64,000 nucleotides of DNA, taken from positions 28,029-92,028 of the forward strand of contig CAOKAE010000002.1 of NCBI GenBank assembly GCA_948466335.1, given 5' to 3'. The notes under the pieces are model-generated. The model saw only the letters and a program-made list of their open reading frames with translations, was not told the origin of the DNA and did no database searches. This document shows positions 1-64,000 of this stretch, in pieces. The stretch is from an uncultured Coriobacteriia bacterium (lineage in GTDB: Bacteria; Actinomycetota; Coriobacteriia; Coriobacteriales; QAMH01). The first letter of the stretch is position 1. Every line of letters starts with the position of its first letter. Position numbers and translations under genes: made by a program.

Positions 1-557
1 GCCGAGAGGTTGGTGATGTCCTGGTTGCCCCTGATGTTGTTCGCGATGTTGTTGTACCAGAGCCCGGCGGCGACGCCGACGCATGCGAGCACGACCACGA
101 GCGCGACGATGATGCCAATCGCGACCTTCTTGCCCCGTGACATGCCACGCTTGCGGCCAACGTAGTTGGTCGGGGCGTACTCGGCGGTGGCTCCCATCGC
201 CTGCGCACGGGAACGCTGCTGGGAAGCCGCGTGGCCCTGCGCGCCCATGCGGCCGTTCGCGCCGGAACGCGCCGCGTAGCCCTGGCGATCGTGATGGGCT
301 CCCGTCTGCGGAACGCGGCGGACGTCGGAGCGCATGTTGGAATGATGCGCCCTGGCACGGGAGTTGTCCCTCGCGTGCGTATGGGCCGGTTCTTGCGATT
401 TATGGCGGCCATCGCCCACCTGGGCGTTGTAGCGGGTGCTTCGCTGAGAGGCGGATTGGGGCCTCCTGCTTGCACCGGAACGACGATTGTCGCGTGCGCC
501 GTGTCTGTTCCTGTTGCCGTTGGCGCGGTTGCGGTTGGATCGGCGATCTTCTCCCAT
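1..557 (-). CDS. membrane protein, 5' part only (gene continues past window start); Arg/His-rich cytoplasmic tail plus one TM helix, LytR-CpsA-Psr-like layout
   Basis: Hand translation of the minus strand from ATG 557-555 stays open to position 1 (MGEDRRSNRNRANG...RGKKVAIGIIVALVVVLACVGVAAGLWYNNIANNIRGNQ). GAGGGG sits 2 nt upstream. It is absent from the ORF track because no stop lies inside the window. The family call is weak. Confidence 0.45.
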   Translation of the reverse strand, partial: MGEDRRSNRNRANGNRNRHGARDNRRSGASRRPQSASQRSTRYNAQVGDGRHKSQEPAHTHARDNSRARAHHSNMRSDVRRVPQTGAHHDRQGYAARSGANGRMGAQGHAASQQRSRAQAMGATAEYAPTNYVGRKRGMSRGKKVAIGIIVALVVVLACVGVAAGLWYNNIANNIRGNQDITNLS

Positions 558-699
558 AACCCCTCGTTTGATCGGGAACACGTTCGAGCCTGGCACGCAG
601 ATGTCCATGCCGGACGTATACGGCTTCGTATCCTATCACTTATTCCAAACGGAGCCTATCGAAGACAGGAAATGTTCAGAAGCGCATCGGGTGACGTGC

Positions 700-2493
700 C
701 TATTCGCCCAACTGTTCGGAATAATCGAGCCATGCGTCCTCGAGCGTCGAAAGCTCGCCTTCGAGTTGCGAGATCTTGGCCTGCTGCTCGCCGAGGGCCA
801 CGAAGTCGGTTCCGTCTATCTCGAGCAGCTCGGCACGGGCCCGCTCGAGCTTGCTGCGAAGCGTCCCCATCTTGCGCTCGACCGACGTGCGCTTCTTCTT
901 GAGTTCGCGCAGCTCGCGCTGCAACGGCACCGCGGTATCAGCGTGCGATGACGACGGCGATGAGCTGGCCTGCTGACCCATCTGCTTTCTGCGCTCGAGC
1001 TCTTCGAGATAGCCGTCCACGCCCCGGGGCATGTGGATGAGCTCGCCATCGATGAGGGCATATTGGTCGTCGGTGACACGCTCGACCAAGTAGCGATCGT
1101 GGCTCACGATGAGCAGCGTGCCCGGCCATGAGTCGAGCAGGGTCTCGAGCTGGGCGAGCATGTCGGTGTCAAGATCGTTTCCCGGCTCGTCGAGGATGAG
1201 CACGTTGGGGCGATCGAGCAAGATGAGCATGAGCTGCAGGCGTCGCTTCTGCCCACCGGAGAGGTCGCGCACTGGGCAGTTGATGTGATCGGACTCGAAA
1301 CCAAGCTCCTCGAGCAACTGTAGCGGCGACATCGTCTTGCCATCGGCCATCTCGACGTAAATCTTGTGGCGGTTGCAGACCTCGCGCACACGATCATCGC
1401 CAAGCCCCTCGAGCTCATCGAGCTGCTGCGTGAGCACGGCAAACTTCACCGTCTGGCCGATTTCGACGCGCCCGTGGTTGGGCCGTAGCTTGCCCTCTAT
1501 GAGCTTGAGCAGCGTCGTCTTTCCCGCACCGTTGGCGCCGAGAATCGCGATGCGCTCCCCTGCCCCGATGTTCCATTCGAGCGGCTTGATGACTTCCCTG
1601 CCACCGAGCTCGACGCTCGCATCACGTATGTGGATGACCTTCTTGCCCAGGCGCGACATGGCCGTGCGACGCAGCTCCACCTTCTTGCGCAACGGCGGCT
1701 CGTCGGCGATGAGCGCCTCGGCGGCCTCGACGCGAAAGCGCGGCTTGGTCGAGCGTGCCGGGGCTCCGCGCGCGAGCCAGGCAAGCTCGCGACGCAGGAT
1801 GTTCTTGCGCTTGGCCTCGGCGACGCGCGCCTGACGCTGCCGCTCCACGCGCTGCATGATGTAGGCGGAATAGCCGCCCTCGAAGGGCGTGACGATGCGG
1901 TCGTGGACCTCCCACATGTCGAGGCACACTTCGTCGAGAAACCAACGGTCGTGCGTGACGAGCAGCAACGCGCCCTCGTTCTCGCGCCACCGGGTCTTGA
2001 GATGCTCCGCCAGCCAGTGAATGCCCTCGATATCCAGATGGTTGGTGGGCTCGTCCATCATGAGGACGTCGTAATCGCCGATGAGCACGCGGGTCAAGTC
2101 GACGCGTCTGCGCTGCCCACCCGACAAGGTGCCGATCTTCGCGTCCCAGTCCAGGTCGCTCACGAGCTCACCGATAATCGCACGTACGCGCGCGTCGCCC
2201 GCCCATTCGTACTCGGGACGGTCGCCGACAATCGCGTGCCCCACCGTGTCCCCGTCATCCAGGGCGTCCTTCTGGGCGAGCATGCCGACCGTAACGTTGC
2301 CCGTGCGAACGACGCGCCCCTTGTCCGGCTCCTCGACACCTGCAAGCAGCTTAAGCAACGTCGATTTGCCGTCCCCGTTGCGCCCGACGATGCCGATGCG
2401 ATCGCCCGAGTTGACGCCCAACGTGAGGGAGTCGAAAAGCCGCGCCGTGGGATATTCGAGCTGGATGTTCTCGCAACCGAGCAGGTATGCCAT
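700..2493 (-). CDS. ABC-F family ATPase (tandem ABC ATPase domains, no TM segments)
   Basis: 597 aa. Two Walker A sites (GRNGDGKST, GANGAGKTT), two signature motifs (LSGGQRRR, LSGGQKRR) and a C-terminal coiled coil. Confidence 0.9.
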   Translation of the reverse strand: MAYLLGCENIQLEYPTARLFDSLTLGVNSGDRIGIVGRNGDGKSTLLKLLAGVEEPDKGRVVRTGNVTVGMLAQKDALDDGDTVGHAIVGDRPEYEWAGDARVRAIIGELVSDLDWDAKIGTLSGGQRRRVDLTRVLIGDYDVLMMDEPTNHLDIEGIHWLAEHLKTRWRENEGALLLVTHDRWFLDEVCLDMWEVHDRIVTPFEGGYSAYIMQRVERQRQARVAEAKRKNILRRELAWLARGAPARSTKPRFRVEAAEALIADEPPLRKKVELRRTAMSRLGKKVIHIRDASVELGGREVIKPLEWNIGAGERIAILGANGAGKTTLLKLIEGKLRPNHGRVEIGQTVKFAVLTQQLDELEGLGDDRVREVCNRHKIYVEMADGKTMSPLQLLEELGFESDHINCPVRDLSGGQKRRLQLMLILLDRPNVLILDEPGNDLDTDMLAQLETLLDSWPGTLLIVSHDRYLVERVTDDQYALIDGELIHMPRGVDGYLEELERRKQMGQQASSSPSSSHADTAVPLQRELRELKKKRTSVERKMGTLRSKLERARAELLEIDGTDFVALGEQQAKISQLEGELSTLEDAWLDYSEQLGE

Positions 2494-2496
2494 GGG

Positions 2497-3384
2497 CTAC
2501 AGGCCTCGCTCGGCGCCCCAGAAAAAGAGGGCGACGGTACCGGGACCCGTATGGCTGCCAATGGTCGTTCCGATGCTATAGATCTCGACCTTGCCGCGCA
2601 TCTTGGGGAAGCGCTCCTCGACCAGGTCTGCCACCGCGCGCGCGTCATCCATGCAATCGCTTTCGCTGATGAAGACCGGGCCATCGTAATCGAGGCCCTT
2701 GTGGGCCGTCTGCTCCATCTTGTCGACGATGCGCTTGACGACCTTCTTCTTCGAGCGAATCTTCTCGCGCGGAATGAGCCTGCCGAGCGAATCCATGTTG
2801 AGCAGGGGGCAGATGCCGAGCATCGTGCCCACAAAACCGCTGAGCGGCTTCACGCGACCGCCCTTGATGTAGAAGGTGAGGTCGGTGGAGAAGAACCAAT
2901 GCCAGTCGTTGAGCTTGTGGGCCTCGGCCCAGTCGTGCACTTCGTCAATGGTCATGCCGTCGGCACGCAGCTCGGAAAGCGCCTGCATGAGCAGGCCGAA
3001 GCCACTGGAGGCGGCCAGGGAATCCACGACGTGGATCGTGCGGTCGGGAAACTCGGCCGAAAGCGTCTGGGCAGCCAGACGCGCGGATTCGACCGTGCCC
3101 GAAATGCCCGAGGAGAGCGAAACATGCAGCACGTCCTTGCCCTGCTCGAGAAAGCCGCGGAAGAACGCCTCGTACTCGCCCGTGCCAATGGCGGCCGTCT
3201 TGGTCTCGGCTCCGTCCTTCATGGCCTGGTAGAACTTGTCGAAGGGGACGGTCTGGCCCAGATCGTCTGCGTATTCGGTACCGTCGATGTAGAAATGAAA
3301 GTAGATGCACTCGAGGTCGAGCTCCTTGACCTTCTCTGGCGTCAGATCAACGGTCGACTCGCAGCTCAGGACATACTCAGACAC
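2497..3384 (-). CDS. DegV family fatty-acid-binding protein
   Basis: DegV-like sequence (SCESTVDLTPE..., GISGT, IGSHTGPG). The preferred start is GTG at 3384, preceded by AAAGGGGG. The ORF-track ATG at 3423 is the alternative. The stop lies 3 nt from the ABC-F start. Confidence 0.8.
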   Translation of the reverse strand: MSEYVLSCESTVDLTPEKVKELDLECIYFHFYIDGTEYADDLGQTVPFDKFYQAMKDGAETKTAAIGTGEYEAFFRGFLEQGKDVLHVSLSSGISGTVESARLAAQTLSAEFPDRTIHVVDSLAASSGFGLLMQALSELRADGMTIDEVHDWAEAHKLNDWHWFFSTDLTFYIKGGRVKPLSGFVGTMLGICPLLNMDSLGRLIPREKIRSKKKVVKRIVDKMEQTAHKGLDYDGPVFISESDCMDDARAVADLVEERFPKMRGKVEIYSIGTTIGSHTGPGTVALFFWGAERGL

Positions 3385-3656
3385 GGAAGCCCCCTTTACC
3401 ATTCGCGACATGGGCGATGCCATGCCTTACGCGTTACATGCGCTTTTGCACGCGTCCTTATATTCTCGCGCATCAACGGGGCCATTTCCAGACTGAAAAC
3501 CCGGGCAATGGGATACGCACATCAGAAGGACAGCGAAAGCACGGCCCCAAAACGCGCAACGCCCGACTATGTCGGGCGTGCACAAAGGAGGGAGTAACGT
3601 GCATAACCTGGAATCCGCCCGCCTCACTGGGGGGAGAGGATTACGAGACCGGCGAA

Positions 3657-3944
3657 TCAGACCAGGTAGATGCTGATGGAATGCGTCGGGCAGGAGTTAA
3701 CGCAACGGCCGCACCCGGCGCAGTTTTCGGGAGACGGCGCCCAGACCTTGAACGCGTCGCCCACCTTTCTCGCACGCAGGACGTCGTTTCGCGGACACCG
3801 GGAGATGCAGTTCATGCATCCCGTGCAGTATTCCTCGGTAATCCTGACGTGCGGGTTGTTCTTGTAGAAGCCCGGAGGCGGTCCGTATGCTCCCACTCCG
3901 GGCTCCCTTCGACGGTGGCGGATGGCGCGGGGGAGGTGCGTCAT
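3657..3944 (-). CDS. small 2x[4Fe-4S] ferredoxin-type protein
   Basis: 95 aa with two CxxCxxCxxxCP motifs (CTGCMNCISRCP, CAGCGRCVNSCP). It lies 24 nt downstream of the Mo subunit. Confidence 0.8.
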   Translation of the reverse strand: MTHLPRAIRHRRREPGVGAYGPPPGFYKNNPHVRITEEYCTGCMNCISRCPRNDVLRARKVGDAFKVWAPSPENCAGCGRCVNSCPTHSISIYLV

Positions 3945-3968
3945 CCGCCATGGACGATAATCGGCTGG

Positions 3969-6644
3969 TTACTTGGTGAGTTCCCAGTTGGACAGGTTCG
4001 CGTAGGCCTGATCCCACACGGTGTCGTGCTTGCCATCGTACTGGTCGACGGGAATCGCGTCATCGGTGCCGTCGGACGGATCGATGCAGGGGTACACCTT
4101 GCAGAGCAGACCGCGCGTGCACCAGGTAGCCGTCATCTGGTCGGCCTTGTCCGGGTCGTCGTCGACAAGCACGTTGCCGGCCGCGTCGAAGACGCCCTGG
4201 CTCCACGGCTCCTCGGCGGGAAGCTCGGGATACCACCAGCTGGGCGGAACCTGGACGACGCCCTCGGGGATGTCCCAGCCCACGTGGGCCTTCTGGCGGA
4301 TGCGGCCCATCGGGGTCTCGATCCAGATCCAGTCACCTTCCTTGATGTGCAGCTTGCGCGCATCGTTGAGGTGCATCCAGGTGTAGGGATAGGGCTCGAC
4401 CGTGCGCGTACCATGACCCGGCGTGCGGAACTCCGAATGGTACAGGGGGCTCACGCGGCCCGAGATTGTGAGACGCAGCGGATACTTCTTGGCCATCTCG
4501 GGGTCACCGAGCGGGGATTCCGGCTCGCGATAGACGGGAATCGGGTCGTAGTCGAGGTCCTCGAGCACCGAGGCGTAGATCTCGGCCTTGCGCGAATTGG
4601 TCGCGAATCCCATGATCTGCCCGTTGTCGAGGCGCTTGGCGTACTTGTAGTACTCGGTGGGATAGGGGAAGTACGTGCCCATGTTGACGGCCTTCTCGTA
4701 GTCCAGGTCGGGAACGCGCTCGACCGTGTACTCGATGGCCTGCTCGTAGGTCTCCCAGGGCCAGTCTTTCTCCTGGCCCATGGCGCAGCCCAGGGCGCGG
4801 AAGAAGTCGTAGTCGACGCGGCGCTCCTCGTAGGGCTCGACGCCACGATCGCCCACGGTGATGAAGTCCATGGAGTCCTCGGACGTGGTGCACAGCGGGC
4901 GCTCCATCCAGTCGCAGGCGGGCATGATGTAGTCGGCCAGCGCCGCCGTCGGCGTCTTCCAGTACTCGACCGAGACGAGCAGCTTGAGGTTCTTGAGGGC
5001 CTTGTACATCTTCTTGGTGTTGGGCGCCCAGGCAAGCGGATTGGATTCCCAGCAGATCATGGCCGTGATGGGATAGGGATCGCCATCGATCATGGCGTCC
5101 ATGACCAGCGAGGGCGAGCAGAGCATCTGATGCAGCATGGGACGGGGGACGCCGAACATCTTGCGATAGTTCTTGTCAATCATCTTGAAGCCCTTCCACG
5201 ACATGACGCGGAAGCGGTCGTTACCGATGAACTTGTCCTGGTTGGCCGGGTCCTGGAGCTCGGACAGCTCGAACTCGGCGTTGCGCACGGGATAGGTCTT
5301 CTCCTTGCCCACGGCGTTGGGGTCGCAGGGCATGCCGACGAACTCGCCGCCGGGATTATCGATGTTGCCGCACATGATGCGCAGGATGGTCTTGGCGATG
5401 CCGAAGCTCGAGGCGTTGGTGCCGTGCTGGTCACCACCGCCCAGACCCCAGATGATGCAGGCCGGGCCATTGGTGGCGTAGAGGTGCGCGGCGGCCTCGA
5501 TCTTGCGAACGGGCACGCCGGAAACCTTGGAGGCACGCTCGGGCGTGTACTCCTCCATGCGCTCGGCGATGGCGTCGAACACGGTCTTGCACTCGACCGT
5601 GGAGCCATCCTTGAGCGTGACGGTGTACGTGCCGTAGAGCTGGGCGTCGACGACGGTATCCTCGGAGGGCGTGTAGTAGCGGTTCTCGTCAGAGCACCAG
5701 CACAGCGGTGCACCCGTCTCGCCGTCCCACACCACGAAGTCCTCGTGCTTGCCGTCGGCCTCGACGTCGCTCGCACGCAGCAGCTTGCCCGTGTCGGCAC
5801 GAACCAGGAACACGGCGTTGGACCAGTACTTCAGGAAGTCCTCGTTGTAGAGCTTCTCGCGGATGACGTAGTGAATCCAGGAGAGGCAGATGATGCAGTC
5901 CGTGTTGGGATAGGGCTGCAGCCACTCGTCTGCCTGACCGGACTCGGTGATGCAGACGGGATCGACGACGATGAGCTGCGCGGGATCGGGCTCGTTGACG
6001 GTCGTGCGGCCGGAGATAACGCGCCAGAGCGGCGCCTCGGGCGCATAGGACTCCTGGCAGCGCTTGCCCCAGTTGACGATCGTGTGGGACTGCTGCGGGG
6101 AGGCCGGCATCATGGACTCGACGGGCCAACCGACCATGGCCATGTTGAGCGTGTAGTTCCAGCACCAGCAGATGGTGCCCGGGTCGATGACGTTGCCGGG
6201 ATTGCCCAGGAGGTTGGTGAAGCGGCTACGCGCCCACAGATGATCGGAGCGATACGTGCCCTCGGAGGCAACCAGCGTCTCGGGGCCGTATTCGTCGATG
6301 AGGGCCTGGAGCTTCTCGGCGATCTCCTTGATGGCCTGGTCGTAGGAAATCTGCTCCCACTTGTCCTCGCCACGCTCGCCCACGCGCTTGAGCGGATGGT
6401 TGATGCGCTTGGGATGGTAATGGAACTTGATCGCACGCTCGCCCTTCTTGCCCAGGCGGTTGCAGAGCACGGACCCTTCCGCGTCGTCGCCCCTGAGCTC
6501 GACGAGCCTGCCGGTCTTCGTGTCGACACCTGCGTAGATGCTGCAGTTCATGTGGCAGAAATGGCAGCGGGTGCGCCGCCAACGAACGCCGTTCTCATCG
6601 ACTGTGTTATTGGGCACGCCGGCCATAGATGGTGTATCTGACAT
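3969..6644 (-). CDS. molybdopterin (bis-MGD, DMSO-reductase-superfamily) oxidoreductase catalytic subunit, no twin-arginine signal
   Basis: About 891 aa. The start is set at MSDTPSMAG (ATG 6644) with GGGAGAG upstream. N-terminal FS0-type motif CHFCHMNC...C. No RR leader is seen by eye. The ORF-track start at 6740 adds a Cys-rich non-homologous extension. Confidence 0.85.
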   Translation of the reverse strand: MSDTPSMAGVPNNTVDENGVRWRRTRCHFCHMNCSIYAGVDTKTGRLVELRGDDAEGSVLCNRLGKKGERAIKFHYHPKRINHPLKRVGERGEDKWEQISYDQAIKEIAEKLQALIDEYGPETLVASEGTYRSDHLWARSRFTNLLGNPGNVIDPGTICWCWNYTLNMAMVGWPVESMMPASPQQSHTIVNWGKRCQESYAPEAPLWRVISGRTTVNEPDPAQLIVVDPVCITESGQADEWLQPYPNTDCIICLSWIHYVIREKLYNEDFLKYWSNAVFLVRADTGKLLRASDVEADGKHEDFVVWDGETGAPLCWCSDENRYYTPSEDTVVDAQLYGTYTVTLKDGSTVECKTVFDAIAERMEEYTPERASKVSGVPVRKIEAAAHLYATNGPACIIWGLGGGDQHGTNASSFGIAKTILRIMCGNIDNPGGEFVGMPCDPNAVGKEKTYPVRNAEFELSELQDPANQDKFIGNDRFRVMSWKGFKMIDKNYRKMFGVPRPMLHQMLCSPSLVMDAMIDGDPYPITAMICWESNPLAWAPNTKKMYKALKNLKLLVSVEYWKTPTAALADYIMPACDWMERPLCTTSEDSMDFITVGDRGVEPYEERRVDYDFFRALGCAMGQEKDWPWETYEQAIEYTVERVPDLDYEKAVNMGTYFPYPTEYYKYAKRLDNGQIMGFATNSRKAEIYASVLEDLDYDPIPVYREPESPLGDPEMAKKYPLRLTISGRVSPLYHSEFRTPGHGTRTVEPYPYTWMHLNDARKLHIKEGDWIWIETPMGRIRQKAHVGWDIPEGVVQVPPSWWYPELPAEEPWSQGVFDAAGNVLVDDDPDKADQMTATWCTRGLLCKVYPCIDPSDGTDDAIPVDQYDGKHDTVWDQAYANLSNWELTK

Positions 6645-6782
6645 GGCATGCTCTCCCTTCTCTTCTACTCTCCAGCCATTGACCTTGATGCGATGTCCTC
6701 GGCAGCACAAACTTTGGCAAGGTTGAACGCAGGCCCCCACATCACACCTGTTGAAAGCAGCATAAGAAGCATTCGTCCCGAG

Positions 6783-6842
6783 AAAAACGCCTTATCAATA
6801 CCAAATCATTGGGTAATGAACGGGGTACCGAAAGGGGTACCG
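6783..6842 (-). promoter_or_regulatory. conserved 60-nt upstream element with three GGGTA boxes at 12-bp spacing (candidate LAL-regulator operator/promoter)
   Basis: Colinear, gap-free match (42/60 by hand count) to 19676-19735. GGGTA occurs at 6811, 6823 and 6835. The element lies about 140-200 nt upstream of the Mo subunit start. Confidence 0.5.
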
Positions 6843-7134
6843 TTCCCAGTACGGGAATAGCTCTCTTTTGCACAAGACCGTGCCTTATCGAGAAATAACC
6901 CATCCCATTACCCTTTTTTTGGGACCGAAACAGACCTAACGCACAAAACGCCCGTCAACTAGCCTGATGTTGCCCTCGGAAATTCCGTGGGTTTGGCAAG
7001 GTGGGCTGCCCTTCATCGGCAGAAAGGCAACAACCGATCATCGTCGCGACAGTGTGCCGCGCGGCGGAATGCAGAAGGATGTTTCTCCCCAAGAAGCGAG
7101 AAGCCTTCTTTGCATTCTCGAGAGAGGGGATTAC

Positions 7135-8448
7135 ATGAGTGTAAATACGACGAGCATAAAGAACTATGGCATCATGGACCGCCAGCTAAATAACAAAGAA
7201 CGCTGGATTTGCTTCTGGGCCTTGTTCTTCTTCGGATTCATGTGCTCATTCAGCTTGTTCAAAGCTTCATCGGTCCTGCCGCAGATTGCGCAGGAACTCA
7301 GCATCGCTCCTGGCGACATCGGCATGGTCATGACGTGCTTCTCCATTGCCGGCCTCATCCTGGCGTATCCGGCCGCATGGATCATGCACACCATCGGCCT
7401 GAAGTCATCCGTCATGATTGCCGCCGTCATCTCCATTATCGGCACCGTGATGGGCTGCTTCGCACCCACTGCCGAGATATTCCTCGTTTCCCGTGCCGTC
7501 GAGGGCGTTGCCTACGGCCTCTTCTCGGTACAAGGCCCCAACCTGCTACCGCGCCTGTTCCCCCAGAAGAAGCTGGGTCTGGTCATGGGCGTCTGGTCGC
7601 TGTGGATGCCCGTCGGAAGCGTCTGCTCCTTCGTCATCACGCCGCTCATGTACGACGCCTTTGGTTGGCGTTCGGCCTGGTACGTGTGCGCCGCTGCCGA
7701 AATTCTGGCGACCATCGGCCTGTTCGTCTTCATGAAGCTGTCCGCCGTGCACGAGAACGAGATTGTCGACGGAGATGTCACGAAGAAGCGCAAGCCGACC
7801 AAGAACTTCTTCTTTGCCGCCATCATGATGCAGGTAGCATTCACCGGTTGGTGCTTCGTGTACCTGTCCAACATCAACGGCCTGTATCCCACCTTCCTTC
7901 AGGAGGTGAAGGGACTGTCCGTCTTCGACGCCTCGATGCTGCCGACCGTTCTGGCGCTTGTGACCATCGCCTTTGGCACGTTTGCCGGCATTCTTTCCGA
8001 CAAGCTCCAATCGCGCAAGACCTTCGCGGTCATCACATACGTCGTCGTCGCCATTGTCATGTTCACGATCGCCTACACCGATGACCCGAGCGACATGGTG
8101 AGCCCATGGGTGACGATGCTCATCATCGGCCTGTGCGGCAGCGTCCTGCCCATGGCAACCCGATCCATCGTGCCTGTCCTATGCCCCGACCCAAAGAAGA
8201 CTGACTATGCACTGGCCACTATGGCTTTCACCACCTGCGTCGCCCAGGTCTTCGGTGTCGTCGCAAGCCAATCGGTCGCGGCCCTGGGCTGGCACGGCAA
8301 CTCCGTGTTCGTGCTCGGCCCGGTTGCCCTCATAGCTGCGGCAATCGTGTTCTTCTGCGTCACGTCCGACAAGAAGGCCATAGCCGAGCTCAAGCATGCA
8401 GCCGACGCAGACGATGCGAATGTTCAGCCCGTCGAGGAGGCCAAGTAA
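7135..8448 (+). CDS. MFS transporter
   Basis: About 437 aa and multi-TM throughout. The start is set at MSVNTTSIK (ATG 7135) after AGAGAGGGGA. It is divergent from the Mo subunit. Confidence 0.8.
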   Translation: MSVNTTSIKNYGIMDRQLNNKERWICFWALFFFGFMCSFSLFKASSVLPQIAQELSIAPGDIGMVMTCFSIAGLILAYPAAWIMHTIGLKSSVMIAAVISIIGTVMGCFAPTAEIFLVSRAVEGVAYGLFSVQGPNLLPRLFPQKKLGLVMGVWSLWMPVGSVCSFVITPLMYDAFGWRSAWYVCAAAEILATIGLFVFMKLSAVHENEIVDGDVTKKRKPTKNFFFAAIMMQVAFTGWCFVYLSNINGLYPTFLQEVKGLSVFDASMLPTVLALVTIAFGTFAGILSDKLQSRKTFAVITYVVVAIVMFTIAYTDDPSDMVSPWVTMLIIGLCGSVLPMATRSIVPVLCPDPKKTDYALATMAFTTCVAQVFGVVASQSVAALGWHGNSVFVLGPVALIAAAIVFFCVTSDKKAIAELKHAADADDANVQPVEEAK

Positions 8449-8491
8449 GATCCAAAAGCTATGTGACGCATAGCCAAGCGAGTTTGACTAC

Positions 8492-8525
8492 GCGGGGCAC
8501 TCGGCTGCACAGCTGGGTGCCCCGC
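8492..8525. terminator. hairpin between convergent MFS and LuxR genes
   Basis: Arms GCGGGGCAC (8492-8500) and GTGCCCCGC (8517-8525). There is no strong U-tract. Confidence 0.4.
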
Positions 8526-8537
8526 ATCTTTGAGCCC

Positions 8538-11199
8538 CTACTTCATATCCTGCCTCAAGCTCCCAAGCGCCTCTGCCTTGTTGCGCACGCCCATCTTCAT
8601 ATACACGCTCGAAAGGTACTTCTTGGCGGTATTGATGCTGATGGAAAGCGTGTCGGCTATCTCGTTGCGCGAGAATCCCATATTGAGCAAACGCAAAACC
8701 TCGGCCTCGCGCTCCGTCAACATGTATTCATCCTGCAGGAAGGCCACGTCTTCACTGGCCGACTTATGCCTGCCGGAAGCCTCGGCGTCGAAGAACTGCA
8801 GTATTTCCTTGACATAGCCTCTCAGAAAGCCACCCAGCTTGCGCGTAGCCGCATACTCCCGCACGAGTTTGCTCATGGGCCGACCGCCGTTCAATATGGA
8901 GCGCATATAGCCTTGCTGGCGGGCAATGAAGATAAGGTCGTTGAAGGAGATGATGGACTTCGTCTCCTCGCCGGCATCGTGAAGGGCCAGGGTTTTCTCA
9001 ACGAGTGAGATGACAACGATGCGATTGAAATCGTGTTCCTTGGCACGCACGATTACCTCATCGAGCAAGAGGACCGCTTTGACATTGTCACCTTGCAACT
9101 TGGGGGCAAAAGCGTGAATGGTATCCAGCAGCAGCGTGCCAAGAATATCTCGCTCTTTCAGACGAGGGGCGAATTTCCTCTCGATACGTTGCACTTCTCT
9201 CACGTCTTCTCGATAGAGGGCAATCTGCGCCTGAAGAAAGTAAGCCGAAAGAAGCGCCTCGCGGGGAACGTCGCGATATTTTTCGCCTTGCAGTATTGCT
9301 TCGGTAATCACCTCGAACGCCTTGGACGATTCTCCCGATGACAGATACCAGAGGGCGTGTGCCGCCATTATGTCGAGATACAAATCGATATGCCGATAAT
9401 AGAAGAGGTCTTGCTTGGAAATGCGCAGCAGTTCGGAAACGTGTTCCGTCTCCGCCCGTTCCATCAAGATGCGCGCCAGCAAAGCGCAAGTCGCCCCGTA
9501 GATGGAAAAATCGGGAGGGCATTTCCTGATGAGCAGTTCGCATCTCTGCTCCGCTTTATCGTGTTCGCCGTAATAGTAGAGATTGACGGCATAGGAGTAT
9601 TCGTTATAGACGAGCTGGTGTATCGTCTGACTCACGCTCGCGCTCGCCTGCGCCTTGAGGTAGTACTCCATCGCCTGGTCATAATCACCGATACTGGAGT
9701 AAGCCTCGCCTTCCGATTGATTGATCATGCTCAACAGCGAAGGGCTTATGGGCCACTCTCCGCTCTGCAGCTCCTCGCAAAGACGAAGCGCCTCCTCTCC
9801 TTCACCGCGCATTGCCAAGTACTTCATTTCAAGGCACTTCATGGAAAAGACGAGCGCATCGGGACCGGCGTCGCCAAGTGCCTTCTCGTCTTTGGCGAGT
9901 TTCTTGAAAACATCCATGTAGATGTCGGCGTCTTCCAAACGGGCAAAGGTCACGCACGACCACGTTGCCATAAGGCACAGGAAAGGATTTCCCGGAATCG
10001 ACGCGGCGGGCACTCGACACATCCACATAAGCGAGTCATCCGATTTGTCGGGCCGGGAAAGGCCGCTTGTGATTTCCACAAGTCCTTCGATGTAATCCAA
10101 GTCTCCCGACATCATGAGATACTTCACGGCGTCATCGGAACGTCTGTTCTCGTGAAACCACTCGCTGGCCTTGAGGCAGATTCCGCGCAGCTCGCTCATG
10201 TCGACCTGGGCCAGGCCGCAGCGCAGCACATCGAGAAACATGGGGTGCAGCCTATACCACTCGTTCTCATAGTCGCAATTCAAGATAAACGCATTGGAAT
10301 CAAGCAGGCCATTGAAGAGCTCGACCACGTCGTCTGACTCGAATGCGAATGCGAGGAGCGAACGATTGAAGCTCTCGAACAGGGAGGCGCGCGTGAGAAA
10401 GGCGACGTCTTCCTGGGACAATCCCGAGAGGACGTTGCAGGAGAAGAAGTCGCGAATGAGATTGCTCTTCCCATTCACGAGTGGCTCTACGCCGAGCTTC
10501 CTGTTGAGCATGGCGGCCTGGCTGCGCAACTTGATGCCCTGGATCCATCCTTCAGTCCCGTCGTATATCGCATCGACGAGCTCGGCGGAAACGCCCTCGC
10601 CACAGATGCCCCGAACGATGCCTTCGCTCTCTGCACGACTGAACGCGAGATCGCTTAATTCAAACCCGATGTCACCATATTTGAAGGAGGCAAGCTTGAG
10701 TCCACCCGACAGCTTTCTCGTGCTTGCCACAAAATGATACTCGGGGGGAAGCAGAGAGCAGAGGCGAAGGAAGTCTTCTATGAGCGAAGACGACGTTATG
10801 CACTCCAGGTCGTCGATGCACACGAAACGCTTGCGGCCCGTCTCATCTCGAAGAGAGAACGCGAGGTCGGCTAGTTTCGCAACATCGCCTGCCACGGGTT
10901 CGGAGGCGGCGTTGAAGCCCCCCCCCGTCGACGAGGGCACATATCAGATGGCTCCAAAACCATTCGCCTTCGGAAAGGGCCGAATCGGCGGTGAGCCAGC
11001 TTACCGCATGTCCCTCTTGTCTGAGCCTATCGGCGAGCTCCCGCATCGCCGTCGTCTTTCCGTAGCCATTTGGAGCGTGCAGGAACGTGATGCGCTGTGA
11101 GACAGCCGCATGATGCAGATTGTCCATGAGGGGACGACTGGCAACGAGATTCTGTGGCAAGTCTGGTTCGATGAGCCGCGCTCGAACGAATTGATCCAT
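8538..11199 (-). pseudogene. LAL/MalT-like LuxR-family regulator interrupted by a +1 frameshift in a G9 run
   Basis: The N-terminal P-loop part (MDQFVRARL...HAPNGYGKTTAM..., frame of ORF 10843-11454, ATG 11199) and the TPR-like plus C-terminal LuxR HTH part (ORF 8538-10940) align end to end with the intact paralog 19739-22423. The frames meet at 10918-10926. Confidence 0.8.
10918..10926. repeat. C9/G9 homopolymer at the frameshift point
   Basis: Read directly: gaag-ccccccccc-gtcg. G8 would fuse ...ICALVDGGG with FNAASEPVAG.... Confidence 0.95.
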
Positions 11200-11344
11200 T
11201 GGTTGCCCCCAGTCTCCGCCATGGATGCCCTCTGCAATGCGCATGGAACAATGGGGCAAGCTTTGCCAGCAGCGATGCCCGCGCAGCACATTATACGCGC
11301 AAAGGGGAAGGCGAGAAGCCGTTCGCCTCCCCTCTCTCGCGATG

Positions 11345-12841
11345 CTAAAACGCCGGCACTTCCAAATTTCGCCTGGCGGTGACCTTGTACATCTCCCTCC
11401 ACGGGTTGACGCGCTCGTAGGCGGCGCTTGCCGCAAGCAGGTCGAGCTCGCCATAACGTCTCGAGATCAGCTGCAAGCCGACGGGGAATCCGTCCTTTGA
11501 CAATCCCGCTGGAATGGACGCCGCCGGATTACCGGCGAAGTTGCAGAAGAAGGTGAGGCCGAAACCGCAAAGCGGATCGCTCTTCACCCCGCAGATCTGG
11601 GAGGGCCCGAGCGTGTTGCGATTGGGGTCGTTCTTGGGCGGATGACATGCGCTCGTGGGCGACAGAATGAGGTCGTAGGTCTGCAACGCTCCCTGGAGCT
11701 GGTCGAACACCTCGGTGCGAAGCATCTCGTCGTTATGGAAGTCGACGTAGCCGCGCTTGTACGAATCCTCGACCCACCAGATGAACTCGTCGGGCAGGTC
11801 ATCTGCATGGTCGCGCAGCAGGTCGATGCCCATCGCCTTGATCTCCTCGATCGAGCCGAGGCCACCGGAGATGGTGATCATGCGGCACCACGATTCGGCG
11901 AGTTCGAAGGCCGAGTGCTTGAAGTCGAAGGTTACGGGCTCCACGATGGCCCCGGCCTCCTCGAAGTGCTTGGCCGCCGCCTCGGTGATCTGGGCGATTT
12001 CGGGCTCGACGGGAAAGATGCCGAAGTCCGGCGTGAAGCCGATGCGCATCCCCGCAATGGGCCTGTCGAGGGCCGCGATGTAGTCGCGGTCTCCGAAGTC
12101 GATGCTGTTGGGGTCGAAGGGATCGTAGCCCGCCATCGCCTGCAGGGCGTAGGCGGCATCCTTCACGCCACGCGAGATGCTGCCGGCGAAGCAGTACGGA
12201 TGGCAGGTACCGTAGGCGTTGGGACGCGGAGCGCCGCCCACGGTGCCGTTTCCGGGCTTGAAGCCGTAGCAGCCGCACCAACCCGCGGGAATGCGGATGG
12301 ACCCGCCGCCATCGGAGCCTTCGGCGATGAGCAGCATGCCGTCACCGACGGCGGCTGCCGATCCTCCCGACGAGCCACCCGAGTTGTAGCCGGGCTTGAA
12401 CGGCGTGCTCGTGGGGCCGTACATCTTGTTGTCGGTCGTGCCCCGGAATGCGAACGACGGGGCGTTCGTCTTGCCGATCATGATCGCGCCCTCGTCGTTC
12501 ATGGCACCCGTGTAGCTGCCCCAGTGTTCGTCAACGAGATGCGCAAGGGCCTTGACGCCGCCGGTCGTCCCCGGCCAGCCGGGCACGCCGGGAATGAAGT
12601 CCTTGGCGGCGGTGGGGATGCCGAAGAACGTGCCGTGCGCCTCGCCGCGCGTGAGTTTGTCGTCTTCCTCGCGGGCCTTCGCGCGTGCCTCGTCGTAGTT
12701 GGTGTAGACGAAGGCGTTGATGGACGGATTGCGCTCGTCGATGGCCTTGATGGTCTCCTCCATCACCTCCGATGGCGAGACCTTCATGGCCTTGATGTCA
12801 TGGGCAAGGTCAACCGCACTCGTGTATTCGTCGCTAATCAT
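11345..12841 (-). CDS. amidase-signature (AS) family amidase, copy 1
   Basis: Contains [11 protein letters not shown] and the catalytic Lys context IPTAAKD. The start is set at MISDEYTS (ATG 12841) after AGGAGG, matching the paralog's start. Confidence 0.9.
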   Translation of the reverse strand: MISDEYTSAVDLAHDIKAMKVSPSEVMEETIKAIDERNPSINAFVYTNYDEARAKAREEDDKLTRGEAHGTFFGIPTAAKDFIPGVPGWPGTTGGVKALAHLVDEHWGSYTGAMNDEGAIMIGKTNAPSFAFRGTTDNKMYGPTSTPFKPGYNSGGSSGGSAAAVGDGMLLIAEGSDGGGSIRIPAGWCGCYGFKPGNGTVGGAPRPNAYGTCHPYCFAGSISRGVKDAAYALQAMAGYDPFDPNSIDFGDRDYIAALDRPIAGMRIGFTPDFGIFPVEPEIAQITEAAAKHFEEAGAIVEPVTFDFKHSAFELAESWCRMITISGGLGSIEEIKAMGIDLLRDHADDLPDEFIWWVEDSYKRGYVDFHNDEMLRTEVFDQLQGALQTYDLILSPTSACHPPKNDPNRNTLGPSQICGVKSDPLCGFGLTFFCNFAGNPAASIPAGLSKDGFPVGLQLISRRYGELDLLAASAAYERVNPWREMYKVTARRNLEVPAF

Positions 12842-12915
12842 CGAACCCTCCTTTGCGGAAATGGGGAACATCCCTCGTGACGAGTGACGCTACGATGCCT
12901 CGCTCGCCTCCTTGC

Positions 12916-12954
12916 AAAAAGAAGGGGCGCCCGACATCGTGTCTTGCGCCCCTT
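12916..12954 (-). terminator. intrinsic terminator between the Fe-S subunit gene and amidase copy 1
   Basis: Minus strand reads AAGGGGCGC-loop-GCGCCCCTT followed by CTTTTTG. Confidence 0.6.
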
Positions 12955-12972
12955 TCAAACACCGTGCCTTCG

Positions 12973-13746
12973 CTAGGCCGCCGGCACGTCGCCGATGTTC
13001 ACGTCGACTTGCGTCGCATCGGCATCGTAGGTCCTGGCATCCTTGCCGGACACCTGGTAGATGACCTGGTAAACAGCAGGCTCGACCTGGTCGAACATGA
13101 AGTCGCCGAACTCGTCGGTCTTTTGCTCGGCCACCGTGTTGCCGCTTGCGCTCACGAGCTTCACGTCGGCACCGATGACGACCTCGCGCTCGTCGAAGTC
13201 GACGACGCAGCCCGTGACGAACCTTTTGGGAAGGTTGCGGTACCAGATACGCGAGCCCGCGACAAGCTGCTCGGCGCCCTCGAGGTCAAGCTCGGCCACA
13301 TCGCCAAAGCGCAGCGCCTTGGTGGGGCAGGAGTCCACGCAGCGCGGAACTTCCCAGCCATCGTCGAGCAGGTGCGCGCAGCCCGTGCAGGTCTGCGGAA
13401 TCTGGAGCTCCTCGTTCCAGTAGACGCCCTCGAACTCGCAGAGGTCCTTGCGGCCCTTCGCCTTCTCGGGGTCGAGGTACATGAGACCGTCATCGCGCTG
13501 CACGGCGGCGTCGCCAGCAGCGGCGGCCAACGCGTCGCTCTGTCCGCCAATCTGCGGGACGTAGGTGATGCGCGTCTTGGGGACGGTTCCGCGGACCCTT
13601 TCCTCGACCTTGCACCAGAACTGGCCCGTCAGCGGCTGCTCGGCGGCGTAGGGTAGCCAATCCGTGCCGCAATGCTCGTCCTTGCAGGCAATCTGACAGT
13701 TCATGCAACCGTTGCACCTGGCAACGTCAATGAGAAATGCTTTCAT
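12973..13746 (-). CDS. [4Fe-4S] cluster subunit (BthL/DmsB-like) with C-terminal carboxypeptidase-regulatory-like beta-sandwich
   Basis: 257 aa. Cys clusters CNGCMNCQIACKDEHC and CTGCAH...CVDSCP. The C-terminal 80 aa (GCVVDFDEREVVIGADVKLVSASGNTVAEQKTDEFGDFMFDQVEPAVYQV) fits the CarboxypepD_reg pattern. The start is 3 nt after the alpha stop. Confidence 0.8.
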   Translation of the reverse strand: MKAFLIDVARCNGCMNCQIACKDEHCGTDWLPYAAEQPLTGQFWCKVEERVRGTVPKTRITYVPQIGGQSDALAAAAGDAAVQRDDGLMYLDPEKAKGRKDLCEFEGVYWNEELQIPQTCTGCAHLLDDGWEVPRCVDSCPTKALRFGDVAELDLEGAEQLVAGSRIWYRNLPKRFVTGCVVDFDEREVVIGADVKLVSASGNTVAEQKTDEFGDFMFDQVEPAVYQVIYQVSGKDARTYDADATQVDVNIGDVPAA

Positions 13747-13748
13747 CT

Positions 13749-16361
13749 CTACGCCTCCACAATCCAGCTATCGGGAATCTGGCCGAACTCGGGGTCGTAC
13801 GCACGTCCCCATTCCTCCGGACGTTCCTTCGCCATCTCGAGGACGTCGACCTTCTTCACGCCGACGAGGTAGCTGTTGGTCACCTCGCCCGCGCAGTTCT
13901 TCGACGTCGTGGCCGACGGGCAGATCAGGTTGTTGGCACCGCCACGATCCAGGCCGCCCACGCCGGTCTCTATCTCGTCCTCGCGGGCACCATGGTCCTG
14001 CGAGACGCAACCGGGCATGATACGCTCGGAGACGACGACGCCACCGAGGACGGCGCCACGCTCGTTGTAGAGCGCCGCGATGTCGCCATCGACCAGGCCG
14101 AGCTTCTTCGCATCTATCGGATTCACGTACAGCGGCTCGTACAGATAGCCATCGGGACCCGTGACCTTGCCCGTGCCAAACTCGTGGAACCAGGGGATGT
14201 CGTCATGGTTGGCATGCACGCGCCAACGCGGATGGTTGGTGACGAGCAGGAACGGATAGTCCTTGGCTCGTGGACTCGAGAGACGGTCGTCATGACCGTC
14301 AAGCGGCTCCTCGATCCAGCGCGCAACCGGGCCGCGGGCCGTGTCGTCGGGGAAGACCTGCGCAAGGGACTCGGAGTAGTACTCGATCAGGCCAGAGGGC
14401 GTGGAAAGCGGGTTGGCCACGGGATCCTCGTAGAAACCGATGAGGCCATGGGGCATGTCCTCCCAGTCCTCGCGCGTCGGGAACAGCTTGAAGCGGTCGG
14501 CCTTGAACTGCTCGAAATCGGCGGTTTCGCCATCCTCGATGCCGGACTCGCGGAAGCCCTTCTCGATCCAGCCCATGACGTCGCGTCCCTGGGTGTAGCG
14601 CTCGTACAGGTTCTCGTAGTTACCACCGAACTTCTCGAGCGCCTTGGCGACCGCGCACACGGCCTCGTAGTCGCTTCGGGTCTCGCCAATGGGATCGATG
14701 GCGCGACCCTCGTAGGCGATGGCGTTCCATTGGCCGCTTCTCACGTCGACGTTGAAGTCCTCGGTCTCGAACAGCGTGTTCGTGGGCAAGATGATATCGG
14801 CGAACTTGGTGTCGTTCTCGAACCAGGGATGCTGCACCAGGATGAAGTCGAGCTCGGGGTCGCGCATGGCCTCCTGGAAGACGTTACCGCCCTGCCAGCA
14901 ATTGGACCAGCAGGGGGCATCCGACCAGATCATGCGCACGCCCTTGCCCTCTTCCGGTTCCCACTCGAAGGGGATGAACTGGTCGACGGTCGCGATGCCG
15001 GCGATGACGTGGCCATGCCACTCGAGTTTCTTCTCGGTGATGGCCTTGGGGATGAGCGTCTTGGGAATGAACGGCTCGGAGAGGTCCATGGTCGCACCGC
15101 GATAGGCACCCTCGACGCTGGGAAGCACCGAACAGGAGGGAAGCGGGTTCCAGGTGGGCATGTCCATGAGCTGCCACTCGATCATCTGGAACTGGTTGAC
15201 ACCGGGCTGGCCCACGCCGCGCATGCCCAGCAGGTAGATCTCCATGCGCGCCGGCTCGTGCGAGAACGCCGCGCGGATGTAGCCGCCGCCGTTGCAATGG
15301 GCGACCGAGACCTTCCTGCTCGCCCAGTAACGTGCCAGGGCCTTGATGCGATAGTCGGGCACGCCGCACTTCTCGGCCGCCCATGCCGGCGTCTTCTCGA
15401 CGCCGTCATCGTCACGACCCATGACGTAGTCCTCGAACTTGTCGAAGCCCACGGAATGCGTGGCGACATAGTCCTTCTCGTAGGTACCCTCGGTAAGCCA
15501 CACGTGGGCGATGGCGAGCTGCAGGGCGACGTCGGTGTTGGGCAGGACGGGAATCCACTTGTCCGCGTGGATTGCCGCGCCGTAGTTGAGGTCGGGGCAC
15601 ACGTAGACCTGCTTGACGCCGATATCGGTGAACCAATACGAGATGAGGCTCGACATCTGGCCGCCCCAGCCCCATGGCGTGGTCTCGGGGTCGGCGCCCC
15701 ACATGAAGACGGCGTCCGTATGCTCGGCAATGTCCTTGATGACGTTGTTGGTGATGGTCTGCATACCGACGGGATCCATGCCCCAGACGTGCTTGGCTCC
15801 CCAGTACCAGCCCTCCCAGGAGTCCGGTTGGCGAGCCTGCTTGAGAAAGCCGCCCGTGAGCGCGAGGAGGTTGGTCTGGCAGCCGTGGGCCGCATGGACG
15901 GTCTTGGTCTCGCCGTGGCCGTCCGATTGCGCATAGATGGAGAACGGGCCGCACTCGTCCTGGATCCTCTTGATCTCGGCCGCGATGATGTCGCAGGCCT
16001 CGTCCCACGAGATGCGCTCGTACTTGGAGATGCCACGGTTCTGCGGATTGCGCTCGCCGTTGGGATCCCAGTCGACGCGCTTGAGGGGATACGGGATGCG
16101 GTTCTTCGAATAGGCGCGCATCTTGTACGCGGTGGCCAGCGGCGGCGGGCAGCTTGCCATGCCCGGCTCGAGGACGTGACCGTCCTTCTCGATCTTCCAG
16201 TAGTTCAGGTCCTCGGGCTTGTAGAGCTGGTCGTAGTGCAGCGGACGGATGCGCGCGACGCGCCCGTCCTTGACATCGACCTCGGTGATGTTGGCACCCA
16301 TGCCGAAGCCGCAAAAGCCGATGCACTTGATCACTGATTTGTCAGAGGTCTTTCTAGACAT
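13749..16361 (-). CDS. molybdopterin oxidoreductase large subunit, pyrogallol hydroxytransferase (AthL)-like; no FS0 cysteine motif, no Tat signal
   Basis: 870 aa. The N-terminus MSRKTSDKSVIKCIGFCGFG lacks Cx2Cx3C and RR. The block RIPYPLKRVDWDPNGERNPQNRG..YERISWDEACDIIAAEIKRI resembles AthL from memory. RBS is GAAGGAAAGGA. Confidence 0.8.
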   Translation of the reverse strand: MSRKTSDKSVIKCIGFCGFGMGANITEVDVKDGRVARIRPLHYDQLYKPEDLNYWKIEKDGHVLEPGMASCPPPLATAYKMRAYSKNRIPYPLKRVDWDPNGERNPQNRGISKYERISWDEACDIIAAEIKRIQDECGPFSIYAQSDGHGETKTVHAAHGCQTNLLALTGGFLKQARQPDSWEGWYWGAKHVWGMDPVGMQTITNNVIKDIAEHTDAVFMWGADPETTPWGWGGQMSSLISYWFTDIGVKQVYVCPDLNYGAAIHADKWIPVLPNTDVALQLAIAHVWLTEGTYEKDYVATHSVGFDKFEDYVMGRDDDGVEKTPAWAAEKCGVPDYRIKALARYWASRKVSVAHCNGGGYIRAAFSHEPARMEIYLLGMRGVGQPGVNQFQMIEWQLMDMPTWNPLPSCSVLPSVEGAYRGATMDLSEPFIPKTLIPKAITEKKLEWHGHVIAGIATVDQFIPFEWEPEEGKGVRMIWSDAPCWSNCWQGGNVFQEAMRDPELDFILVQHPWFENDTKFADIILPTNTLFETEDFNVDVRSGQWNAIAYEGRAIDPIGETRSDYEAVCAVAKALEKFGGNYENLYERYTQGRDVMGWIEKGFRESGIEDGETADFEQFKADRFKLFPTREDWEDMPHGLIGFYEDPVANPLSTPSGLIEYYSESLAQVFPDDTARGPVARWIEEPLDGHDDRLSSPRAKDYPFLLVTNHPRWRVHANHDDIPWFHEFGTGKVTGPDGYLYEPLYVNPIDAKKLGLVDGDIAALYNERGAVLGGVVVSERIMPGCVSQDHGAREDEIETGVGGLDRGGANNLICPSATTSKNCAGEVTNSYLVGVKKVDVLEMAKERPEEWGRAYDPEFGQIPDSWIVEA

Positions 16362-16426
16362 CGTGTGTCCTTTCCTTCAAACGCCGAGCGCGCCCATCCG
16401 CCGGGAACAGGCACGCTCGATTACCT

Positions 16427-17908
16427 TTAGAGCATGCGGTTCTTCGTGACTTCGTACGTAGACGCCCACGGATTGACGCGCTCGTACGCGGCACTCGCCG
16501 CCAGAAGGTCGAGCTCGCCATAGCGGTTGCCGATGAGCTGGAGTCCGACCGGGAAGCCTTCCTCGGAAAGCCCCGCCGGAATGGACGCCGCCGGATTGCC
16601 CGTGAAGTTGCAGAAGAACGTGAGGCAAAAGCCGATGAGCTGTTCGGCCTTCACGCCGTTTATCTCCTTGGGGCCGACGGTGTTCCAACCCGGATCGTTC
16701 TTGACGGGATGGCAGGCACAGGTGGGTGACAGAATGAGGTCGTAGTTCTGGAACGCACCCTGTATCTGGTCGAACACCTCGGTGCGAATCACCTCGTCAT
16801 CGTGGAAGTCCACGTAGCCATGCTTGTATGCATCCTCGACCCAATAGATGAGCTCGGGAGGCAGGTCATCCGCATGGTCGCGCAGCAAGTCGATGCCGCC
16901 GGCCTTGAACTCCTCGATGGTGCCCAGGCCACCCGAAATCGTGATCATGCGATCCCAGGCCTCGGCGAGCTCGAAGGCCGAGCGCTTGAAGTCGAAGGTC
17001 ACGGGCTCCACGATGGCACCAGCGTCCTCGAACTTGGCCGCGGCCGCCTCGCACATGGCCGCAACCTCGGGGTCGACGGGGAAGATGCCGAAGTCCGGCG
17101 TGAAGCCGATGCGCATGCCCTTGACGGGCTTGTCGAGGGCCGCGACATAATCGCGGTCTCCGAAGTCGATGCTGTTGGGATCGAAAGGGTCGTATCCCGC
17201 CATCGCCTGCAGGGCGTAGGCGGCGTCCTTCACGGTGCGCGAAATCGTGCCATCCCAGCAATAGGGATGGCAGGTGCCGTAGGCGTTGGGACGCGGAGCG
17301 CCGCCGATGACGCCGTTGCCCGCCTTGAAGCCGTAGCAGCCACACCACGCGGCGGGAATGCGAATGGACCCGCCTCCGTCCGTTCCTTCGGCGATGAGCA
17401 GGATGCCGTCACCGACGGCGGCTGCCGACCCTCCCGACGAGCCGCCCGAGTTGTAGCCGGGCTTGAACGGCGTGCTCGTGGGACCGAACATCTTGTTGTC
17501 GCAGGTACCGCGAAACGCGAGCGCCGGCGAATTGGTCTTGCCGATCATGATCGCGCCCTCGTCGTTCATGGCACCCGTGTAGCTGCCCCAATGGTCGTCG
17601 ACCATATGCGAAAGCGCCTTGATGCCTCCAAATGTTCCGGGCCAACCGGGCACGCCGGGGATGAAGTCCTTGGCGGCGGTGGGGATGCCGAAGAACGCTC
17701 CCTTCGCCTCGCCGCGGACGAGCTTGTCATCCTCGCCCTTGGCCTTTGCGCGGGCCTCGTCGTAGTTGGTGTAGACGAAGGCGTTTATGGACGGATTGCG
17801 CTCGTCGATGGCCTTGATGGTCTCCTCGACGACCTCGGACGGGGCAATCTTCTTTTTCTTGATATCTGACGCCAGGTCTACGGCGCTCGAGTACTCGTCA
17901 GTAATCAT
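16427..17908 (-). CDS. amidase-signature (AS) family amidase, copy 2
   Basis: 493 aa with [11 protein letters not shown]. Roughly four fifths of positions match copy 1 in an alignment by eye. Confidence 0.9.
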
Positions 17909-18030
17909 GGTTTCGCTCTTTTCTAAACGAATCCGACCCCTAGCATGGTCACTAGGAACACGTCAGGGGTCGGAACTTTCGAACTATTCGCGAGCTGTCA
18001 CCCGACAGCTTCGTCCGTACGGGCCTCTTG

Positions 18031-19440
18031 CTATGCCAGACCCATGGCGGTGCAGACGAGGGGCAGGACGATGGAGACCATCAGGATGGCCGCGATGCTG
18101 GGAATCCAGCCCACCTTGAGCTCGTCAAAGGGCGAGAAGTACTTGCGTTCGCTTGCGTAGGCAACGTACACGCAGAGATCCAACGGCAGCAGGAACGCCG
18201 CGGAGGAGAACACCGCGCACATGAAGATGGCGGCGGTGACGTTGCCACCCAGGCTGATGACCAGGCCGCAGACGGGAATCGTGATCAGACCGGCAACGGC
18301 CGCACCGGCGGGAAGGATGTTGTGGATGACGCAGGCAAAGGCGGCGACGAGAATCATCACGACAACCACGGGCAGGCCCAGGAGAGGAGCAAAGGCCGTG
18401 TTGACCAGCCAGACCATGGCACCCGTCGCGATGAAGCCCGCGACGAAGCAGCCGACGGCCCAGTTGAGCATGACGACCGACCAGGGGCTTTCGTCACACC
18501 ACTTCTTGAAGGAAACGCACTTGAAGGGCGGAAGGAACATCAGGAACAGGGCGAAGAGACCGATGACCGTCATGTCGAGCTGCGGGACCCAGGAACCGGC
18601 AATCCACAGGCCCAGGGTCACGACGATGACGAGCATGCCCCAGATCTCGTCCTTGCCAAAGCCGGAGATCTCCGCGCGCTCCTTCTGGATGCGCTCGATG
18701 GCCTCGTCGCTGATGGGCTCGGGCTTGAAGATCTTGACGATGACGAACCAAGAAAGGGGCAGGAGGATGATGTTCATGATGATGCCCAGGACCATCCAGT
18801 TCGCGAACGTCACCGTGATGCCAAACGCCTGCTCGGCAAAGCCCATGGCAAGGATGTTCACGACGCTGCCGACGGGGGTGATCCAACCGCCGATGTAGGA
18901 CGCGAACGCGATGCCAAGCACGAGTGCCTTGGCCAAGTTGGACTTGTTGCCCCACGGGGTCTTGTTCTCGTCCAAAATCCTGTACGCGAACGGGAGCATG
19001 ACCAGAACGAGAACGAGGTCATCGATGATGAGCGAAAGGAGCGCCGTGGCGAGCATCAGGCCCGCGAGCACCTTCTTGGAATCGTTCTTGGCCCACTTCA
19101 GGATGAACGCGATGATGCGCAGCGAGATGCTGGAATACTGCACGAACAGGGCAAACGCGAAGCAGGGCAGGCAGACGATCATGGCCACGCTTACGCCGCT
19201 CATCCATGTCTCGTTCGAAGACAGGATTCCCATCAAGGGTACGGCGGCGGCAAAGGCCCACGCCGTCACCACGATGGGGATGGGCTCGCAGATCCACATG
19301 ACAACACAGGCGACCAGAATGCCCAGCAGCATCTTTCCCTCGAATGCAAGGCCTTCTGGAGTCGGAATCAGGAACGTGATGATGACGATGAGAATGGAAA
19401 TTGCGGTAATTCCCACTTTGAAAGGCAGTTTCTCCCTCAT
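18031..19440 (-). CDS. anion permease of the DASS/ArsB-NhaD (ion transporter) superfamily
   Basis: 469 aa and hydrophobic throughout with many TM helices. RBS is GAGGAGGG. The family call rests on overall pattern only. Confidence 0.6.
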   Translation of the reverse strand: MREKLPFKVGITAISILIVIITFLIPTPEGLAFEGKMLLGILVACVVMWICEPIPIVVTAWAFAAAVPLMGILSSNETWMSGVSVAMIVCLPCFAFALFVQYSSISLRIIAFILKWAKNDSKKVLAGLMLATALLSLIIDDLVLVLVMLPFAYRILDENKTPWGNKSNLAKALVLGIAFASYIGGWITPVGSVVNILAMGFAEQAFGITVTFANWMVLGIIMNIILLPLSWFVIVKIFKPEPISDEAIERIQKERAEISGFGKDEIWGMLVIVVTLGLWIAGSWVPQLDMTVIGLFALFLMFLPPFKCVSFKKWCDESPWSVVMLNWAVGCFVAGFIATGAMVWLVNTAFAPLLGLPVVVVMILVAAFACVIHNILPAGAAVAGLITIPVCGLVISLGGNVTAAIFMCAVFSSAAFLLPLDLCVYVAYASERKYFSPFDELKVGWIPSIAAILMVSIVLPLVCTAMGLA

Positions 19441-19675
19441 CTTTTCCCTCCTCTATAACCGAATTCAACAGATTCTTGGTGAGCACCCATAGCCAAGATC
19501 CTTCCTCACCAAACGCCTCTTACGGCACAAGCGACAGGTGATGCGGCGAAACCTGGCCGATGATCTCTCCCCTCCCCTCGGGGTGTCTCAGGCTTTCCGA
19601 AAGACGCATGGAGCACGTCCGGCAACCCGCTCCGATGCACGTCCACGGACGAGCATATAGAGCGGGCAGAGGAGC

Positions 19676-19735
19676 AAAAACGCCTTATCCGTACCAAAAG
19701 ACGGGATAAGCGCACGGGTAGTGTGCGGGGTACCG
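19676..19735 (-). promoter_or_regulatory. second copy of the 60-nt element with three phased GGG(A)TA boxes
   Basis: Contains AAAAACGCCTTATC..TACCAAA. Boxes end at TA 19707-08, 19719-20 and 19731-32. It lies between the LuxR stop (19739) and the permease start (19440). Confidence 0.5.
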
Positions 19736-19738
19736 CCA

Positions 19739-22423
19739 CTACCCACACCAGACATCCGCATCCTGGTTCGCGCCCCGCATCAATCCCTCGAGCGCTTCGG
19801 CCTTGTTGCGGGCGCCCATCTTGGCGTAGATGTTGGAGAGGTGCTTCTTTGCCGTGTTGATGCTGATGGAGAGCGTCTCGGCAATCTCGTTGCGCGAGAG
19901 GCCCATGTTGAGCAAGCGCAGCACCTCCACCTCGCGAGTGGTGAGCATGTATTCGCTTTCCAGGAAAGCGGCGTTCTCGTCGGCGGCCTCGCGTTTGCCA
20001 AGGCCCTCCGCCTCGAAGCGCAGCAGGATGTCCTTCACGTACGTTCGCAAGGTGCCGCCCAGCCTTCTCGTCGTCGAGTACTCGCGCAACAGTTGCCTCA
20101 TGGGTGCCCCCGCATTGAGGATCGTGCGCATGAACCCACGCAGGCGGGCGATGCGGATGAGCTCGTTGAGGGAGGTGATGGCCTGGACCTTCTCGCCCAT
20201 GCCGTCGAGGATGAGGGTCTTCTCCACCAGCGCGATCACGACCATGCGATTGAAGTCGCGTTCGAGCGCGCGCTCGATCATGTCATCGAGCAGCTTCACG
20301 GCCTCGCGCTGGCAGCCCTGCAGACGTAGGGCGAAGGCGTGGATGGCATCCAGCAGCAATGCGCTGAAGGCGTCCTGCTCCTTCAGGTGCAGGGCGAACT
20401 TGTTTTCCACGAGCTGCATTTCGTTGAGGTCCCCGCGATGCAGGGCGATCTGCGCCTGGAGGAAATAGGCGGAAAGCAGCGCCGCACGGGGGATGTCGCG
20501 ATACTTCTCCCCCTGCAAGACGGCTTCGGTGACCACCTCGAAGGCCCTGGAGGAGTCTCCCGAGGCAAGGTGCCAGACGGCGTGGGCCGTCATTATGTCC
20601 AGATACAGGTCTATGTGCCGATAATAGGAGAGCTCCCTCTCGGAGAGCCTGAGCAGGTTTGGCACACGCTCCACGTCGGCGCGCTCTATCAGGATGCGCG
20701 CGAGAAGTGCGCAGGTCGCCCCGTAGATGGCAAAGTCGGGAGGGCATTTCTTGAGAAGGCTCTCGCAGCTGCGTTCGGCCTTGTCGTGTTCGCCGCAATA
20801 GTAGAGGTTCACCGCATAGGTGTACTCGTTGAAGACGAGCTGGTGAACCGTCTGGTCAACGGTCGCGCTTGCCTGCCCCTTCAGGTAGTAATCCCTCGCC
20901 TGCGTGTAATCACCGATATACGAGCATGCCTCGCCCTGCGATTGGTTGATCATACTGAGCAGCGATGAGGTGATGGGCCAGCTTCCGTCCTGCAGCTCCT
21001 CACATAGGGCCAGTGCCTGCTCGCCCTCGCCCTGCATGGCAAGGTACTTCATGGAAAGGCACTTCATGGAAAACGAGGCGACTTCGGAAGAGATCGCACC
21101 TGCCGCGATCTCCCTCTCCATGAGCGTCTCGAGAATGCCTATCCACAGGTCGGCGTCCTCGAGACGGGCAAAGGTCACGCACGACCAGACCGCTATGAGG
21201 CACAGGAGAGGAGAATCGGGAATCGACGCGGCGGGGACCCTGCACAACCAGGCAAAGGAATCCATGGACTTGTCACGACGCGTGAGCCCGCTCGTGGCCT
21301 CCACGAGCCCCTCGACGTAGTCAAGGTCCCCCGACATGCTCAGGTACTTGACGGCCTCGTTGGGGTATCCGTTGTCGTGAAACCACTCCCCCGCGCTCAG
21401 GCAGAGGCTGCGAAGCTCGCTCGTGTCGATGCGCTTCAACTCGTAGCGCAACATGTCCTGGAACATGGGATGCAGCCTATACCACTCGTCCTCGTAATCG
21501 CAGTTCAGGATGAACGCGTTGGAAACCAGCAACCGATCGAACCTTTCCACGGCGCCGTTCGAGCCGAGTATGAAGGAGAGGAGCGGCCGGTTGACCTTCT
21601 CGAACAACGAGACGCGAATGAGAAAATCGACGTCCTCCTGGGAAAGCCCGGAGAGGATGTTGCAGGTGAAGTAGTCGCGTATCAGGCTGTTCTTCCCGTT
21701 GATGGGACTTTCGACGATGCCCAGTCTCTCGTTGCGCGCCATGGCCTGGGCCCTCAGCTTCACACCCTGAATCCATCCCTCGGTGTCACGGTATACCTCG
21801 TCGGCAGACCCATCGTCGAGGTCCGCGCCGCAGACATCCCGAATGACCTCCTCGGCCTGGTCGCGCGTGAATATGAAGTCCCGTAGCTCGAACACGCGCT
21901 CACCGTATCTGAAAGCCGCTGTCTTCAGGCTGTCCAGAAACTCTCGCGTGCTCACCACGAAATGGTATTCGGGGGGAACCTCGAAGCAGAAACGGAGAAA
22001 GTCATCGATAAGGGAGAGGGACGTTATCCGGTCAATACCATCGAGAAAGACGAAATGCTCGGTGTCGGCCCGATGCCGAAACAGGATGTCCGCGAGCTGC
22101 GCTCCATCATGCGCGACTTCTTCCGTCCCCGAATCCAGGCAGGGCACGCTCTCGCTCAGCGAGACATGGAGGTGTCCCCAAAACTGCTCCGGTTCGGACA
22201 ATGGCGTGTCGAGGGCAAGCCAGCTCGTGCCCTGGCCATCCTGTCTCAACGCCCGGGCGAGTTCGTCCATGGCTATGGTCTTGCCATAACCGCTCGGCGC
22301 GTAGAGAAAGGTCACGCGCTGGACATGGGCCACACGCCTCATGTCATCAATCATGGGACGGCCTGCCACGAGATTGGGCGGCAGCGCTGGCTCGATGAGC
22401 CTTGCTCGAACGATCTGATCCAC
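19739..22423 (-). CDS. LAL/MalT-like LuxR-family transcriptional regulator (intact)
   Basis: 894 aa. N-terminal P-loop (YAPSGYGKTIAM), long helical/TPR-like middle and C-terminal LuxR HTH (LTTREVEVLRLLNMGLSRNEIAETLSISINTAKKHLSNIYAKMG). Confidence 0.9.
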   Translation of the reverse strand: MDQIVRARLIEPALPPNLVAGRPMIDDMRRVAHVQRVTFLYAPSGYGKTIAMDELARALRQDGQGTSWLALDTPLSEPEQFWGHLHVSLSESVPCLDSGTEEVAHDGAQLADILFRHRADTEHFVFLDGIDRITSLSLIDDFLRFCFEVPPEYHFVVSTREFLDSLKTAAFRYGERVFELRDFIFTRDQAEEVIRDVCGADLDDGSADEVYRDTEGWIQGVKLRAQAMARNERLGIVESPINGKNSLIRDYFTCNILSGLSQEDVDFLIRVSLFEKVNRPLLSFILGSNGAVERFDRLLVSNAFILNCDYEDEWYRLHPMFQDMLRYELKRIDTSELRSLCLSAGEWFHDNGYPNEAVKYLSMSGDLDYVEGLVEATSGLTRRDKSMDSFAWLCRVPAASIPDSPLLCLIAVWSCVTFARLEDADLWIGILETLMEREIAAGAISSEVASFSMKCLSMKYLAMQGEGEQALALCEELQDGSWPITSSLLSMINQSQGEACSYIGDYTQARDYYLKGQASATVDQTVHQLVFNEYTYAVNLYYCGEHDKAERSCESLLKKCPPDFAIYGATCALLARILIERADVERVPNLLRLSERELSYYRHIDLYLDIMTAHAVWHLASGDSSRAFEVVTEAVLQGEKYRDIPRAALLSAYFLQAQIALHRGDLNEMQLVENKFALHLKEQDAFSALLLDAIHAFALRLQGCQREAVKLLDDMIERALERDFNRMVVIALVEKTLILDGMGEKVQAITSLNELIRIARLRGFMRTILNAGAPMRQLLREYSTTRRLGGTLRTYVKDILLRFEAEGLGKREAADENAAFLESEYMLTTREVEVLRLLNMGLSRNEIAETLSISINTAKKHLSNIYAKMGARNKAEALEGLMRGANQDADVWCG

Positions 22424-22514
22424 CAGTTACCCCTTCCCCCAGGGTTTTGGGTGAACGCGCACGATAACCTCATTAAAACTATCAGGCTATGCGATGATAA
22501 AAAGCATCCGTAAC

Positions 22515-22545
22515 GGATTATTTTCGAGGGTAATGCAAAGGGTAA
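22515..22545 (-). promoter_or_regulatory. phased GGATTA/GGGTAA/GGGTAA boxes upstream of the intact LAL regulator
   Basis: TA dinucleotides at 22519-20, 22531-32 and 22543-44, giving 12-bp spacing. The site is about 90-120 nt upstream of ATG 22423. Confidence 0.35.
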
Positions 22546-22727
22546 GGCGAAACGAAAACCTTATACCTTCTTAAGATAATATCCATGCAAATCGCGCAAT
22601 TATTCACTGGGCCCGAGCCGCAAATGCACGTGGCATTTTCTGCCGAAGCCAACTCCCGTGCCCCGAATCTACGATAGAATGCTCTGGGCATATTCTCAGT
22701 GTCGGCCCAGACGGAATGGATGAGTAG

Positions 22728-23774
22728 ATGGACCTCACGCTCTCGGTGTTTATCGCGCAGGCAGGTGCACACCCCGCGCTCATCGTGATTCTCATCCTCG
22801 TCATTGGCGTTACCGTCATCTCGGGCGCAACCGACGCCCCCAACGCCATTGCCTCGGCCGTCTCCACCCGCTGCCTCAAACCCGGAACGGCATTGATCCT
22901 GGCGGCCATCTTCAACTTCATCGGCCTCGTGGGCATGACTTACATCTCGACCGCCGTCGCCCACACCATGTTCAACATGGTCAACTTCTCGGGGAACACG
23001 CACCAGGCCCTCATGGCGCTCATAGCCGCGATGATAGGCTCCATCGGATGGGGCTTCTTCTGCTGGTATCGGGGCATTCCCGCATCCAAGTCCCATTCGC
23101 TCATCGCCGGCGTCACCGGTGGTGCCATAGCCATGAACGGCCTTGCCGGCGTCGTCATCAGCGAGTGGATGCTCGTCATCTACGGCATGGTCTTCTCGCT
23201 CGTCGCCGGATTTGCCCTGGGCTGGTTCAACACCCGCCTGGTCGAGTTTCTCTTCGCGCGGGCAAACCGCTTCAAGGCGAACAACGCCTGCATCATCCTG
23301 CAGGATATCTGTGCTTGCGCCCTTTCGTTTCTCCACGGCGCGCAAGACGGGCAGAAGTTCATGTCAATCGGACTGCTGGGCATCGCGCTTGCGTTCGACA
23401 TGCAGACGAGTGGTGCGACCGAGTTTCCGCTCTGGCTCATGATCCTCTGCTCACTCGCCATCTCGCTCGGCACGCTCGTCGGCGGCAAGCGCATCATCAA
23501 ATCCGTCGCCATGGACATGGTCAAGCTCGAGAAGTACCAGGGCGTGGCCGCCTCGGCAACGACGGTCATCACGCTCTTCATCGCCTCCATCACCGGCATG
23601 CCGGTCTCGACCTCGCATTGCAGCACGGCGGCCATCATGGGCGTGGGAGCCTCGAAAAATCCCAAGCGCGTCAAATGGGACGTCGCCAAGAGCATGGTCG
23701 CGGCGTGGCTTCTAACCTTCCCCTGCTGCGGGTTCATCGGCTGGGCGCTCGCCCAGATTTTCATGCTCTTCTAG
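22728..23774 (+). CDS. inorganic phosphate transporter, PiT family
   Basis: 348 aa. GATDAPNAIA near the N-terminus and a second PiT-type repeat near the C-terminus. Confidence 0.8.
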   Translation: MDLTLSVFIAQAGAHPALIVILILVIGVTVISGATDAPNAIASAVSTRCLKPGTALILAAIFNFIGLVGMTYISTAVAHTMFNMVNFSGNTHQALMALIAAMIGSIGWGFFCWYRGIPASKSHSLIAGVTGGAIAMNGLAGVVISEWMLVIYGMVFSLVAGFALGWFNTRLVEFLFARANRFKANNACIILQDICACALSFLHGAQDGQKFMSIGLLGIALAFDMQTSGATEFPLWLMILCSLAISLGTLVGGKRIIKSVAMDMVKLEKYQGVAASATTVITLFIASITGMPVSTSHCSTAAIMGVGASKNPKRVKWDVAKSMVAAWLLTFPCCGFIGWALAQIFMLF

Positions 23775-23811
23775 AAATGAGACAAATACACAGGGTGCTT
23801 GTGTCTCATTT
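23775..23811. terminator. hairpin between convergent PiT and EamA genes
   Basis: Arms AAATGAGACA (23775-23784) and TGTCTCATTT (23802-23811). Confidence 0.5.
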
Positions 23812-24645
23812 ACGCGCCGCGTAGACGTTGTACGCGGTGGCCGCGCCAATCACCAGCACCGCACCGATGATGGAAATCGGCCCGATGGTCTCGCCGACCA
23901 CGATCGCCACCAAGATGGGATTGAGCAACGGCTCGATGGTCGAGGTGAGTGACGCCGTCACGGGAGACACCACGTCCAGTCCCTTGGAGAGAAAGAAATA
24001 GGCCAGCCCCAGCTGGGCGACGCCGAGCGCGACGATCGCGGCCGCTATGTCGAGCGAGAAGACCGTCTCCTGCACGTAAAAGGGGATGCCGACGACGAAG
24101 CACGCCGCAAAACCCAGGATGGCCGCGCACTCGAAGTCGCACTTGGGGGACTCCTTGAGAAGGAACACGCCCGCATAGGCAAGTCCCGAAACGATCGCGA
24201 GCACGTTTCCCAGCATGCCGCCGGCGCTCAAGCTGTCGAAGAAGAAGCAGGCGATGCCGGCGATAACGACGAAGCTCGCGACGATGGCGCTACCCCGCGG
24301 GCGCGAGCGAAAGACGATCCAGCCCAGCAAGATGACCCATACGGGTTCGGTGAACTGAAGCACGATGGCGTTGGCCGCCGTCGTGAGCTTATTGGCGATG
24401 ACGAAGGTCTCGAGCATGGCAAAGGACAGGACGGCACCGCCGATGATCTGCCTGTTGACGTGGAAGCGCCTTCCCGTCATGCGCAGGTAGAGGTACATCG
24501 GGACAATGGCGAAGAGGCAGCGTGCCCCGTTGATGCTCACCGGGTTCCACGGTATGACCTTGATGAGCACGCCGGCAAGCGAAAAGCAGACGGCGGATAT
24601 CAGGACGTAGGCAAGTCCCCTTCTATGGCTGATGGTTGCCGGCAT
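23806..24645 (-). CDS. EamA/DMT family transporter
   Basis: 279 aa with about 10 TM helices and a two-fold EamA-like repeat pattern. Confidence 0.75.
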   Translation of the reverse strand: MPATISHRRGLAYVLISAVCFSLAGVLIKVIPWNPVSINGARCLFAIVPMYLYLRMTGRRFHVNRQIIGGAVLSFAMLETFVIANKLTTAANAIVLQFTEPVWVILLGWIVFRSRPRGSAIVASFVVIAGIACFFFDSLSAGGMLGNVLAIVSGLAYAGVFLLKESPKCDFECAAILGFAACFVVGIPFYVQETVFSLDIAAAIVALGVAQLGLAYFFLSKGLDVVSPVTASLTSTIEPLLNPILVAIVVGETIGPISIIGAVLVIGAATAYNVYAARK

Positions 24646-24716
24646 ATCCCACGCGCCTCATCCCAAGCGTAGCTCGCATGCACGGACCCGCCCTCAACGG
24701 GACGGACCCGCGGATG

Positions 24717-27700
24717 CTATTCGCTACGCAGCGCCTCGACAGGATCGCGGCGGGCGGCGTTCATGGCGGGCATGAGACCCGCGATGAAGGTCAAGAACAC
24801 GCTGATGAGCACGAGGATGATGGCGGCCCCGATGGGCAGCGCCAGAATGCCCGAGATGTTCATCATCGCCAACACGATGGCGTTCACGGGTATGGACACG
24901 AGCGCCACGAGAAGGACGGCGAAGATGCCCGACATGAGGCCCTCGATGACCGTCTCGGCGTTGAAGATGTTGGCGATGTTGCCCTTGCTCGCACCCATGG
25001 CACGCAAGATGCCGATTTCCTTCTTGCGCTCGAGCACGCTGATGTAGGTGATGATGCCGATCATGATGGAACTGACGACGAGCGAGATGGAGACGAACGC
25101 GATGAGGACCATGGAGATCATGTCAATGATGTTGGTGACCGAGCTCATGAGCACGCCCATGATGTCCGAGTAGGAGATGGTCTTGTCCTCCTCGCCGGAC
25201 GCCTCCATGTCGACGTTGTACTGGTCGATGATGTCCTCGACCACCTGCTTGTCATCGAAGCTCTTGGCATAGATGCTGATGGTCACCGGATCGGCGATGT
25301 CGGCATAGCCAAGCGTCTGCAGATTGCTCTCGTAGCTCAGGTCGTTGCTGCGCGCGAGGTTCATGAACATCGACGTCAGCTCGTCTTGGTCCATGTTGAC
25401 GGTGATGGAACGCGCGAACATGGCCGGATCGACCGAAACCGCCGTGCCCATGGCGGTCGAGAGCGCCGAGGCCATGGAGCTTGCCAGGCTTGTGGTATAG
25501 CTCTCAAGCATGCCGCCCATCTTGGTCTGCAGGTACGGGACGAGCTGCGTGGTCATGTACTCGTTCATCTTCTTCTGGATGGCATCGGTGAAGGCCTTCT
25601 GAAGTTGCTCGCCGGAGCCTGACATGCCCGCGGCGATGCCGTTGGCAGCCTGGCTGATGATGCCCTTGTAGATGTCCGATTGCTGATAGGCCGCCCAGGC
25701 GCCCGGCAAATCGGCCATGCTGCCGGGATTGCCGCTCACGTACTGCATGAAGCCCATGACGACCCCGCTGCTCATCTGCCCCAGGCTCTGCTCGAGGGCG
25801 GCGACCTGTCCCGCCGAGGGAACGCCGGCCGACAGGTCGATGTCAAGGTCGCTAAAGTCGGGCGCGGGAATGTCGGCGAACATGGAGCCCGTGTCGATGT
25901 TGGCTCCCGCTCCGCTCATGGCGCTGACCATGGCCGCCTCGATGGCGGCGTTATCGACGTTGAAGGCGCGGGCCATCATGGACTGGTCGATGCTGAATAG
26001 CGAGCTCATGTCAAAGGACGACGCGGCGTCGTCCTTGAGCGATTCGAAGGACTTGCCCGTGAAGATGTCGACATCGGGCTGCGCCTGTTGGGCCTCGACG
26101 ACGGGAGACGTCGCCGCTTGGTCAATGAGGTGCAGAATGAGGTCGTGGCGATAGCCGATGCCCTCGTCCATGGACGTCGACGATGCCGTGGGGCTGGGCT
26201 TGATGATGCCCACGACCTTGAGGTCGAGACCATCGGCGATTTGCGCCTTCATGTAGCCCTCGTCATCGCTGCGGTCGACCCATGTCGACCCGGAAGAGGC
26301 CTTGGTATACATGTTGCACTCGTTCACGACCTTGAACGTGAGCGACAGCGCCTCCTCCTGCGTGAACTCGACACTGGTGTCGGGAACGTCGAGCTCCTCT
26401 GACGCGAGGGCGTCCATGAGAAGGTCGCTGAGCTCGTCGGGGTCGAGGATGCCGAGGGCGTAGAGGGTATAGTCGCTGATGCCGCCGTTCTTGTTGAGCA
26501 CGAGCACGCACTCGTCGTAAGAGCTGGGCCATGCACCGGCGACGATGTCGTACTGTTCCTCGAGAAGCTTCTGGTCATCGAGCATCTCCTGGAACGAGCT
26601 GGCCGACGACATCATGGAGAACATGCCCGAGGAGCTGATGTCGTTTGACATGATTCCCGATAACGCGCCGGGATTGAGCTGCTTGATGCCATCTGCGGTG
26701 TCGGACTTGTAGATCTGCGGGGTGATGCCGTAGCCATACACGATGGCGTTGACGTAGGCGTTGACGTTGCCGCCGTTGTCCTCGAAGAAGGCGCGCAGGG
26801 ACTTGAGGTCGTTGGTCTTCACGTCCGTCAGGACATCAGCCATGATGGTGGATTCCGGGATGACGCCCTCGGGCAGGGACTCCTGGGCATCCCCGTGCAC
26901 GTAGTCTCCCGCCTGCATCATGATCGAGGTCACGTCGAAGCTCGATTGCGTGATGGTGAGCGGCGTGGAGGACAGCGTGTCTTCCTCGACCTTGGCGATG
27001 TAGTTGTTGACGCCATTGGAAAGCGCGAGGATGGCGGCGATGCCGATAATGCCGATGGACCCCGCGAAGGCCGTGAGGAAGGTCCTGCCCTTCTTGGTCA
27101 TCAGGTTGTTGAAGGACAGCGCGAGCGCCGTGAGAAACGACATGGACGCGTGCTTCTTGTGCCCCGACGTCGCCCTGTTGCGCTCGCTTGCCGCGAGCTT
27201 GGCCGTCTGTTCGTCGGCCTTGGTGGGGTCGAAGGGATTGCTGTCGTCGGCAATGCGGCCGTCATGGAGCTTGACGATGCGGTTGGCGTAATCGTAGGCA
27301 AGCTCCGGGTTATGCGTGACCATGATGACGAGGCGATCGCTCGCGATCTCGGACAGCAGGTCCATGACCTGGATGCCCGTCTCGGTGTCCAGGGCGCCCG
27401 TGGGCTCGTCGGCCAGCACGATATCTGGATCGTTGACCAGGGCGCGGGCAATGGCCACGCGCTGCATCTGTCCGCCGGAAAGCTGGCTGGGCTTCTTGTT
27501 GGCGTGTTCGCCCAGGCCCACGCGTTCGAGCTCGGCCATGGCCCGCGCACGACGTTCCTCGCGGGACACGCCGGAGAGCGTGAGCGCAAGCTCGACGTTG
27601 GAGAGCACCGTCTGGTGCGGAATGAGGTTATAGCTCTGGAAGACGAAGCCGATGTGGTGATTGCGATAGGTATCCCAATCGGCGCTCGTGTAATCCTTGG

Positions 27701-27905
27701 TGGACGTTCCGTTGATGACGAGCTCACCCGTGTCGGCATGGTCAAGGCCGCCCAACACGTTGAGCAAGGTGGTCTTGCCGGAACCCGACGGCCCCAGGAC
27801 GGCGACGAATTCGTTGTCCCGGAATGATATCGAGACGTCGTCGAGCGCCTTCTGCTCGAAATCGCCGACCTTGTAGGACTTGCGCAGGTGCTTGAGCTCG
27901 ATCAT
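24717..27905 (-). CDS. fused ABC ATPase / FtsX-type permease (MacB-like) with very large extracytoplasmic domain
   Basis: 1062 aa. N-terminal ATPase ([26 protein letters not shown]), one TM, about 600 aa of non-hydrophobic sequence, then three C-terminal TM helices of FtsX type. Confidence 0.85.
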
Positions 27906-28065
27906 GAAATTGCTTTCTTCTCGCCTTCCTTCACCCTAATGGTGCCATGGAAGGTACGGTGCACGACGGCATGAATAGGTTTTTTCATCTTACTCCCATA
28001 AGTGTTTGTAGGTGCTGGGAAAATCCGCTATACTCTCGCCTTGCGCATCAGCGCAGGAAGCACAC

Positions 28066-28143
28066 GGTGGGTATAGCGCAGTTGGTTAGCGCGCCAGATT
28101 GTGGCTCTGGAGGTCGAGGGTTCGAATCCCTTTACCCACCCCA
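28066..28143 (+). tRNA. tRNA-His (GTG)
   Basis: Hand-folded cloverleaf. Encoded G-1, acceptor GTGGGTA/TACCCAC, anticodon loop TTGTGGC, T-loop GGTTCGAATCC and encoded CCA. Confidence 0.9.
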
Positions 28144-28195
28144 TTTTCCTGCTGGAGCGCACGGCGATTTCGTGTATAATCCTTTTTCGCTGTTT

Positions 28196-28271
<76 letters not shown>

Positions 28272-28283
28272 TCAAAACGCAAA

Positions 28284-28311
28284 GGCCGGGGCATATGCCC
28301 CGGCCTTTTTT
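28284..28311 (+). terminator. intrinsic terminator after the tRNA pair
   Basis: GGCCGGGGC-ATAT-GCCCCGGCC followed by TTTTTT. Confidence 0.85.
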
Positions 28312-28375
28312 GATGCCGATGATTAATCTGCAAGTTTCGCGAGAGCGGCGGGCAGGTCGCCTCGCTCCGACGGAG

Positions 28376-28478
28376 GCGTCGGGCAGGCCGTCTCGCCTCG
28401 ATGGTCGCTCCCCGACGGCCCACTTCGTGGTCCTTTCGGCTCGCTCCCTTAACCTCGGCTCGACGGCCTGCCCGACGC
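28376..28478. repeat. perfect 17-bp inverted repeat with 69-nt spacer in a GC-rich non-coding stretch
   Basis: GCGTCGGGCAGGCCGTC (28376-28392) and its exact reverse complement (28462-28478). A related direct copy GGGCAGGTCGCC lies at about 28350. Confidence 0.7.
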
Positions 28479-28491
28479 TAGGTTACTTGAT

Positions 28492-28523
28492 AATGTGTCA
28501 TGGGGTCAGACCCCTTGGCACAT
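28492..28523 (-). repeat. palindromic REP-like element, copy a
   Basis: Plus strand AATGTGTCATGGGGTCAGACCCCTTGGCACAT. It ends 4 nt from the stop of the Ldh_2 gene. Confidence 0.7.
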
Positions 28524-28527
28524 GCCG

Positions 28528-29649
28528 CTAGTCCTCGAAGGGGAACTTGTAATCCAGCCCGAGCTCGTCGCGAATCTGCGTCATCTCGGCTTCCACCGCT
28601 GCGTTGACGGGGATGCCTTTGTCCTTGCGATCAAGCCAGGCCAGGTGCTCCTTCTCGCCTGCCGTATAAATGCGCTCCTCGCCCGGGGCCTTCTCGGATG
28701 CGCGCAGCTCGCGGGAAATGTCGCCCGCGATCTTCCTGAAGGTGTCCTGGCCCATGAATGCATCCGGATCGACCACGAAGAAGAAGTGGCCGAGGCCATA
28801 CATCTGCGGCTTGCTCTCGGGGGAAACGCCCGTGAGCGCCTTCATGAACTCGCCACCGGCAAGGGCCGCCGAAAGAATCTCGACCACCGTGGCATAGCCG
28901 TAGCCCTTGTAGCCTGCAAGCTCCTCGCCGATGCCGCCGAGCGGAGCGAGCGCGGCTTCGCCGGCCACCAGCGCCTTGAGAATCTCGTCGCTATCCGTCA
29001 TGGCGCTGCCATCGCGACCGATGACCATTCCGGCCGGTGTGTCACTTCCCTCACGCGCATAACGCTCGATCTTGCCGCGCTGCGAGATGGACGTTGCGCA
29101 GTCGAGGCAGAAGGGGAAGTCCTCGTCAGTGGGAAGCGCGAAGGTGAGCGGGTTGGTGCCGAGCATGTTCTCGACGCCGAAGGTCGGCGCAATGGAGGGA
29201 CGGGCGTTGGTGCCCGTGATACCGATGAGCCCTTCGTCGCTTGCCATCGTCACCCAATAGCCGGCGATGCCATAGTGCGTGGAGTTGCGAATGGCGCCGC
29301 CAGCCATGCCAAGCGCCTTGGCCTTCTCGATAAGACGCGTCATCATCTCGTAGCTCGCCACCATGCCCATGCCGTCATGGGCATCCATGACGAGCGTGGT
29401 GGGGGTTTCCTTCAGAATCTCGATGTTCGTCTCCGGCAGCAGCGTGCCGTTCTTGATGCGGTCGAGGTAGATGGGCTTGAAGCGGTTGATACCGTGACTT
29501 GCGATACCGCGGCGGTCGGACTCGATGAGAACGTCGGTGCAAATCTCGGCATCTTTGCGGGGAACGCCGTACGCTTCGAAGACATCGACCATGAAGTCGT
29601 GCATGAGGTCCCAGGGGACGTAGCTCTGCGTGTTCTCTTCTGTGCTCAT
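28528..29649 (-). CDS. Ldh_2 family (malate/L-lactate/ureidoglycolate-type) dehydrogenase
   Basis: 373 aa. N-terminal ESDRRGIASHGINRF motif typical of the family. Confidence 0.8.
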   Translation of the reverse strand: MSTEENTQSYVPWDLMHDFMVDVFEAYGVPRKDAEICTDVLIESDRRGIASHGINRFKPIYLDRIKNGTLLPETNIEILKETPTTLVMDAHDGMGMVASYEMMTRLIEKAKALGMAGGAIRNSTHYGIAGYWVTMASDEGLIGITGTNARPSIAPTFGVENMLGTNPLTFALPTDEDFPFCLDCATSISQRGKIERYAREGSDTPAGMVIGRDGSAMTDSDEILKALVAGEAALAPLGGIGEELAGYKGYGYATVVEILSAALAGGEFMKALTGVSPESKPQMYGLGHFFFVVDPDAFMGQDTFRKIAGDISRELRASEKAPGEERIYTAGEKEHLAWLDRKDKGIPVNAAVEAEMTQIRDELGLDYKFPFED

Positions 29650-29804
29650 GGATTGCTCCTTGTTGTTGTCGTGAGATGGCTTTGTTCTTTGCGGCGTATT
29701 ATCGCATGAGCATGTGAAGGACGCGTGATGAGCATTGCTCTCATCATTTCACCCGCAAGTGAGAAGATCGAGATTTCTCGACTCCGGCGCTTCGCGCTTC
29801 CGCT

Positions 29805-29839
29805 AATGAGACAAATGTGTCTGACCAATTTGTCTCATT
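29805..29839 (-). terminator. 12-bp perfect hairpin downstream of hypE
   Basis: Arms AATGAGACAAAT (29805-29816) and ATTTGTCTCATT (29828-29839). Confidence 0.45.
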
Positions 29840-29857
29840 CCGCAGGTCACGATGTTA

Positions 29858-30874
29858 TTAGCAAATGCGGGGAAGCTGTTCGCCGACGAGCATGTCGAGG
29901 ATGCGCTCGCTGCCGAAGGCCGTGCGCAGGTACACACGTCCCTCGCCCGGTAGCACCTCGCCGATGATCGCCGCCTCGACGCCGTACTTGTCGCCGCGCA
30001 TCGCCTCGAGCGCCGCATCGGCAGCCTCGGGCGCGCACACGCAGACCACCTTGCCCTCGTTGGCGACCTGGAAGACGTCGTAGCCAAGCATCTCGCAGGC
30101 GCCGCGTACCTGGTCGTGCACGGGAACCTCGTCCTCGTCGACGCGGATGTCGACATGGGCCGTAGCTGCGAACTCGTTGAGCGTGGAGGCAAGGCCACCG
30201 CGCGTCGGGTCGCGGAAGGCCCGCACGCTGCCAGCGGGGCAGGCATCGAGCACCGCGGCGATCAGATGATTGAGCGGGGCGGCGTCCGATTCGATTTGCG
30301 TCGAGAAGCTCAACTCCTCGCGCGTCGAGATAATCGCGATGCCATGGTCGCCGATGCTACCGCTGATGAGGATCTTGTCGCCGGGCCTGATGTGCGATGC
30401 GGAAAGATCGATGCCTTCGCGCAGCTCGCCGATGCCGGCCGTGTTGATGTAGATGCCATCGCCATGGCCGCGGTTCACGACCTTGGTGTCGCCCGTCACG
30501 ATCTCGACGCCGGCCTCCTTGGCCGTGGCCGCCATGGACGCGCAGACGCGACGCAGGTCATCGAGGGGATAGCCCTCCTCGAGCACGAAACCGCAGGAGA
30601 GGTAGCGCGGCGTGGCACCGCTCGTCGCGACGTCGTTGACCGTGCCGCACACGGCCAGGTGCCCAATGTCGCCACCGGGAAAGAAGTGCGGCGTCACCAC
30701 GAAGGTGTCGGTGGAAAACGCGACGCGCCCGCCCGCGATGGGCAGCGTCGCCGCGTCATCACCACGCCGCAGCGTGTCGCCCGCGTACGCCTCAAAGAAC
30801 AGCGACTCGATGATGTCGCGCATCATCGTTCCGCCGCTGCCGTGTGCCATCAGGACCGTATCGGTTTTCTGCAT
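29858..30874 (-). CDS. hypE: [NiFe]-hydrogenase maturation protein HypE
   Basis: 338 aa. N-terminal AHGSGG, PurM-like fold pattern and the diagnostic C-terminal PRIC. Confidence 0.85.
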   Translation of the reverse strand: MQKTDTVLMAHGSGGTMMRDIIESLFFEAYAGDTLRRGDDAATLPIAGGRVAFSTDTFVVTPHFFPGGDIGHLAVCGTVNDVATSGATPRYLSCGFVLEEGYPLDDLRRVCASMAATAKEAGVEIVTGDTKVVNRGHGDGIYINTAGIGELREGIDLSASHIRPGDKILISGSIGDHGIAIISTREELSFSTQIESDAAPLNHLIAAVLDACPAGSVRAFRDPTRGGLASTLNEFAATAHVDIRVDEDEVPVHDQVRGACEMLGYDVFQVANEGKVVCVCAPEAADAALEAMRGDKYGVEAAIIGEVLPGEGRVYLRTAFGSERILDMLVGEQLPRIC

Positions 30875-30887
30875 TGCCTAGCCGTTC

Positions 30888-31391
30888 CTACTCGAAAATG
30901 GAGCTGATGCTGTCGTAGTGGAGGAAGATGCCCTCGTCTGCCAGGGACTTGATTTCGGCCACGTCGGCAAACTTGAAATCCTCGACTTCCTCTTCCTGGA
31001 TTGCGACCATGGACTCGTCGGCGTCGAGCTCGAACCTGTAGACGACCATGATGTAGTTGTTGTCCTCGTTCGGGTCCTCACGCCTGTAGGTAAGCGCCTC
31101 GTGGGGCGTGGCCTCCGTCACGTCCAGGCCCGTCTCCTCGGCGAGCTCGCGCTTGGCGGCCATCTGCGGCTCCTCGCCCGCGCGCACGGCGCCACCGGGG
31201 AACTCCCACCAACCGGCACCCCAGGCCTTGTCCATCTTGCGTTGCGTGATGAGGTACTTCCCGTCAGGCCTCTGGACGACCGCGAGCACGGACACGTGGT
31301 ATTCGCCTGGCTGCATGTTCCAGTTATCACGTTCCATGGTCTTGCCCGTCTTGTTCATGTCCTTGTCGTAGATATCCCAGATTTCCATCAT
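30888..31391 (-). CDS. NUDIX hydrolase
   Basis: Nudix box GGAVRAGEEPQMAAKRELAEETGL. Confidence 0.85.
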   Translation of the reverse strand: MMEIWDIYDKDMNKTGKTMERDNWNMQPGEYHVSVLAVVQRPDGKYLITQRKMDKAWGAGWWEFPGGAVRAGEEPQMAAKRELAEETGLDVTEATPHEALTYRREDPNEDNNYIMVVYRFELDADESMVAIQEEEVEDFKFADVAEIKSLADEGIFLHYDSISSIFE

Positions 31392-31421
31392 CGGTCGCTT
31401 TCCGCGGAGAGTCAGTCTTGC

Positions 31422-32807
31422 TTACATCATGTTCTTGAGCTGGCTCAGGTCGATATCGCCCAAACCGGGAATGCCCATGCGCCTGCGGCGCTTGCCCTTC
31501 TTGCCGCTTTGCTGGTTCATCGCGCCCATCATCTTCTTGACCTGCTTGCGGGTCTCGTTGTAGCGCTTGATGAGCTGGTTGACCTGCTGAATCGACATGC
31601 CGCAGCCATCGGCGATGCGCTTGCGACGCGAACCGTTGAGCAGCGTGGGCTTGGCGCGTTCGGCCGGCGTCATCGAGTTGATGATTGCCTCGGTGCGGTC
31701 GAGCTCGTGCTCGTCGATCTGGCCCGCGTTGAGCGCCTTGTCGCCGCCGGGCAACGCGCTCACGAGCTTGCCGAGGCCACCCATCTTGCGGGTCTGGCCG
31801 ATGACCTGGAGGAAGTCGTTGAAGTCGAAGTCGGCGCGCGCAAGGCGCTCGGCCTCGGCCTCCTCCATCTCGCGGTCCTGAATCTCGATGGCGCGCTCGA
31901 TGACCGAGACGACGTCGCCCATGCCGAGGATGCGCTTGGCCATGCGGTCGGGATGGAATATCTCGAGGGAGTCGGGGCGTTCGCCCGCCGAGATGAACTC
32001 GATGGGCTTGCCCGTGACCTCGAGAATGGAGAGCGCGCCGCCACCGCGGGCATCGCCGTCCATCTTCGACATGATGACGCCGTCGAAGTCGACCTTCTCG
32101 GCAAACGCCGCGGCAACGTTGACGACATCCTGGCCGGTCATGGCATCGACGACCATGAGGATCTGGTCGGGTTCGACAGCGTCGCGAATCGCGACGGCCT
32201 CGTCCATCATCTCGTCATCGACATGCAGGCGGCCCGCCGTGTCGACGATGACAACGTCACGCAGGTTGTCGATGGCGTCGCGCACGCCCTCGGTGGCGAT
32301 CTTGACGGGGTCCTTGCCGTCGCCGCGATAGACGCGCACGTCCATCTCGTCGCCGAGCGTCTGCAGCTGGTCGGCCGCGGCGGGACGATACACGTCGCAG
32401 GCCACGAGCAGGGGGTTGTGGCCCTGCTTCTTCAGGCGGTAGGCGAGCTTGGCCGCAGCCGTCGTCTTACCGGAGCCCTGTAGGCCCACGAGCATGACGA
32501 CGCCGGGAATCCTGCTGCCGAAGGTGAGCTCGGCGGTCTTGCCGCCCAGGAGCTCGGTGAGCTCGTCGAGCACAATCTTGATGACGTTTTGGCCCGGCGT
32601 GAGCGAATCCATGACCTCGGCGGTCAGGCAACGCTCCTTGACGCGGCGCGTGAAGTTCTTGACGACCTTGTAGTTGACGTCTGCCTCGAGCAGCGCCATG
32701 CGAATCTCGCGAATGCCGTCGTTGATGTCGTCTTCGGTCAAGTGACCCTTGGACTTGAATCCGGAAAACGCCTTTTGCAGCTTGTCGGAAAGACTCTCGA
32801 ACATCAT
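31422..32807 (-). CDS. ffh: signal recognition particle protein Ffh
   Basis: NG domain (GLQGSGKTT, DTAGR, SKMDGDARGG) plus a Met-rich M domain. Confidence 0.95.
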   Translation of the reverse strand: MMFESLSDKLQKAFSGFKSKGHLTEDDINDGIREIRMALLEADVNYKVVKNFTRRVKERCLTAEVMDSLTPGQNVIKIVLDELTELLGGKTAELTFGSRIPGVVMLVGLQGSGKTTAAAKLAYRLKKQGHNPLLVACDVYRPAAADQLQTLGDEMDVRVYRGDGKDPVKIATEGVRDAIDNLRDVVIVDTAGRLHVDDEMMDEAVAIRDAVEPDQILMVVDAMTGQDVVNVAAAFAEKVDFDGVIMSKMDGDARGGGALSILEVTGKPIEFISAGERPDSLEIFHPDRMAKRILGMGDVVSVIERAIEIQDREMEEAEAERLARADFDFNDFLQVIGQTRKMGGLGKLVSALPGGDKALNAGQIDEHELDRTEAIINSMTPAERAKPTLLNGSRRKRIADGCGMSIQQVNQLIKRYNETRKQVKKMMGAMNQQSGKKGKRRRRMGIPGLGDIDLSQLKNMM

Positions 32808-32838
32808 TGCTCCTTATGAAAACCAGCGGCGCATCTTG
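32804..32838. repeat. 35-bp direct repeat, copy 1 (at the ffh start)
   Basis: TCATTGCTCCTTATGAAAACCAGCGGCGCATCTTG, identical to 35606-35640. Confidence 0.95.
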
Positions 32839-33007
32839 AATTCGCCAAAATCTCTGCAGCGAGATACTTGTCGCTGCGACAGTGGAGGTCAGCCACACCC
32901 TCGTCGATAAGAGGAAACAGCTCAGAATCGTAGAACACCTTCATGGCATCCTCGCTGCTCATGTCACCTATCTGGGCGATGAGCGAGATGATCCTCGCGT
33001 ACTTCAT
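32804..33007 (-). CDS. DUF3791-like small protein, copy b (C-terminus runs into repeat copy 1; stop overlaps ffh ATG)
   Basis: The start is set at MKYARIISLIAQIGDMSSEDAMKVFYDSELF (ATG 33007). It resembles copy a in size and pattern. Confidence 0.55.
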   Translation of the reverse strand: MKYARIISLIAQIGDMSSEDAMKVFYDSELFPLIDEGVADLHCRSDKYLAAEILANSRCAAGFHKEQ

Positions 33008-33036
33008 CTGCAAGACAGCTTGCTTGCCAGCATCGC

Positions 33037-33513
33037 TCACGAGGCCTCCCTTCCCTCGACAAAGGTCAGCAACATATCGAGTGCGCGTTGCGTCCGCATG
33101 CATATCTGGTCGTTGGGCTTAATGTAGATAAGACGTCCCAACGCCTCCTCCTCGGTTATCTCGCCCACAAAGAAAAGGTCGAGGGTGGTGAAAACCCTGT
33201 CGTCGGCAACGCCGCCGATGACCACGTCCCATTGGGTGTTGTCGTTTTCGTTGCGGCAGTCGAGGACAAACCGTATCCACTCGCTGTCGTAGGAATCGAA
33301 CTTCAGAACGTCGAGTTCGAGCAGGGCATCCTCGTCGAGCTCGTACTCGTTCACATAGGCTCTCGCGCCACGCCGCGTGAAGCGATTGGCGTAGTTCAGG
33401 GCCTGCTCCTCAAGCGTCGTTACGTAAAACCCGCGCCCAAAGTCGAGGGCGTCCCTAGAGTGTTCCACGTCTGGATGATCGACTATGCACTTGGAGGCAT
33501 GGAAGACCCTCAC
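33037..33513 (-). CDS. DUF3990-like protein
   Basis: 158 aa starting MRVFHAS...GRGFYVT.... The GTG start overlaps the upstream stop (GTGA). Confidence 0.65.
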   Translation of the reverse strand: MRVFHASKCIVDHPDVEHSRDALDFGRGFYVTTLEEQALNYANRFTRRGARAYVNEYELDEDALLELDVLKFDSYDSEWIRFVLDCRNENDNTQWDVVIGGVADDRVFTTLDLFFVGEITEEEALGRLIYIKPNDQICMRTQRALDMLLTFVEGREAS

Positions 33514-33725
33514 GCAACCAGCTCCTTCTCGCGCATGTAAGAGATGAGGTCATCCATCAGATAGTCCTTGCCGAAGGTGTGGAGGACATCATAGGAGGGA
33601 ACGATGTACTCGTAGAGAATCCCGCTCTCCTCGAGAAGATGGTAGACCGCGCGCTGCGACAAACCGAGGCGCTCGGAGAGGTTCCCTATGCAATACGTAA
33701 CGAACTCAATCTCTGCAGCACCCAT
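33510..33725 (-). CDS. DUF3791-like small protein, copy a
   Basis: 71 aa, MGAAEIEFVTYCIGNLSERLGLSQRAVYHLLEESGIL (HTH-like). Confidence 0.6.
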   Translation of the reverse strand: MGAAEIEFVTYCIGNLSERLGLSQRAVYHLLEESGILYEYIVPSYDVLHTFGKDYLMDDLISYMREKELVA

Positions 33726-33928
33726 GGGCTGCTCCGTTCTTTTCGACTTATACTGCCACTGCCAGCGAGGTCACTACCCCTCACCAACAGGCTCGCAGCG
33801 ATGAACCAGCTCAATTCTAGCAAGTTTCCTCATGCGGCAAAGCGTCATGTTTGCAACGAAAAGGTCAGGAAGCGCCTCCACATGGGCTTCTCTGTCTTTG
33901 CCGATTAAACCAACGGATACATAATCCG

Positions 33929-33937
33929 TGTTATAAT
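33929..33937 (+). promoter_or_regulatory. extended -10 (TGtTATAAT) followed by a TTAGCT..AGCTAA palindrome, upstream of the TA pair
   Basis: Read directly, 28 nt upstream of ATG 33965. Confidence 0.45.
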
Positions 33938-33964
33938 TAGCTTACCTTAGCTAAGGAGGTCGCC

Positions 33965-34210
33965 ATGTCACCGGTAACCATGCATGATGCCAAGACGAAT
34001 CTTTCCCGCTATGTCGCCCTTGTCGAGAGCGGAGCAGAAGAGCGCGTGGTGATCGCGCGTGGCGATACGCCTGCTGCCATGCTTGTTCCTTTTGTCCCGT
34101 TAGACACATCCAAGCGCTTGGATGTGGCCAAGGGGAAGTTCGTGGTGCCAGCAGACATCGACAAGCATAACGACGAGATTGCCGAGATCTTCGGCGAGGC
34201 TACCCTATGA
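33965..34210 (+). CDS. Phd/YefM-type antitoxin
   Basis: 81 aa starting MSPVTMHDAKTNLSRYVALVESG... The stop overlaps the toxin start (ATGA). Confidence 0.8.
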   Translation: MSPVTMHDAKTNLSRYVALVESGAEERVVIARGDTPAAMLVPFVPLDTSKRLDVAKGKFVVPADIDKHNDEIAEIFGEATL

Positions 34211-34617
34211 CGCGCTTGCTACTCGACACGCATGTCCTGCTGTTTTCGCTCGCCGAGTCGAGTCGCCTCGGACAGGACGCGCGTCTTCTCATAGCAAGTC
34301 CCGAAAACAGCGTCTTCTATAGCCCAGTCTCCCTTTGGGAAGTCGCAATAAAGCATGCGAAGCATCCCGAGGACATGCCGGTCTCACCGGATGAGCTTCT
34401 GCGATATTGCATCGAAGCGGGATATCGTGAAGCGCCCTTGACATCGGAACAGGTCTGCAAGCTATCGTCAATCGATGCCGATCCAGATAGCCCCATACAT
34501 TCCGACCCCTTCGATCGCATGCTCATCTGTCAGGCCATCGCTGAGAGCATGATATTGCTCACCTGCGACACAAAGATGCTCGCCTACGAAAACGAGCTCA
34601 TCTTGGATGCTAGGTAA
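34207..34617 (+). CDS. PIN-domain (VapC-like) toxin
   Basis: 136 aa with N-terminal LLLDTHVLL and downstream conserved acidic residues (SLWEVAIK, DPFDRMLI, LLTCD). Confidence 0.8.
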   Translation: MTRLLLDTHVLLFSLAESSRLGQDARLLIASPENSVFYSPVSLWEVAIKHAKHPEDMPVSPDELLRYCIEAGYREAPLTSEQVCKLSSIDADPDSPIHSDPFDRMLICQAIAESMILLTCDTKMLAYENELILDAR

Positions 34618-34653
34618 AAGCCAAGCTTTCTATTAAACAGCACAGAAAGCGTG

Positions 34654-35157
34654 TCATCGTCGCGGGGGCTTTCGCGAAACATAGCTTTGGCTTGCGTTAT
34701 ACACATTCGCCGTTTCGTTGAGTTGCTTGCACTCCTCGGCAGGTGACTCAGCGACATGGTGCGCACGTTCTCCCTCACGTTCATCATCCCATGCGCATTC
34801 GTTGATATTCCCGCTTGAATGCGAACGCCCGTACGATGGTTGATAGACTTGGTGTAAAGCTGGCATAGAAGGATTTGAGGCTGCGTCCTCATCCTTTCGC
34901 ATCTCCTCGTCATCTCTATGCTTCTTAGCACGAACATCCTCGTTCTCACCAGACGAACTTAGCAAGTGGCGCACTCCCATACGAATACAACGCGAAATCT
35001 TCAATACTAAGCACAAAAATCCCCCGCTAGATGAAGAGCTGTCATTATCCTCAACCAGAGCTTCATGCTGCGCTCTGCACGTGTTGATATCATCTGCAAC
35101 AGGTTCTTCTTCCAGTTTACATTCTCCCGCAGACCCTTTTTCATATCTGGCGCTCAT
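34654..35157 (-). CDS. hypothetical acidic/Ser-rich protein
   Basis: 167 aa from ATG 35157, preceded by AAAGGAG. No recognisable motif, AT-richer DNA and possibly non-coding. Confidence 0.35.
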   Translation of the reverse strand: MSARYEKGSAGECKLEEEPVADDINTCRAQHEALVEDNDSSSSSGGFLCLVLKISRCIRMGVRHLLSSSGENEDVRAKKHRDDEEMRKDEDAASNPSMPALHQVYQPSYGRSHSSGNINECAWDDEREGERAHHVAESPAEECKQLNETANVYNASQSYVSRKPPRR

Positions 35158-35404
35158 TCGAACTCCTTTGTCCGTTGAACACATCTGACAAAGCAATAAT
35201 ATAGGTCGCACTTGCATTGCTGGCGCAGAGCAAGCAGTGTCAACCCATGTATTACAAAGCACGAGTTCTTTACAGTGTGGAAATCAAAAAAGTGAGAGTG
35301 TTTCGACAATCAGTTTTTTCATAAAACGATAAAGGCATATCTACTTGTAGCTCTCCACCTTTGCCAAAACGGGCTTAGAGCAATCGCCAGGCAGCAAAGC
35401 GCAG

Positions 35405-35440
35405 CCATAAACAAGGAAGCCGCTTGGCAGAGCGGCTTCC
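35405..35440 (-). terminator. intrinsic terminator (serves ftsY and the orphan ftsY 3' end)
   Basis: Perfect 10-bp stem GGAAGCCGCT/AGCGGCTTCC followed by TTGTTTAT on the minus strand. Confidence 0.65.
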
Positions 35441-35464
35441 TCAAAGCAATCTGTGGCGTTCTGT

Positions 35465-35605
35465 TTACTTCACGCCGTACCAGCCGAAGTTTGTCAAACC
35501 GAGAGTGAGGTAGATATAGGTGAGCGGCGCCAAGATCTTTGGTTTAGGGGGAGATTTCTCGACTGCGCTCACTTCGTTCGCTTCGCTCGAAATGACAGAA
35601 GGCAG
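35465..35605 (-). pseudogene. orphan ftsY 3'-end-like fragment (repeat unit plus hydrophobic tail)
   Basis: Hand translation: LPSVISSEANEVSAVEKSPPKPKILAPLTYIYLTLGLTNFGWYGVK*. The first about 55 nt match ftsY 35789-35843 with about 6 differences. The frame is closed upstream by TGA. Confidence 0.55.
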
Positions 35606-35640
35606 TCATTGCTCCTTATGAAAACCAGCGGCGCATCTTG
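35606..35640. repeat. 35-bp direct repeat, copy 2 (true ftsY 3' end)
   Basis: Identical to 32804-32838. It encodes ...KMRRWFS* followed by GGAGCA ATGA. Confidence 0.95.
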
Positions 35641-36971
35641 TCGCGGAACGACTCTTGCTCTTCGGGCTCGGCGGCGGGCTCGGTCTCGGCGAACCACTCG
35701 TCTGCCGTCATGGAGGTCACTTCTGTTTCCTCGTCCTCGGGGGCCTCGGGCTCGTCTTCGGAATCATCAGCGAGCTCAGCCTCGTCGAGAGATTTCTCGA
35801 CTTCACTCACTTCGTTCGCTTCGCTCGAAATGGCAGAAGCGGACGTTACTTCATCCACGTTGCTCGAAATGACAGAGGGAGGCTCTTCGTCCACGTTGCT
35901 CGAAATGACAGAGGGCGCCACTTCGTTCGTCTCGCCCGAAATGACAGTGGGCGCAGCCTCGTTCGCTTCCTCCTGAACGACAGAAGCGGGCTCTTCACTT
36001 TCCTGTATGTCATCTCGACCGGAGGTGCCGTCAGGCACCGGAGTGGAGAGATCTCCGCCCTCCTCGACCTCGTCACGCATCTCGCCGAAGAGCGCCTCGG
36101 CGTACTCGCGCGGCTCGAAGGGTTGCAGGTCCTCGATGCCCTCGCCCACGCCCACGCGCAGGATGGGCAGCCCGAGCTCGTGGCTCACCGCCACGGCGAT
36201 GCCGCCCTTGGCCGTGCCATCGAGCTTGGTCATGATGACGCCGTCCAAATCGAGTGCCTTGTCGAACTCGCGCGCCTGCTGCAGGCCGTTCTGGCCCGTC
36301 GTCGCATCGATGACGAGCACGGTCTTCACGTCGACGTCCGCACGCTTGCGGGTGACGTTCACGACCTTCTGCAGCTCGCGCATGAGCTCGTCGGAGGTAT
36401 GCAGGCGGCCCGAGGTGTCGATGAGCACGAGGTCGCTACCCAGCTGCTCGGCGCGCTCGACGACGTCGTAGCACACGCTGGCCGGGTCGCTTCCGCGTTC
36501 GCGCTTCACGACTTCCACGCCGCTGCGCTCGCCCCAGATGTCCAACTGCTCGATGGCAGCCGCGCGGAAGGTATCGGCCGAGCCGATGAGCACCTTGCGG
36601 CCGCCGGCGTGGGCCTGGTTGGCGAGCTTGCCCACCGTCGTCGTCTTACCCGCGCCGTTGATGCCCACAAAAAGCACGCAGACGGGGTTCATGCGGAAGG
36701 GGTCGGGATCGGGCTCGGCAAAGAGACCGCTTATCTCGTCGGCGAGCATGTCGAGCACGGCGTAGGCATCGGGCAGTGCCTTGCGCGTCGCCTGGTCACG
36801 CAGGCGGTCGATGACCTCCATGGTCGCCTGGGCGCCCAGATCGCTCAGGATGAGCGTTTCCTCCAGGTCATCCCAGAAATCCTCGTCGAGCTTGGGACCA
36901 CGACGGAAGAGCACGTTCATTCGCTCGTTGAACTTCGCCCTGCTTCGATTGATCTTGTCTTTGAACGCCAT
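35616..36971 (-). CDS. ftsY: signal recognition particle receptor FtsY with acidic repeat-containing C-terminal extension
   Basis: NG domain at the N-terminus (GINGAGKTTT, DTSGR, TKLDGTAKGG), followed by about 150 acidic residues. Confidence 0.95.
   Translation of the reverse strand: MAFKDKINRSRAKFNERMNVLFRRGPKLDEDFWDDLEETLILSDLGAQATMEVIDRLRDQATRKALPDAYAVLDMLADEISGLFAEPDPDPFRMNPVCVLFVGINGAGKTTTVGKLANQAHAGGRKVLIGSADTFRAAAIEQLDIWGERSGVEVVKRERGSDPASVCYDVVERAEQLGSDLVLIDTSGRLHTSDELMRELQKVVNVTRKRADVDVKTVLVIDATTGQNGLQQAREFDKALDLDGVIMTKLDGTAKGGIAVAVSHELGLPILRVGVGEGIEDLQPFEPREYAEALFGEMRDEVEEGGDLSTPVPDGTSGRDDIQESEEPASVVQEEANEAAPTVISGETNEVAPSVISSNVDEEPPSVISSNVDEVTSASAISSEANEVSEVEKSLDEAELADDSEDEPEAPEDEETEVTSMTADEWFAETEPAAEPEEQESFRDKMRRWFS
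35805..35984 (-). repeat. five in-frame tandem 36-nt units inside ftsY
   Basis: The units translate to ASAISSEANEVS, SVISSNVDEVTS, SVISSNVDEEPP, TVISGETNEVAP and SVVQEEANEAAP. Confidence 0.9.
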
Positions 36972-36995
36972 GGAAATCTCCCTTGCAAGCAGGCG

Positions 36996-39900
36996 TTATT
37001 GCGCGCCGCTAAACTCCTCGACGTCGCGCGGCTGACCCGAATCCTCGGATGAGAGGCGAATCTGCTGGTCGAGCTTTTGCGACACGAGCTTGGACACGCC
37101 ATCGCTGCGCATGGAGACGCCGTAGAGCAAATCGGCCATCTCCATCGTACGCCTTTGATGGCTGATGATGATGAACTGCGTGGAGGAACGGATGCTGTCG
37201 AGATACGAGAGCAGGCGGCGTAGGTTGGTGTCGTCGAGGGCGGCCTCGACCTCGTCGAGGATGTAGAACGGCGTCTTACGCACGCGATACACCGCGAACA
37301 GCAGCGTCAAGGCGACCAACGACTGCTCGCCGCCGGATAGCAGCGTCTGCTTGCGCACCTTTTTGCCGCGGGGCTGGGCGTAGACCTCCACGCCCGTTTC
37401 CTCGGGATTATCAGGGTCGGTCAGCTCGAGGTGACCGTTGCCACCGGGAAAGAGCTGGGCGAAGACCTCCTCGAAGTTCGCGTTGACCTGCTTGAAGGTG
37501 TCGAGGAAGCGATTGCGCATCTTGCGGTCGATGGCCGCGACGATGCGTTGCAGCGCCTTGGCGGCGGCCTCCAGATCCTCGAGCTGCACGGCGATGAAAT
37601 CGCGTCGTTCTCGCAGCTTGAGGTATTCCTCGACGGCGACGGGATTGACCGAGCCGAGGTTGCCGAGCTTGCGGCGCAGGCTCTCGGCGCGCTTCTCCTC
37701 CTCCTCGCGATTCTCGGGCGCGTCGAGCGTGAGGGCGACCTCGAGCAGCACGCCGTGCGTCTCGGTGATGACCCCGATGGCCGCCTCGACCTTGACCTCG
37801 AGCTTGCTCTTCTCGATACGCACCTGCGTGAGCTTCTCGTTTGCCTCGTCGAGCTTGACCTGCTCGGCGGCGACGGCCTCGCGGGCCCCGTCGATGGTGG
37901 CGCGCAGGTCACCCTGGCCGGCCTGCTCGATCTTTGCGCGGTCACTCAGAACCTCGGCCTTCTCCTGCACGCCCTCGCGCAGGCTCGTGAAGACGTCGTA
38001 GAGGGGCTCGACGCGCAGGCGCAGAATCTCGAGGTTGCCCTCGGTCTCGCGCGAGACCTGAAGGGTCTCCTCGAGCTGCGCAATCTCCTTCTTGAGAGAC
38101 TCGATCTGCTTGCCAAGGTGGCGTTCGCGCTCGCGCACCGTGGCAAGATCGACCTGTATGGTCGAGATCTCGCGCGTGAAGCTGTCTTCGCGGCTCGCCA
38201 GGGCGGCGCTCTTGTCGCGTGCGGCGGCGGCCTTCTCGTCCAGTTCGTCCTTGCGCGCGGCCAGCTCGTTCTTGCGGTCGGTGAGCTCCTTGACCTTCGC
38301 GCGGCTCGCGGCGGTGTCTTCGGCGATGCGAGCACGACGCTGCTCGATCTGATTCTTCTCCTGCAGCTGGTCGGTAATCGCCTGCTCGAGACGACCCACC
38401 TCCTCGCGCAGGCTATCGGCCTCTCCGGAGACCTGGGCGATGGACTGCGAGAGCTCGAAGTCGTCTGCCTGCGCGATGTGCAGGTTGTTGAGCGCCTTGT
38501 CGACGTCGCGTTCGCTCTCCACGACGGCCTGGGCCATCACGGGTTCCTCGGCCTGCAGTTCGCGCAGGCGACGCTTGCGGCTCAGCACGCCCTCGGTATC
38601 GGTGACCTGCGTGCCGATGGTGACCTTGCCGTTGGGCCAGGCGACCACGCCGTCACGCGTGACGAAGCGCGATCCGGTCGCGTCTGCCGCGGCGGCCTCG
38701 ATGGCATCGATGGCCGAATCGAGCACGTACACGTCGCCGAGCAGCAGCTCCGCCACGCGCGCGTGTTCGGGAGCGTAGCTGACCTCGTCGAGCAGGCGCG
38801 TGCCCGTCTTGGCGCGTGCGCGCTCGATGGGCGCGCCGCCGATGTTGACGAGAGAGAGCTCGCCGCCGGAAAGCTCCGCCTTCAGGAGCCGGTCGACGAG
38901 CCCGGCCGAGGCAGAGGAGTCCTTCGTCATGAGACCGAACATGTCCGACCCGAGCAGATGCTCGACAAGGCTCTCGAGTGCGGGCGGGGCCGAGAAGAGC
39001 TCGCTCACGGGCGAGACGACGTCATCATCTCGGTGATCCAGCGCCCAGGCAAGCAGGGGGCGCGAACCGTCGACGGCCTTGTCGACGTGCTCGAGACCCT
39101 TGATCTCAGCGCGTAGCGAACTAAGCTGTTCGCGCTTCTCCTCGAGCCGTGCGCGGCAGTCATCGTGGATGCGCACGCGGCTGTCGATATCCGATTTCGC
39201 GGCCAGGGAGTCTGCCTGCAGCTGCGTGAGCTGCACCTCGAGGTCTTCCAGATGGCTCCGTCGCGTCGCGAGGGTCGTTTGCGTCGAGACGTGCGCGTCC
39301 TCTATCTGCGAGATGCGGTTGACGAGGAGGCCATCCTCGACATCGGCGGTCGAAAGGCTCTCGGTTGCCCTGAGCTCCGCGAGCGTGCACTCGTCGAACT
39401 CCTTCTCGCAGGCGCGAACCTGGGCGTTTGCCTCGGTGAGCTCGCGCTCTGCCTGCTCGTGCAGCTCATGGACCTCGTTTGCCCCCGCCTGCTGACGTTC
39501 GAGCTGCGACGTGAGCTCGTCGAGCTGCGCGACCGTGTCGCGATGGTCGGACTCGTAGGTCTCGAGACGGGCGATGACGTCGACGCGGTTCGCCTCGGAG
39601 CGATGGACCGCCTGACGCAGCTCGGAAAGCCGCGTCACCATGTTGCGACCCTTCTCCTCGAGCAGGAGCATGCCCGAGTCAAGGCGGTCCAGGGCGGTCT
39701 GGCAGCGACGACGCTGCTCGGCTATGTCACCGGCGAACAGCCCCTTCTCCTCGAGCAGGTGCTGGTACTTCTCGAGTTCGCGGTTCTTCTCGTCCACGCG
39801 GAAGCGCGCGAGCTCGACGAGCGAGTCGGCCTCCTTCTCGAGCCGTTCCGTCTCGCGCCAGGTGTCCTGGAGCCTACGCAGGTCATCGACGGCCAGCGAG

Positions 39901-40580
39901 AGCTCGACGGCCTTGAGTTCTTCGGAAAGCTGCTCATGCTGACGGGCGCGGCTCGCCTGGCGCTCGAGGGGCTTGAGCTGGCGATCGATCTCGCCCGCGA
40001 TGTCGTGCACGCGCTGGAGCTCGGCATCCATGTTCTTGAGCTTGCGCGCGGAGCGCTCCTTGCGTTTCTTGTGCTTGAGGATGCCCGCGGCCTCCTCGAT
40101 GAGCAGACGACGGTCCTCGGGACGGGCGCGCAGGACGTTTTGCAACGACCCCTGGGAGATGATCGAGTGCGTGTCACGACCGAGGCCGGAATCGTTGAGG
40201 ATGTCGAGGACGTCCATGAGACGCGACGGCGAGCCGTTGATGAGGTACTCGCTCTCGCCGCTACGGTACATGCGACGCGTGACGACGACCTCGTTGAAAT
40301 CGAGGGGAAGCGTGCCGTCGGAATTGTCGAGCACGAGGTCGACTTCGGCCAGACCCACCGCCTGACGTGCCGACGAACCGGCGAAGATGACGTCCTCCAT
40401 GGCCTGGCCGCGCAGTTGCTTGGCGCTCTGCTCGCCCAGGACCCACAAAACGGCATCCGAGATGTTCGATTTACCCGATCCATTTGGGCCGACGACAACC
40501 GTCATCCCCGGCTCGAGCGAGAGAACGGCTCGGTCAGCAAACGACTTGAAACCCTTGAGAACGAGTGACTTGAGGTACAC
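36996..40580 (-). CDS. smc: chromosome segregation protein SMC
   Basis: 1194 aa. Walker A GPNGSGKSN, long coiled coils and hinge, LSGGEQSL, Walker B FYILDEVEAALD. Confidence 0.95.
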   Translation of the reverse strand: MYLKSLVLKGFKSFADRAVLSLEPGMTVVVGPNGSGKSNISDAVLWVLGEQSAKQLRGQAMEDVIFAGSSARQAVGLAEVDLVLDNSDGTLPLDFNEVVVTRRMYRSGESEYLINGSPSRLMDVLDILNDSGLGRDTHSIISQGSLQNVLRARPEDRRLLIEEAAGILKHKKRKERSARKLKNMDAELQRVHDIAGEIDRQLKPLERQASRARQHEQLSEELKAVELSLAVDDLRRLQDTWRETERLEKEADSLVELARFRVDEKNRELEKYQHLLEEKGLFAGDIAEQRRRCQTALDRLDSGMLLLEEKGRNMVTRLSELRQAVHRSEANRVDVIARLETYESDHRDTVAQLDELTSQLERQQAGANEVHELHEQAERELTEANAQVRACEKEFDECTLAELRATESLSTADVEDGLLVNRISQIEDAHVSTQTTLATRRSHLEDLEVQLTQLQADSLAAKSDIDSRVRIHDDCRARLEEKREQLSSLRAEIKGLEHVDKAVDGSRPLLAWALDHRDDDVVSPVSELFSAPPALESLVEHLLGSDMFGLMTKDSSASAGLVDRLLKAELSGGELSLVNIGGAPIERARAKTGTRLLDEVSYAPEHARVAELLLGDVYVLDSAIDAIEAAAADATGSRFVTRDGVVAWPNGKVTIGTQVTDTEGVLSRKRRLRELQAEEPVMAQAVVESERDVDKALNNLHIAQADDFELSQSIAQVSGEADSLREEVGRLEQAITDQLQEKNQIEQRRARIAEDTAASRAKVKELTDRKNELAARKDELDEKAAAARDKSAALASREDSFTREISTIQVDLATVRERERHLGKQIESLKKEIAQLEETLQVSRETEGNLEILRLRVEPLYDVFTSLREGVQEKAEVLSDRAKIEQAGQGDLRATIDGAREAVAAEQVKLDEANEKLTQVRIEKSKLEVKVEAAIGVITETHGVLLEVALTLDAPENREEEEKRAESLRRKLGNLGSVNPVAVEEYLKLRERRDFIAVQLEDLEAAAKALQRIVAAIDRKMRNRFLDTFKQVNANFEEVFAQLFPGGNGHLELTDPDNPEETGVEVYAQPRGKKVRKQTLLSGGEQSLVALTLLFAVYRVRKTPFYILDEVEAALDDTNLRRLLSYLDSIRSSTQFIIISHQRRTMEMADLLYGVSMRSDGVSKLVSQKLDQQIRLSSEDSGQPRDVEEFSGAQ

Positions 40581-40684
40581 GATTTCCCTTGTACGTGCGG
40601 CAAACGGATAAACCTGTAGAGTTTACCACAGGGCCGCGAAAAAGCTCTTCCGGAAGAGGACAAACGCCCCGCGTACGGAGCGAT

Positions 40685-41401
40685 TTAGGCCTTCTTGTCC
40701 GCCAGCGTCTCGAGCGCCGCCTGGGCTGCCGCCGCCTCGGCCTGCTTCTTGGATTTGCCGCTTCCCTCGCCGATCATATCGTCATCGACAAACACCTGCG
40801 CGAAGAAGGTGCGGTCGTGAGGCGGGCCATCGAAGCTGACGATCTCGTAGTGCGGCTGCTTGCCATCGTTCTGGAGCAGTTCCTGCAGCGACGACTTGGG
40901 GCTTTCCGGAACGGAGGCAAGCTTGCGGTCGGCGTGGGTGAGCAGCGAACGGGACACCCATGCATAGGCGGCATCCATGCCGCCGTCCAGGTAGAGTGCG
41001 GCCACGAGCGATTCGTAGACGTTTTCGAGCGCCGATGACAAGCCGCGCTTGTCGGTGCCCGTCTCGCTCTCGCCGAAAATGATGCAATCGGCGATTCCCT
41101 CGTCTTGGGCGACGCGCGAAAGGCTCTTGCCCGAAACGAGCGAGACCTTGATGCGCGTGAGGCCACCTTCGTCGAGATCCCGGTACTGTTTGAAGAGAAA
41201 CATCGCAGTGATGGCACCCAAGATGGAGTCGCCCAGGAATTCGAGGCGCTCGTAGTCGTAGAGCGTCTTCTCCTTGTCGAGCGCGGAGGGATGCGTGATG
41301 GCGGCACCAAGCAGGGGCTTGTCCTCGAACTCATAGCCGAGAATTTCCTCGGCCTTGGCTATCTTGTCGGGATGGGATGCGAGCACTTCCTCGTTGGCCA
41401 T
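40685..41401 (-). CDS. rnc: ribonuclease III
   Basis: The start is set at MANEEVL (ATG 41401), 1 nt after the plsX stop. Signature ERLEFLGDSIL and a C-terminal dsRBD. Confidence 0.9.
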   Translation of the reverse strand: MANEEVLASHPDKIAKAEEILGYEFEDKPLLGAAITHPSALDKEKTLYDYERLEFLGDSILGAITAMFLFKQYRDLDEGGLTRIKVSLVSGKSLSRVAQDEGIADCIIFGESETGTDKRGLSSALENVYESLVAALYLDGGMDAAYAWVSRSLLTHADRKLASVPESPKSSLQELLQNDGKQPHYEIVSFDGPPHDRTFFAQVFVDDDMIGEGSGKSKKQAEAAAAQAALETLADKKA

Positions 41402-41402
41402 T

Positions 41403-42419
41403 TCAGAGCACTTCCCCCGTCGAGCCGTCGCCGGCGAGCGCACGGGCGAGCTTGCCCGGCATGTCCTGGCGAACCGCGTCTGCCGTCGCGAGCACGCCAT
41501 TGCAAATTGCCCGCGCGTTGCTCGAGCCGTGGCCGATGAGGCACACGCCCTTGCAGCCGAGCAACTGCGCACCGCCGTACTTGTCTGCCGAAAGGTTTTC
41601 CTTGAACGTGGAGAGGGCGTCCTTGATAAGCAGGCCGCCGATCTTGCTCTTGGTGGTCGAGTAGATCGTCTCCTTGAGACCGAGAAGCAGGGCCTTGCCA
41701 ACGCCCTCGTAGACCTTGAGCGCGACATTGCCGGTGAAGCCATCGGTCACGATAACGTCGAATCCACCCAAGGCGAGATTGCGGCCCTCGGCGTTGCCCT
41801 GGAAGTTGGGCACGTGCTCCCTCATGAGCTTGTGACATTGCTGCGCGAACTCGGAGCCCTTCGTCTCCTCCTCGCCGATATTGAGCAGCCCGACGCTGGG
41901 ATCCTCGATGCCCAGGGTCACCTGCGCGTACACGCGAGCCATGCGGGCGAACTGAACGAGGTATTCGGGCTTGCAGTCGGCATTGGCGCCCATATCGGTG
42001 AAGACGACGTTTGCCACGGGCGAGGGAAGCACTGTCGCGATGGCGGGGCGCTTGACGCCCTTTATCCGGCCGATGACCAGCGTTGCGGCGGCCATGCACG
42101 CGCCGGTGGAACCTGCGGAGAAGAAACCGCCCGCCTCGCCTTCCTTGACCAAGCGACAGCCCACGACGATCGAGGAATCCTTCTTGAGACGCACGGCTTC
42201 GGCGGGATGCTCGCCCATCTCGATGACCTCGGTGGTGGGATGTGCGACGACGTTGGCGTACCCGGCCGCAAAGGGAACGATGACGTCCTCGGGACCGGTG
42301 AGGATGACGGTGATCGAGGGGTCTTGCGTCACAGCCTGCGCGACGCCTTCGAGAACGACTCCGGGGGCATCGTCACCACCGAGCGCGTCTACGACGACCT
42401 TGACCTCATCCATGCTCAT
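41403..42419 (-). CDS. plsX: phosphate acyltransferase PlsX
   Basis: 338 aa with VVVDALGGDDAP and a PlsX pattern throughout. Confidence 0.9.
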   Translation of the reverse strand: MSMDEVKVVVDALGGDDAPGVVLEGVAQAVTQDPSITVILTGPEDVIVPFAAGYANVVAHPTTEVIEMGEHPAEAVRLKKDSSIVVGCRLVKEGEAGGFFSAGSTGACMAAATLVIGRIKGVKRPAIATVLPSPVANVVFTDMGANADCKPEYLVQFARMARVYAQVTLGIEDPSVGLLNIGEEETKGSEFAQQCHKLMREHVPNFQGNAEGRNLALGGFDVIVTDGFTGNVALKVYEGVGKALLLGLKETIYSTTKSKIGGLLIKDALSTFKENLSADKYGGAQLLGCKGVCLIGHGSSNARAICNGVLATADAVRQDMPGKLARALAGDGSTGEVL

Positions 42420-42514
42420 TCACCCGCCTCACGAGAAGTTTCTTCCCAGAATAAAGAAATAATCCTGCAAGCGGGTGACCGTCTGCAGGATTACATGCAA
42501 TGTGTAGATTGCCG

Positions 42515-42697
42515 TTAGTCCTCGACGGCGAGAACCTCACGACCCTTGTAGTAGCCACAGCTCGGGCAAACGGTATGCGGAAGCTTGACCTCGCCGCACT
42601 GCGGGCAGACGGAACGGGGTGCCGTCCTGCACACGTCGTTGGAAGAACGACGGGAATGGGTCCTCATCCTGCCAGTTTTACGCTTGGGTACTGCCAT
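42515..42697 (-). CDS. rpmF: 50S ribosomal protein L32
   Basis: 60 aa, MAVPKRKTGR..., with a CxxC...CxxC zinc ribbon. Confidence 0.95.
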   Translation of the reverse strand: MAVPKRKTGRMRTHSRRSSNDVCRTAPRSVCPQCGEVKLPHTVCPSCGYYKGREVLAVED

Positions 42698-42816
42698 CGT
42701 CTATAACCTTTCTAGCAAGCGCGCCGCCATGACGCGCAGAATCTCTTAGAACACGCGAAAAAGAAATATACCACGCATCGCCGCAAGAGTGAAGAGAAAC
42801 TTGCCGGACGGAACAA

Positions 42817-42848
42817 AATGTGTCAGGGGGTCAGGCACGGTGGCACAT
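42817..42848 (-). repeat. palindromic REP-like element, copy b
   Basis: Plus strand AATGTGTCAGGGGGTCAGGCACGGTGGCACAT, 27/32 identical to copy a by hand count. It abuts the methyltransferase stop codon. Confidence 0.7.
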
Positions 42849-43994
42849 TCAAACCCGCACCAGCAGCGCCACGCTTTCGAGGTGCTTGGTATGGGGAAAC
42901 ATGTCGACGCCCACGAGGCGCTTCACCTGATAGGCGGGCGCAAGCCGCTCGATGTCGCGCACCTGCGTTGCCGGGTTGCAGCTAATGTAAACGATGCGGC
43001 GGGGCGCTGCGGAAAGCACGCTTGCCAGGAACTCCTCGGATGCCCCGGCACGGGGTGGGTCGAGGATGACGACATCGAACTTGCCCTCGGACTTCGCCAG
43101 ATACTCCCCCGCGTCGGCGCAGACGAAGCTCGCGTTCTTCACGCGGTTGATGCGCGCGTTCTCGGCCGCGATCTGGACGGCGGACTCGACGCTTTCCACG
43201 CCAACGAGCTCGATGCGAGTCTGCTTGGCCGCGATGATGCCGATGGTGCCGATGCCGCAATACGCGTCGAGCACGCGGTCTTCTTCGCGCAGCCGGGTCA
43301 TACGCACGGCCGTCTGGTAGAGCAGTTCGGTCTGTGTGGGATTGGTCTGGTAGAACGCGTCGGCCGGAATGCGGAACGTGCAACCGCATAGCTCGTCTTC
43401 GATCCAACCCTGGCCGTAGGCAGTCATCGACAGCGGTCCGAGCACGGCATTGGTGCGCCGGGTGTTCACGTTGAAGCTCACGCTCGCGATGGAGGGGTGC
43501 CGCTTGCGTAACGCCGTGACGAACGCCTTTTTGCGCGGGAATTCCTTGCGATTGACGACGAGCGTCACCATGACCTGTCCGGTGCTTCTGGCCACGCGCA
43601 CGATGGCATGACGCAGCAGGCCCTTGCCCGTGTTCTCGTCGTAGGCGGGAATGTGAAAGCCCTGGGCAAGCTCCGCGATGCTGTTGAGGATGGGGCGGCC
43701 GGCCTTGTGCTCAACGAGGCAGTCGCGCGCCTCGACCAGCTCGTGCATCCCCCGTTCGTACATGCCGAACCGGGGCTTGCCCTCCTTGCTCGGAGCAAAT
43801 GGCGTCATGATCTTGTGCCGGTAGGCCACGGGGTCGTCCATGCCGACCACGGCATCGACGCCATGCCCCAGCGGCTCGAAAAGCTCCTCGAGCATCGCGC
43901 GCTTACGCGAGAGCTGGATGGGATAGGGAACGGAAAGCCATTCGCAGCCACCGCAGCGGGCGGCGTGGGGACAGGTGTATGTCTTGTAACCCAC
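42849..43994 (-). CDS. RNA (uracil-5)-methyltransferase, RumA/TrmA class
   Basis: 381 aa with an N-terminal Cys cluster (CPHAARCGGCEW), the SAM-binding VLDAYCGIGTIG and C-terminal ISCNPAT/DMFP motifs. Confidence 0.85.
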   Translation of the reverse strand: MGYKTYTCPHAARCGGCEWLSVPYPIQLSRKRAMLEELFEPLGHGVDAVVGMDDPVAYRHKIMTPFAPSKEGKPRFGMYERGMHELVEARDCLVEHKAGRPILNSIAELAQGFHIPAYDENTGKGLLRHAIVRVARSTGQVMVTLVVNRKEFPRKKAFVTALRKRHPSIASVSFNVNTRRTNAVLGPLSMTAYGQGWIEDELCGCTFRIPADAFYQTNPTQTELLYQTAVRMTRLREEDRVLDAYCGIGTIGIIAAKQTRIELVGVESVESAVQIAAENARINRVKNASFVCADAGEYLAKSEGKFDVVILDPPRAGASEEFLASVLSAAPRRIVYISCNPATQVRDIERLAPAYQVKRLVGVDMFPHTKHLESVALLVRV

Positions 43995-44003
43995 GGAGGC
44001 GGG

Positions 44004-44543
44004 TCACTCGTCCTCGAGCTTGAGGTCCTTGAGGACCGCGAAGGGATTGAGCGGATCGACCTCGTCCTCTTGATCGCAGGAACACGGCCCCTCGTTAAGA
44101 TCGGCCCCACATCGGGGACAGAGGCCGGCGCAATCCTCCTTGCAGAGCACGACGTAGGGCGTCGCGTAGACGAGCGCGGCGACGATGGCCGGGGCGATGT
44201 CGAAGCTGCCCTCCGCATCGATGACCTCGAACTCGTCATCCTCGTAGCCATCGATGTCCTCGGCGGGCTGGAGCAGGTAATAGCCCTCGACCGCACCCGT
44301 GACCTCGACGTTCGCCGGCGCAAGGCAGCGCGCGCACGACGTGATGGCATCGCAGCTCGCCTCGCCGGAAAGGACGATGCCCTCTCCGGTATTCGTCAGT
44401 TGAAGTTGATAGTGAATGCCATCCGGCGTCTGCATGTCCATGCCGCCAACGTGGTATGACGTGATGTCGAGCGTACCTTCGATGAAGCGCGTCGACGCCG
44501 GCTCGACCAAATCCGGATGAATGGAAACAATGAGCTGTTGCAT
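44004..44543 (-). CDS. YceD/DUF177 family protein
   Basis: 179 aa with CxRC...CxxxCxGLCPxCGxxLN motifs. Confidence 0.8.
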   Translation of the reverse strand: MQQLIVSIHPDLVEPASTRFIEGTLDITSYHVGGMDMQTPDGIHYQLQLTNTGEGIVLSGEASCDAITSCARCLAPANVEVTGAVEGYYLLQPAEDIDGYEDDEFEVIDAEGSFDIAPAIVAALVYATPYVVLCKEDCAGLCPRCGADLNEGPCSCDQEDEVDPLNPFAVLKDLKLEDE

Positions 44544-44587
44544 TGCTCGACCTCCCAGCTATCGAGCCGCCGAGCAATGAACACGTA

Positions 44588-45052
44588 TTAGTCGGTCATA
44601 CCGCTGTTCAGGCGCTGGCGGCAACGCGTGACGTTCTTGAGAAGGTTGTCGAGATTCGTCTCGAGGTTGGCGAAGATCTGGTCGGCGTAATCCTCCGCGC
44701 CGACGCGCATCTCGCGCTCGCGTGCCATGGCGTCGTCGATGACCTCCTGGGCACGCTGCTCGGCCAGACGCACGACCTCCTGCTCGCCGGCAAGGTGCTC
44801 GGCCTGACGCTCCGCGTCCTCAAGGATGCGGTTGGCGTCGATCTCTGCCGCCTCGATCATGCCCTGGCGATCCCGGACGATGATGCGAGCCTGGCGCAGC
44901 TCTTCCGGGAAGATGTCGCGAATCTCATCAAGAATCTCAAAAATGGGGCCAATTTCGACCTGGCGCTTCTGGCTATTGCCCAAGACAGGCTTGGACTGCT
45001 CGATGCGCTCGGCAAGCTCGTCGAGAAGCTCCTCGATACCTGCGTCGTCCAT
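44588..45052 (-). CDS. hypothetical acidic coiled-coil protein
   Basis: 154 aa with a strong heptad-like charged pattern. No family is recognised by eye. Confidence 0.6.
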   Translation of the reverse strand: MDDAGIEELLDELAERIEQSKPVLGNSQKRQVEIGPIFEILDEIRDIFPEELRQARIIVRDRQGMIEAAEIDANRILEDAERQAEHLAGEQEVVRLAEQRAQEVIDDAMAREREMRVGAEDYADQIFANLETNLDNLLKNVTRCRQRLNSGMTD

Positions 45053-45192
45053 GTTGGGACTCCTTTACCTATCAGTTACTACATTTAAGCTGCACTTCTG
45101 ATTGTGGCACCAGATATGCTAATTGCACATGGTAACACATAATGCAAGCGATTGTCCCGATTGGCGTTTCCCCGTCACTTCGACCGGAAGCG

Positions 45193-46500
45193 CTAGGCCA
45201 GCACCTCGCGGGCGGGACCGGTGACCTTGCCGACACGCACGTGGTCGCGCGTGACCGCCGTGCCGTTGGCGAGTTCGTAGCCCGGCATGATGTCGAGCAG
45301 GGGCGTCACGACAAAGTCACGCTCGAGCGCAAGCGGGTGCGGCAGGTCAAGTTTCTCGTCGGCACAGACGACACCTGCATAGTCGATGATGTCCAGGTCG
45401 AGGGGCCGCGGTCCGTTTTCGACGCCGCGCACGCGGCCGTGCTCGTCTTCCAGGTCATGTAGGGTACGCAAAAGGTCGCGAGGCGAGAGCGTGGTCTGTA
45501 TTGCCGCGACAGCATTGACGAAGGAAGCCTGCTCCTCGAGGTAGGCGGGCTCGCTCATCACGTATTCGGAGACGGCGCCGATCCATATGTCGGGATTGAG
45601 GCGCAGGCTCGTGAGCGCGTCATCGATGTGTTCGCAGCTGTTGCCCATGTTGGAACCGAGCCCGATGATCGCCCGGTGCGAGTCACGGAGCATCTCGCGT
45701 GTGGCGGCCACGTTGTGCGCGCGTATGACATGCGCCCCCTGGTCGGCCATGAACGCTGCGCAGAGGGCCGACGCGCGATCGCGCATGGACGGCGTGCTCT
45801 CGGCGACGATGGCACCGATGAACGACTTGCGGCTCACGGCGGCCATGAGCGGATAGCCGAGATCGGCAAACCGTGCCGTGGCCTGTATGAGCCTCAGGTT
45901 GTGCACAACGTTCTTGCCAAAGCCGATGCCAAAGTCCAGGCAGATGCGTTGCGGGGCGACGCCCTCGGCATCGAGGCGCGCGACCATGCGCATGAGCTCC
46001 TGCTCGACGTCGAGAACGACGTCATCATAGGAGGGAGCCTCCTGCATGGTTTTGGGCGTGCCACGCATGTGCATGACCACTAGGCCCACGTCGCTATGGG
46101 TCGCCACCTCGCGCATCTCGGGGCTTCTGAAGCCGGAGACGTCGTTGATGATGCAGGCACCGGCATCGATGCACGCTGCGGCGACGGATGCGTGACGCGT
46201 GTCGATGCTCACCGCGACACCCTGCGAGGCAAGTTCGCGCACGACGGGCAGCACGCGGGAAAGCTCGAGTTCGGGCGAGACCTCTTCGGCACCGGGCCTG
46301 GTCGACTCGCCGCCCACGTCTATGATGTCCGCACCGGTGGCAAGCAGCTTGCGGGCATGCTCGATTGCCTCGGGAGCGGTGGCATGCATGCCACCGTCGC
46401 TGAACGAATCGGGCGTGACGTTGCAAATGCCCATGACCACGGGGGACGCAAGGTCAAAGTCAAAGGGGCCACAGTGCCATTCACGTGCCCACATGCGCAT
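45193..46500 (-). CDS. folP: fused dihydropteroate synthase (N-terminal) and HPPK (C-terminal)
   Basis: DHPS motifs (GICNVTPDSFSDGG, DVGGESTRPG, INDVSG) are followed directly by the HPPK region (IGLGSNMG..., GPRPLDLDII). Confidence 0.9.
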   Translation of the reverse strand: MRMWAREWHCGPFDFDLASPVVMGICNVTPDSFSDGGMHATAPEAIEHARKLLATGADIIDVGGESTRPGAEEVSPELELSRVLPVVRELASQGVAVSIDTRHASVAAACIDAGACIINDVSGFRSPEMREVATHSDVGLVVMHMRGTPKTMQEAPSYDDVVLDVEQELMRMVARLDAEGVAPQRICLDFGIGFGKNVVHNLRLIQATARFADLGYPLMAAVSRKSFIGAIVAESTPSMRDRASALCAAFMADQGAHVIRAHNVAATREMLRDSHRAIIGLGSNMGNSCEHIDDALTSLRLNPDIWIGAVSEYVMSEPAYLEEQASFVNAVAAIQTTLSPRDLLRTLHDLEDEHGRVRGVENGPRPLDLDIIDYAGVVCADEKLDLPHPLALERDFVVTPLLDIMPGYELANGTAVTRDHVRVGKVTGPAREVLA

Positions 46501-47097
46501 CTACCTTCCCTGTCGGATGAGGCTCAGGGCCTCGGCACGGGTCTCCGGTGACGAGCGGAGCGATCCGCGCACGGCCGACGTCGTCGTCTTCGACCCGGGT
46601 TTCTTGATACCGCGCATGGACATGCACAGGTGCTCGCACTCGAGCACGACGAGCACGCCCTGGGGGTCGAGCTCTTCGACGAGCGTGTCCGCGACCTGCG
46701 AGGTCAGGCGCTCCTGCACCTGCGGACGACGTGCAAAGAGGTCGACCAGGCGTGCGAGTTTGGAGATGCCGCAAATCTGACCGGACGGATTGGGGACGTA
46801 GGCCACGTGGGCCACCCCGTAGAACGGCACGAGATGATGCTCGCAGATGGAATAGACGGGGATGTCGTGGACGAGCACCATCTCCTGGTGCCCCTCGTTG
46901 AACTTCTTGACGAAGAGATCGGCGGGGTCCTCGTTCAGACCGGCGAGGATTTCCTCGTACATGCGCGCCACGCGCGCAGGCGTCTCGCGCAGGCCCTCGC
47001 GGTCCGGGTCCTCGCCCACACCCTCGAGAATGAGCCTGACGCCTTCCTCTATTTTGGCGGTATCCACGCTAGCGCTCCCGTTCCTTGGACTCGTCAT
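46501..47097 (-). CDS. folE: GTP cyclohydrolase I
   Basis: Contains CEHHLVPF and ECEHLCM. The start is uncertain: ATG 47097 overlaps the ftsH end, and GTG 47067 is the alternative. Confidence 0.9.
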
Positions 47098-49108
47098 CGG
47101 GAAGCGGAGGCATGACGGGGGCCTCGTCAGAAGGCCCGAGAATGGACTTGCCGCCATCCAGGTCGCCGGTGATGATGGGCTCGGGACCTTCGCGCCTCTC
47201 CTCTTCCAGCTCCTTAGGATGATCCTTCTCCCAAGCCAGATACTCGTCCCACTTGTTGTCGAGCAGCGCGGTCACCGCCTTGCCCTCGACGGTCTCGCGC
47301 TCGAGCAGCACCTGAGCCATGAGTTCGAGCTGGGCGCGGTTCTCGGAGAGGATGCGGTAGGCCGTGTCGTGCGCCGTCGTCATAAGGCGCGCGACCTCCT
47401 CGTCGATGGTGTTGGCCGTCTCCTGGCTGTAGTCCGGCGTCGAACCGAAGTCGCGACCCAGGAAGACCTCCTGGTTGGGCTCGCCGTAGACCTGATGGCC
47501 CAGGATGTCGCTCATGCCGTAGCGCGTGACCATGGCCTTCGCCATCTTCGTCGCGCGCTCGAGATCGTTGGAGGCGCCCGTCGTGACGTCGCCGTCGTTC
47601 ATGATCTCCTCGGCAACGCGGCCACCCAGGAACATGGCGAGGTTATCGATCATCTCGCTCTTGGATTGCAGGAAGCGGTCCTCGTCGGGAATGGACAGCG
47701 TGTAGCCGAGGGCCTGGCCACGGGCGATGATCGAGATCTTGTGGATGGGGTCGGCGTGCTTGAGCAGGTGGCCCACCAGTGCATGACCCGATTCGTGGTA
47801 GGCGATGGTCGTCTTCTCGTGCTCGGTCATGATGCGGCCCTTGCGCTCGGGACCGGCCACGACGCGCTCCATGGACTCCATGACCTCTTCGTTGGTGATG
47901 ACGCTCTTGTTGCGGCGAGCGGCCAGCAGGGCCGACTCGTTGAGCAGGTTTGCCAGGTCGGCACCCGTGAAGCCGCTCGTGAGCGAGGCCAGCGCCGCCA
48001 AGTCGACGTCGCTTGCCATGGGCTTGCCCTCGCAGTGCACCTTGAGGATCTGCTCGCGCCCCTTGAGGTCGGGACGGTCCACGACAATCTGGCGATCGAA
48101 ACGGCCGGGCCTGAGCAGGGCGGGATCGAGAATGTCGACGCGGTTGGTCGCGGCGATCATGATGACGGAATCGTTGCTCTCGAAACCGTCCATCTCGACG
48201 AGGAGCTGGTTGAGCGTCTGCTCGCGCTCGTCATGGCCACCGCCAAGACCGGCACCGCGCTGACGACCGACGGCGTCGATCTCGTCGATGAAAATGATGG
48301 CGGGGGCGTTCTCCTTGGCCTGGGCGAAGAGGTCGCGCACGCGCGAGGCGCCCACGCCAACGAACATCTCGACGAAGTCGGAACCGGAAATGCTGAAGAA
48401 GGGAACGCCGGCCTCACCGGCAACGGCGCGCGCAAGCAGCGTCTTGCCCGTACCTGGAGGGCCCACGAGCAGCACGCCACGGGGAATCTTCGCGCCCATG
48501 GCCTGGTACTTGGCGGGATTGGACAGGAAGTCCTTGATCTCCTCGAGCTCCTCGACGGCCTCGTCGATGCCGGCGACGTCGGAGAAGCGGACCTTGGGCG
48601 TCTCTTCCGAGACCTTCTTGGCCTTGGTCTTGCCAAACTGCATCTGCTTGTTGTTCGCGCCGCTCACCTGCGACATGAAGAAGATCAGCACGCCGAAGAT
48701 GAGAAGCAGGGGCAGAAGCGTCGTGAGAAGGGTCGTGATCCAGCCCGAGGTGGTGACGTCCTCGTTGTACTTGGTCTCGGGGTGGGCCGCCATGAGCTCC
48801 TGCAGCATGTCATCGCCCGTGTAGGTCGACTTGAAGCTGGACAACTCGCCGGCTTCCTTGGCCGCCGCGTCCTTGTAGTACGTGCCGTCGAGCGTGGCGG
48901 ATGCGGCATGATAGGTGACCTCGGCCACGCGGTCCTCGTTGACCGCGGTGACGAAATCGCTCGTGATGAGCTCGTCGATCTCCTCCTTGGCGCCGAAGTT
49001 CACGAGCTGGCTTCCCACGAGGGCGACGAGCACGAGGCCCAGCAGCACGTACAGTACGACGCTACGTAGGTTCGGACCCTTCTTCTTGGTGGTGTTGGGC
49101 TCTTCCAC
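47069..49108 (-). CDS. ftsH: ATP-dependent zinc metalloprotease FtsH
   Basis: N-terminal TM helices, AAA module [11 protein letters not shown] and zinc site HESGHA. Confidence 0.95.
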
Positions 49109-49140
49109 TCAACTTCTCCTTATCTGGCAATCGTTCGGGT

Positions 49141-49680
49141 CTACTGGTAGACCTCTGGTTTAAGTGCGCCGATGCAGGGCAGGTTGCGGTATCGCTCGGC
49201 ATAATCGAGCCCGTATCCGACGATGAACTCGTCCGGACATTCGAACCCGACGTAGGCGCACGAAAGCTCGGCCTTCTGCGTGCCCCGCTTGCGCAGCAGG
49301 GCGGCGATCTCGAGCGTCGCGGGCTTGCGGCTGGAAAGCTCCCTGACGAGGAAGTCCAGCGTCAAACCCGAATCAAGGATATCCTCGGCGATGAGGACAT
49401 GCTTGCCCTCGATCGACATGCTCAAGTCCTTGACGATATCCACGGCCCCAGACGACGTGGCGCCCAGCCCGTAGGAGCTCACGGCCATGAAGTCCATCTC
49501 GACGGGCAGATCGATCGCACGAACGAGATCGGCCATGAAAACGGCGGCACCCTTGAGCACCGAAACGACGACAAGGGGTTGCCTGTCGGCATAATCGACG
49601 GCGATTTGCGCACCCATCTGCGCGACGCGGGCCCGGATCTGCTCCTGCGTGAAGAGCACTTCCTGTATGTCCTCGTACAC
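49141..49680 (-). CDS. hpt: hypoxanthine phosphoribosyltransferase
   Basis: 179 aa with the PRPP loop VLIAEDILDSGLTL. Confidence 0.9.
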   Translation of the reverse strand: MYEDIQEVLFTQEQIRARVAQMGAQIAVDYADRQPLVVVSVLKGAAVFMADLVRAIDLPVEMDFMAVSSYGLGATSSGAVDIVKDLSMSIEGKHVLIAEDILDSGLTLDFLVRELSSRKPATLEIAALLRKRGTQKAELSCAYVGFECPDEFIVGYGLDYAERYRNLPCIGALKPEVYQ

Positions 49681-49779
49681 AAAACGCCTTTCCGTCTCGA
49701 GACACTAGCTTGCACCATTATGTCATGTGCGAATAGAAAGTTAAGACTATATCGGCTTCGTCACGAAACCGCAAACAAA

Positions 49780-49803
49780 GAGACCCGCATGGACGCGGGT
49801 CTC
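49780..49803 (-). terminator. intrinsic terminator after the symporter gene
   Basis: Stem GAGACCCGC/GCGGGTCTC followed by TTTGTTTG on the minus strand. Confidence 0.7.
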
Positions 49804-49814
49804 TCGTCGTTTCC

Positions 49815-49840
49815 TGTGTCAGGGGGTCTGACCCCGTGTC
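49815..49840 (-). repeat. palindromic REP-like element, copy c
   Basis: Plus strand TGTGTCAGGGGGTCTGACCCCGTGTC, 7 nt from the symporter stop. Confidence 0.7.
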
Positions 49841-49847
49841 GCGTTTT

Positions 49848-51257
49848 CTATTTGTCGAGCTCGACCTCTTCGCCGTGATGATGGTTCTTCACGACCGCCG
49901 CGACCACACCGGACATGGCGAACAACGCGATGGCGTTGGGAATGACCATGAGCTGGTTGAACATGTCGGCCAGCTCCCATACCAGGTCATTGGACAAAAG
50001 CGAGCCCAGGAAGATGAAGACGAGCGCGATGACCGAGAAGATCCTGACCGGCATCTTGCCAAAGCGGGCAAAGAGATACTCGACGTTGAGCTTGGCGAAG
50101 AGATTCCAGCTCAGAATCGTCGAGAACGCGAACATGAGCAGGCATATGGCGACGAACGAGTTGCCGAAGGTCGTGCCGAAGAACGAGCCGAACGCGAGCT
50201 GCGCCATGTTGGTCTTGTCGATGCCCTCGGCAAGACCCGTCGCGTCGACGGAGAGCGGGCCGCCCACGTAGAGGACCGAGATGACGACGAGGGCAGTCAT
50301 GGTGACGACCACGAAGGTGTCGATGAAGACGCCGATCATGGCAACGGTACCCTGGTGATGCGGGTCCTTGACGTCGGCGAGCGCGTGGGCATGCGGCGTG
50401 GAGCCCATACCGGCCTCGTTGGAGAACAGGCCGCGTTTGGCACCCTGACTGATGGCCGCGATGATGCCGAACGTCACGCCGCCGACCTCAGCCTGCGGGT
50501 TGAACGCACATTGGAAGATGAGCGCGAAGGCGCCGGGCAGGTTCTGGATGTTGAGGATGAGGATGACGAGGCCGCCGATGAGGTAGATGATGGCCATGAT
50601 GGGCACGAGCTTTTCGGTGACAGATGCGAGGCGCTGCACGCCGCCGAGGAACACGAGGCCCGCGAAGAAGACGATGAGCAGGCCCATGACCCAGGTGGGG
50701 ATGCCAAAGGCGGTGTTGCAGGTGGCGGCAATGGAGTTGGACTGCACCATGCAACCCATGAAGCCGAGGGCCAGGATGATGGACACGGCGAAGAAGCCGG
50801 CGAGGAACTTACCGCCCGCACCCGTGAACGCCTTGGTGATGTAGTAGACCGGGCCGCCGTGGACGGTGCCGTCCTCATCGACCTCGCGCGTCTTCTGCGC
50901 GAGCACGGCCTCGGCGTAGTTGGTCGCCATACCGAGGAAGGCGATGAGCCACATCCAGAAGATGGCGCCCGGGCCACCGATGAGGATGGCGCCGCAGGCG
51001 CCGACGATGTTGCCCGTGCCGACCTGCGCGGCGACGGCCGTGGCAAGAGCCTGGAACGAGCTGATGCCGCTCTTCTTCTTGCCTCCGAAGAGGTTGAACT
51101 CGCCGAAGACGCGACGCATGCCCTCGCCGAAGAAGCGCACCTGCACGAACTTCGTGCGGATGGTGAACACGAGGCCCATGGCCACGAGCAGGATGATGAG
51201 CACGTAGTTAGACAGATAGGTGTTAATGGTTACGACGATGTCGTATAGGACGTCCAT
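49848..51257 (-). CDS. alanine/glycine:cation symporter (AGCS family)
   Basis: The start is set at MDVLYDIV (ATG 51257) after AGGGAGGG. Contains the FQALATAVAAQVGTGNIVG motif and is multi-TM. Confidence 0.9.
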   Translation of the reverse strand: MDVLYDIVVTINTYLSNYVLIILLVAMGLVFTIRTKFVQVRFFGEGMRRVFGEFNLFGGKKKSGISSFQALATAVAAQVGTGNIVGACGAILIGGPGAIFWMWLIAFLGMATNYAEAVLAQKTREVDEDGTVHGGPVYYITKAFTGAGGKFLAGFFAVSIILALGFMGCMVQSNSIAATCNTAFGIPTWVMGLLIVFFAGLVFLGGVQRLASVTEKLVPIMAIIYLIGGLVILILNIQNLPGAFALIFQCAFNPQAEVGGVTFGIIAAISQGAKRGLFSNEAGMGSTPHAHALADVKDPHHQGTVAMIGVFIDTFVVVTMTALVVISVLYVGGPLSVDATGLAEGIDKTNMAQLAFGSFFGTTFGNSFVAICLLMFAFSTILSWNLFAKLNVEYLFARFGKMPVRIFSVIALVFIFLGSLLSNDLVWELADMFNQLMVIPNAIALFAMSGVVAAVVKNHHHGEEVELDK

Positions 51258-51309
51258 AAGAAAAACCCTCCCTTGCAAAACAAAACAGCGCTGCCAGAGA
51301 AGGTCAAAA

Positions 51310-51395
51310 ATGTGCCTCTGTCCTTTTGCCTGAGAGTTTCGACCCGTGCGGGTCTTGCACCTTCGGCACTCATTTAAGAGATTCTCCAGAGTTTT
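51310..51395 (-). ncRNA. glycine riboswitch aptamer (single recognisable aptamer)
   Basis: Minus strand: CUCUGGAGA...GCCGAAGGUGCAA-GACCCGCACGGGUC-...CUCAGGCAAAAGGACAGAG. P1 strands are at 51387-51391 and 51316-51320. It lies in the 5' UTR of an AGCS gene, the classic context. Confidence 0.75.
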
Positions 51396-51549
51396 CTCCA
51401 CTCCCGGTCTCGCGCTCAAGCGGGATTCCGGAAGCTTCATCGAAAAACACAGCGGCGAGATTATCGTGCAACTCTTGCGTCCATGCAAGGAGTTTTTTCA
51501 TCTGGCTCGATTATCATGGGGGCATTATCCGGACGAACGATTGGCTGCC

Positions 51550-52245
51550 ATGAAGCTCCTGCTCGCAGAAGACGAACGACGCATGGCCGAGGCGCTTTTG
51601 GCGCTCCTGAAGCAGGAGGGCTATGACGTCGATTGGCATGCCGATGGCACCGAGGCACTGCTTGCCGCCCAAAGTGGCATCTACGACATCATCGTCCTCG
51701 ACGTCATGCTCCCCTCCCAAGACGGATTCTCGATTGCCCACGAGCTTCGCCGTGCGGGCACAGCCACGCCCATACTCATGCTCACGGCGCGCGGCGAGCT
51801 CGAGGACAAGGTGCGGGGGCTCGACAGTGGCGCCGACGACTACCTCGTGAAGCCCTTCCTCACGGCAGAGCTGCTCGCCCGCCTGCGTGCCCTCTCGCGG
51901 CGCGGCGGCACGGCAGGAAGCGGCGACGAGCTCTCGGTCGGAGACATCGCCCTCGACGAGCCGACGCTCACCCTGCGCAACACGCAGACGGGCGAGAGCG
52001 TGCGCCTGAGCGACAAGGAATTCCGCATACTCGAGTACTTCGCGCGCAATCGCAATCGCATCCTCACGCGCGAGCAACTGGCACAGCGCATCTGGGGAAA
52101 CAACTGCGACGCGGAATACAACAAGGTCGAGGTGTATTTGACGTTCACGAGGAAGAAACTCGCCTTCGTGGATTCACGCATCCAGATCAAGGCCGTGCGC
52201 GGCATCGGCTACGAGCTCCACATGCCCGACGAGGTGCTGTCATGA
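51550..52245 (+). CDS. OmpR-family response regulator
   Basis: The start is set at MKLLLAEDE. Receiver domain (IVLDVMLP, LTAR, KPF) plus a winged-helix output domain. Confidence 0.9.
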   Translation: MKLLLAEDERRMAEALLALLKQEGYDVDWHADGTEALLAAQSGIYDIIVLDVMLPSQDGFSIAHELRRAGTATPILMLTARGELEDKVRGLDSGADDYLVKPFLTAELLARLRALSRRGGTAGSGDELSVGDIALDEPTLTLRNTQTGESVRLSDKEFRILEYFARNRNRILTREQLAQRIWGNNCDAEYNKVEVYLTFTRKKLAFVDSRIQIKAVRGIGYELHMPDEVLS

Positions 52246-53507
52246 GAACGTCCGAGCTGTTCGAGCGTTCGCGCAAGCGCATCATTGCCGCCATCATGGC
52301 GGTGCTCGCGCTGCTCTTCATCGCCACGCTCGTCGCCATCTACGCCTTCAGCTACGCGGAGGTCTACGACCGCAACACGCGCATGCTCGAGGACTATGCC
52401 GCGGGTTACCAGACGGAACGGCTGCCCCTGGGTTTCACGCGGCCAAACGACGTGCCGCAGCGGCGCGATGACGGACGGCCGCAATCGGCCCCCTACTACG
52501 CCGTGCTCTTCGACATGCTCGGCAACGTCGTGGCCGTGGAGAACACCACGTCAAGCGGGTACACCAGCGGCGAGCTCGCCAGCCTCGCACGCGAGGCCGT
52601 CGGGAAGGGCGAGAAAAGCGGCTTGGAAGGCTCCCTCATGTTCGCCGTCGAACGTGCGGCGGGATACACGCTCGTCGCCTTCATGGACAACACGCTCGTC
52701 ACCGAGAGCATGGGAACGCTGTTTCGCTACACCCTCATCGTGGGCCTCATCGCACTCGTGGCGCTCTTCTTCGTCGCGCGTTGGCTTGCCGGTCGCATCG
52801 TGCGGCCCATGCAGCAAGCCTACGAGGCTCAGCGTCGCTTCATCTCGGATGCCGGCCACGAGCTCAAGACGCCCGTGGCGACCATGGAGGCAAATGCCGA
52901 GATGCTCCAGCGCGAGGTGGGCGATAACCGATGGCTCCATAACATGCGTCATGAAAACGAGCGCCTCGGTCTTCTCGTGGGCCAGCTTTTGGAACTCGCC
53001 CGCACCGAGGAACAGGCCGTGTCGCGCGACACGGTGGACTTGAGCCACGTCGTCGAGGCCGAAGCGCTCTCCAACGAGCCCCGGGCCTTCGAACGCGGCA
53101 TGCAGCTCATTGCCGACATTGAGGATGGCATCGAGGTCGAGGGAGACGAGGGCAAGCTCGCCCAGCTCGTGGCCATCCTGCTCGACAACGCCCTCAGCTA
53201 TGGCATGCCAAAATCGGACGTGGCCGTCACCCTTGACCGGTCAGGCCATGCAGCCCGGCTACGCGTGTCCAATGCCGTGGGTCCCGGCGATATCGAGCAT
53301 CTGGACACGACCGCGCTCTTCGATAGGTTCACGCGCGTGGACGAGGCGCGCACGGGCAGCGACGATGACAACGCGGAGACGCATTACGGCCTTGGCCTTG
53401 CCATCGCCCGCGCCATCACGGAAGCGCACGGCGGTAACATAGCCAGCACGCTCGACAAGCAGGCAGCTCGCATCACGTTCACGGCGGAGATTCCGCTCAA
53501 ACATTAG
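52242..53507 (+). CDS. sensor histidine kinase
   Basis: ATGA overlap with the regulator gene. Two TM helices, H-box SDAGHELKTP and an ATPase domain (GLGLAIAR). Confidence 0.9.
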   Translation: MRTSELFERSRKRIIAAIMAVLALLFIATLVAIYAFSYAEVYDRNTRMLEDYAAGYQTERLPLGFTRPNDVPQRRDDGRPQSAPYYAVLFDMLGNVVAVENTTSSGYTSGELASLAREAVGKGEKSGLEGSLMFAVERAAGYTLVAFMDNTLVTESMGTLFRYTLIVGLIALVALFFVARWLAGRIVRPMQQAYEAQRRFISDAGHELKTPVATMEANAEMLQREVGDNRWLHNMRHENERLGLLVGQLLELARTEEQAVSRDTVDLSHVVEAEALSNEPRAFERGMQLIADIEDGIEVEGDEGKLAQLVAILLDNALSYGMPKSDVAVTLDRSGHAARLRVSNAVGPGDIEHLDTTALFDRFTRVDEARTGSDDDNAETHYGLGLAIARAITEAHGGNIASTLDKQAARITFTAEIPLKH

Positions 53508-53581
53508 GGCGATTCAATCTTTGTTCAAGTTTTGTCTCCTATCATGCTTCGCATGGAACATGAAAGGGGCGTGATAACGCC

Positions 53582-55060
53582 ATGAGAAAAATCATCACCG
53601 CAATATTGGGAGCGGCGCTTGTTGCCGGACTTGCCGGTTGCTCTGCGCAAAGCACCCAGCAGGCAGACTCGAAGTACGCCAACATCGAATCCGAGCTCAA
53701 CTTCACCGAACGCGACATGGACGCGAGTTATGACGAGTCGACGGCCACGGTCATCGACCTTTCCGGCAATACGGCGCAAGTTCGGGGCGAGGGTGCCCGA
53801 GCAAACGGCAGCAAGGTCAGCATCACCGCAGAGGGAACCTACATCGTCCGCGGCACGCTTGGCAACGGCACCATCGACGTGAACCTGCCGAGCGACGATT
53901 CGAGCGCGCAAATCGTGCTCGACGGGACGAACATCCACAACGATGCCGGCCCTGCCCTGCAGGTGAGTAAGGGCGATGCGGTCTACCTCACGCTAGCCGA
54001 CGGCTCGGAAAACACCCTGAGTGATGGCAACGGCTATGCGCTCGAAGCCGGCGAGGACGAAGCCCAGGCCGCGCTTTGCACGGCATCTGACCTGACCATC
54101 AACGGCTCGGGCTCCCTCAACGTAAACGGAGCCTACTACCATGCGATCAGCTCGCAAGGGGCAGTCATCATCGCTGGCGGCAACATCGATATCGAATCTG
54201 CCGAAGATGGCGCGTTCGCCAACGGAGCCATCAAGATTGGCGGCGGCGATATCACCATCAACGCCGGTGATGACGGCCTGCATTCGGAGTACCTGCTCTA
54301 TGTTGCCGACGGCACCGTTGACGTGCAGCAAAGCGAGGAGGGCTTCGAAGCCGAACGCATCTACATCTATGGAGGCGATAGCTCCATCGTCTCCAAGGAC
54401 GACGGCGTGAACGCATCGCAGGCCGAGGCTGAGAAGGAGGCGAGCGAATCGGACGCGGCAAACGAAGCTCCGGCCGTGCCCGAGGGCAACATGGGCGAAC
54501 CGGCTGCTCGCTCCGACGGCAAAATGAGCGAGCCGCCCGCGGATGCACCGCAGATGTCGGACAGGCAAAAGCCGGAGCGTCCCGAAGGAGACGGGGGCAA
54601 ATCGCCCGCCGAAGGACAGGGTATGCAGCAGCCTGGCGGGCCAGACAACAAGCAGGAAAACGCGCCCGACATCGACGACGCCTACCTCATCCGAATCAAC
54701 GGCGGCGCCCTCACCGTGAATGCCGGCGGCGACGGCCTCGACTCCAGCGGCTACATCGAGATCAACGGCGGCACCGTGCTCGTGAGCGGAGCATCGAGCG
54801 CCGATGACAGCGGCCTGGACTACGAATATGGCGCCACGGTCAACGGCGGTGATGTCATCCTCGTAGGAGCAGCTGGCATGGCCGAGGACTTCACCGGCGG
54901 CACCCAAGCGCACCTGATGGAACGCCTGAACGGCAACGTCGGAAGCACCGTCGAGGTAAAGGATGCAAGCGGAAACGTGCTCGTCTCCTACGTCGTGCCC
55001 AAGGCATTTGAGGCAGTGACCGCATCGGCTCCTGGCGCTGCGAGCATCAGCGTGAAATAG
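53582..55060 (+). CDS. secreted lipoprotein with beta-helix-like repeats (Cthe_2159/DUF4353-like)
   Basis: Lipobox LAGC at residues 17-20. Repeated xIxIxGGxIxIxAxDDG-type units and an acidic/Pro linker. The family call is from memory. Confidence 0.6.
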   Translation: MRKIITAILGAALVAGLAGCSAQSTQQADSKYANIESELNFTERDMDASYDESTATVIDLSGNTAQVRGEGARANGSKVSITAEGTYIVRGTLGNGTIDVNLPSDDSSAQIVLDGTNIHNDAGPALQVSKGDAVYLTLADGSENTLSDGNGYALEAGEDEAQAALCTASDLTINGSGSLNVNGAYYHAISSQGAVIIAGGNIDIESAEDGAFANGAIKIGGGDITINAGDDGLHSEYLLYVADGTVDVQQSEEGFEAERIYIYGGDSSIVSKDDGVNASQAEAEKEASESDAANEAPAVPEGNMGEPAARSDGKMSEPPADAPQMSDRQKPERPEGDGGKSPAEGQGMQQPGGPDNKQENAPDIDDAYLIRINGGALTVNAGGDGLDSSGYIEINGGTVLVSGASSADDSGLDYEYGATVNGGDVILVGAAGMAEDFTGGTQAHLMERLNGNVGSTVEVKDASGNVLVSYVVPKAFEAVTASAPGAASISVK

Positions 55061-55100
55061 AGCAGACCATGAGGGGAACGTCGTTTGCGGGCATCTCCCC

Positions 55101-56123
55101 TCATTGCGCCTTGCGGATAACGAGCACGTCATCTTGCACGGTCACGCGCAGGCCACCCGATACCTCCGTCGTGAACCCCGTCTCATCGAGGCTATCCAGA
55201 ACGCGATCGATCTGGGTGGCCTCGAGGCGTGCGTCGGGGTTGACCACGAGCAGGCAACTGCGCAGGATGCGTCGCGCGAGGGGGCGGCCTGTGCCCTCGA
55301 GCGTGCTGCGCGGGATGCGAGCTTCGCGACCGTCCCAGGCAAGCGTGCGGTAGACGAGCGATTCGACCTGCTGGCGGCGCTCCTCGTCCTCGTCGGCGAT
55401 GAGGTCCATGGTCTGCGCAAGCGAGCGCTCGAAGCCCGGTCGCAACTGCCGCAGGACCGGCATGAGCTCGCGGCGCACCTGGCTGCGGAAGTTCGAACCC
55501 GTGAGATTCGTCTCGTCCTCGCGCCATAACTCGCCATCGGGCACGCCGGGATGGCGCCGGCGCAGCCAGTCACGTAACTGCCTGCGCGTCACATCGAGCA
55601 GGGGGCGGCGCAGGTTGCCTCGTTCGCGCGGGATGGATGCCAGGCCGCCGGGCCCCGTTCCCACGAGTGCGCGCATGAAGAAGGTCTCGACGCGATCGTC
55701 AATCGTGTGCGCCGTGCAGATGAGGCCACCTTCGGCGTGCGTTTGGGCACACGCACGCTCAAGCGCGGCATTTGCAAGACGATAGCGCTCCTCGCGGGCG
55801 ATCGCCTCCATGCCGCCCTTGCGCGTGCGCGCCAGCGCGTCGATGTCGACACGCTGCACCTCGCATGGCACGTCGAGCCGGTTGCAGAGCTCGCGCACGA
55901 AACGCTCGTCACCATCGGAATCCTCGCCACGCAGCAGGTGATTCACATGCAGCACGTAAGGAACGATGTGGTCAGGTGCGGGGAGTTGGCGTGCCAGCAT
56001 CACGAGAAGATCATCGTCGACTTCGCCCGCCCTATAGGCGCAGACGAGCTCGAGCAGGGCCGTGGAGTCCGATCCGCCCGACACCATGAGCAAGACGGGG
56101 GTCTTCGCCTGCGCGCTCGCCAT
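55101..56123 (-). CDS. tilS: tRNA(Ile)-lysidine synthase
   Basis: PP-loop SGGSDS near the N-terminus, 340 aa. Confidence 0.85.
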   Translation of the reverse strand: MASAQAKTPVLLMVSGGSDSTALLELVCAYRAGEVDDDLLVMLARQLPAPDHIVPYVLHVNHLLRGEDSDGDERFVRELCNRLDVPCEVQRVDIDALARTRKGGMEAIAREERYRLANAALERACAQTHAEGGLICTAHTIDDRVETFFMRALVGTGPGGLASIPRERGNLRRPLLDVTRRQLRDWLRRRHPGVPDGELWREDETNLTGSNFRSQVRRELMPVLRQLRPGFERSLAQTMDLIADEDEERRQQVESLVYRTLAWDGREARIPRSTLEGTGRPLARRILRSCLLVVNPDARLEATQIDRVLDSLDETGFTTEVSGGLRVTVQDDVLVIRKAQ

Positions 56124-56126
56124 GCC

Positions 56127-57542
56127 CTACCCCCAGAACCGGCTTGACGGACCCTCGAGCCTCTTCGTCGAGCGTCTACGTGTGTGCACGCTGATGTTCG
56201 CGAACTGCAACACGATGAGGACGAGCAACAGGCACATCTCGGCCAGGTAGGTAATGACCGCGCCCATGAGGCCGATGGAGTTGATGAGCGCGAAAGAGAC
56301 GATGAGCGAGAAGGCGAAGGTAATGAGATAGAGCTTCACCACGCTGTTCTGACGCCGCTGCACGGTGATGAGCTGGTAGATGAAGTCGATGGCCGCCGTG
56401 ACGCCGCCCGCGATGATCATGAGGTACATGAGCATGCGGAACTGCTCGAAATCGGTGCTGTACAGCCAGCTCATGATGGGAATGCCGATCCAACCCATGA
56501 TGATGAGGTTGGCGACGGTGATCACGATGATGGCGCCGAAGACGGCGGCCATGATGATGTTGAAGGTGCGATGGTCGTCCGGGTTGTCCCAGGCCGCCGC
56601 CAGGCGCAGCAGGAGCGGCTTGTAGAGCAGGCTTGCCGTGAGCAGGATGCCCTGGGCGGGGAAGTAGAGCACGTTGAAGTAGAGCTGGTTGTCGTAGGAC
56701 AGCGGCCCTTCCATCATGAACTTGGGCATGTTGTCGATGAGGCAGTAGAGAAAGAGCGCCACGAAGACCGGGAAGCATCGCTTGAACAGGTTGACGATGC
56801 TCTTGGTCTCCCAGCGGCGCGACTTGGGCGTTTCCATGTAGGCAAGCGGAATCGTGAGCACGATGAGGCTCGCGGCCGCGACGATGGCCATGACGATGCA
56901 CGAAAAGCCCAGGTTACGCGTGATGAAGAGCACGATGCTGAACACGATGAGCACGATGGCGCTTCGGAACGCCTGAGAAATGCCCGCGAGGTACATCTTG
57001 TCGACCTGCTGCAGACGGCCCTCGTACACATCGGCGAGGGCGTCGACCATGCGGTACAGGTACACGCCCATGGAGATGACGAACATGTCGGATTCGTAGC
57101 CGCGGATGCAGCAGTAGACGTAGCCAGCCACGACCATGAGGATGCAGGTGAGGATACGGTTGATCTGGTAATCGGCAAAGGAGTGGTCCTCGTCGATGTC
57201 GGAGACCTGGTAGGTGCGCACGCCATAGTTGCCGATGATCATGAGCAGGGTGCCGGTCACGAAGGCAAGGGAGAAGATGCCCGCCTGGTCGACGCCCACG
57301 CATTGCGTGACGACGATGGTGAGCAGTGGAAACACGACGCCCCAGACGCCAATGCCGACGCTATTGAAGATGAAGTCGCGCGTGGTCTGGTGGGAGGAGT
57401 ACTGTTCCTCCTGATCGGTGAGGGAGCGCCGTGACACGGCACCGATGAGGCGGTCGATCCAGTGATTCACCAGTCGTGCGATTGCGCCTTGTCTGCGCGC
57501 TTTGTGAGGTCTTCGGTCCATAGCGCGATTATAATATTGCAC
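56127..57542 (-). CDS. polytopic membrane protein, MOP/Wzx-type polysaccharide flippase-like
   Basis: 471 aa with about 12-14 TM helices and a pattern typical of polysaccharide biosynthesis flippases. Met-8 (57521) is an alternative start. Confidence 0.5.
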   Translation of the reverse strand: MQYYNRAMDRRPHKARRQGAIARLVNHWIDRLIGAVSRRSLTDQEEQYSSHQTTRDFIFNSVGIGVWGVVFPLLTIVVTQCVGVDQAGIFSLAFVTGTLLMIIGNYGVRTYQVSDIDEDHSFADYQINRILTCILMVVAGYVYCCIRGYESDMFVISMGVYLYRMVDALADVYEGRLQQVDKMYLAGISQAFRSAIVLIVFSIVLFITRNLGFSCIVMAIVAAASLIVLTIPLAYMETPKSRRWETKSIVNLFKRCFPVFVALFLYCLIDNMPKFMMEGPLSYDNQLYFNVLYFPAQGILLTASLLYKPLLLRLAAAWDNPDDHRTFNIIMAAVFGAIIVITVANLIIMGWIGIPIMSWLYSTDFEQFRMLMYLMIIAGGVTAAIDFIYQLITVQRRQNSVVKLYLITFAFSLIVSFALINSIGLMGAVITYLAEMCLLLVLIVLQFANISVHTRRRSTKRLEGPSSRFWG

Positions 57543-57568
57543 ACGTCGAACGTCATCTGGGAGGCATC

Positions 57569-58528
57569 ATGGCCCATACCATCACGCAGGAACCCATCTC
57601 GTTTCCGAGTACCGACGCCGCGACGACCATACGCGGCTACATCTGGCGCGATCGTGAGTGCACCGCTCCGCGCGGTGTCGTGCAAATCGCACACGGCATG
57701 GCCGAGCACATCGAGCGCTACGACGACTTCGCGCGCTTCTTGGCCGGCGAGGGCTTCATCGTCGGAGGCTACGACCATCTCGCCCATGGTGACAGCGTCT
57801 CCGAGAACGTGCTCTGGGGAGGCCTCGACCCCCATGAGGGCGCAAACCACCTCATCGAGGACGTGCACCGCATGCGCTCGCTCATGCTCGCCCGTACCCC
57901 AGCGGGCCTTCCCTACTTCGTCTTTGGCCATTCCATGGGCAGCTACATCATGCGCGACTACATCGCGCGCCACGGAGAGGGCCTTGCAGGTGCCATACTG
58001 TGCGGCACGGGCTATATCCCGCCCATCGCCTCGAAGGCAGGCGGCATGCTCGCTCGCACCATCGCGGCACTCCGCGGCAAGGATTACAAGAGCAAGCTCC
58101 TGGACTACCTGGTCGTGGACAGCTTCAACAAGGCCGTCAAGGACGCGGGGACGAAGGCGGACTGGATTTCCACGAACAAGGACAACGTCGCTGCCTACCT
58201 TGCCGACGAGAAGTCCGGATTCTCGTTCGGCGCCGGCGGCTACGCGACGCTCACGGCGCTCACCAAGGAGGCATGCGCCCCTGCGACCTTCCGGGCCATT
58301 CCGCACGGCCTGCCGCTCCTCTTCATCGCCGGTGCCGAAGATCCCGTGGGGTCCATGGGCGAAGGCGTCAGGAAAGTTGCCAGCATGGCACGTGAAGCTG
58401 GCGTGAAAGATGTCGAGGTAAAGATTTACGACGGCATGCGCCACGAAATCCTGAACGAGGTCGATCACATGCGCGTCTACGATGACGTCATGGCATGGCT
58501 CGACCAGCATCTGGATGGAGGTGCCTGA
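57569..58528 (+). CDS. alpha/beta hydrolase (lysophospholipase/monoglyceride lipase-like)
   Basis: HG oxyanion motif (AHGMAEH) and nucleophile elbow GHSMGS. RBS is GGGAGG. Confidence 0.8.
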   Translation: MAHTITQEPISFPSTDAATTIRGYIWRDRECTAPRGVVQIAHGMAEHIERYDDFARFLAGEGFIVGGYDHLAHGDSVSENVLWGGLDPHEGANHLIEDVHRMRSLMLARTPAGLPYFVFGHSMGSYIMRDYIARHGEGLAGAILCGTGYIPPIASKAGGMLARTIAALRGKDYKSKLLDYLVVDSFNKAVKDAGTKADWISTNKDNVAAYLADEKSGFSFGAGGYATLTALTKEACAPATFRAIPHGLPLLFIAGAEDPVGSMGEGVRKVASMAREAGVKDVEVKIYDGMRHEILNEVDHMRVYDDVMAWLDQHLDGGA

Positions 58529-60018
58529 TGACCGGCAAATACGTCATAGCGCTCGACCAGGGCACGACCTCGTCGCGTTCGGTCCTCATCGACCACGAGG
58601 GCCGCTCGGTAGACTCCGTCCAGCGCAGCTTCGAGCAGATATACCCCCAGCCCGGCTGGGTCGAGCACAACCCCCAGGAAATCATCTTCTCGCAGCTCGG
58701 GTCCTTGACGGACCTGCTCACCTCCCATGCCCTGGACGCTCACTCCATCGACAGCATCGGCATCACCAACCAGCGCGAGACGACCATCGTGTGGGACCGC
58801 GAGACGGGCCGCCCCATCGCAAACGCCATCGTGTGGCAATGCAGGCGCACGGCCCCCATCATCACGGAACTCTGCTCGGACTTTGCCGTATGCGACAGGA
58901 TCGAGCTCACCACCGGCCTGCATCCGGACGCGTACTTCTCGGCGAGCAAGATCAAGTGGCTCCTCGACAACGTGGATGGCGCGCGCGAGCTAGCCGAAGA
59001 GGGACGCCTGCTCTTCGGCACCGTCGATTGCTGGCTCATCTGGAACCTCACGGGCCGCAAGGCGCACGCGACCGATGTCACCAACGCGAGCCGCACCATG
59101 CTCTACGACATACGTAAGGGCTGCTGGGATGCCGAACTTCTCGAGCTCTTCGACATTCCCGCGCAGATGATGCCCGAGGTGCGCCCGAGCGCGAGCTGCT
59201 TCGGCGTGACCGACTATCCCAACATCCCCGCCGGCATCCCCATCTGCGGTGTGGCAGGCGACCAGCAGTCGGCCCTCTTCGGCCAATGCTGCTTCGAGGC
59301 CGGGCAGGCAAAGAACACCTACGGCACGGGCTGCTTCTTGCTACTTCATACGGGAGACACGCCGGTCACGTCGAGAAACGGACTCGTCACGACCATTGCG
59401 GCATCGGCACCGGGCACGACCCATACCGAATACGCCCTCGAGGGCAGCGTCTTCATGGCAGGCGCGCTCATCCAGTGGCTCGTCGACGAGCTCGGCATCG
59501 CGCAGACCGCCGCCGAAACCCAGCAACTCGCCGAAAGCATCCCGGACACGAGCGGCGTCTACATCGTACCCGCGTTCACCGGATTGGGCGCCCCGCACTG
59601 GGAGCCCGACGCTCGCGGCGCCATCTACGGGCTCACCCGCGGAGCCGGCCGTGCGCACATCGCCCGCGCAGCGCTCGAGGCGCTTGCATACCAGGTGTAC
59701 GACCTGGCGGTGGCCATGCAGGCAGATGCCGGCCTCAAGATTCGGCAGCTTAACGTGGACGGCGGCGCCTCGGCAAACGATTTTCTCATGCAGTTCCAAA
59801 GCGATATCCTGCAGACGCAGATTCACCGGCCGGTCAACATCGAGTCGACCGCGATGGGCGCGGCCTACCTGGCAGGGCTTACCAACGGATTCTGGAGCGG
59901 CACCGAGGAGCTGCGCGCCATGCGCACGACGGATAGCGTCTTCGACCCGCAAATGCGCCCGGCCTACGCCAACGAGCTGCTGCGCGGCTGGCGCGAGGCG
60001 GTACGCAGAACGTGCTAG
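58528..60018 (+). CDS. glpK: glycerol kinase
   Basis: The start is set at MTGKYVIALDQGTTSSR (TGATG overlap with the hydrolase stop). FGGY family pattern throughout. Confidence 0.95.
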   Translation: MTGKYVIALDQGTTSSRSVLIDHEGRSVDSVQRSFEQIYPQPGWVEHNPQEIIFSQLGSLTDLLTSHALDAHSIDSIGITNQRETTIVWDRETGRPIANAIVWQCRRTAPIITELCSDFAVCDRIELTTGLHPDAYFSASKIKWLLDNVDGARELAEEGRLLFGTVDCWLIWNLTGRKAHATDVTNASRTMLYDIRKGCWDAELLELFDIPAQMMPEVRPSASCFGVTDYPNIPAGIPICGVAGDQQSALFGQCCFEAGQAKNTYGTGCFLLLHTGDTPVTSRNGLVTTIAASAPGTTHTEYALEGSVFMAGALIQWLVDELGIAQTAAETQQLAESIPDTSGVYIVPAFTGLGAPHWEPDARGAIYGLTRGAGRAHIARAALEALAYQVYDLAVAMQADAGLKIRQLNVDGGASANDFLMQFQSDILQTQIHRPVNIESTAMGAAYLAGLTNGFWSGTEELRAMRTTDSVFDPQMRPAYANELLRGWREAVRRTC

Positions 60019-60022
60019 GGGG

Positions 60023-60412
60023 CTAGGCTTTGCGGGCGTGATAGTCGCAGGTCTTGCAGTGCGTCGGGGCCACATCGGTGACCTCGCGCGTGAACAGGCC
60101 CGCCCACTGGCATATGTTCTGCAAGATGGGAACGACGGAGATGCCCTTCTCCGTCAGCGAGTACTCCACGCGTGGCGGAATCTCGTCATAGCTCTTGCGC
60201 GACACCATGCCCGACGCGATAAGCTCCTTCACCTCGTTCGAGAGCACCGCATCCGAAATGTTCGAGAGCTCGTTTCTGAGCTCGCTATAACGCAGCGTTC
60301 CCTTTGCGGCGAGCACGCAGATGATGCGCGACTTCCACCGGCCGCCAAATACGTCTAGGCCGTATTCGAGCGGGCAGCGTATGTCCTTCTCGAGCTTGCG
60401 CTTATGTGCCAT
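60023..60412 (-). CDS. HxlR-family transcriptional regulator
   Basis: CPLEYGLDVFGGRWK...LSNEVKELIASGMVSRKSYDEIPPRVEYSLTEKG. Confidence 0.85.
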   Translation of the reverse strand: MAHKRKLEKDIRCPLEYGLDVFGGRWKSRIICVLAAKGTLRYSELRNELSNISDAVLSNEVKELIASGMVSRKSYDEIPPRVEYSLTEKGISVVPILQNICQWAGLFTREVTDVAPTHCKTCDYHARKA

Positions 60413-60624
60413 CGTCGCTCCTCGCATCAATATCGCTTCGCAGTCTCATCATTCATAACGAAGCCTAAATCGCATTCAGTAGTGTGCCGCGCTACCCGCG
60501 AAATTGCCAGTCACTAAGAAAAAGATAAGTGACTCATTATTTGCCCCATATCTCGAATTCCATAAGCGACCTTTCTAAAGTGTGCGGTACCGGAAAAGGC
60601 CGCGTAGACTGAAGGGAAGCAATC

Positions 60625-61068
60625 ATGAAGACAACGGCAATGGCGAGCACCGTCAAGGATGCGACGGGACTCAAGACCACCACGAGCGTGCGCCAGTTCA
60701 GGGTCGTGTGCGACGAGCCCGTCGAGTCGGGTGGCACCGACGAGGGCATGAATCCCGTCGAGCTCTTGCTCGCGAGCCTCGGCAGCTGCATGACGATTGC
60801 GGCATTTTACCTGGCTCCGTCCCAGGGCATCGAGGTTCAGGAGTTTGGTGTCGAGCTCGAGGGAGATGTTGACCCCGACGGCTTCATGGGCATGAATCCC
60901 GACGTGCGCAACGGCTTCAGCGAGATTCGCATCACGCCGCATATCAAGTGCTCCGGCACGCCCGAACAGGCGCGCGAGTTCGTCAAGCTCGTCGAGAGCC
61001 GCTGCCCGGTGCATGACACGATCGAGCGTGGAACGTCCATCGTCTGCACGGATATCATCGTCGACTAG
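60625..61068 (+). CDS. OsmC/Ohr family peroxiredoxin-like protein
   Basis: 147 aa with NPVELLLASLGSCM and a second Cys motif (RCPVH). Confidence 0.8.
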   Translation: MKTTAMASTVKDATGLKTTTSVRQFRVVCDEPVESGGTDEGMNPVELLLASLGSCMTIAAFYLAPSQGIEVQEFGVELEGDVDPDGFMGMNPDVRNGFSEIRITPHIKCSGTPEQAREFVKLVESRCPVHDTIERGTSIVCTDIIVD

Positions 61069-61169
61069 CCCTCGTCACTTCGAGGGCTGGCAAACACGTC
61101 CGGGTGTGCATCAACCCCCTTTTAGCGCGCACCCGGACGCACTTGTCACGCAAGCAAAGGAGAATCGTC

Positions 61170-61580
61170 ATGACAAAGATGCCCCGTGATTGCATGGATA
61201 TGATCAACAACGTCTACGCCGCCGCCGTCGCCACGTGCACACCCGATGGAGAGCCAAACGTCTCGTGCTCGTCCATGAAACAGGCCTACGACGAGGAAAC
61301 GGTCATGATTTCCGACCAGTACATGCTCAAGACCCTCGCGAACCTTCAGGCCAATCCCCGCATGGCCGTATCCGTCTGGGATGAGACGCACGGCTACCAG
61401 GTGAAGGGCACCGTGACTTACGAGAACGAAGGCGAGCGTTACGAAGCCATCGCCGCGCAGGTGCACGAGATCCTGAGCTCGATGGGCTACGACTTCTACT
61501 CCAAAGGCGTGTGCTGGCTGCACGTCGAGGAGGTCTACTCGCTCACGCCGGGCGACGAAGCCGGCAAGAGGATTGCGTAG
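61170..61580 (+). CDS. pyridoxamine 5'-phosphate oxidase-like (split-barrel flavin-binding) family protein
   Basis: The start is set at MTKMPRD after AAAGGAGA. Size and pattern fit PNPOx-like proteins, but the motif support is weak. Confidence 0.55.
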   Translation: MTKMPRDCMDMINNVYAAAVATCTPDGEPNVSCSSMKQAYDEETVMISDQYMLKTLANLQANPRMAVSVWDETHGYQVKGTVTYENEGERYEAIAAQVHEILSSMGYDFYSKGVCWLHVEEVYSLTPGDEAGKRIA

Positions 61581-61583
61581 GGG

Positions 61584-62462
61584 TTAGCGCTTACGAAGCG
61601 CCTCGGTTGAATCGACGTTACGCAGCAATGACGGGTCATCGAAAAGCGGCGTGCAGATGAGCGCCTCACGATTGAGAACGTTATCCGCGAAGCCCAGTAC
61701 GTTCTCGTAGAAGGCGATGAGATACGCATCGTCTGGCATGATGCTGGCAGTCGCGTTGCGATACATCGCCCTGACGAGCGCATCACGATAGAAGCGCGCA
61801 TGCTTCTCGAAGGGCTCGTTCGTGACATCGAAACCTAGATGGTTCAAATAGAGCTCAGAGAACACGGCGATCGTGCGCGTGTTTCCCTCGTAGAAAGGAT
61901 GGACTTGCCAGAGAAACGCAATAGTTTGGCAGAAGTCCTTGAGCTCATCGCCAGTAAACGTCGTGTATGCCCTCCCCTGCTCTCGCTCGATGGCGCTGCG
62001 CAGGGACATCGCATAGGTCATCGGATCTGCGTAGAGAACGCTATCGCCGTTCAGTATCTCTTCTTGCTTGACCATGCGCTCGGTCTTGAATTCGCCCGGA
62101 TGGTAGATTTCCTCGTCCAAATCCTGGAAGAGGTGACGATGGATTTGCGGAAGGAAGTCCGACGAGAGCGCGAACGGCGAGCTTGCCAGCAACTCCGCTA
62201 TACGCTGGCTGACTAGGTCTGCCTCTCGATGGGCATCATCGTTGCCGTCATGGTGATAGGAACGGATAAGCTCGCCGGTCTTCGCCATACCATACTCGCC
62301 TGCGATATACCCACGAGCCGTCTCCTCGAGATAGGGCGAGACCTCGAGACCATCGACTTCCTGCAAGCCAATGGCCACGGCCCAGTAGTGCCTGCGGGCA
62401 GCCTCGGAGGTATGCTCGCGTGCTGGCTCGTAATCATGGGTGTCGGGGCAATCCGCCGTCAT
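61584..62462 (-). CDS. Fic/DOC family protein with degenerate active-site motif
   Basis: HPFYEGNTRTIA compared with the canonical HxFx(D/E)GNGRxxR. Confidence 0.8.
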   Translation of the reverse strand: MTADCPDTHDYEPAREHTSEAARRHYWAVAIGLQEVDGLEVSPYLEETARGYIAGEYGMAKTGELIRSYHHDGNDDAHREADLVSQRIAELLASSPFALSSDFLPQIHRHLFQDLDEEIYHPGEFKTERMVKQEEILNGDSVLYADPMTYAMSLRSAIEREQGRAYTTFTGDELKDFCQTIAFLWQVHPFYEGNTRTIAVFSELYLNHLGFDVTNEPFEKHARFYRDALVRAMYRNATASIMPDDAYLIAFYENVLGFADNVLNREALICTPLFDDPSLLRNVDSTEALRKR

Positions 62463-62573
62463 ACTTGGGCACGCTCTCCTTTGGCTTCGCGATCGGATGA
62501 CAGGGTTTATTCTAGCAGGGATTACCGGTCACTTTGACGTTCTCAGACGGTCCACGAAAAGAACGCCGGGAGG

Positions 62574-63209
62574 TCAGAACAAGCTCCCCTGCTCCGGCGC
62601 AAGCGCGTCTGGCTGTTCGGGCTGCGCGGTGAGCGCGATTGCGCTCCTGTCGGCAAGCATGGCGTAATCCGGCCCGAACCACAGGGGCAGCTCGCGCTGC
62701 GTGAGCACGAACGGCATGCGGTCGTGAATGGGCGCAACTGATGCGTTGGGCGTGGTCGTCACGATGGAGAAGCAGCCGTCGGCCTCGACAGCCGCAAGAA
62801 GCAGCGGCGTGACATCCGGATTCTCGAAGAGGTACTGCGCCTTGACCTGACGGCCCGACTGCCCGCGCTGTGTCTTCTCGCGATGCGGCTCGAAGAAGGC
62901 GGGCGTCGCGATGATGCAGCGCCCCTGCGCCATGGGCCGCTCCCACATGCCGGGATTGGAGCCGAGCGCCGTCTCGATGCGCGTGTTGAAGACGCGGCCC
63001 TTGCGCCAGTCCGTCTCGAAGCCCCATCTCAGATCTTGCAGGCCCAAGTGGCCGCCCTGCGGCGTGATGACAGGCACGACGGAGCCCGGATACGCCATGG
63101 GCATATCCTCGAGCTGGTCGAGGTCACGTGCGAGCGGCAGATCCTGCTCGAGGCATTCGATCACGAGCTGCAACTGGTCGCGATCCAGCATCTTGAATCT
63201 TCCGCACAT
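62574..63209 (-). CDS. SOS response-associated peptidase (SRAP/YedK)
   Basis: N-terminal MCGRF (Cys2 nucleophile) and the IHDRMP motif. Confidence 0.85.
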   Translation of the reverse strand: MCGRFKMLDRDQLQLVIECLEQDLPLARDLDQLEDMPMAYPGSVVPVITPQGGHLGLQDLRWGFETDWRKGRVFNTRIETALGSNPGMWERPMAQGRCIIATPAFFEPHREKTQRGQSGRQVKAQYLFENPDVTPLLLAAVEADGCFSIVTTTPNASVAPIHDRMPFVLTQRELPLWFGPDYAMLADRSAIALTAQPEQPDALAPEQGSLF

Positions 63210-63226
63210 GTCGCACCTCCTTCCAG

Positions 63227-64000
63227 CTACTTCATATCTGCTGTGATGCAGAATGCGGCATACAGCGGGAAACTTCGGAGCACTGCCTTAGTTCCCGCGA
63301 TGGGCTCAATGCCAAAGTTCAGCTCTGAAAGCCGTATCGCGAAAGGCGAGCGGCCCTCGACCATGAAGCGATGGAGGCTCTTCGCCCTCACATTGCGCGA
63401 AGACTTCACCTCGACCGGCACCACTTCAGCGAATCTGTTCTGAAACACGAAGTCGACTTCTCCATTGCCGACCTTCTCGTTTGGCATCCAATAAAACGTC
63501 TGAACATCATTGGCCGTCAGTGCTTGCATGACGTAATTCTCCGCAAGGGCACCACGAAAATCCGAAGCGAGACTGGTACGCATTCCTTCGTCGAGGAACA
63601 GCTCCGGTGCGATTCCGAACTTGAAGAACATAAGACCGGTATCGGCCACGTATACCTTGAAGAAGCTGCCCTCCTCGTCGTTGAATGGTGCAAGCGGCGC
63701 GGTATTATCGCAAGTCAAATCGTTTATCGTAACAATGCCGGCAGCAGCAAGCCAGTCCAAGGGTTCCAGGAGGCGCTCACGACGGCCACCACGCACCACC
63801 TCCGAGTACTTGAACTTCTTGGTGGAGGCGCGAAGCAACTGCTTGGGCAGGCTGTCCCATATGCGTTTGGCTGCTATGCCACTAATTCCATTTTCGGGAT
63901 CGGTCATGTCGGCAGTGTAGGTTGCGTTGATTTCGCCTTGAACCTCCAGGGCACCTTGGAAAGTGCCAGTAGCTCGATACGTATCAAGTACGCGGGGCAT
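63227..64000 (-). CDS. C-terminal part of a DUF4143-type AAA ATPase (truncated by window end)
   Basis: The frame is open to the window edge. Only the non-ATPase C-terminal half is visible. The family call is from overall pattern. Confidence 0.5.
   Translation of the reverse strand: MPRVLDTYRATGTFQGALEVQGEINATYTADMTDPENGISGIAAKRIWDSLPKQLLRASTKKFKYSEVVRGGRRERLLEPLDWLAAAGIVTINDLTCDNTAPLAPFNDEEGSFFKVYVADTGLMFFKFGIAPELFLDEGMRTSLASDFRGALAENYVMQALTANDVQTFYWMPNEKVGNGEVDFVFQNRFAEVVPVEVKSSRNVRAKSLHRFMVEGRSPFAIRLSELNFGIEPIAGTKAVLRSFPLYAAFCITADMK

Follow-up and report, generated by a model that had tools for sequence, protein, structure and literature searches.

DarTG and CmdTAC employ ADP-ribosyltransferase (ART) toxins in anti-phage defence, and these toxins are silenced by one or more co-encoded partners and freed on infection. 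CmdTAC is a tripartite system. Two other toxins of this fold, RES and MbcT, degrade NAD+. The ADP-ribosyl clan of Pfam lists DUF3990 as well as PTS_2-RNA (PMC7955679), and in T6SS Rhs effectors DUF3990 forms the toxin domain at the C-terminus (PMC4524185, PMC10763514). PDC-M13, in which a DUF3990 gene is combined with two small partner genes, has been proposed as an anti-phage candidate by "guilt-by-embedding" (Payne, Hughes, Fineran, Jackson 2024, bioRxiv 10.1101/2024.01.29.577857), and the same paper presents 145 PDC systems as defence candidates. PDC-M13 abounds in bacteria of the gut and rumen; one survey of 6,530 rumen genomes recorded 3,324 copies (PMC13356809).

Here, we describe a PDC-M13-type trio in DNA of an uncultured Coriobacteriia bacterium. 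The window, i.e. the whole stretch that was analysed, comprises 64,000 nucleotides (contig CAOKAE010000002.1, positions 28,029 to 92,028). A preliminary description of the locus had regarded the trio as uncharacterised, but it is already catalogued by PADLOC as phage-defence candidate PDC-M13. The explanation that we favour, with moderate confidence, is that this PDC-M13 member is a horizontally acquired module, in which an NAD+-using, toxin-like protein of the ART fold (gene B) would probably be held inactive by the products of genes A and C.

Results

Gene order and reading frames

The three genes are located on the minus strand in the order A-B-C and are tightly packed between ftsY and ffh, both of which are essential, as judged by open reading frames and translations. 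Gene A (33725-33510) encodes a DUF3791 protein of 71 aa (PDC-M13A; Pfam PF12668, E=1.5e-22; PADLOC PDC-M13A, E=7e-27), gene B (33513-33037) a DUF3990 protein of 158 aa (PDC-M13B; Pfam PF13151, E=7.9e-48; PADLOC PDC-M13B, E=1.7e-57) and gene C (33040-32804) a divergent DUF3791 paralogue of 78 aa (PADLOC PDC-M13C, E=6.6e-23). In agreement with the preliminary description, coordinates and shared strand identify three co-directional, close-set small genes; A and B overlap by a GTGA at 33513-33510, and the stop of gene C and the start of ffh lie in a common ATGA at 32807-32804. A 30-nt gap between B and C, which had also been reported, rested on ATG 33006 as start of gene C and disappears when GTG 33040 is used, since this codon overlaps the TGA of gene B and forms a second GTGA overlap at the B/C junction. 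GTG 33040 is almost certainly the true start of gene C because the protein read from there can be aligned from residue 1 with 32 homologues, because an 85%-identical orthologue carries an ATG at the exactly matching position, because a Shine-Dalgarno sequence (GGGAGG) precedes GTG 33040 whereas none was found ahead of ATG 33006, and because the same 4-nt B/C overlap is present in 62 of 78 homologous loci. In this survey of homologous loci the 4-nt overlap of A and B was observed in 68 cases. The proposed toxin-antitoxin-like organisation, with small adjoining genes and 4-nt overlaps at A/B and B/C, is thus found at this locus.

A region of 146 bp located 5' of gene A (33726-33871, minus strand) travels together with the trio and is presumed to contain the promoter or operator; a sigma-70 consensus scan of the minus strand 5' of gene A did not detect a promoter. 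When the three genes were compared with their orthologues in a related contig (L094), dN/dS values of 0.06 (A), 0.095 (B) and 0.054 (C) were obtained. All of them fall between 0.05 and 0.10, and at the sequence level the trio genes are under purifying selection.

The trio as a PDC-M13 member and its genomic settings

Judged by its matches to the three PADLOC models and by gene order, strand and overlaps, the trio is an ordinary member of PDC-M13, and PDC-M10 and PDC-M42 are related PADLOC models. None of the three proteins matched an NCBIfam model, and PHROGs returned chance-level matches only. At least 76 of 80 loci, from Bacteroidota, Bacillota and Actinomycetota, share the order A-B-C, and because it recurs in unrelated phyla the arrangement is far beyond chance.

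In a survey of the genomic context of the family, BREX, restriction-modification (RM) and plasmid settings were found; most neighbours in other genomes were not defence genes. In one contig (L048) the trio is located inside a BREX operon (BrxC-PglX-trio-PglZ), and similar cases exist. PglX or type IIG enzymes accounted for 7 of 127 immediate neighbours, and PglZ, GmrSD, Vsr and PDC-S01 were also encountered; these 127 neighbours were diverse and comprised 132 Pfam families. Trios beside RM systems were seen in some other genomes. PADLOC lists the trio because it is embedded in such BREX, RM and GmrSD settings. Among relatives its distribution is patchy (12 of 41).

DUF3990 was also present on 84 plasmid records, and plasmids of Bacteroides and Clostridium frequently carry the trio. 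On pBF9343 a trio adjoins a zeta-toxin gene, and HipA- and RelB-like genes occur at another trio locus (P0089). Together with the VapBC-like pair beside the present trio, in a small islet amid housekeeping genes, these settings would be expected of a plain addiction or stabilisation toxin-antitoxin system, the loss of which kills or arrests the cell and which stabilises plasmids and islets with no role against phages. The repeated embedding of the trio in BREX operons and its proximity to RM and GmrSD genes argue against this alternative, and we consider it unlikely. It is only partly exclusive of the explanation that we favour because many toxin-antitoxin systems do both.

Fold and candidate active site of gene B

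Gene B matched PF13151 with 162 bits (cut-off 32.2), and the membership of DUF3990 in the Pfam ADP-ribosyl clan, which had been put forward in the preliminary description, was confirmed (PMC7955679). At the sequence level no PDB match was found at E<=10, either by phmmer or with a 50-sequence profile. The AF2 model of the protein (pLDDT 93.2, pTM 0.87) was then compared with solved structures by Foldseek, and all meaningful PDB matches were ART-fold toxins or PARPs. The best match was the RES toxin 9r35 (prob 0.99, E=1.4e-3), and ParT, MbcT and then exotoxin A, cholix and PARPs were recovered as further matches. These fold matches are modest, with TM values of 0.45-0.50 and E=1.4e-3 at best. 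Viral fold matches included PolyVal ART proteins and, weakly, an Arr-like rifampin ART (rank 22); the match to DarT was weak (E=0.22). Some members of the B family co-match ART-PolyVal over the H...GxGxY part at a sub-threshold level (E=2e-5). Another DUF3990 lineage, seen in a related genome, resembles RES toxins in having an Xre-HTH protein as its partner. On the basis of the structural model, B is predicted to be an effector with ADP-ribosyltransferase fold.

The motifs from which an H-Y-E active site had been proposed are present in gene B (FHAS at residues 4-7, GRGFYVT at 26-32, VNEYELDED at 54-62). In an alignment of 50 homologues down to 34% identity, H5, D24, G26, G28, F29, Y30, W79, R87, D96, G100, A103 and D105 were invariant. 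H5 and Y30, which are located on strands 1 and 2 of the model, respectively, are thus conserved, but the glutamate of VNEYELDED is not. Both E56 and E58 vary among the 50 homologues, and an H-Y-E site formed via this motif was therefore rejected. Since the invariant acidic residues of the protein are D24, D96 and D105, an H-Y-D active site appears more likely than H-Y-E. D96 directly precedes the fifth strand of the model and is, by conservation and strand order only, the likelier third catalytic residue.

Since the nearest solved folds are RES of the Xre-RES complex and MbcT, with ParT also near the top, one may ask whether gene B encodes, instead of a transferase, a glycohydrolase or phosphorylase that degrades NAD+ as these two toxins do and would arrest growth by NAD+ depletion. 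However, the protein has no Pfam RES match, its TM values do not exceed 0.45-0.50 for RES and MbcT, and its motifs (H-G-S-like on strand 1, GRGFY on strand 2) are nearer to the H-Y class of transferases (PARP, diphtheria-toxin-like and ART-PolyVal) than to the R-E-S signature. We consider such an NAD+-degrading enzyme in place of a transferase unlikely.

It is improbable that B, regulated by A and C, is an ART-superfamily enzyme that serves in modification or repair and is not toxic. Such an enzyme might ADP-ribosylate small molecules or antibiotics like Arr or remove RNA 2'-phosphates like Tpt1, and the ART clan does include non-toxic members (PTS_2-RNA is listed; PMC7955679), with which the low-ranking viral match to the Arr-like rifampin ART would be consistent. 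On the other hand, DUF3990 serves as toxic tip of Rhs effectors, the layout with two tiny coupled partners is toxin-antitoxin-like, the trio is carried by plasmids and embedded in defence operons, and its spread among relatives is that of an accessory element.

The DUF3791 partners A and C

Both partners had been described as HTH-like DUF3791 proteins of about 70 aa. The AF2 model of gene A is confident (pLDDT 95.6) and all-helical with five helices, but it yielded no significant fold or sequence match in the PDB, and its matches to HTH proteins were at chance level only (Foldseek E>3, PDB profile E>0.4, ANT/Csa3/mad1 E 0.004-0.1). An HTH_3 or Xre Pfam match was found for neither A nor C, and the HTH designation is not supported by these searches. 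In Firmicutes, a small protein (UPF0122/YlxM) is encoded upstream of ffh; the match of gene A to this family was at chance level (E=0.51) and was rejected as a link to ffh.

The DUF3791 assignment is clear for gene A, but gene C stays under the Pfam threshold (E=0.017-0.03). Of 33 members of the gene C family, 27 match DUF3791 (best E=1.5e-9), and hhalign relates the A profile to the C profile with E=4e-4. Direct BLASTP of A against C showed no similarity, so that only profiles connect the two proteins. At this level of sequence comparison, C is a divergent DUF3791 paralogue of A. The C profile also hit the PDB entry 8vd6 ('CAP REPEAT', E=3.7e-7), although no stretch passed individually, and we treated this hit as a compositional artefact. 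A natural in-frame fusion of A and B was detected in two independent samples. This fusion and the use of DUF3990 in Rhs toxins hint only indirectly at a toxin that is neutralised by a bound partner, and the classic model of a labile antitoxin does not readily accommodate a stable A-B fusion.

Anatomy of the islet between ftsY and ffh

The trio is part of a 2.8-kb islet of low GC content (0.49-0.57 vs 0.635 in the flanks), which consists of the trio, a VapBC-like pair and a segment of about 1 kb. Directly downstream of gene C lies the essential host gene ffh (31422-32807, minus strand), assigned from its reading frame and translation and from SRP54 Pfam domains on its orthologue. Directly upstream of the islet lies ftsY, which encodes the SRP receptor (35616-36971, minus strand) and was assigned from its reading frame and as ffh neighbour in relatives with an empty site. 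The adjoining VapBC pair of the preliminary description was recovered on the plus strand (33965-34617) as a Phd/YefM-like antitoxin gene (33965-34210; Pfam PhdYeFM, E=2e-6) and a PIN toxin gene (34207-34617; PIN, E=1.6e-8), which overlap by 4 nt. The third module (34622-35605) comprises about 930 bp of low GC content (0.485) and, next to it, a dispersed repeat of 50 nt (35551-35602), of which the genome contains at least 45 copies. No recognisable gene was found in 34622-35550, where the reading frames had no Pfam match, and a search of the islet against Rfam gave no match.

The islet is bracketed by perfect direct repeats of 35 bp (family D3). Copy 1 (32804-32838) contains the last eight codons and the stop of ftsY, the ribosome-binding site AAGGAG and the ATGA of ffh, and copy 2 (35606-35640) is located at the real end of ftsY. 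The C-terminal 10 codons of gene C (RCAAGFHKEQ, followed by the stop) come from this repeat. Eight genomes of the same genus have an empty site with a single 35-bp copy, at which ftsY abuts ffh. In other strains unrelated cargo (VapBC only or a DUF5648-RCC1 protein) occupies the same ftsY-ffh site; in one genome (G001) the VapBC-like module alone lies between the two repeats, with 90% identity. The block from 33871 to 32000 aligns in one piece with two contigs (L094 and L096) at 84% identity, where the orthologous trio lies behind a different upstream gene, and related strains likewise have contigs with a trio 5' of ffh. The ftsY-ffh junction appears to be a small hotspot for cargo within this genus, and the surroundings of the islet are housekeeping genes rather than a defence island. 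Both here and at a minority of other loci, such as that of Adlercreutzia mucosicola (135 nt), the trio is flanked by direct repeats that derive from the target and measure 23-135 nt.

Because the 35-bp repeats bracket the islet and eight empty sites exist, the "translational chaining" of the cassette onto ffh, which had been taken as a link, is an insertion by-product of the duplicated ftsY stop and ffh start. No functional link between trio and ffh is indicated, since downstream neighbours differ at other loci. A role in the SRP pathway, with Ffh, FtsY or 4.5S RNA as substrates or regulatory targets of the trio, could be read from the overlap of the gene C stop with the ffh start and from the recurrence of the trio ahead of ffh in related strains, but it is highly improbable and largely refuted by the comparative context, in which the junction proves to be a duplicated piece of the native ftsY-ffh boundary, eight genomes lack any insert, other strains carry unrelated cargo at this site, and the diverse neighbours at other loci include no SRP family in the tally listed.

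Discussion

Proposed mechanism, origin and significance

According to the explanation that we favour, gene B would encode an NAD+-using, toxin-like effector of the ADP-ribosyltransferase fold, with H5, Y30 and an invariant aspartate, most likely D96, in its active site. A and C would be made with B in a fixed ratio through translational coupling and would most likely bind B and keep it inactive, but they may alternatively act as sensor or regulator of B. A trigger, for instance infection by a phage or the loss of the cassette, would free B. The freed enzyme might then either transfer ADP-ribose to a nucleic acid or protein or use up NAD+, and this would lead to growth arrest. The overall logic would be that of a toxin-antitoxin system or of abortive infection. 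The cassette itself is a horizontally acquired module of about 1 kb within a composite islet, which entered at the junction of ftsY stop and ffh start, and the 35-bp duplication formed on insertion left the ribosome-binding site and start codon of ffh intact. More speculatively, such a cassette may move without a recombinase of its own, by circularisation and Campbell-type re-insertion, which would account for the flanking repeats of 23-135 nt that derive from the target.

A more specific version of this mechanism is tentative, and we regard it as possible rather than probable. Here, the two DUF3791 paralogues would sit together on an H-Y-D-type ART as a heteromeric clamp or sensor, and a phage cue would free the enzyme for ADP-ribosylation of a nucleic-acid or translation target. 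If so, PDC-M13 would represent a new mechanistic class, tripartite ART-based abortive infection, and would be among the most abundant systems of this kind in gut anaerobes. If the target of the DUF3990 enzyme and the control of this enzyme by two paralogous partners became known, two large DUF families as well as an Rhs toxin domain would be given a function. The present copy adds little to this beyond a clean natural example of a recent insertion, with perfect 35-bp repeats and empty-site relatives, which has left the essential ffh directly behind a toxin-like cassette.

Comparison with known systems

The best structural matches to gene B come from Xre-RES (9r35), ParST (6d0h, 6d0i) and MbcTA (6fkg), and these systems likewise combine an ART-fold toxin of about 150-180 aa with an adjacent small neutralising partner. 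However, the likeness is confined to the level of the fold, since gene B has no RES match in Pfam and conserves H...Y...D and not R-E-S, and here two DUF3791 partners with no detectable Xre or COG5642 relationship are present. DarTG and CmdTAC would, by analogy, follow the same logic as proposed for the trio. No Pfam or PADLOC match to DarT (DUF4433) or to its macrodomain antitoxin was found in the trio, and in contrast to CmdTAC it involves no SecB-like chaperone but two tiny paralogous helical proteins as partners.

The same DUF3990 domain occupies the killing position of polymorphic toxins in the Rhs-CT of Serratia marcescens Rhs5 and Enterobacter bugandensis RhsA. Those domains are fused to an Rhs/PAAR scaffold and have unrelated immunity genes, whereas gene B stands alone with its DUF3791 partners. 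Co-matches to ART-PolyVal (PF18760) stay below the gathering score and cover the first 48 residues only, over the N-terminal H...GxGxY; its host proteins are giant multidomain polyvalent proteins injected by mobile elements, whereas PDC-M13 is a three-gene cellular cassette. For PDC-M13 of PADLOC, the embedding in BREX operons that had defined the candidate was reproduced here. Between this family and the present copy there is no substantive difference, except that the latter is located in a housekeeping operon and that the tail of gene C derives from duplicated host sequence.

Organization and family assignment of the trio

The preliminary description had listed three co-directional genes next to ffh, and we found all three of them on the minus strand. 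Gene A (33725..33510) encodes a 71-aa protein matching Pfam DUF3791 (E=1.5e-22), gene B (33513..33037) encodes a 158-aa protein matching DUF3990 (E=7.9e-48), and gene C, which ends at 32804, encodes a 78-aa protein with a sub-threshold DUF3791 match (E=0.03). The overlaps described for the first two genes and for the ffh boundary were confirmed: A and B share GTGA at 33513-33510, and the TGA of C shares ATGA at 32807-32804 with the ATG of ffh. The adjacent toxin-antitoxin pair is also present and consists of a plus-strand Phd/YefM-like antitoxin and a PIN protein, whose genes overlap by 4 nt. Genome-wide, there are only two DUF3791 genes (A and C) and one DUF3990 gene. When the window was compared with an 85%-identical orthologue, dN/dS values of 0.06 (A), 0.095 (B) and 0.054 (C) were obtained. 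The trio is a real and intact cassette under purifying selection.

In PADLOC-DB, the three proteins matched PDC-M13A (A, 7e-27), PDC-M13B (B, 1.7e-57) and PDC-M13C (C, 6.6e-23), and the trio is an ordinary member of this already catalogued candidate family. The 145 PDC systems were proposed as phage defence candidates by Payne et al. (2024, bioRxiv 10.1101/2024.01.29.577857), who applied "guilt-by-embedding" to loci of BREX, DISARM and type I RM systems, and a rumen survey counted 3,324 PDC-M13 loci among 6,530 genomes (PMC13356809).

Translational start of gene C and its relation to gene A

The 30-nt gap described between B and C presupposed that C starts at ATG 33006, upstream of which we found no Shine-Dalgarno-like sequence. 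The true start of C is almost certainly GTG 33040, where a second GTGA overlap is formed with the B stop, since 32 homologues align with the 78-aa product from its first residue on (MSDAGKQAVLQMKYARII vs MSEESKQII..AQCARII), the 85%-identical orthologue carries at the matching codon an ATG that the gene caller chose as start, GGGAGG is located 4-5 nt upstream, and 62 of 78 homologous loci have a 4-nt B/C overlap.

Genes A and C are paralogues, with C as a diverged DUF3791 member. Pairwise BLASTP detected no similarity between the two proteins; comparison of the A profile with the C profile gave E=4e-4 over a common (D)LH(T/C)xSxxY(L/I) core, and 27 of 33 C-family members matched PF12668 (best E=1.5e-9). 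The last ten codons of C (RCAAGFHKEQ*) are the duplicated ftsY end in another reading frame, and this stretch lies in the tail, which varies naturally among C-family proteins.

Anatomy of the islet at the ftsY-ffh junction

The islet is bracketed by a perfect 35-bp direct repeat (32804-32838 and 35606-35640, enclosing 2,802 bp), which on the minus strand reads CAAGATGCGCCGCTGGTTTTCATAAGGAGCAATGA. It contains the last eight ftsY codons with the stop, an AAGGAG ribosome-binding site and the ffh ATG(A), and its duplication kept the ribosome-binding site and start codon of ffh intact. The GC content of the islet is 0.49-0.57 vs 0.635 for ftsY and ffh. In eight genomes of the same genus (G002, G003, G004, G006, G007, G010, G011, G012), ftsY abuts ffh with a single copy of the 35-mer (0-1 mismatch), and at occupied sites the 35-mer is present twice. 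The cargo varies: G001 (contig L101) carries only a VapBC-like module between two 35-mer copies, G005 (contig L100) a DUF5648-RCC1 protein and an unknown 225-aa ORF, and the metagenomic contigs of the 85% orthologue (L095, where ftsY is visible, and L096; the comparison covered L094-L096) a DUF5648-LRR protein followed by A-B-C and ffh. Thus, the islet is modular. Within the genus, the ftsY-stop/ffh-start junction appears to serve as a small hotspot for cargo. Chaining of the trio onto ffh, which had implied a link to this gene, is a by-product of insertion, because the 35-bp junction is duplicated and islet sites are empty elsewhere or filled with other cargo.

Within the islet, the trio module extends over 32839-33871, of which 146 bp lie upstream of A, and is followed by the VapBC module (33902-34621). 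A low-GC segment of about 0.9 kb (34622-35550, GC 0.485) contains ORFs of odd composition and has no Pfam or Rfam matches; it may represent non-coding cargo or the remains of a gene. Adjoining copy 2 of the 35-bp repeat, still inside the islet, is a dispersed repeat some 50 nt long (35551-35602), of which the window genome has at least 45 copies and genomes of the same genus many more. What had been described as a displaced alternative ftsY 3' end is this dispersed element and no displaced gene end. Related copies are located inside ftsY at 35789-35839 and as 36-nt tandem units at 35851-35989, where they form the tandem repeats in its acidic C-terminal coding tail.

At a second locus, L002 of Adlercreutzia mucosicola, a 135-nt direct repeat of 98% identity (5590-5724 and 6732-6866) brackets the trio alone, with ruvC directly downstream. 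At 6 of 71 other trio loci, the flanks carry exact repeats of at least 20 nt (23-47 nt), vs 1 of 63 controls. Both observations suggest a cassette of about 1 kb that lacks its own recombinase and inserts with target-derived duplications, possibly by circularisation and subsequent Campbell-type recombination.

Predicted fold and candidate active site of B

DUF3990 is included in the Pfam ART clan (PMC7955679) and occurs as C-terminal toxin module in T6SS Rhs proteins (PMC4524185, PMC10763514, PMC12165300). For B itself, no sequence match was found in the PDB, profile search included. Its AlphaFold2 model is confident (pLDDT 93.2, pTM 0.87) and has strands at 2-7, 29-32, 53-59, 69-71 and 97-100, with two later ones at 136-139 and 149-156. 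The Foldseek search of this model, as the preliminary description had proposed, retrieved ART folds: the top PDB match was the RES toxin of the Xre-RES complex (9r35, prob 0.99, E=1.4e-3, TM 0.47/0.50), followed by ParT and MbcT and then by exotoxin A, cholix toxin and PARP catalytic domains. Among viral models, there was one close DUF3990-like protein (TM 0.85), next to polyvalent and PolyVal-ART proteins and giant-virus PARP-like proteins. Sub-threshold matches to Pfam ART-PolyVal (E=2e-5), covering residues 1-48, were also obtained for some members of the family. Judged from the model, B is predicted to be an ART-fold enzyme. The B consensus "LYHGS...GRGFYxT" presumably resembles the PARP "HGS...GxGxYFA" motifs, which we take as a lead.

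Strands 1 and 2 hold the classical first two catalytic/NAD-binding positions in ARTs, and the third catalytic position is the start of strand 5. In B, H5 is located on strand 1 and Y30 on strand 2. We collected 137 homologues and aligned 50 of them (lowest identity 34%). Here, H5, D24, G26, G28, F29, Y30, W79, R87, D96, G100, A103 and D105 were invariant, and Y57 was conserved at 90% or more. Each of the motifs FHAS, GRGFYVT and VNEYELDED is found in B, but the Glu of an H-Y-E triad had been sought in the last one, where both E56 and E58 are variable. Since D96 is invariant and sits just before strand 5, the data point to D96 as candidate third catalytic residue, with D105 or D24 as alternatives. 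As far as fold and context are concerned, the original ART and toxin-antitoxin-like idea stands, but its H-Y-E assignment does not.

Distribution and genomic context

Species-representative genomes were scanned and yielded 563 or more encoded relatives; 80 loci were retained. Homologues of A, B and C were each detectable in 78-79 of these loci, and the order A-B-C is present in 76, mostly with 4-nt overlaps; at least one apparent exception, L002, does carry C, which an over-long ORF call had masked. The hosts are Bacteroidales, Lachnospiraceae and other Clostridia, and Coriobacteriia. Among 41 relatives the distribution is patchy (12/41 overall, 5/12 in the same genus), with other loci occupied.

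The neighbourhood of the trio is diverse, with 132 Pfam families among 127 immediate neighbours, but defence genes recur in it (7 PglX or type IIG enzymes, PglZ, GmrSD, Vsr, PDC-S01, AbiEii-like ATPases). In L048 (144-9356, Brotaphodocola sp.), the trio is part of a co-directional BREX operon with the order BrxC-PglX-A-B-C-PglZ and gaps of 8-76 nt, and L022 and L040 show a similar embedding. DUF3990 was also found on 84 plasmids and 4 phage-like contigs. On B. fragilis pBF9343 (L111, 2055-4115), a longer DUF3791 protein (149 aa) and DUF3990 are followed by an 86-aa hypothetical protein and then by a zeta-toxin family gene.

Possible mechanism and variant architectures

We favour, by a modest degree, a scheme in which B is a predicted NAD+-using, ART-fold, toxin-like effector that A and C would hold in check, the trio acting as a toxin-antitoxin or abortive-infection module. 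That the trio is a pure addiction module is a considerably less probable reading, and a somewhat smaller chance is given to B being an NADase and not a transferase. We consider it improbable that B is a non-toxic modifying enzyme. A function tied to SRP is hardly credible, as empty sites and varied cargo at the ftsY-ffh junction largely refute it.

As to the partners that would restrain B, the DUF3791 proteins had been labelled HTH-like, and the stretch LSERLGLSQRAVYHLL looks so by eye. The model of A is confident (pLDDT 95.6, five helices), but it has no significant fold match in the PDB (best E=3.4), A has no significant profile match, and the HTH-type matches (ANT, Csa3, mad1) are at chance level, so this label was not upheld. 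An in-frame fusion of A and B (P0089, DUF3791-DUF3990, 234 aa), with a 79-aa gene behind it, was seen in two independent samples (L122, 2501-3422; L123, 158-1079), adjoining HipA_C- and RelB-like genes, and this natural fusion argues for physical cooperation of A and B. In G005 (L106, 1489-2893), which belongs to the same genus, DUF3990 has a longer paralogue of 230 aa; its gene overlaps one for a 245-aa protein with a C-terminal Xre-type HTH (HTH_3, E=1.1e-8). This pairing of a DUF3990 paralogue with an Xre-HTH gene recalls the two-gene arrangement of the RES toxins in Xre-RES systems.
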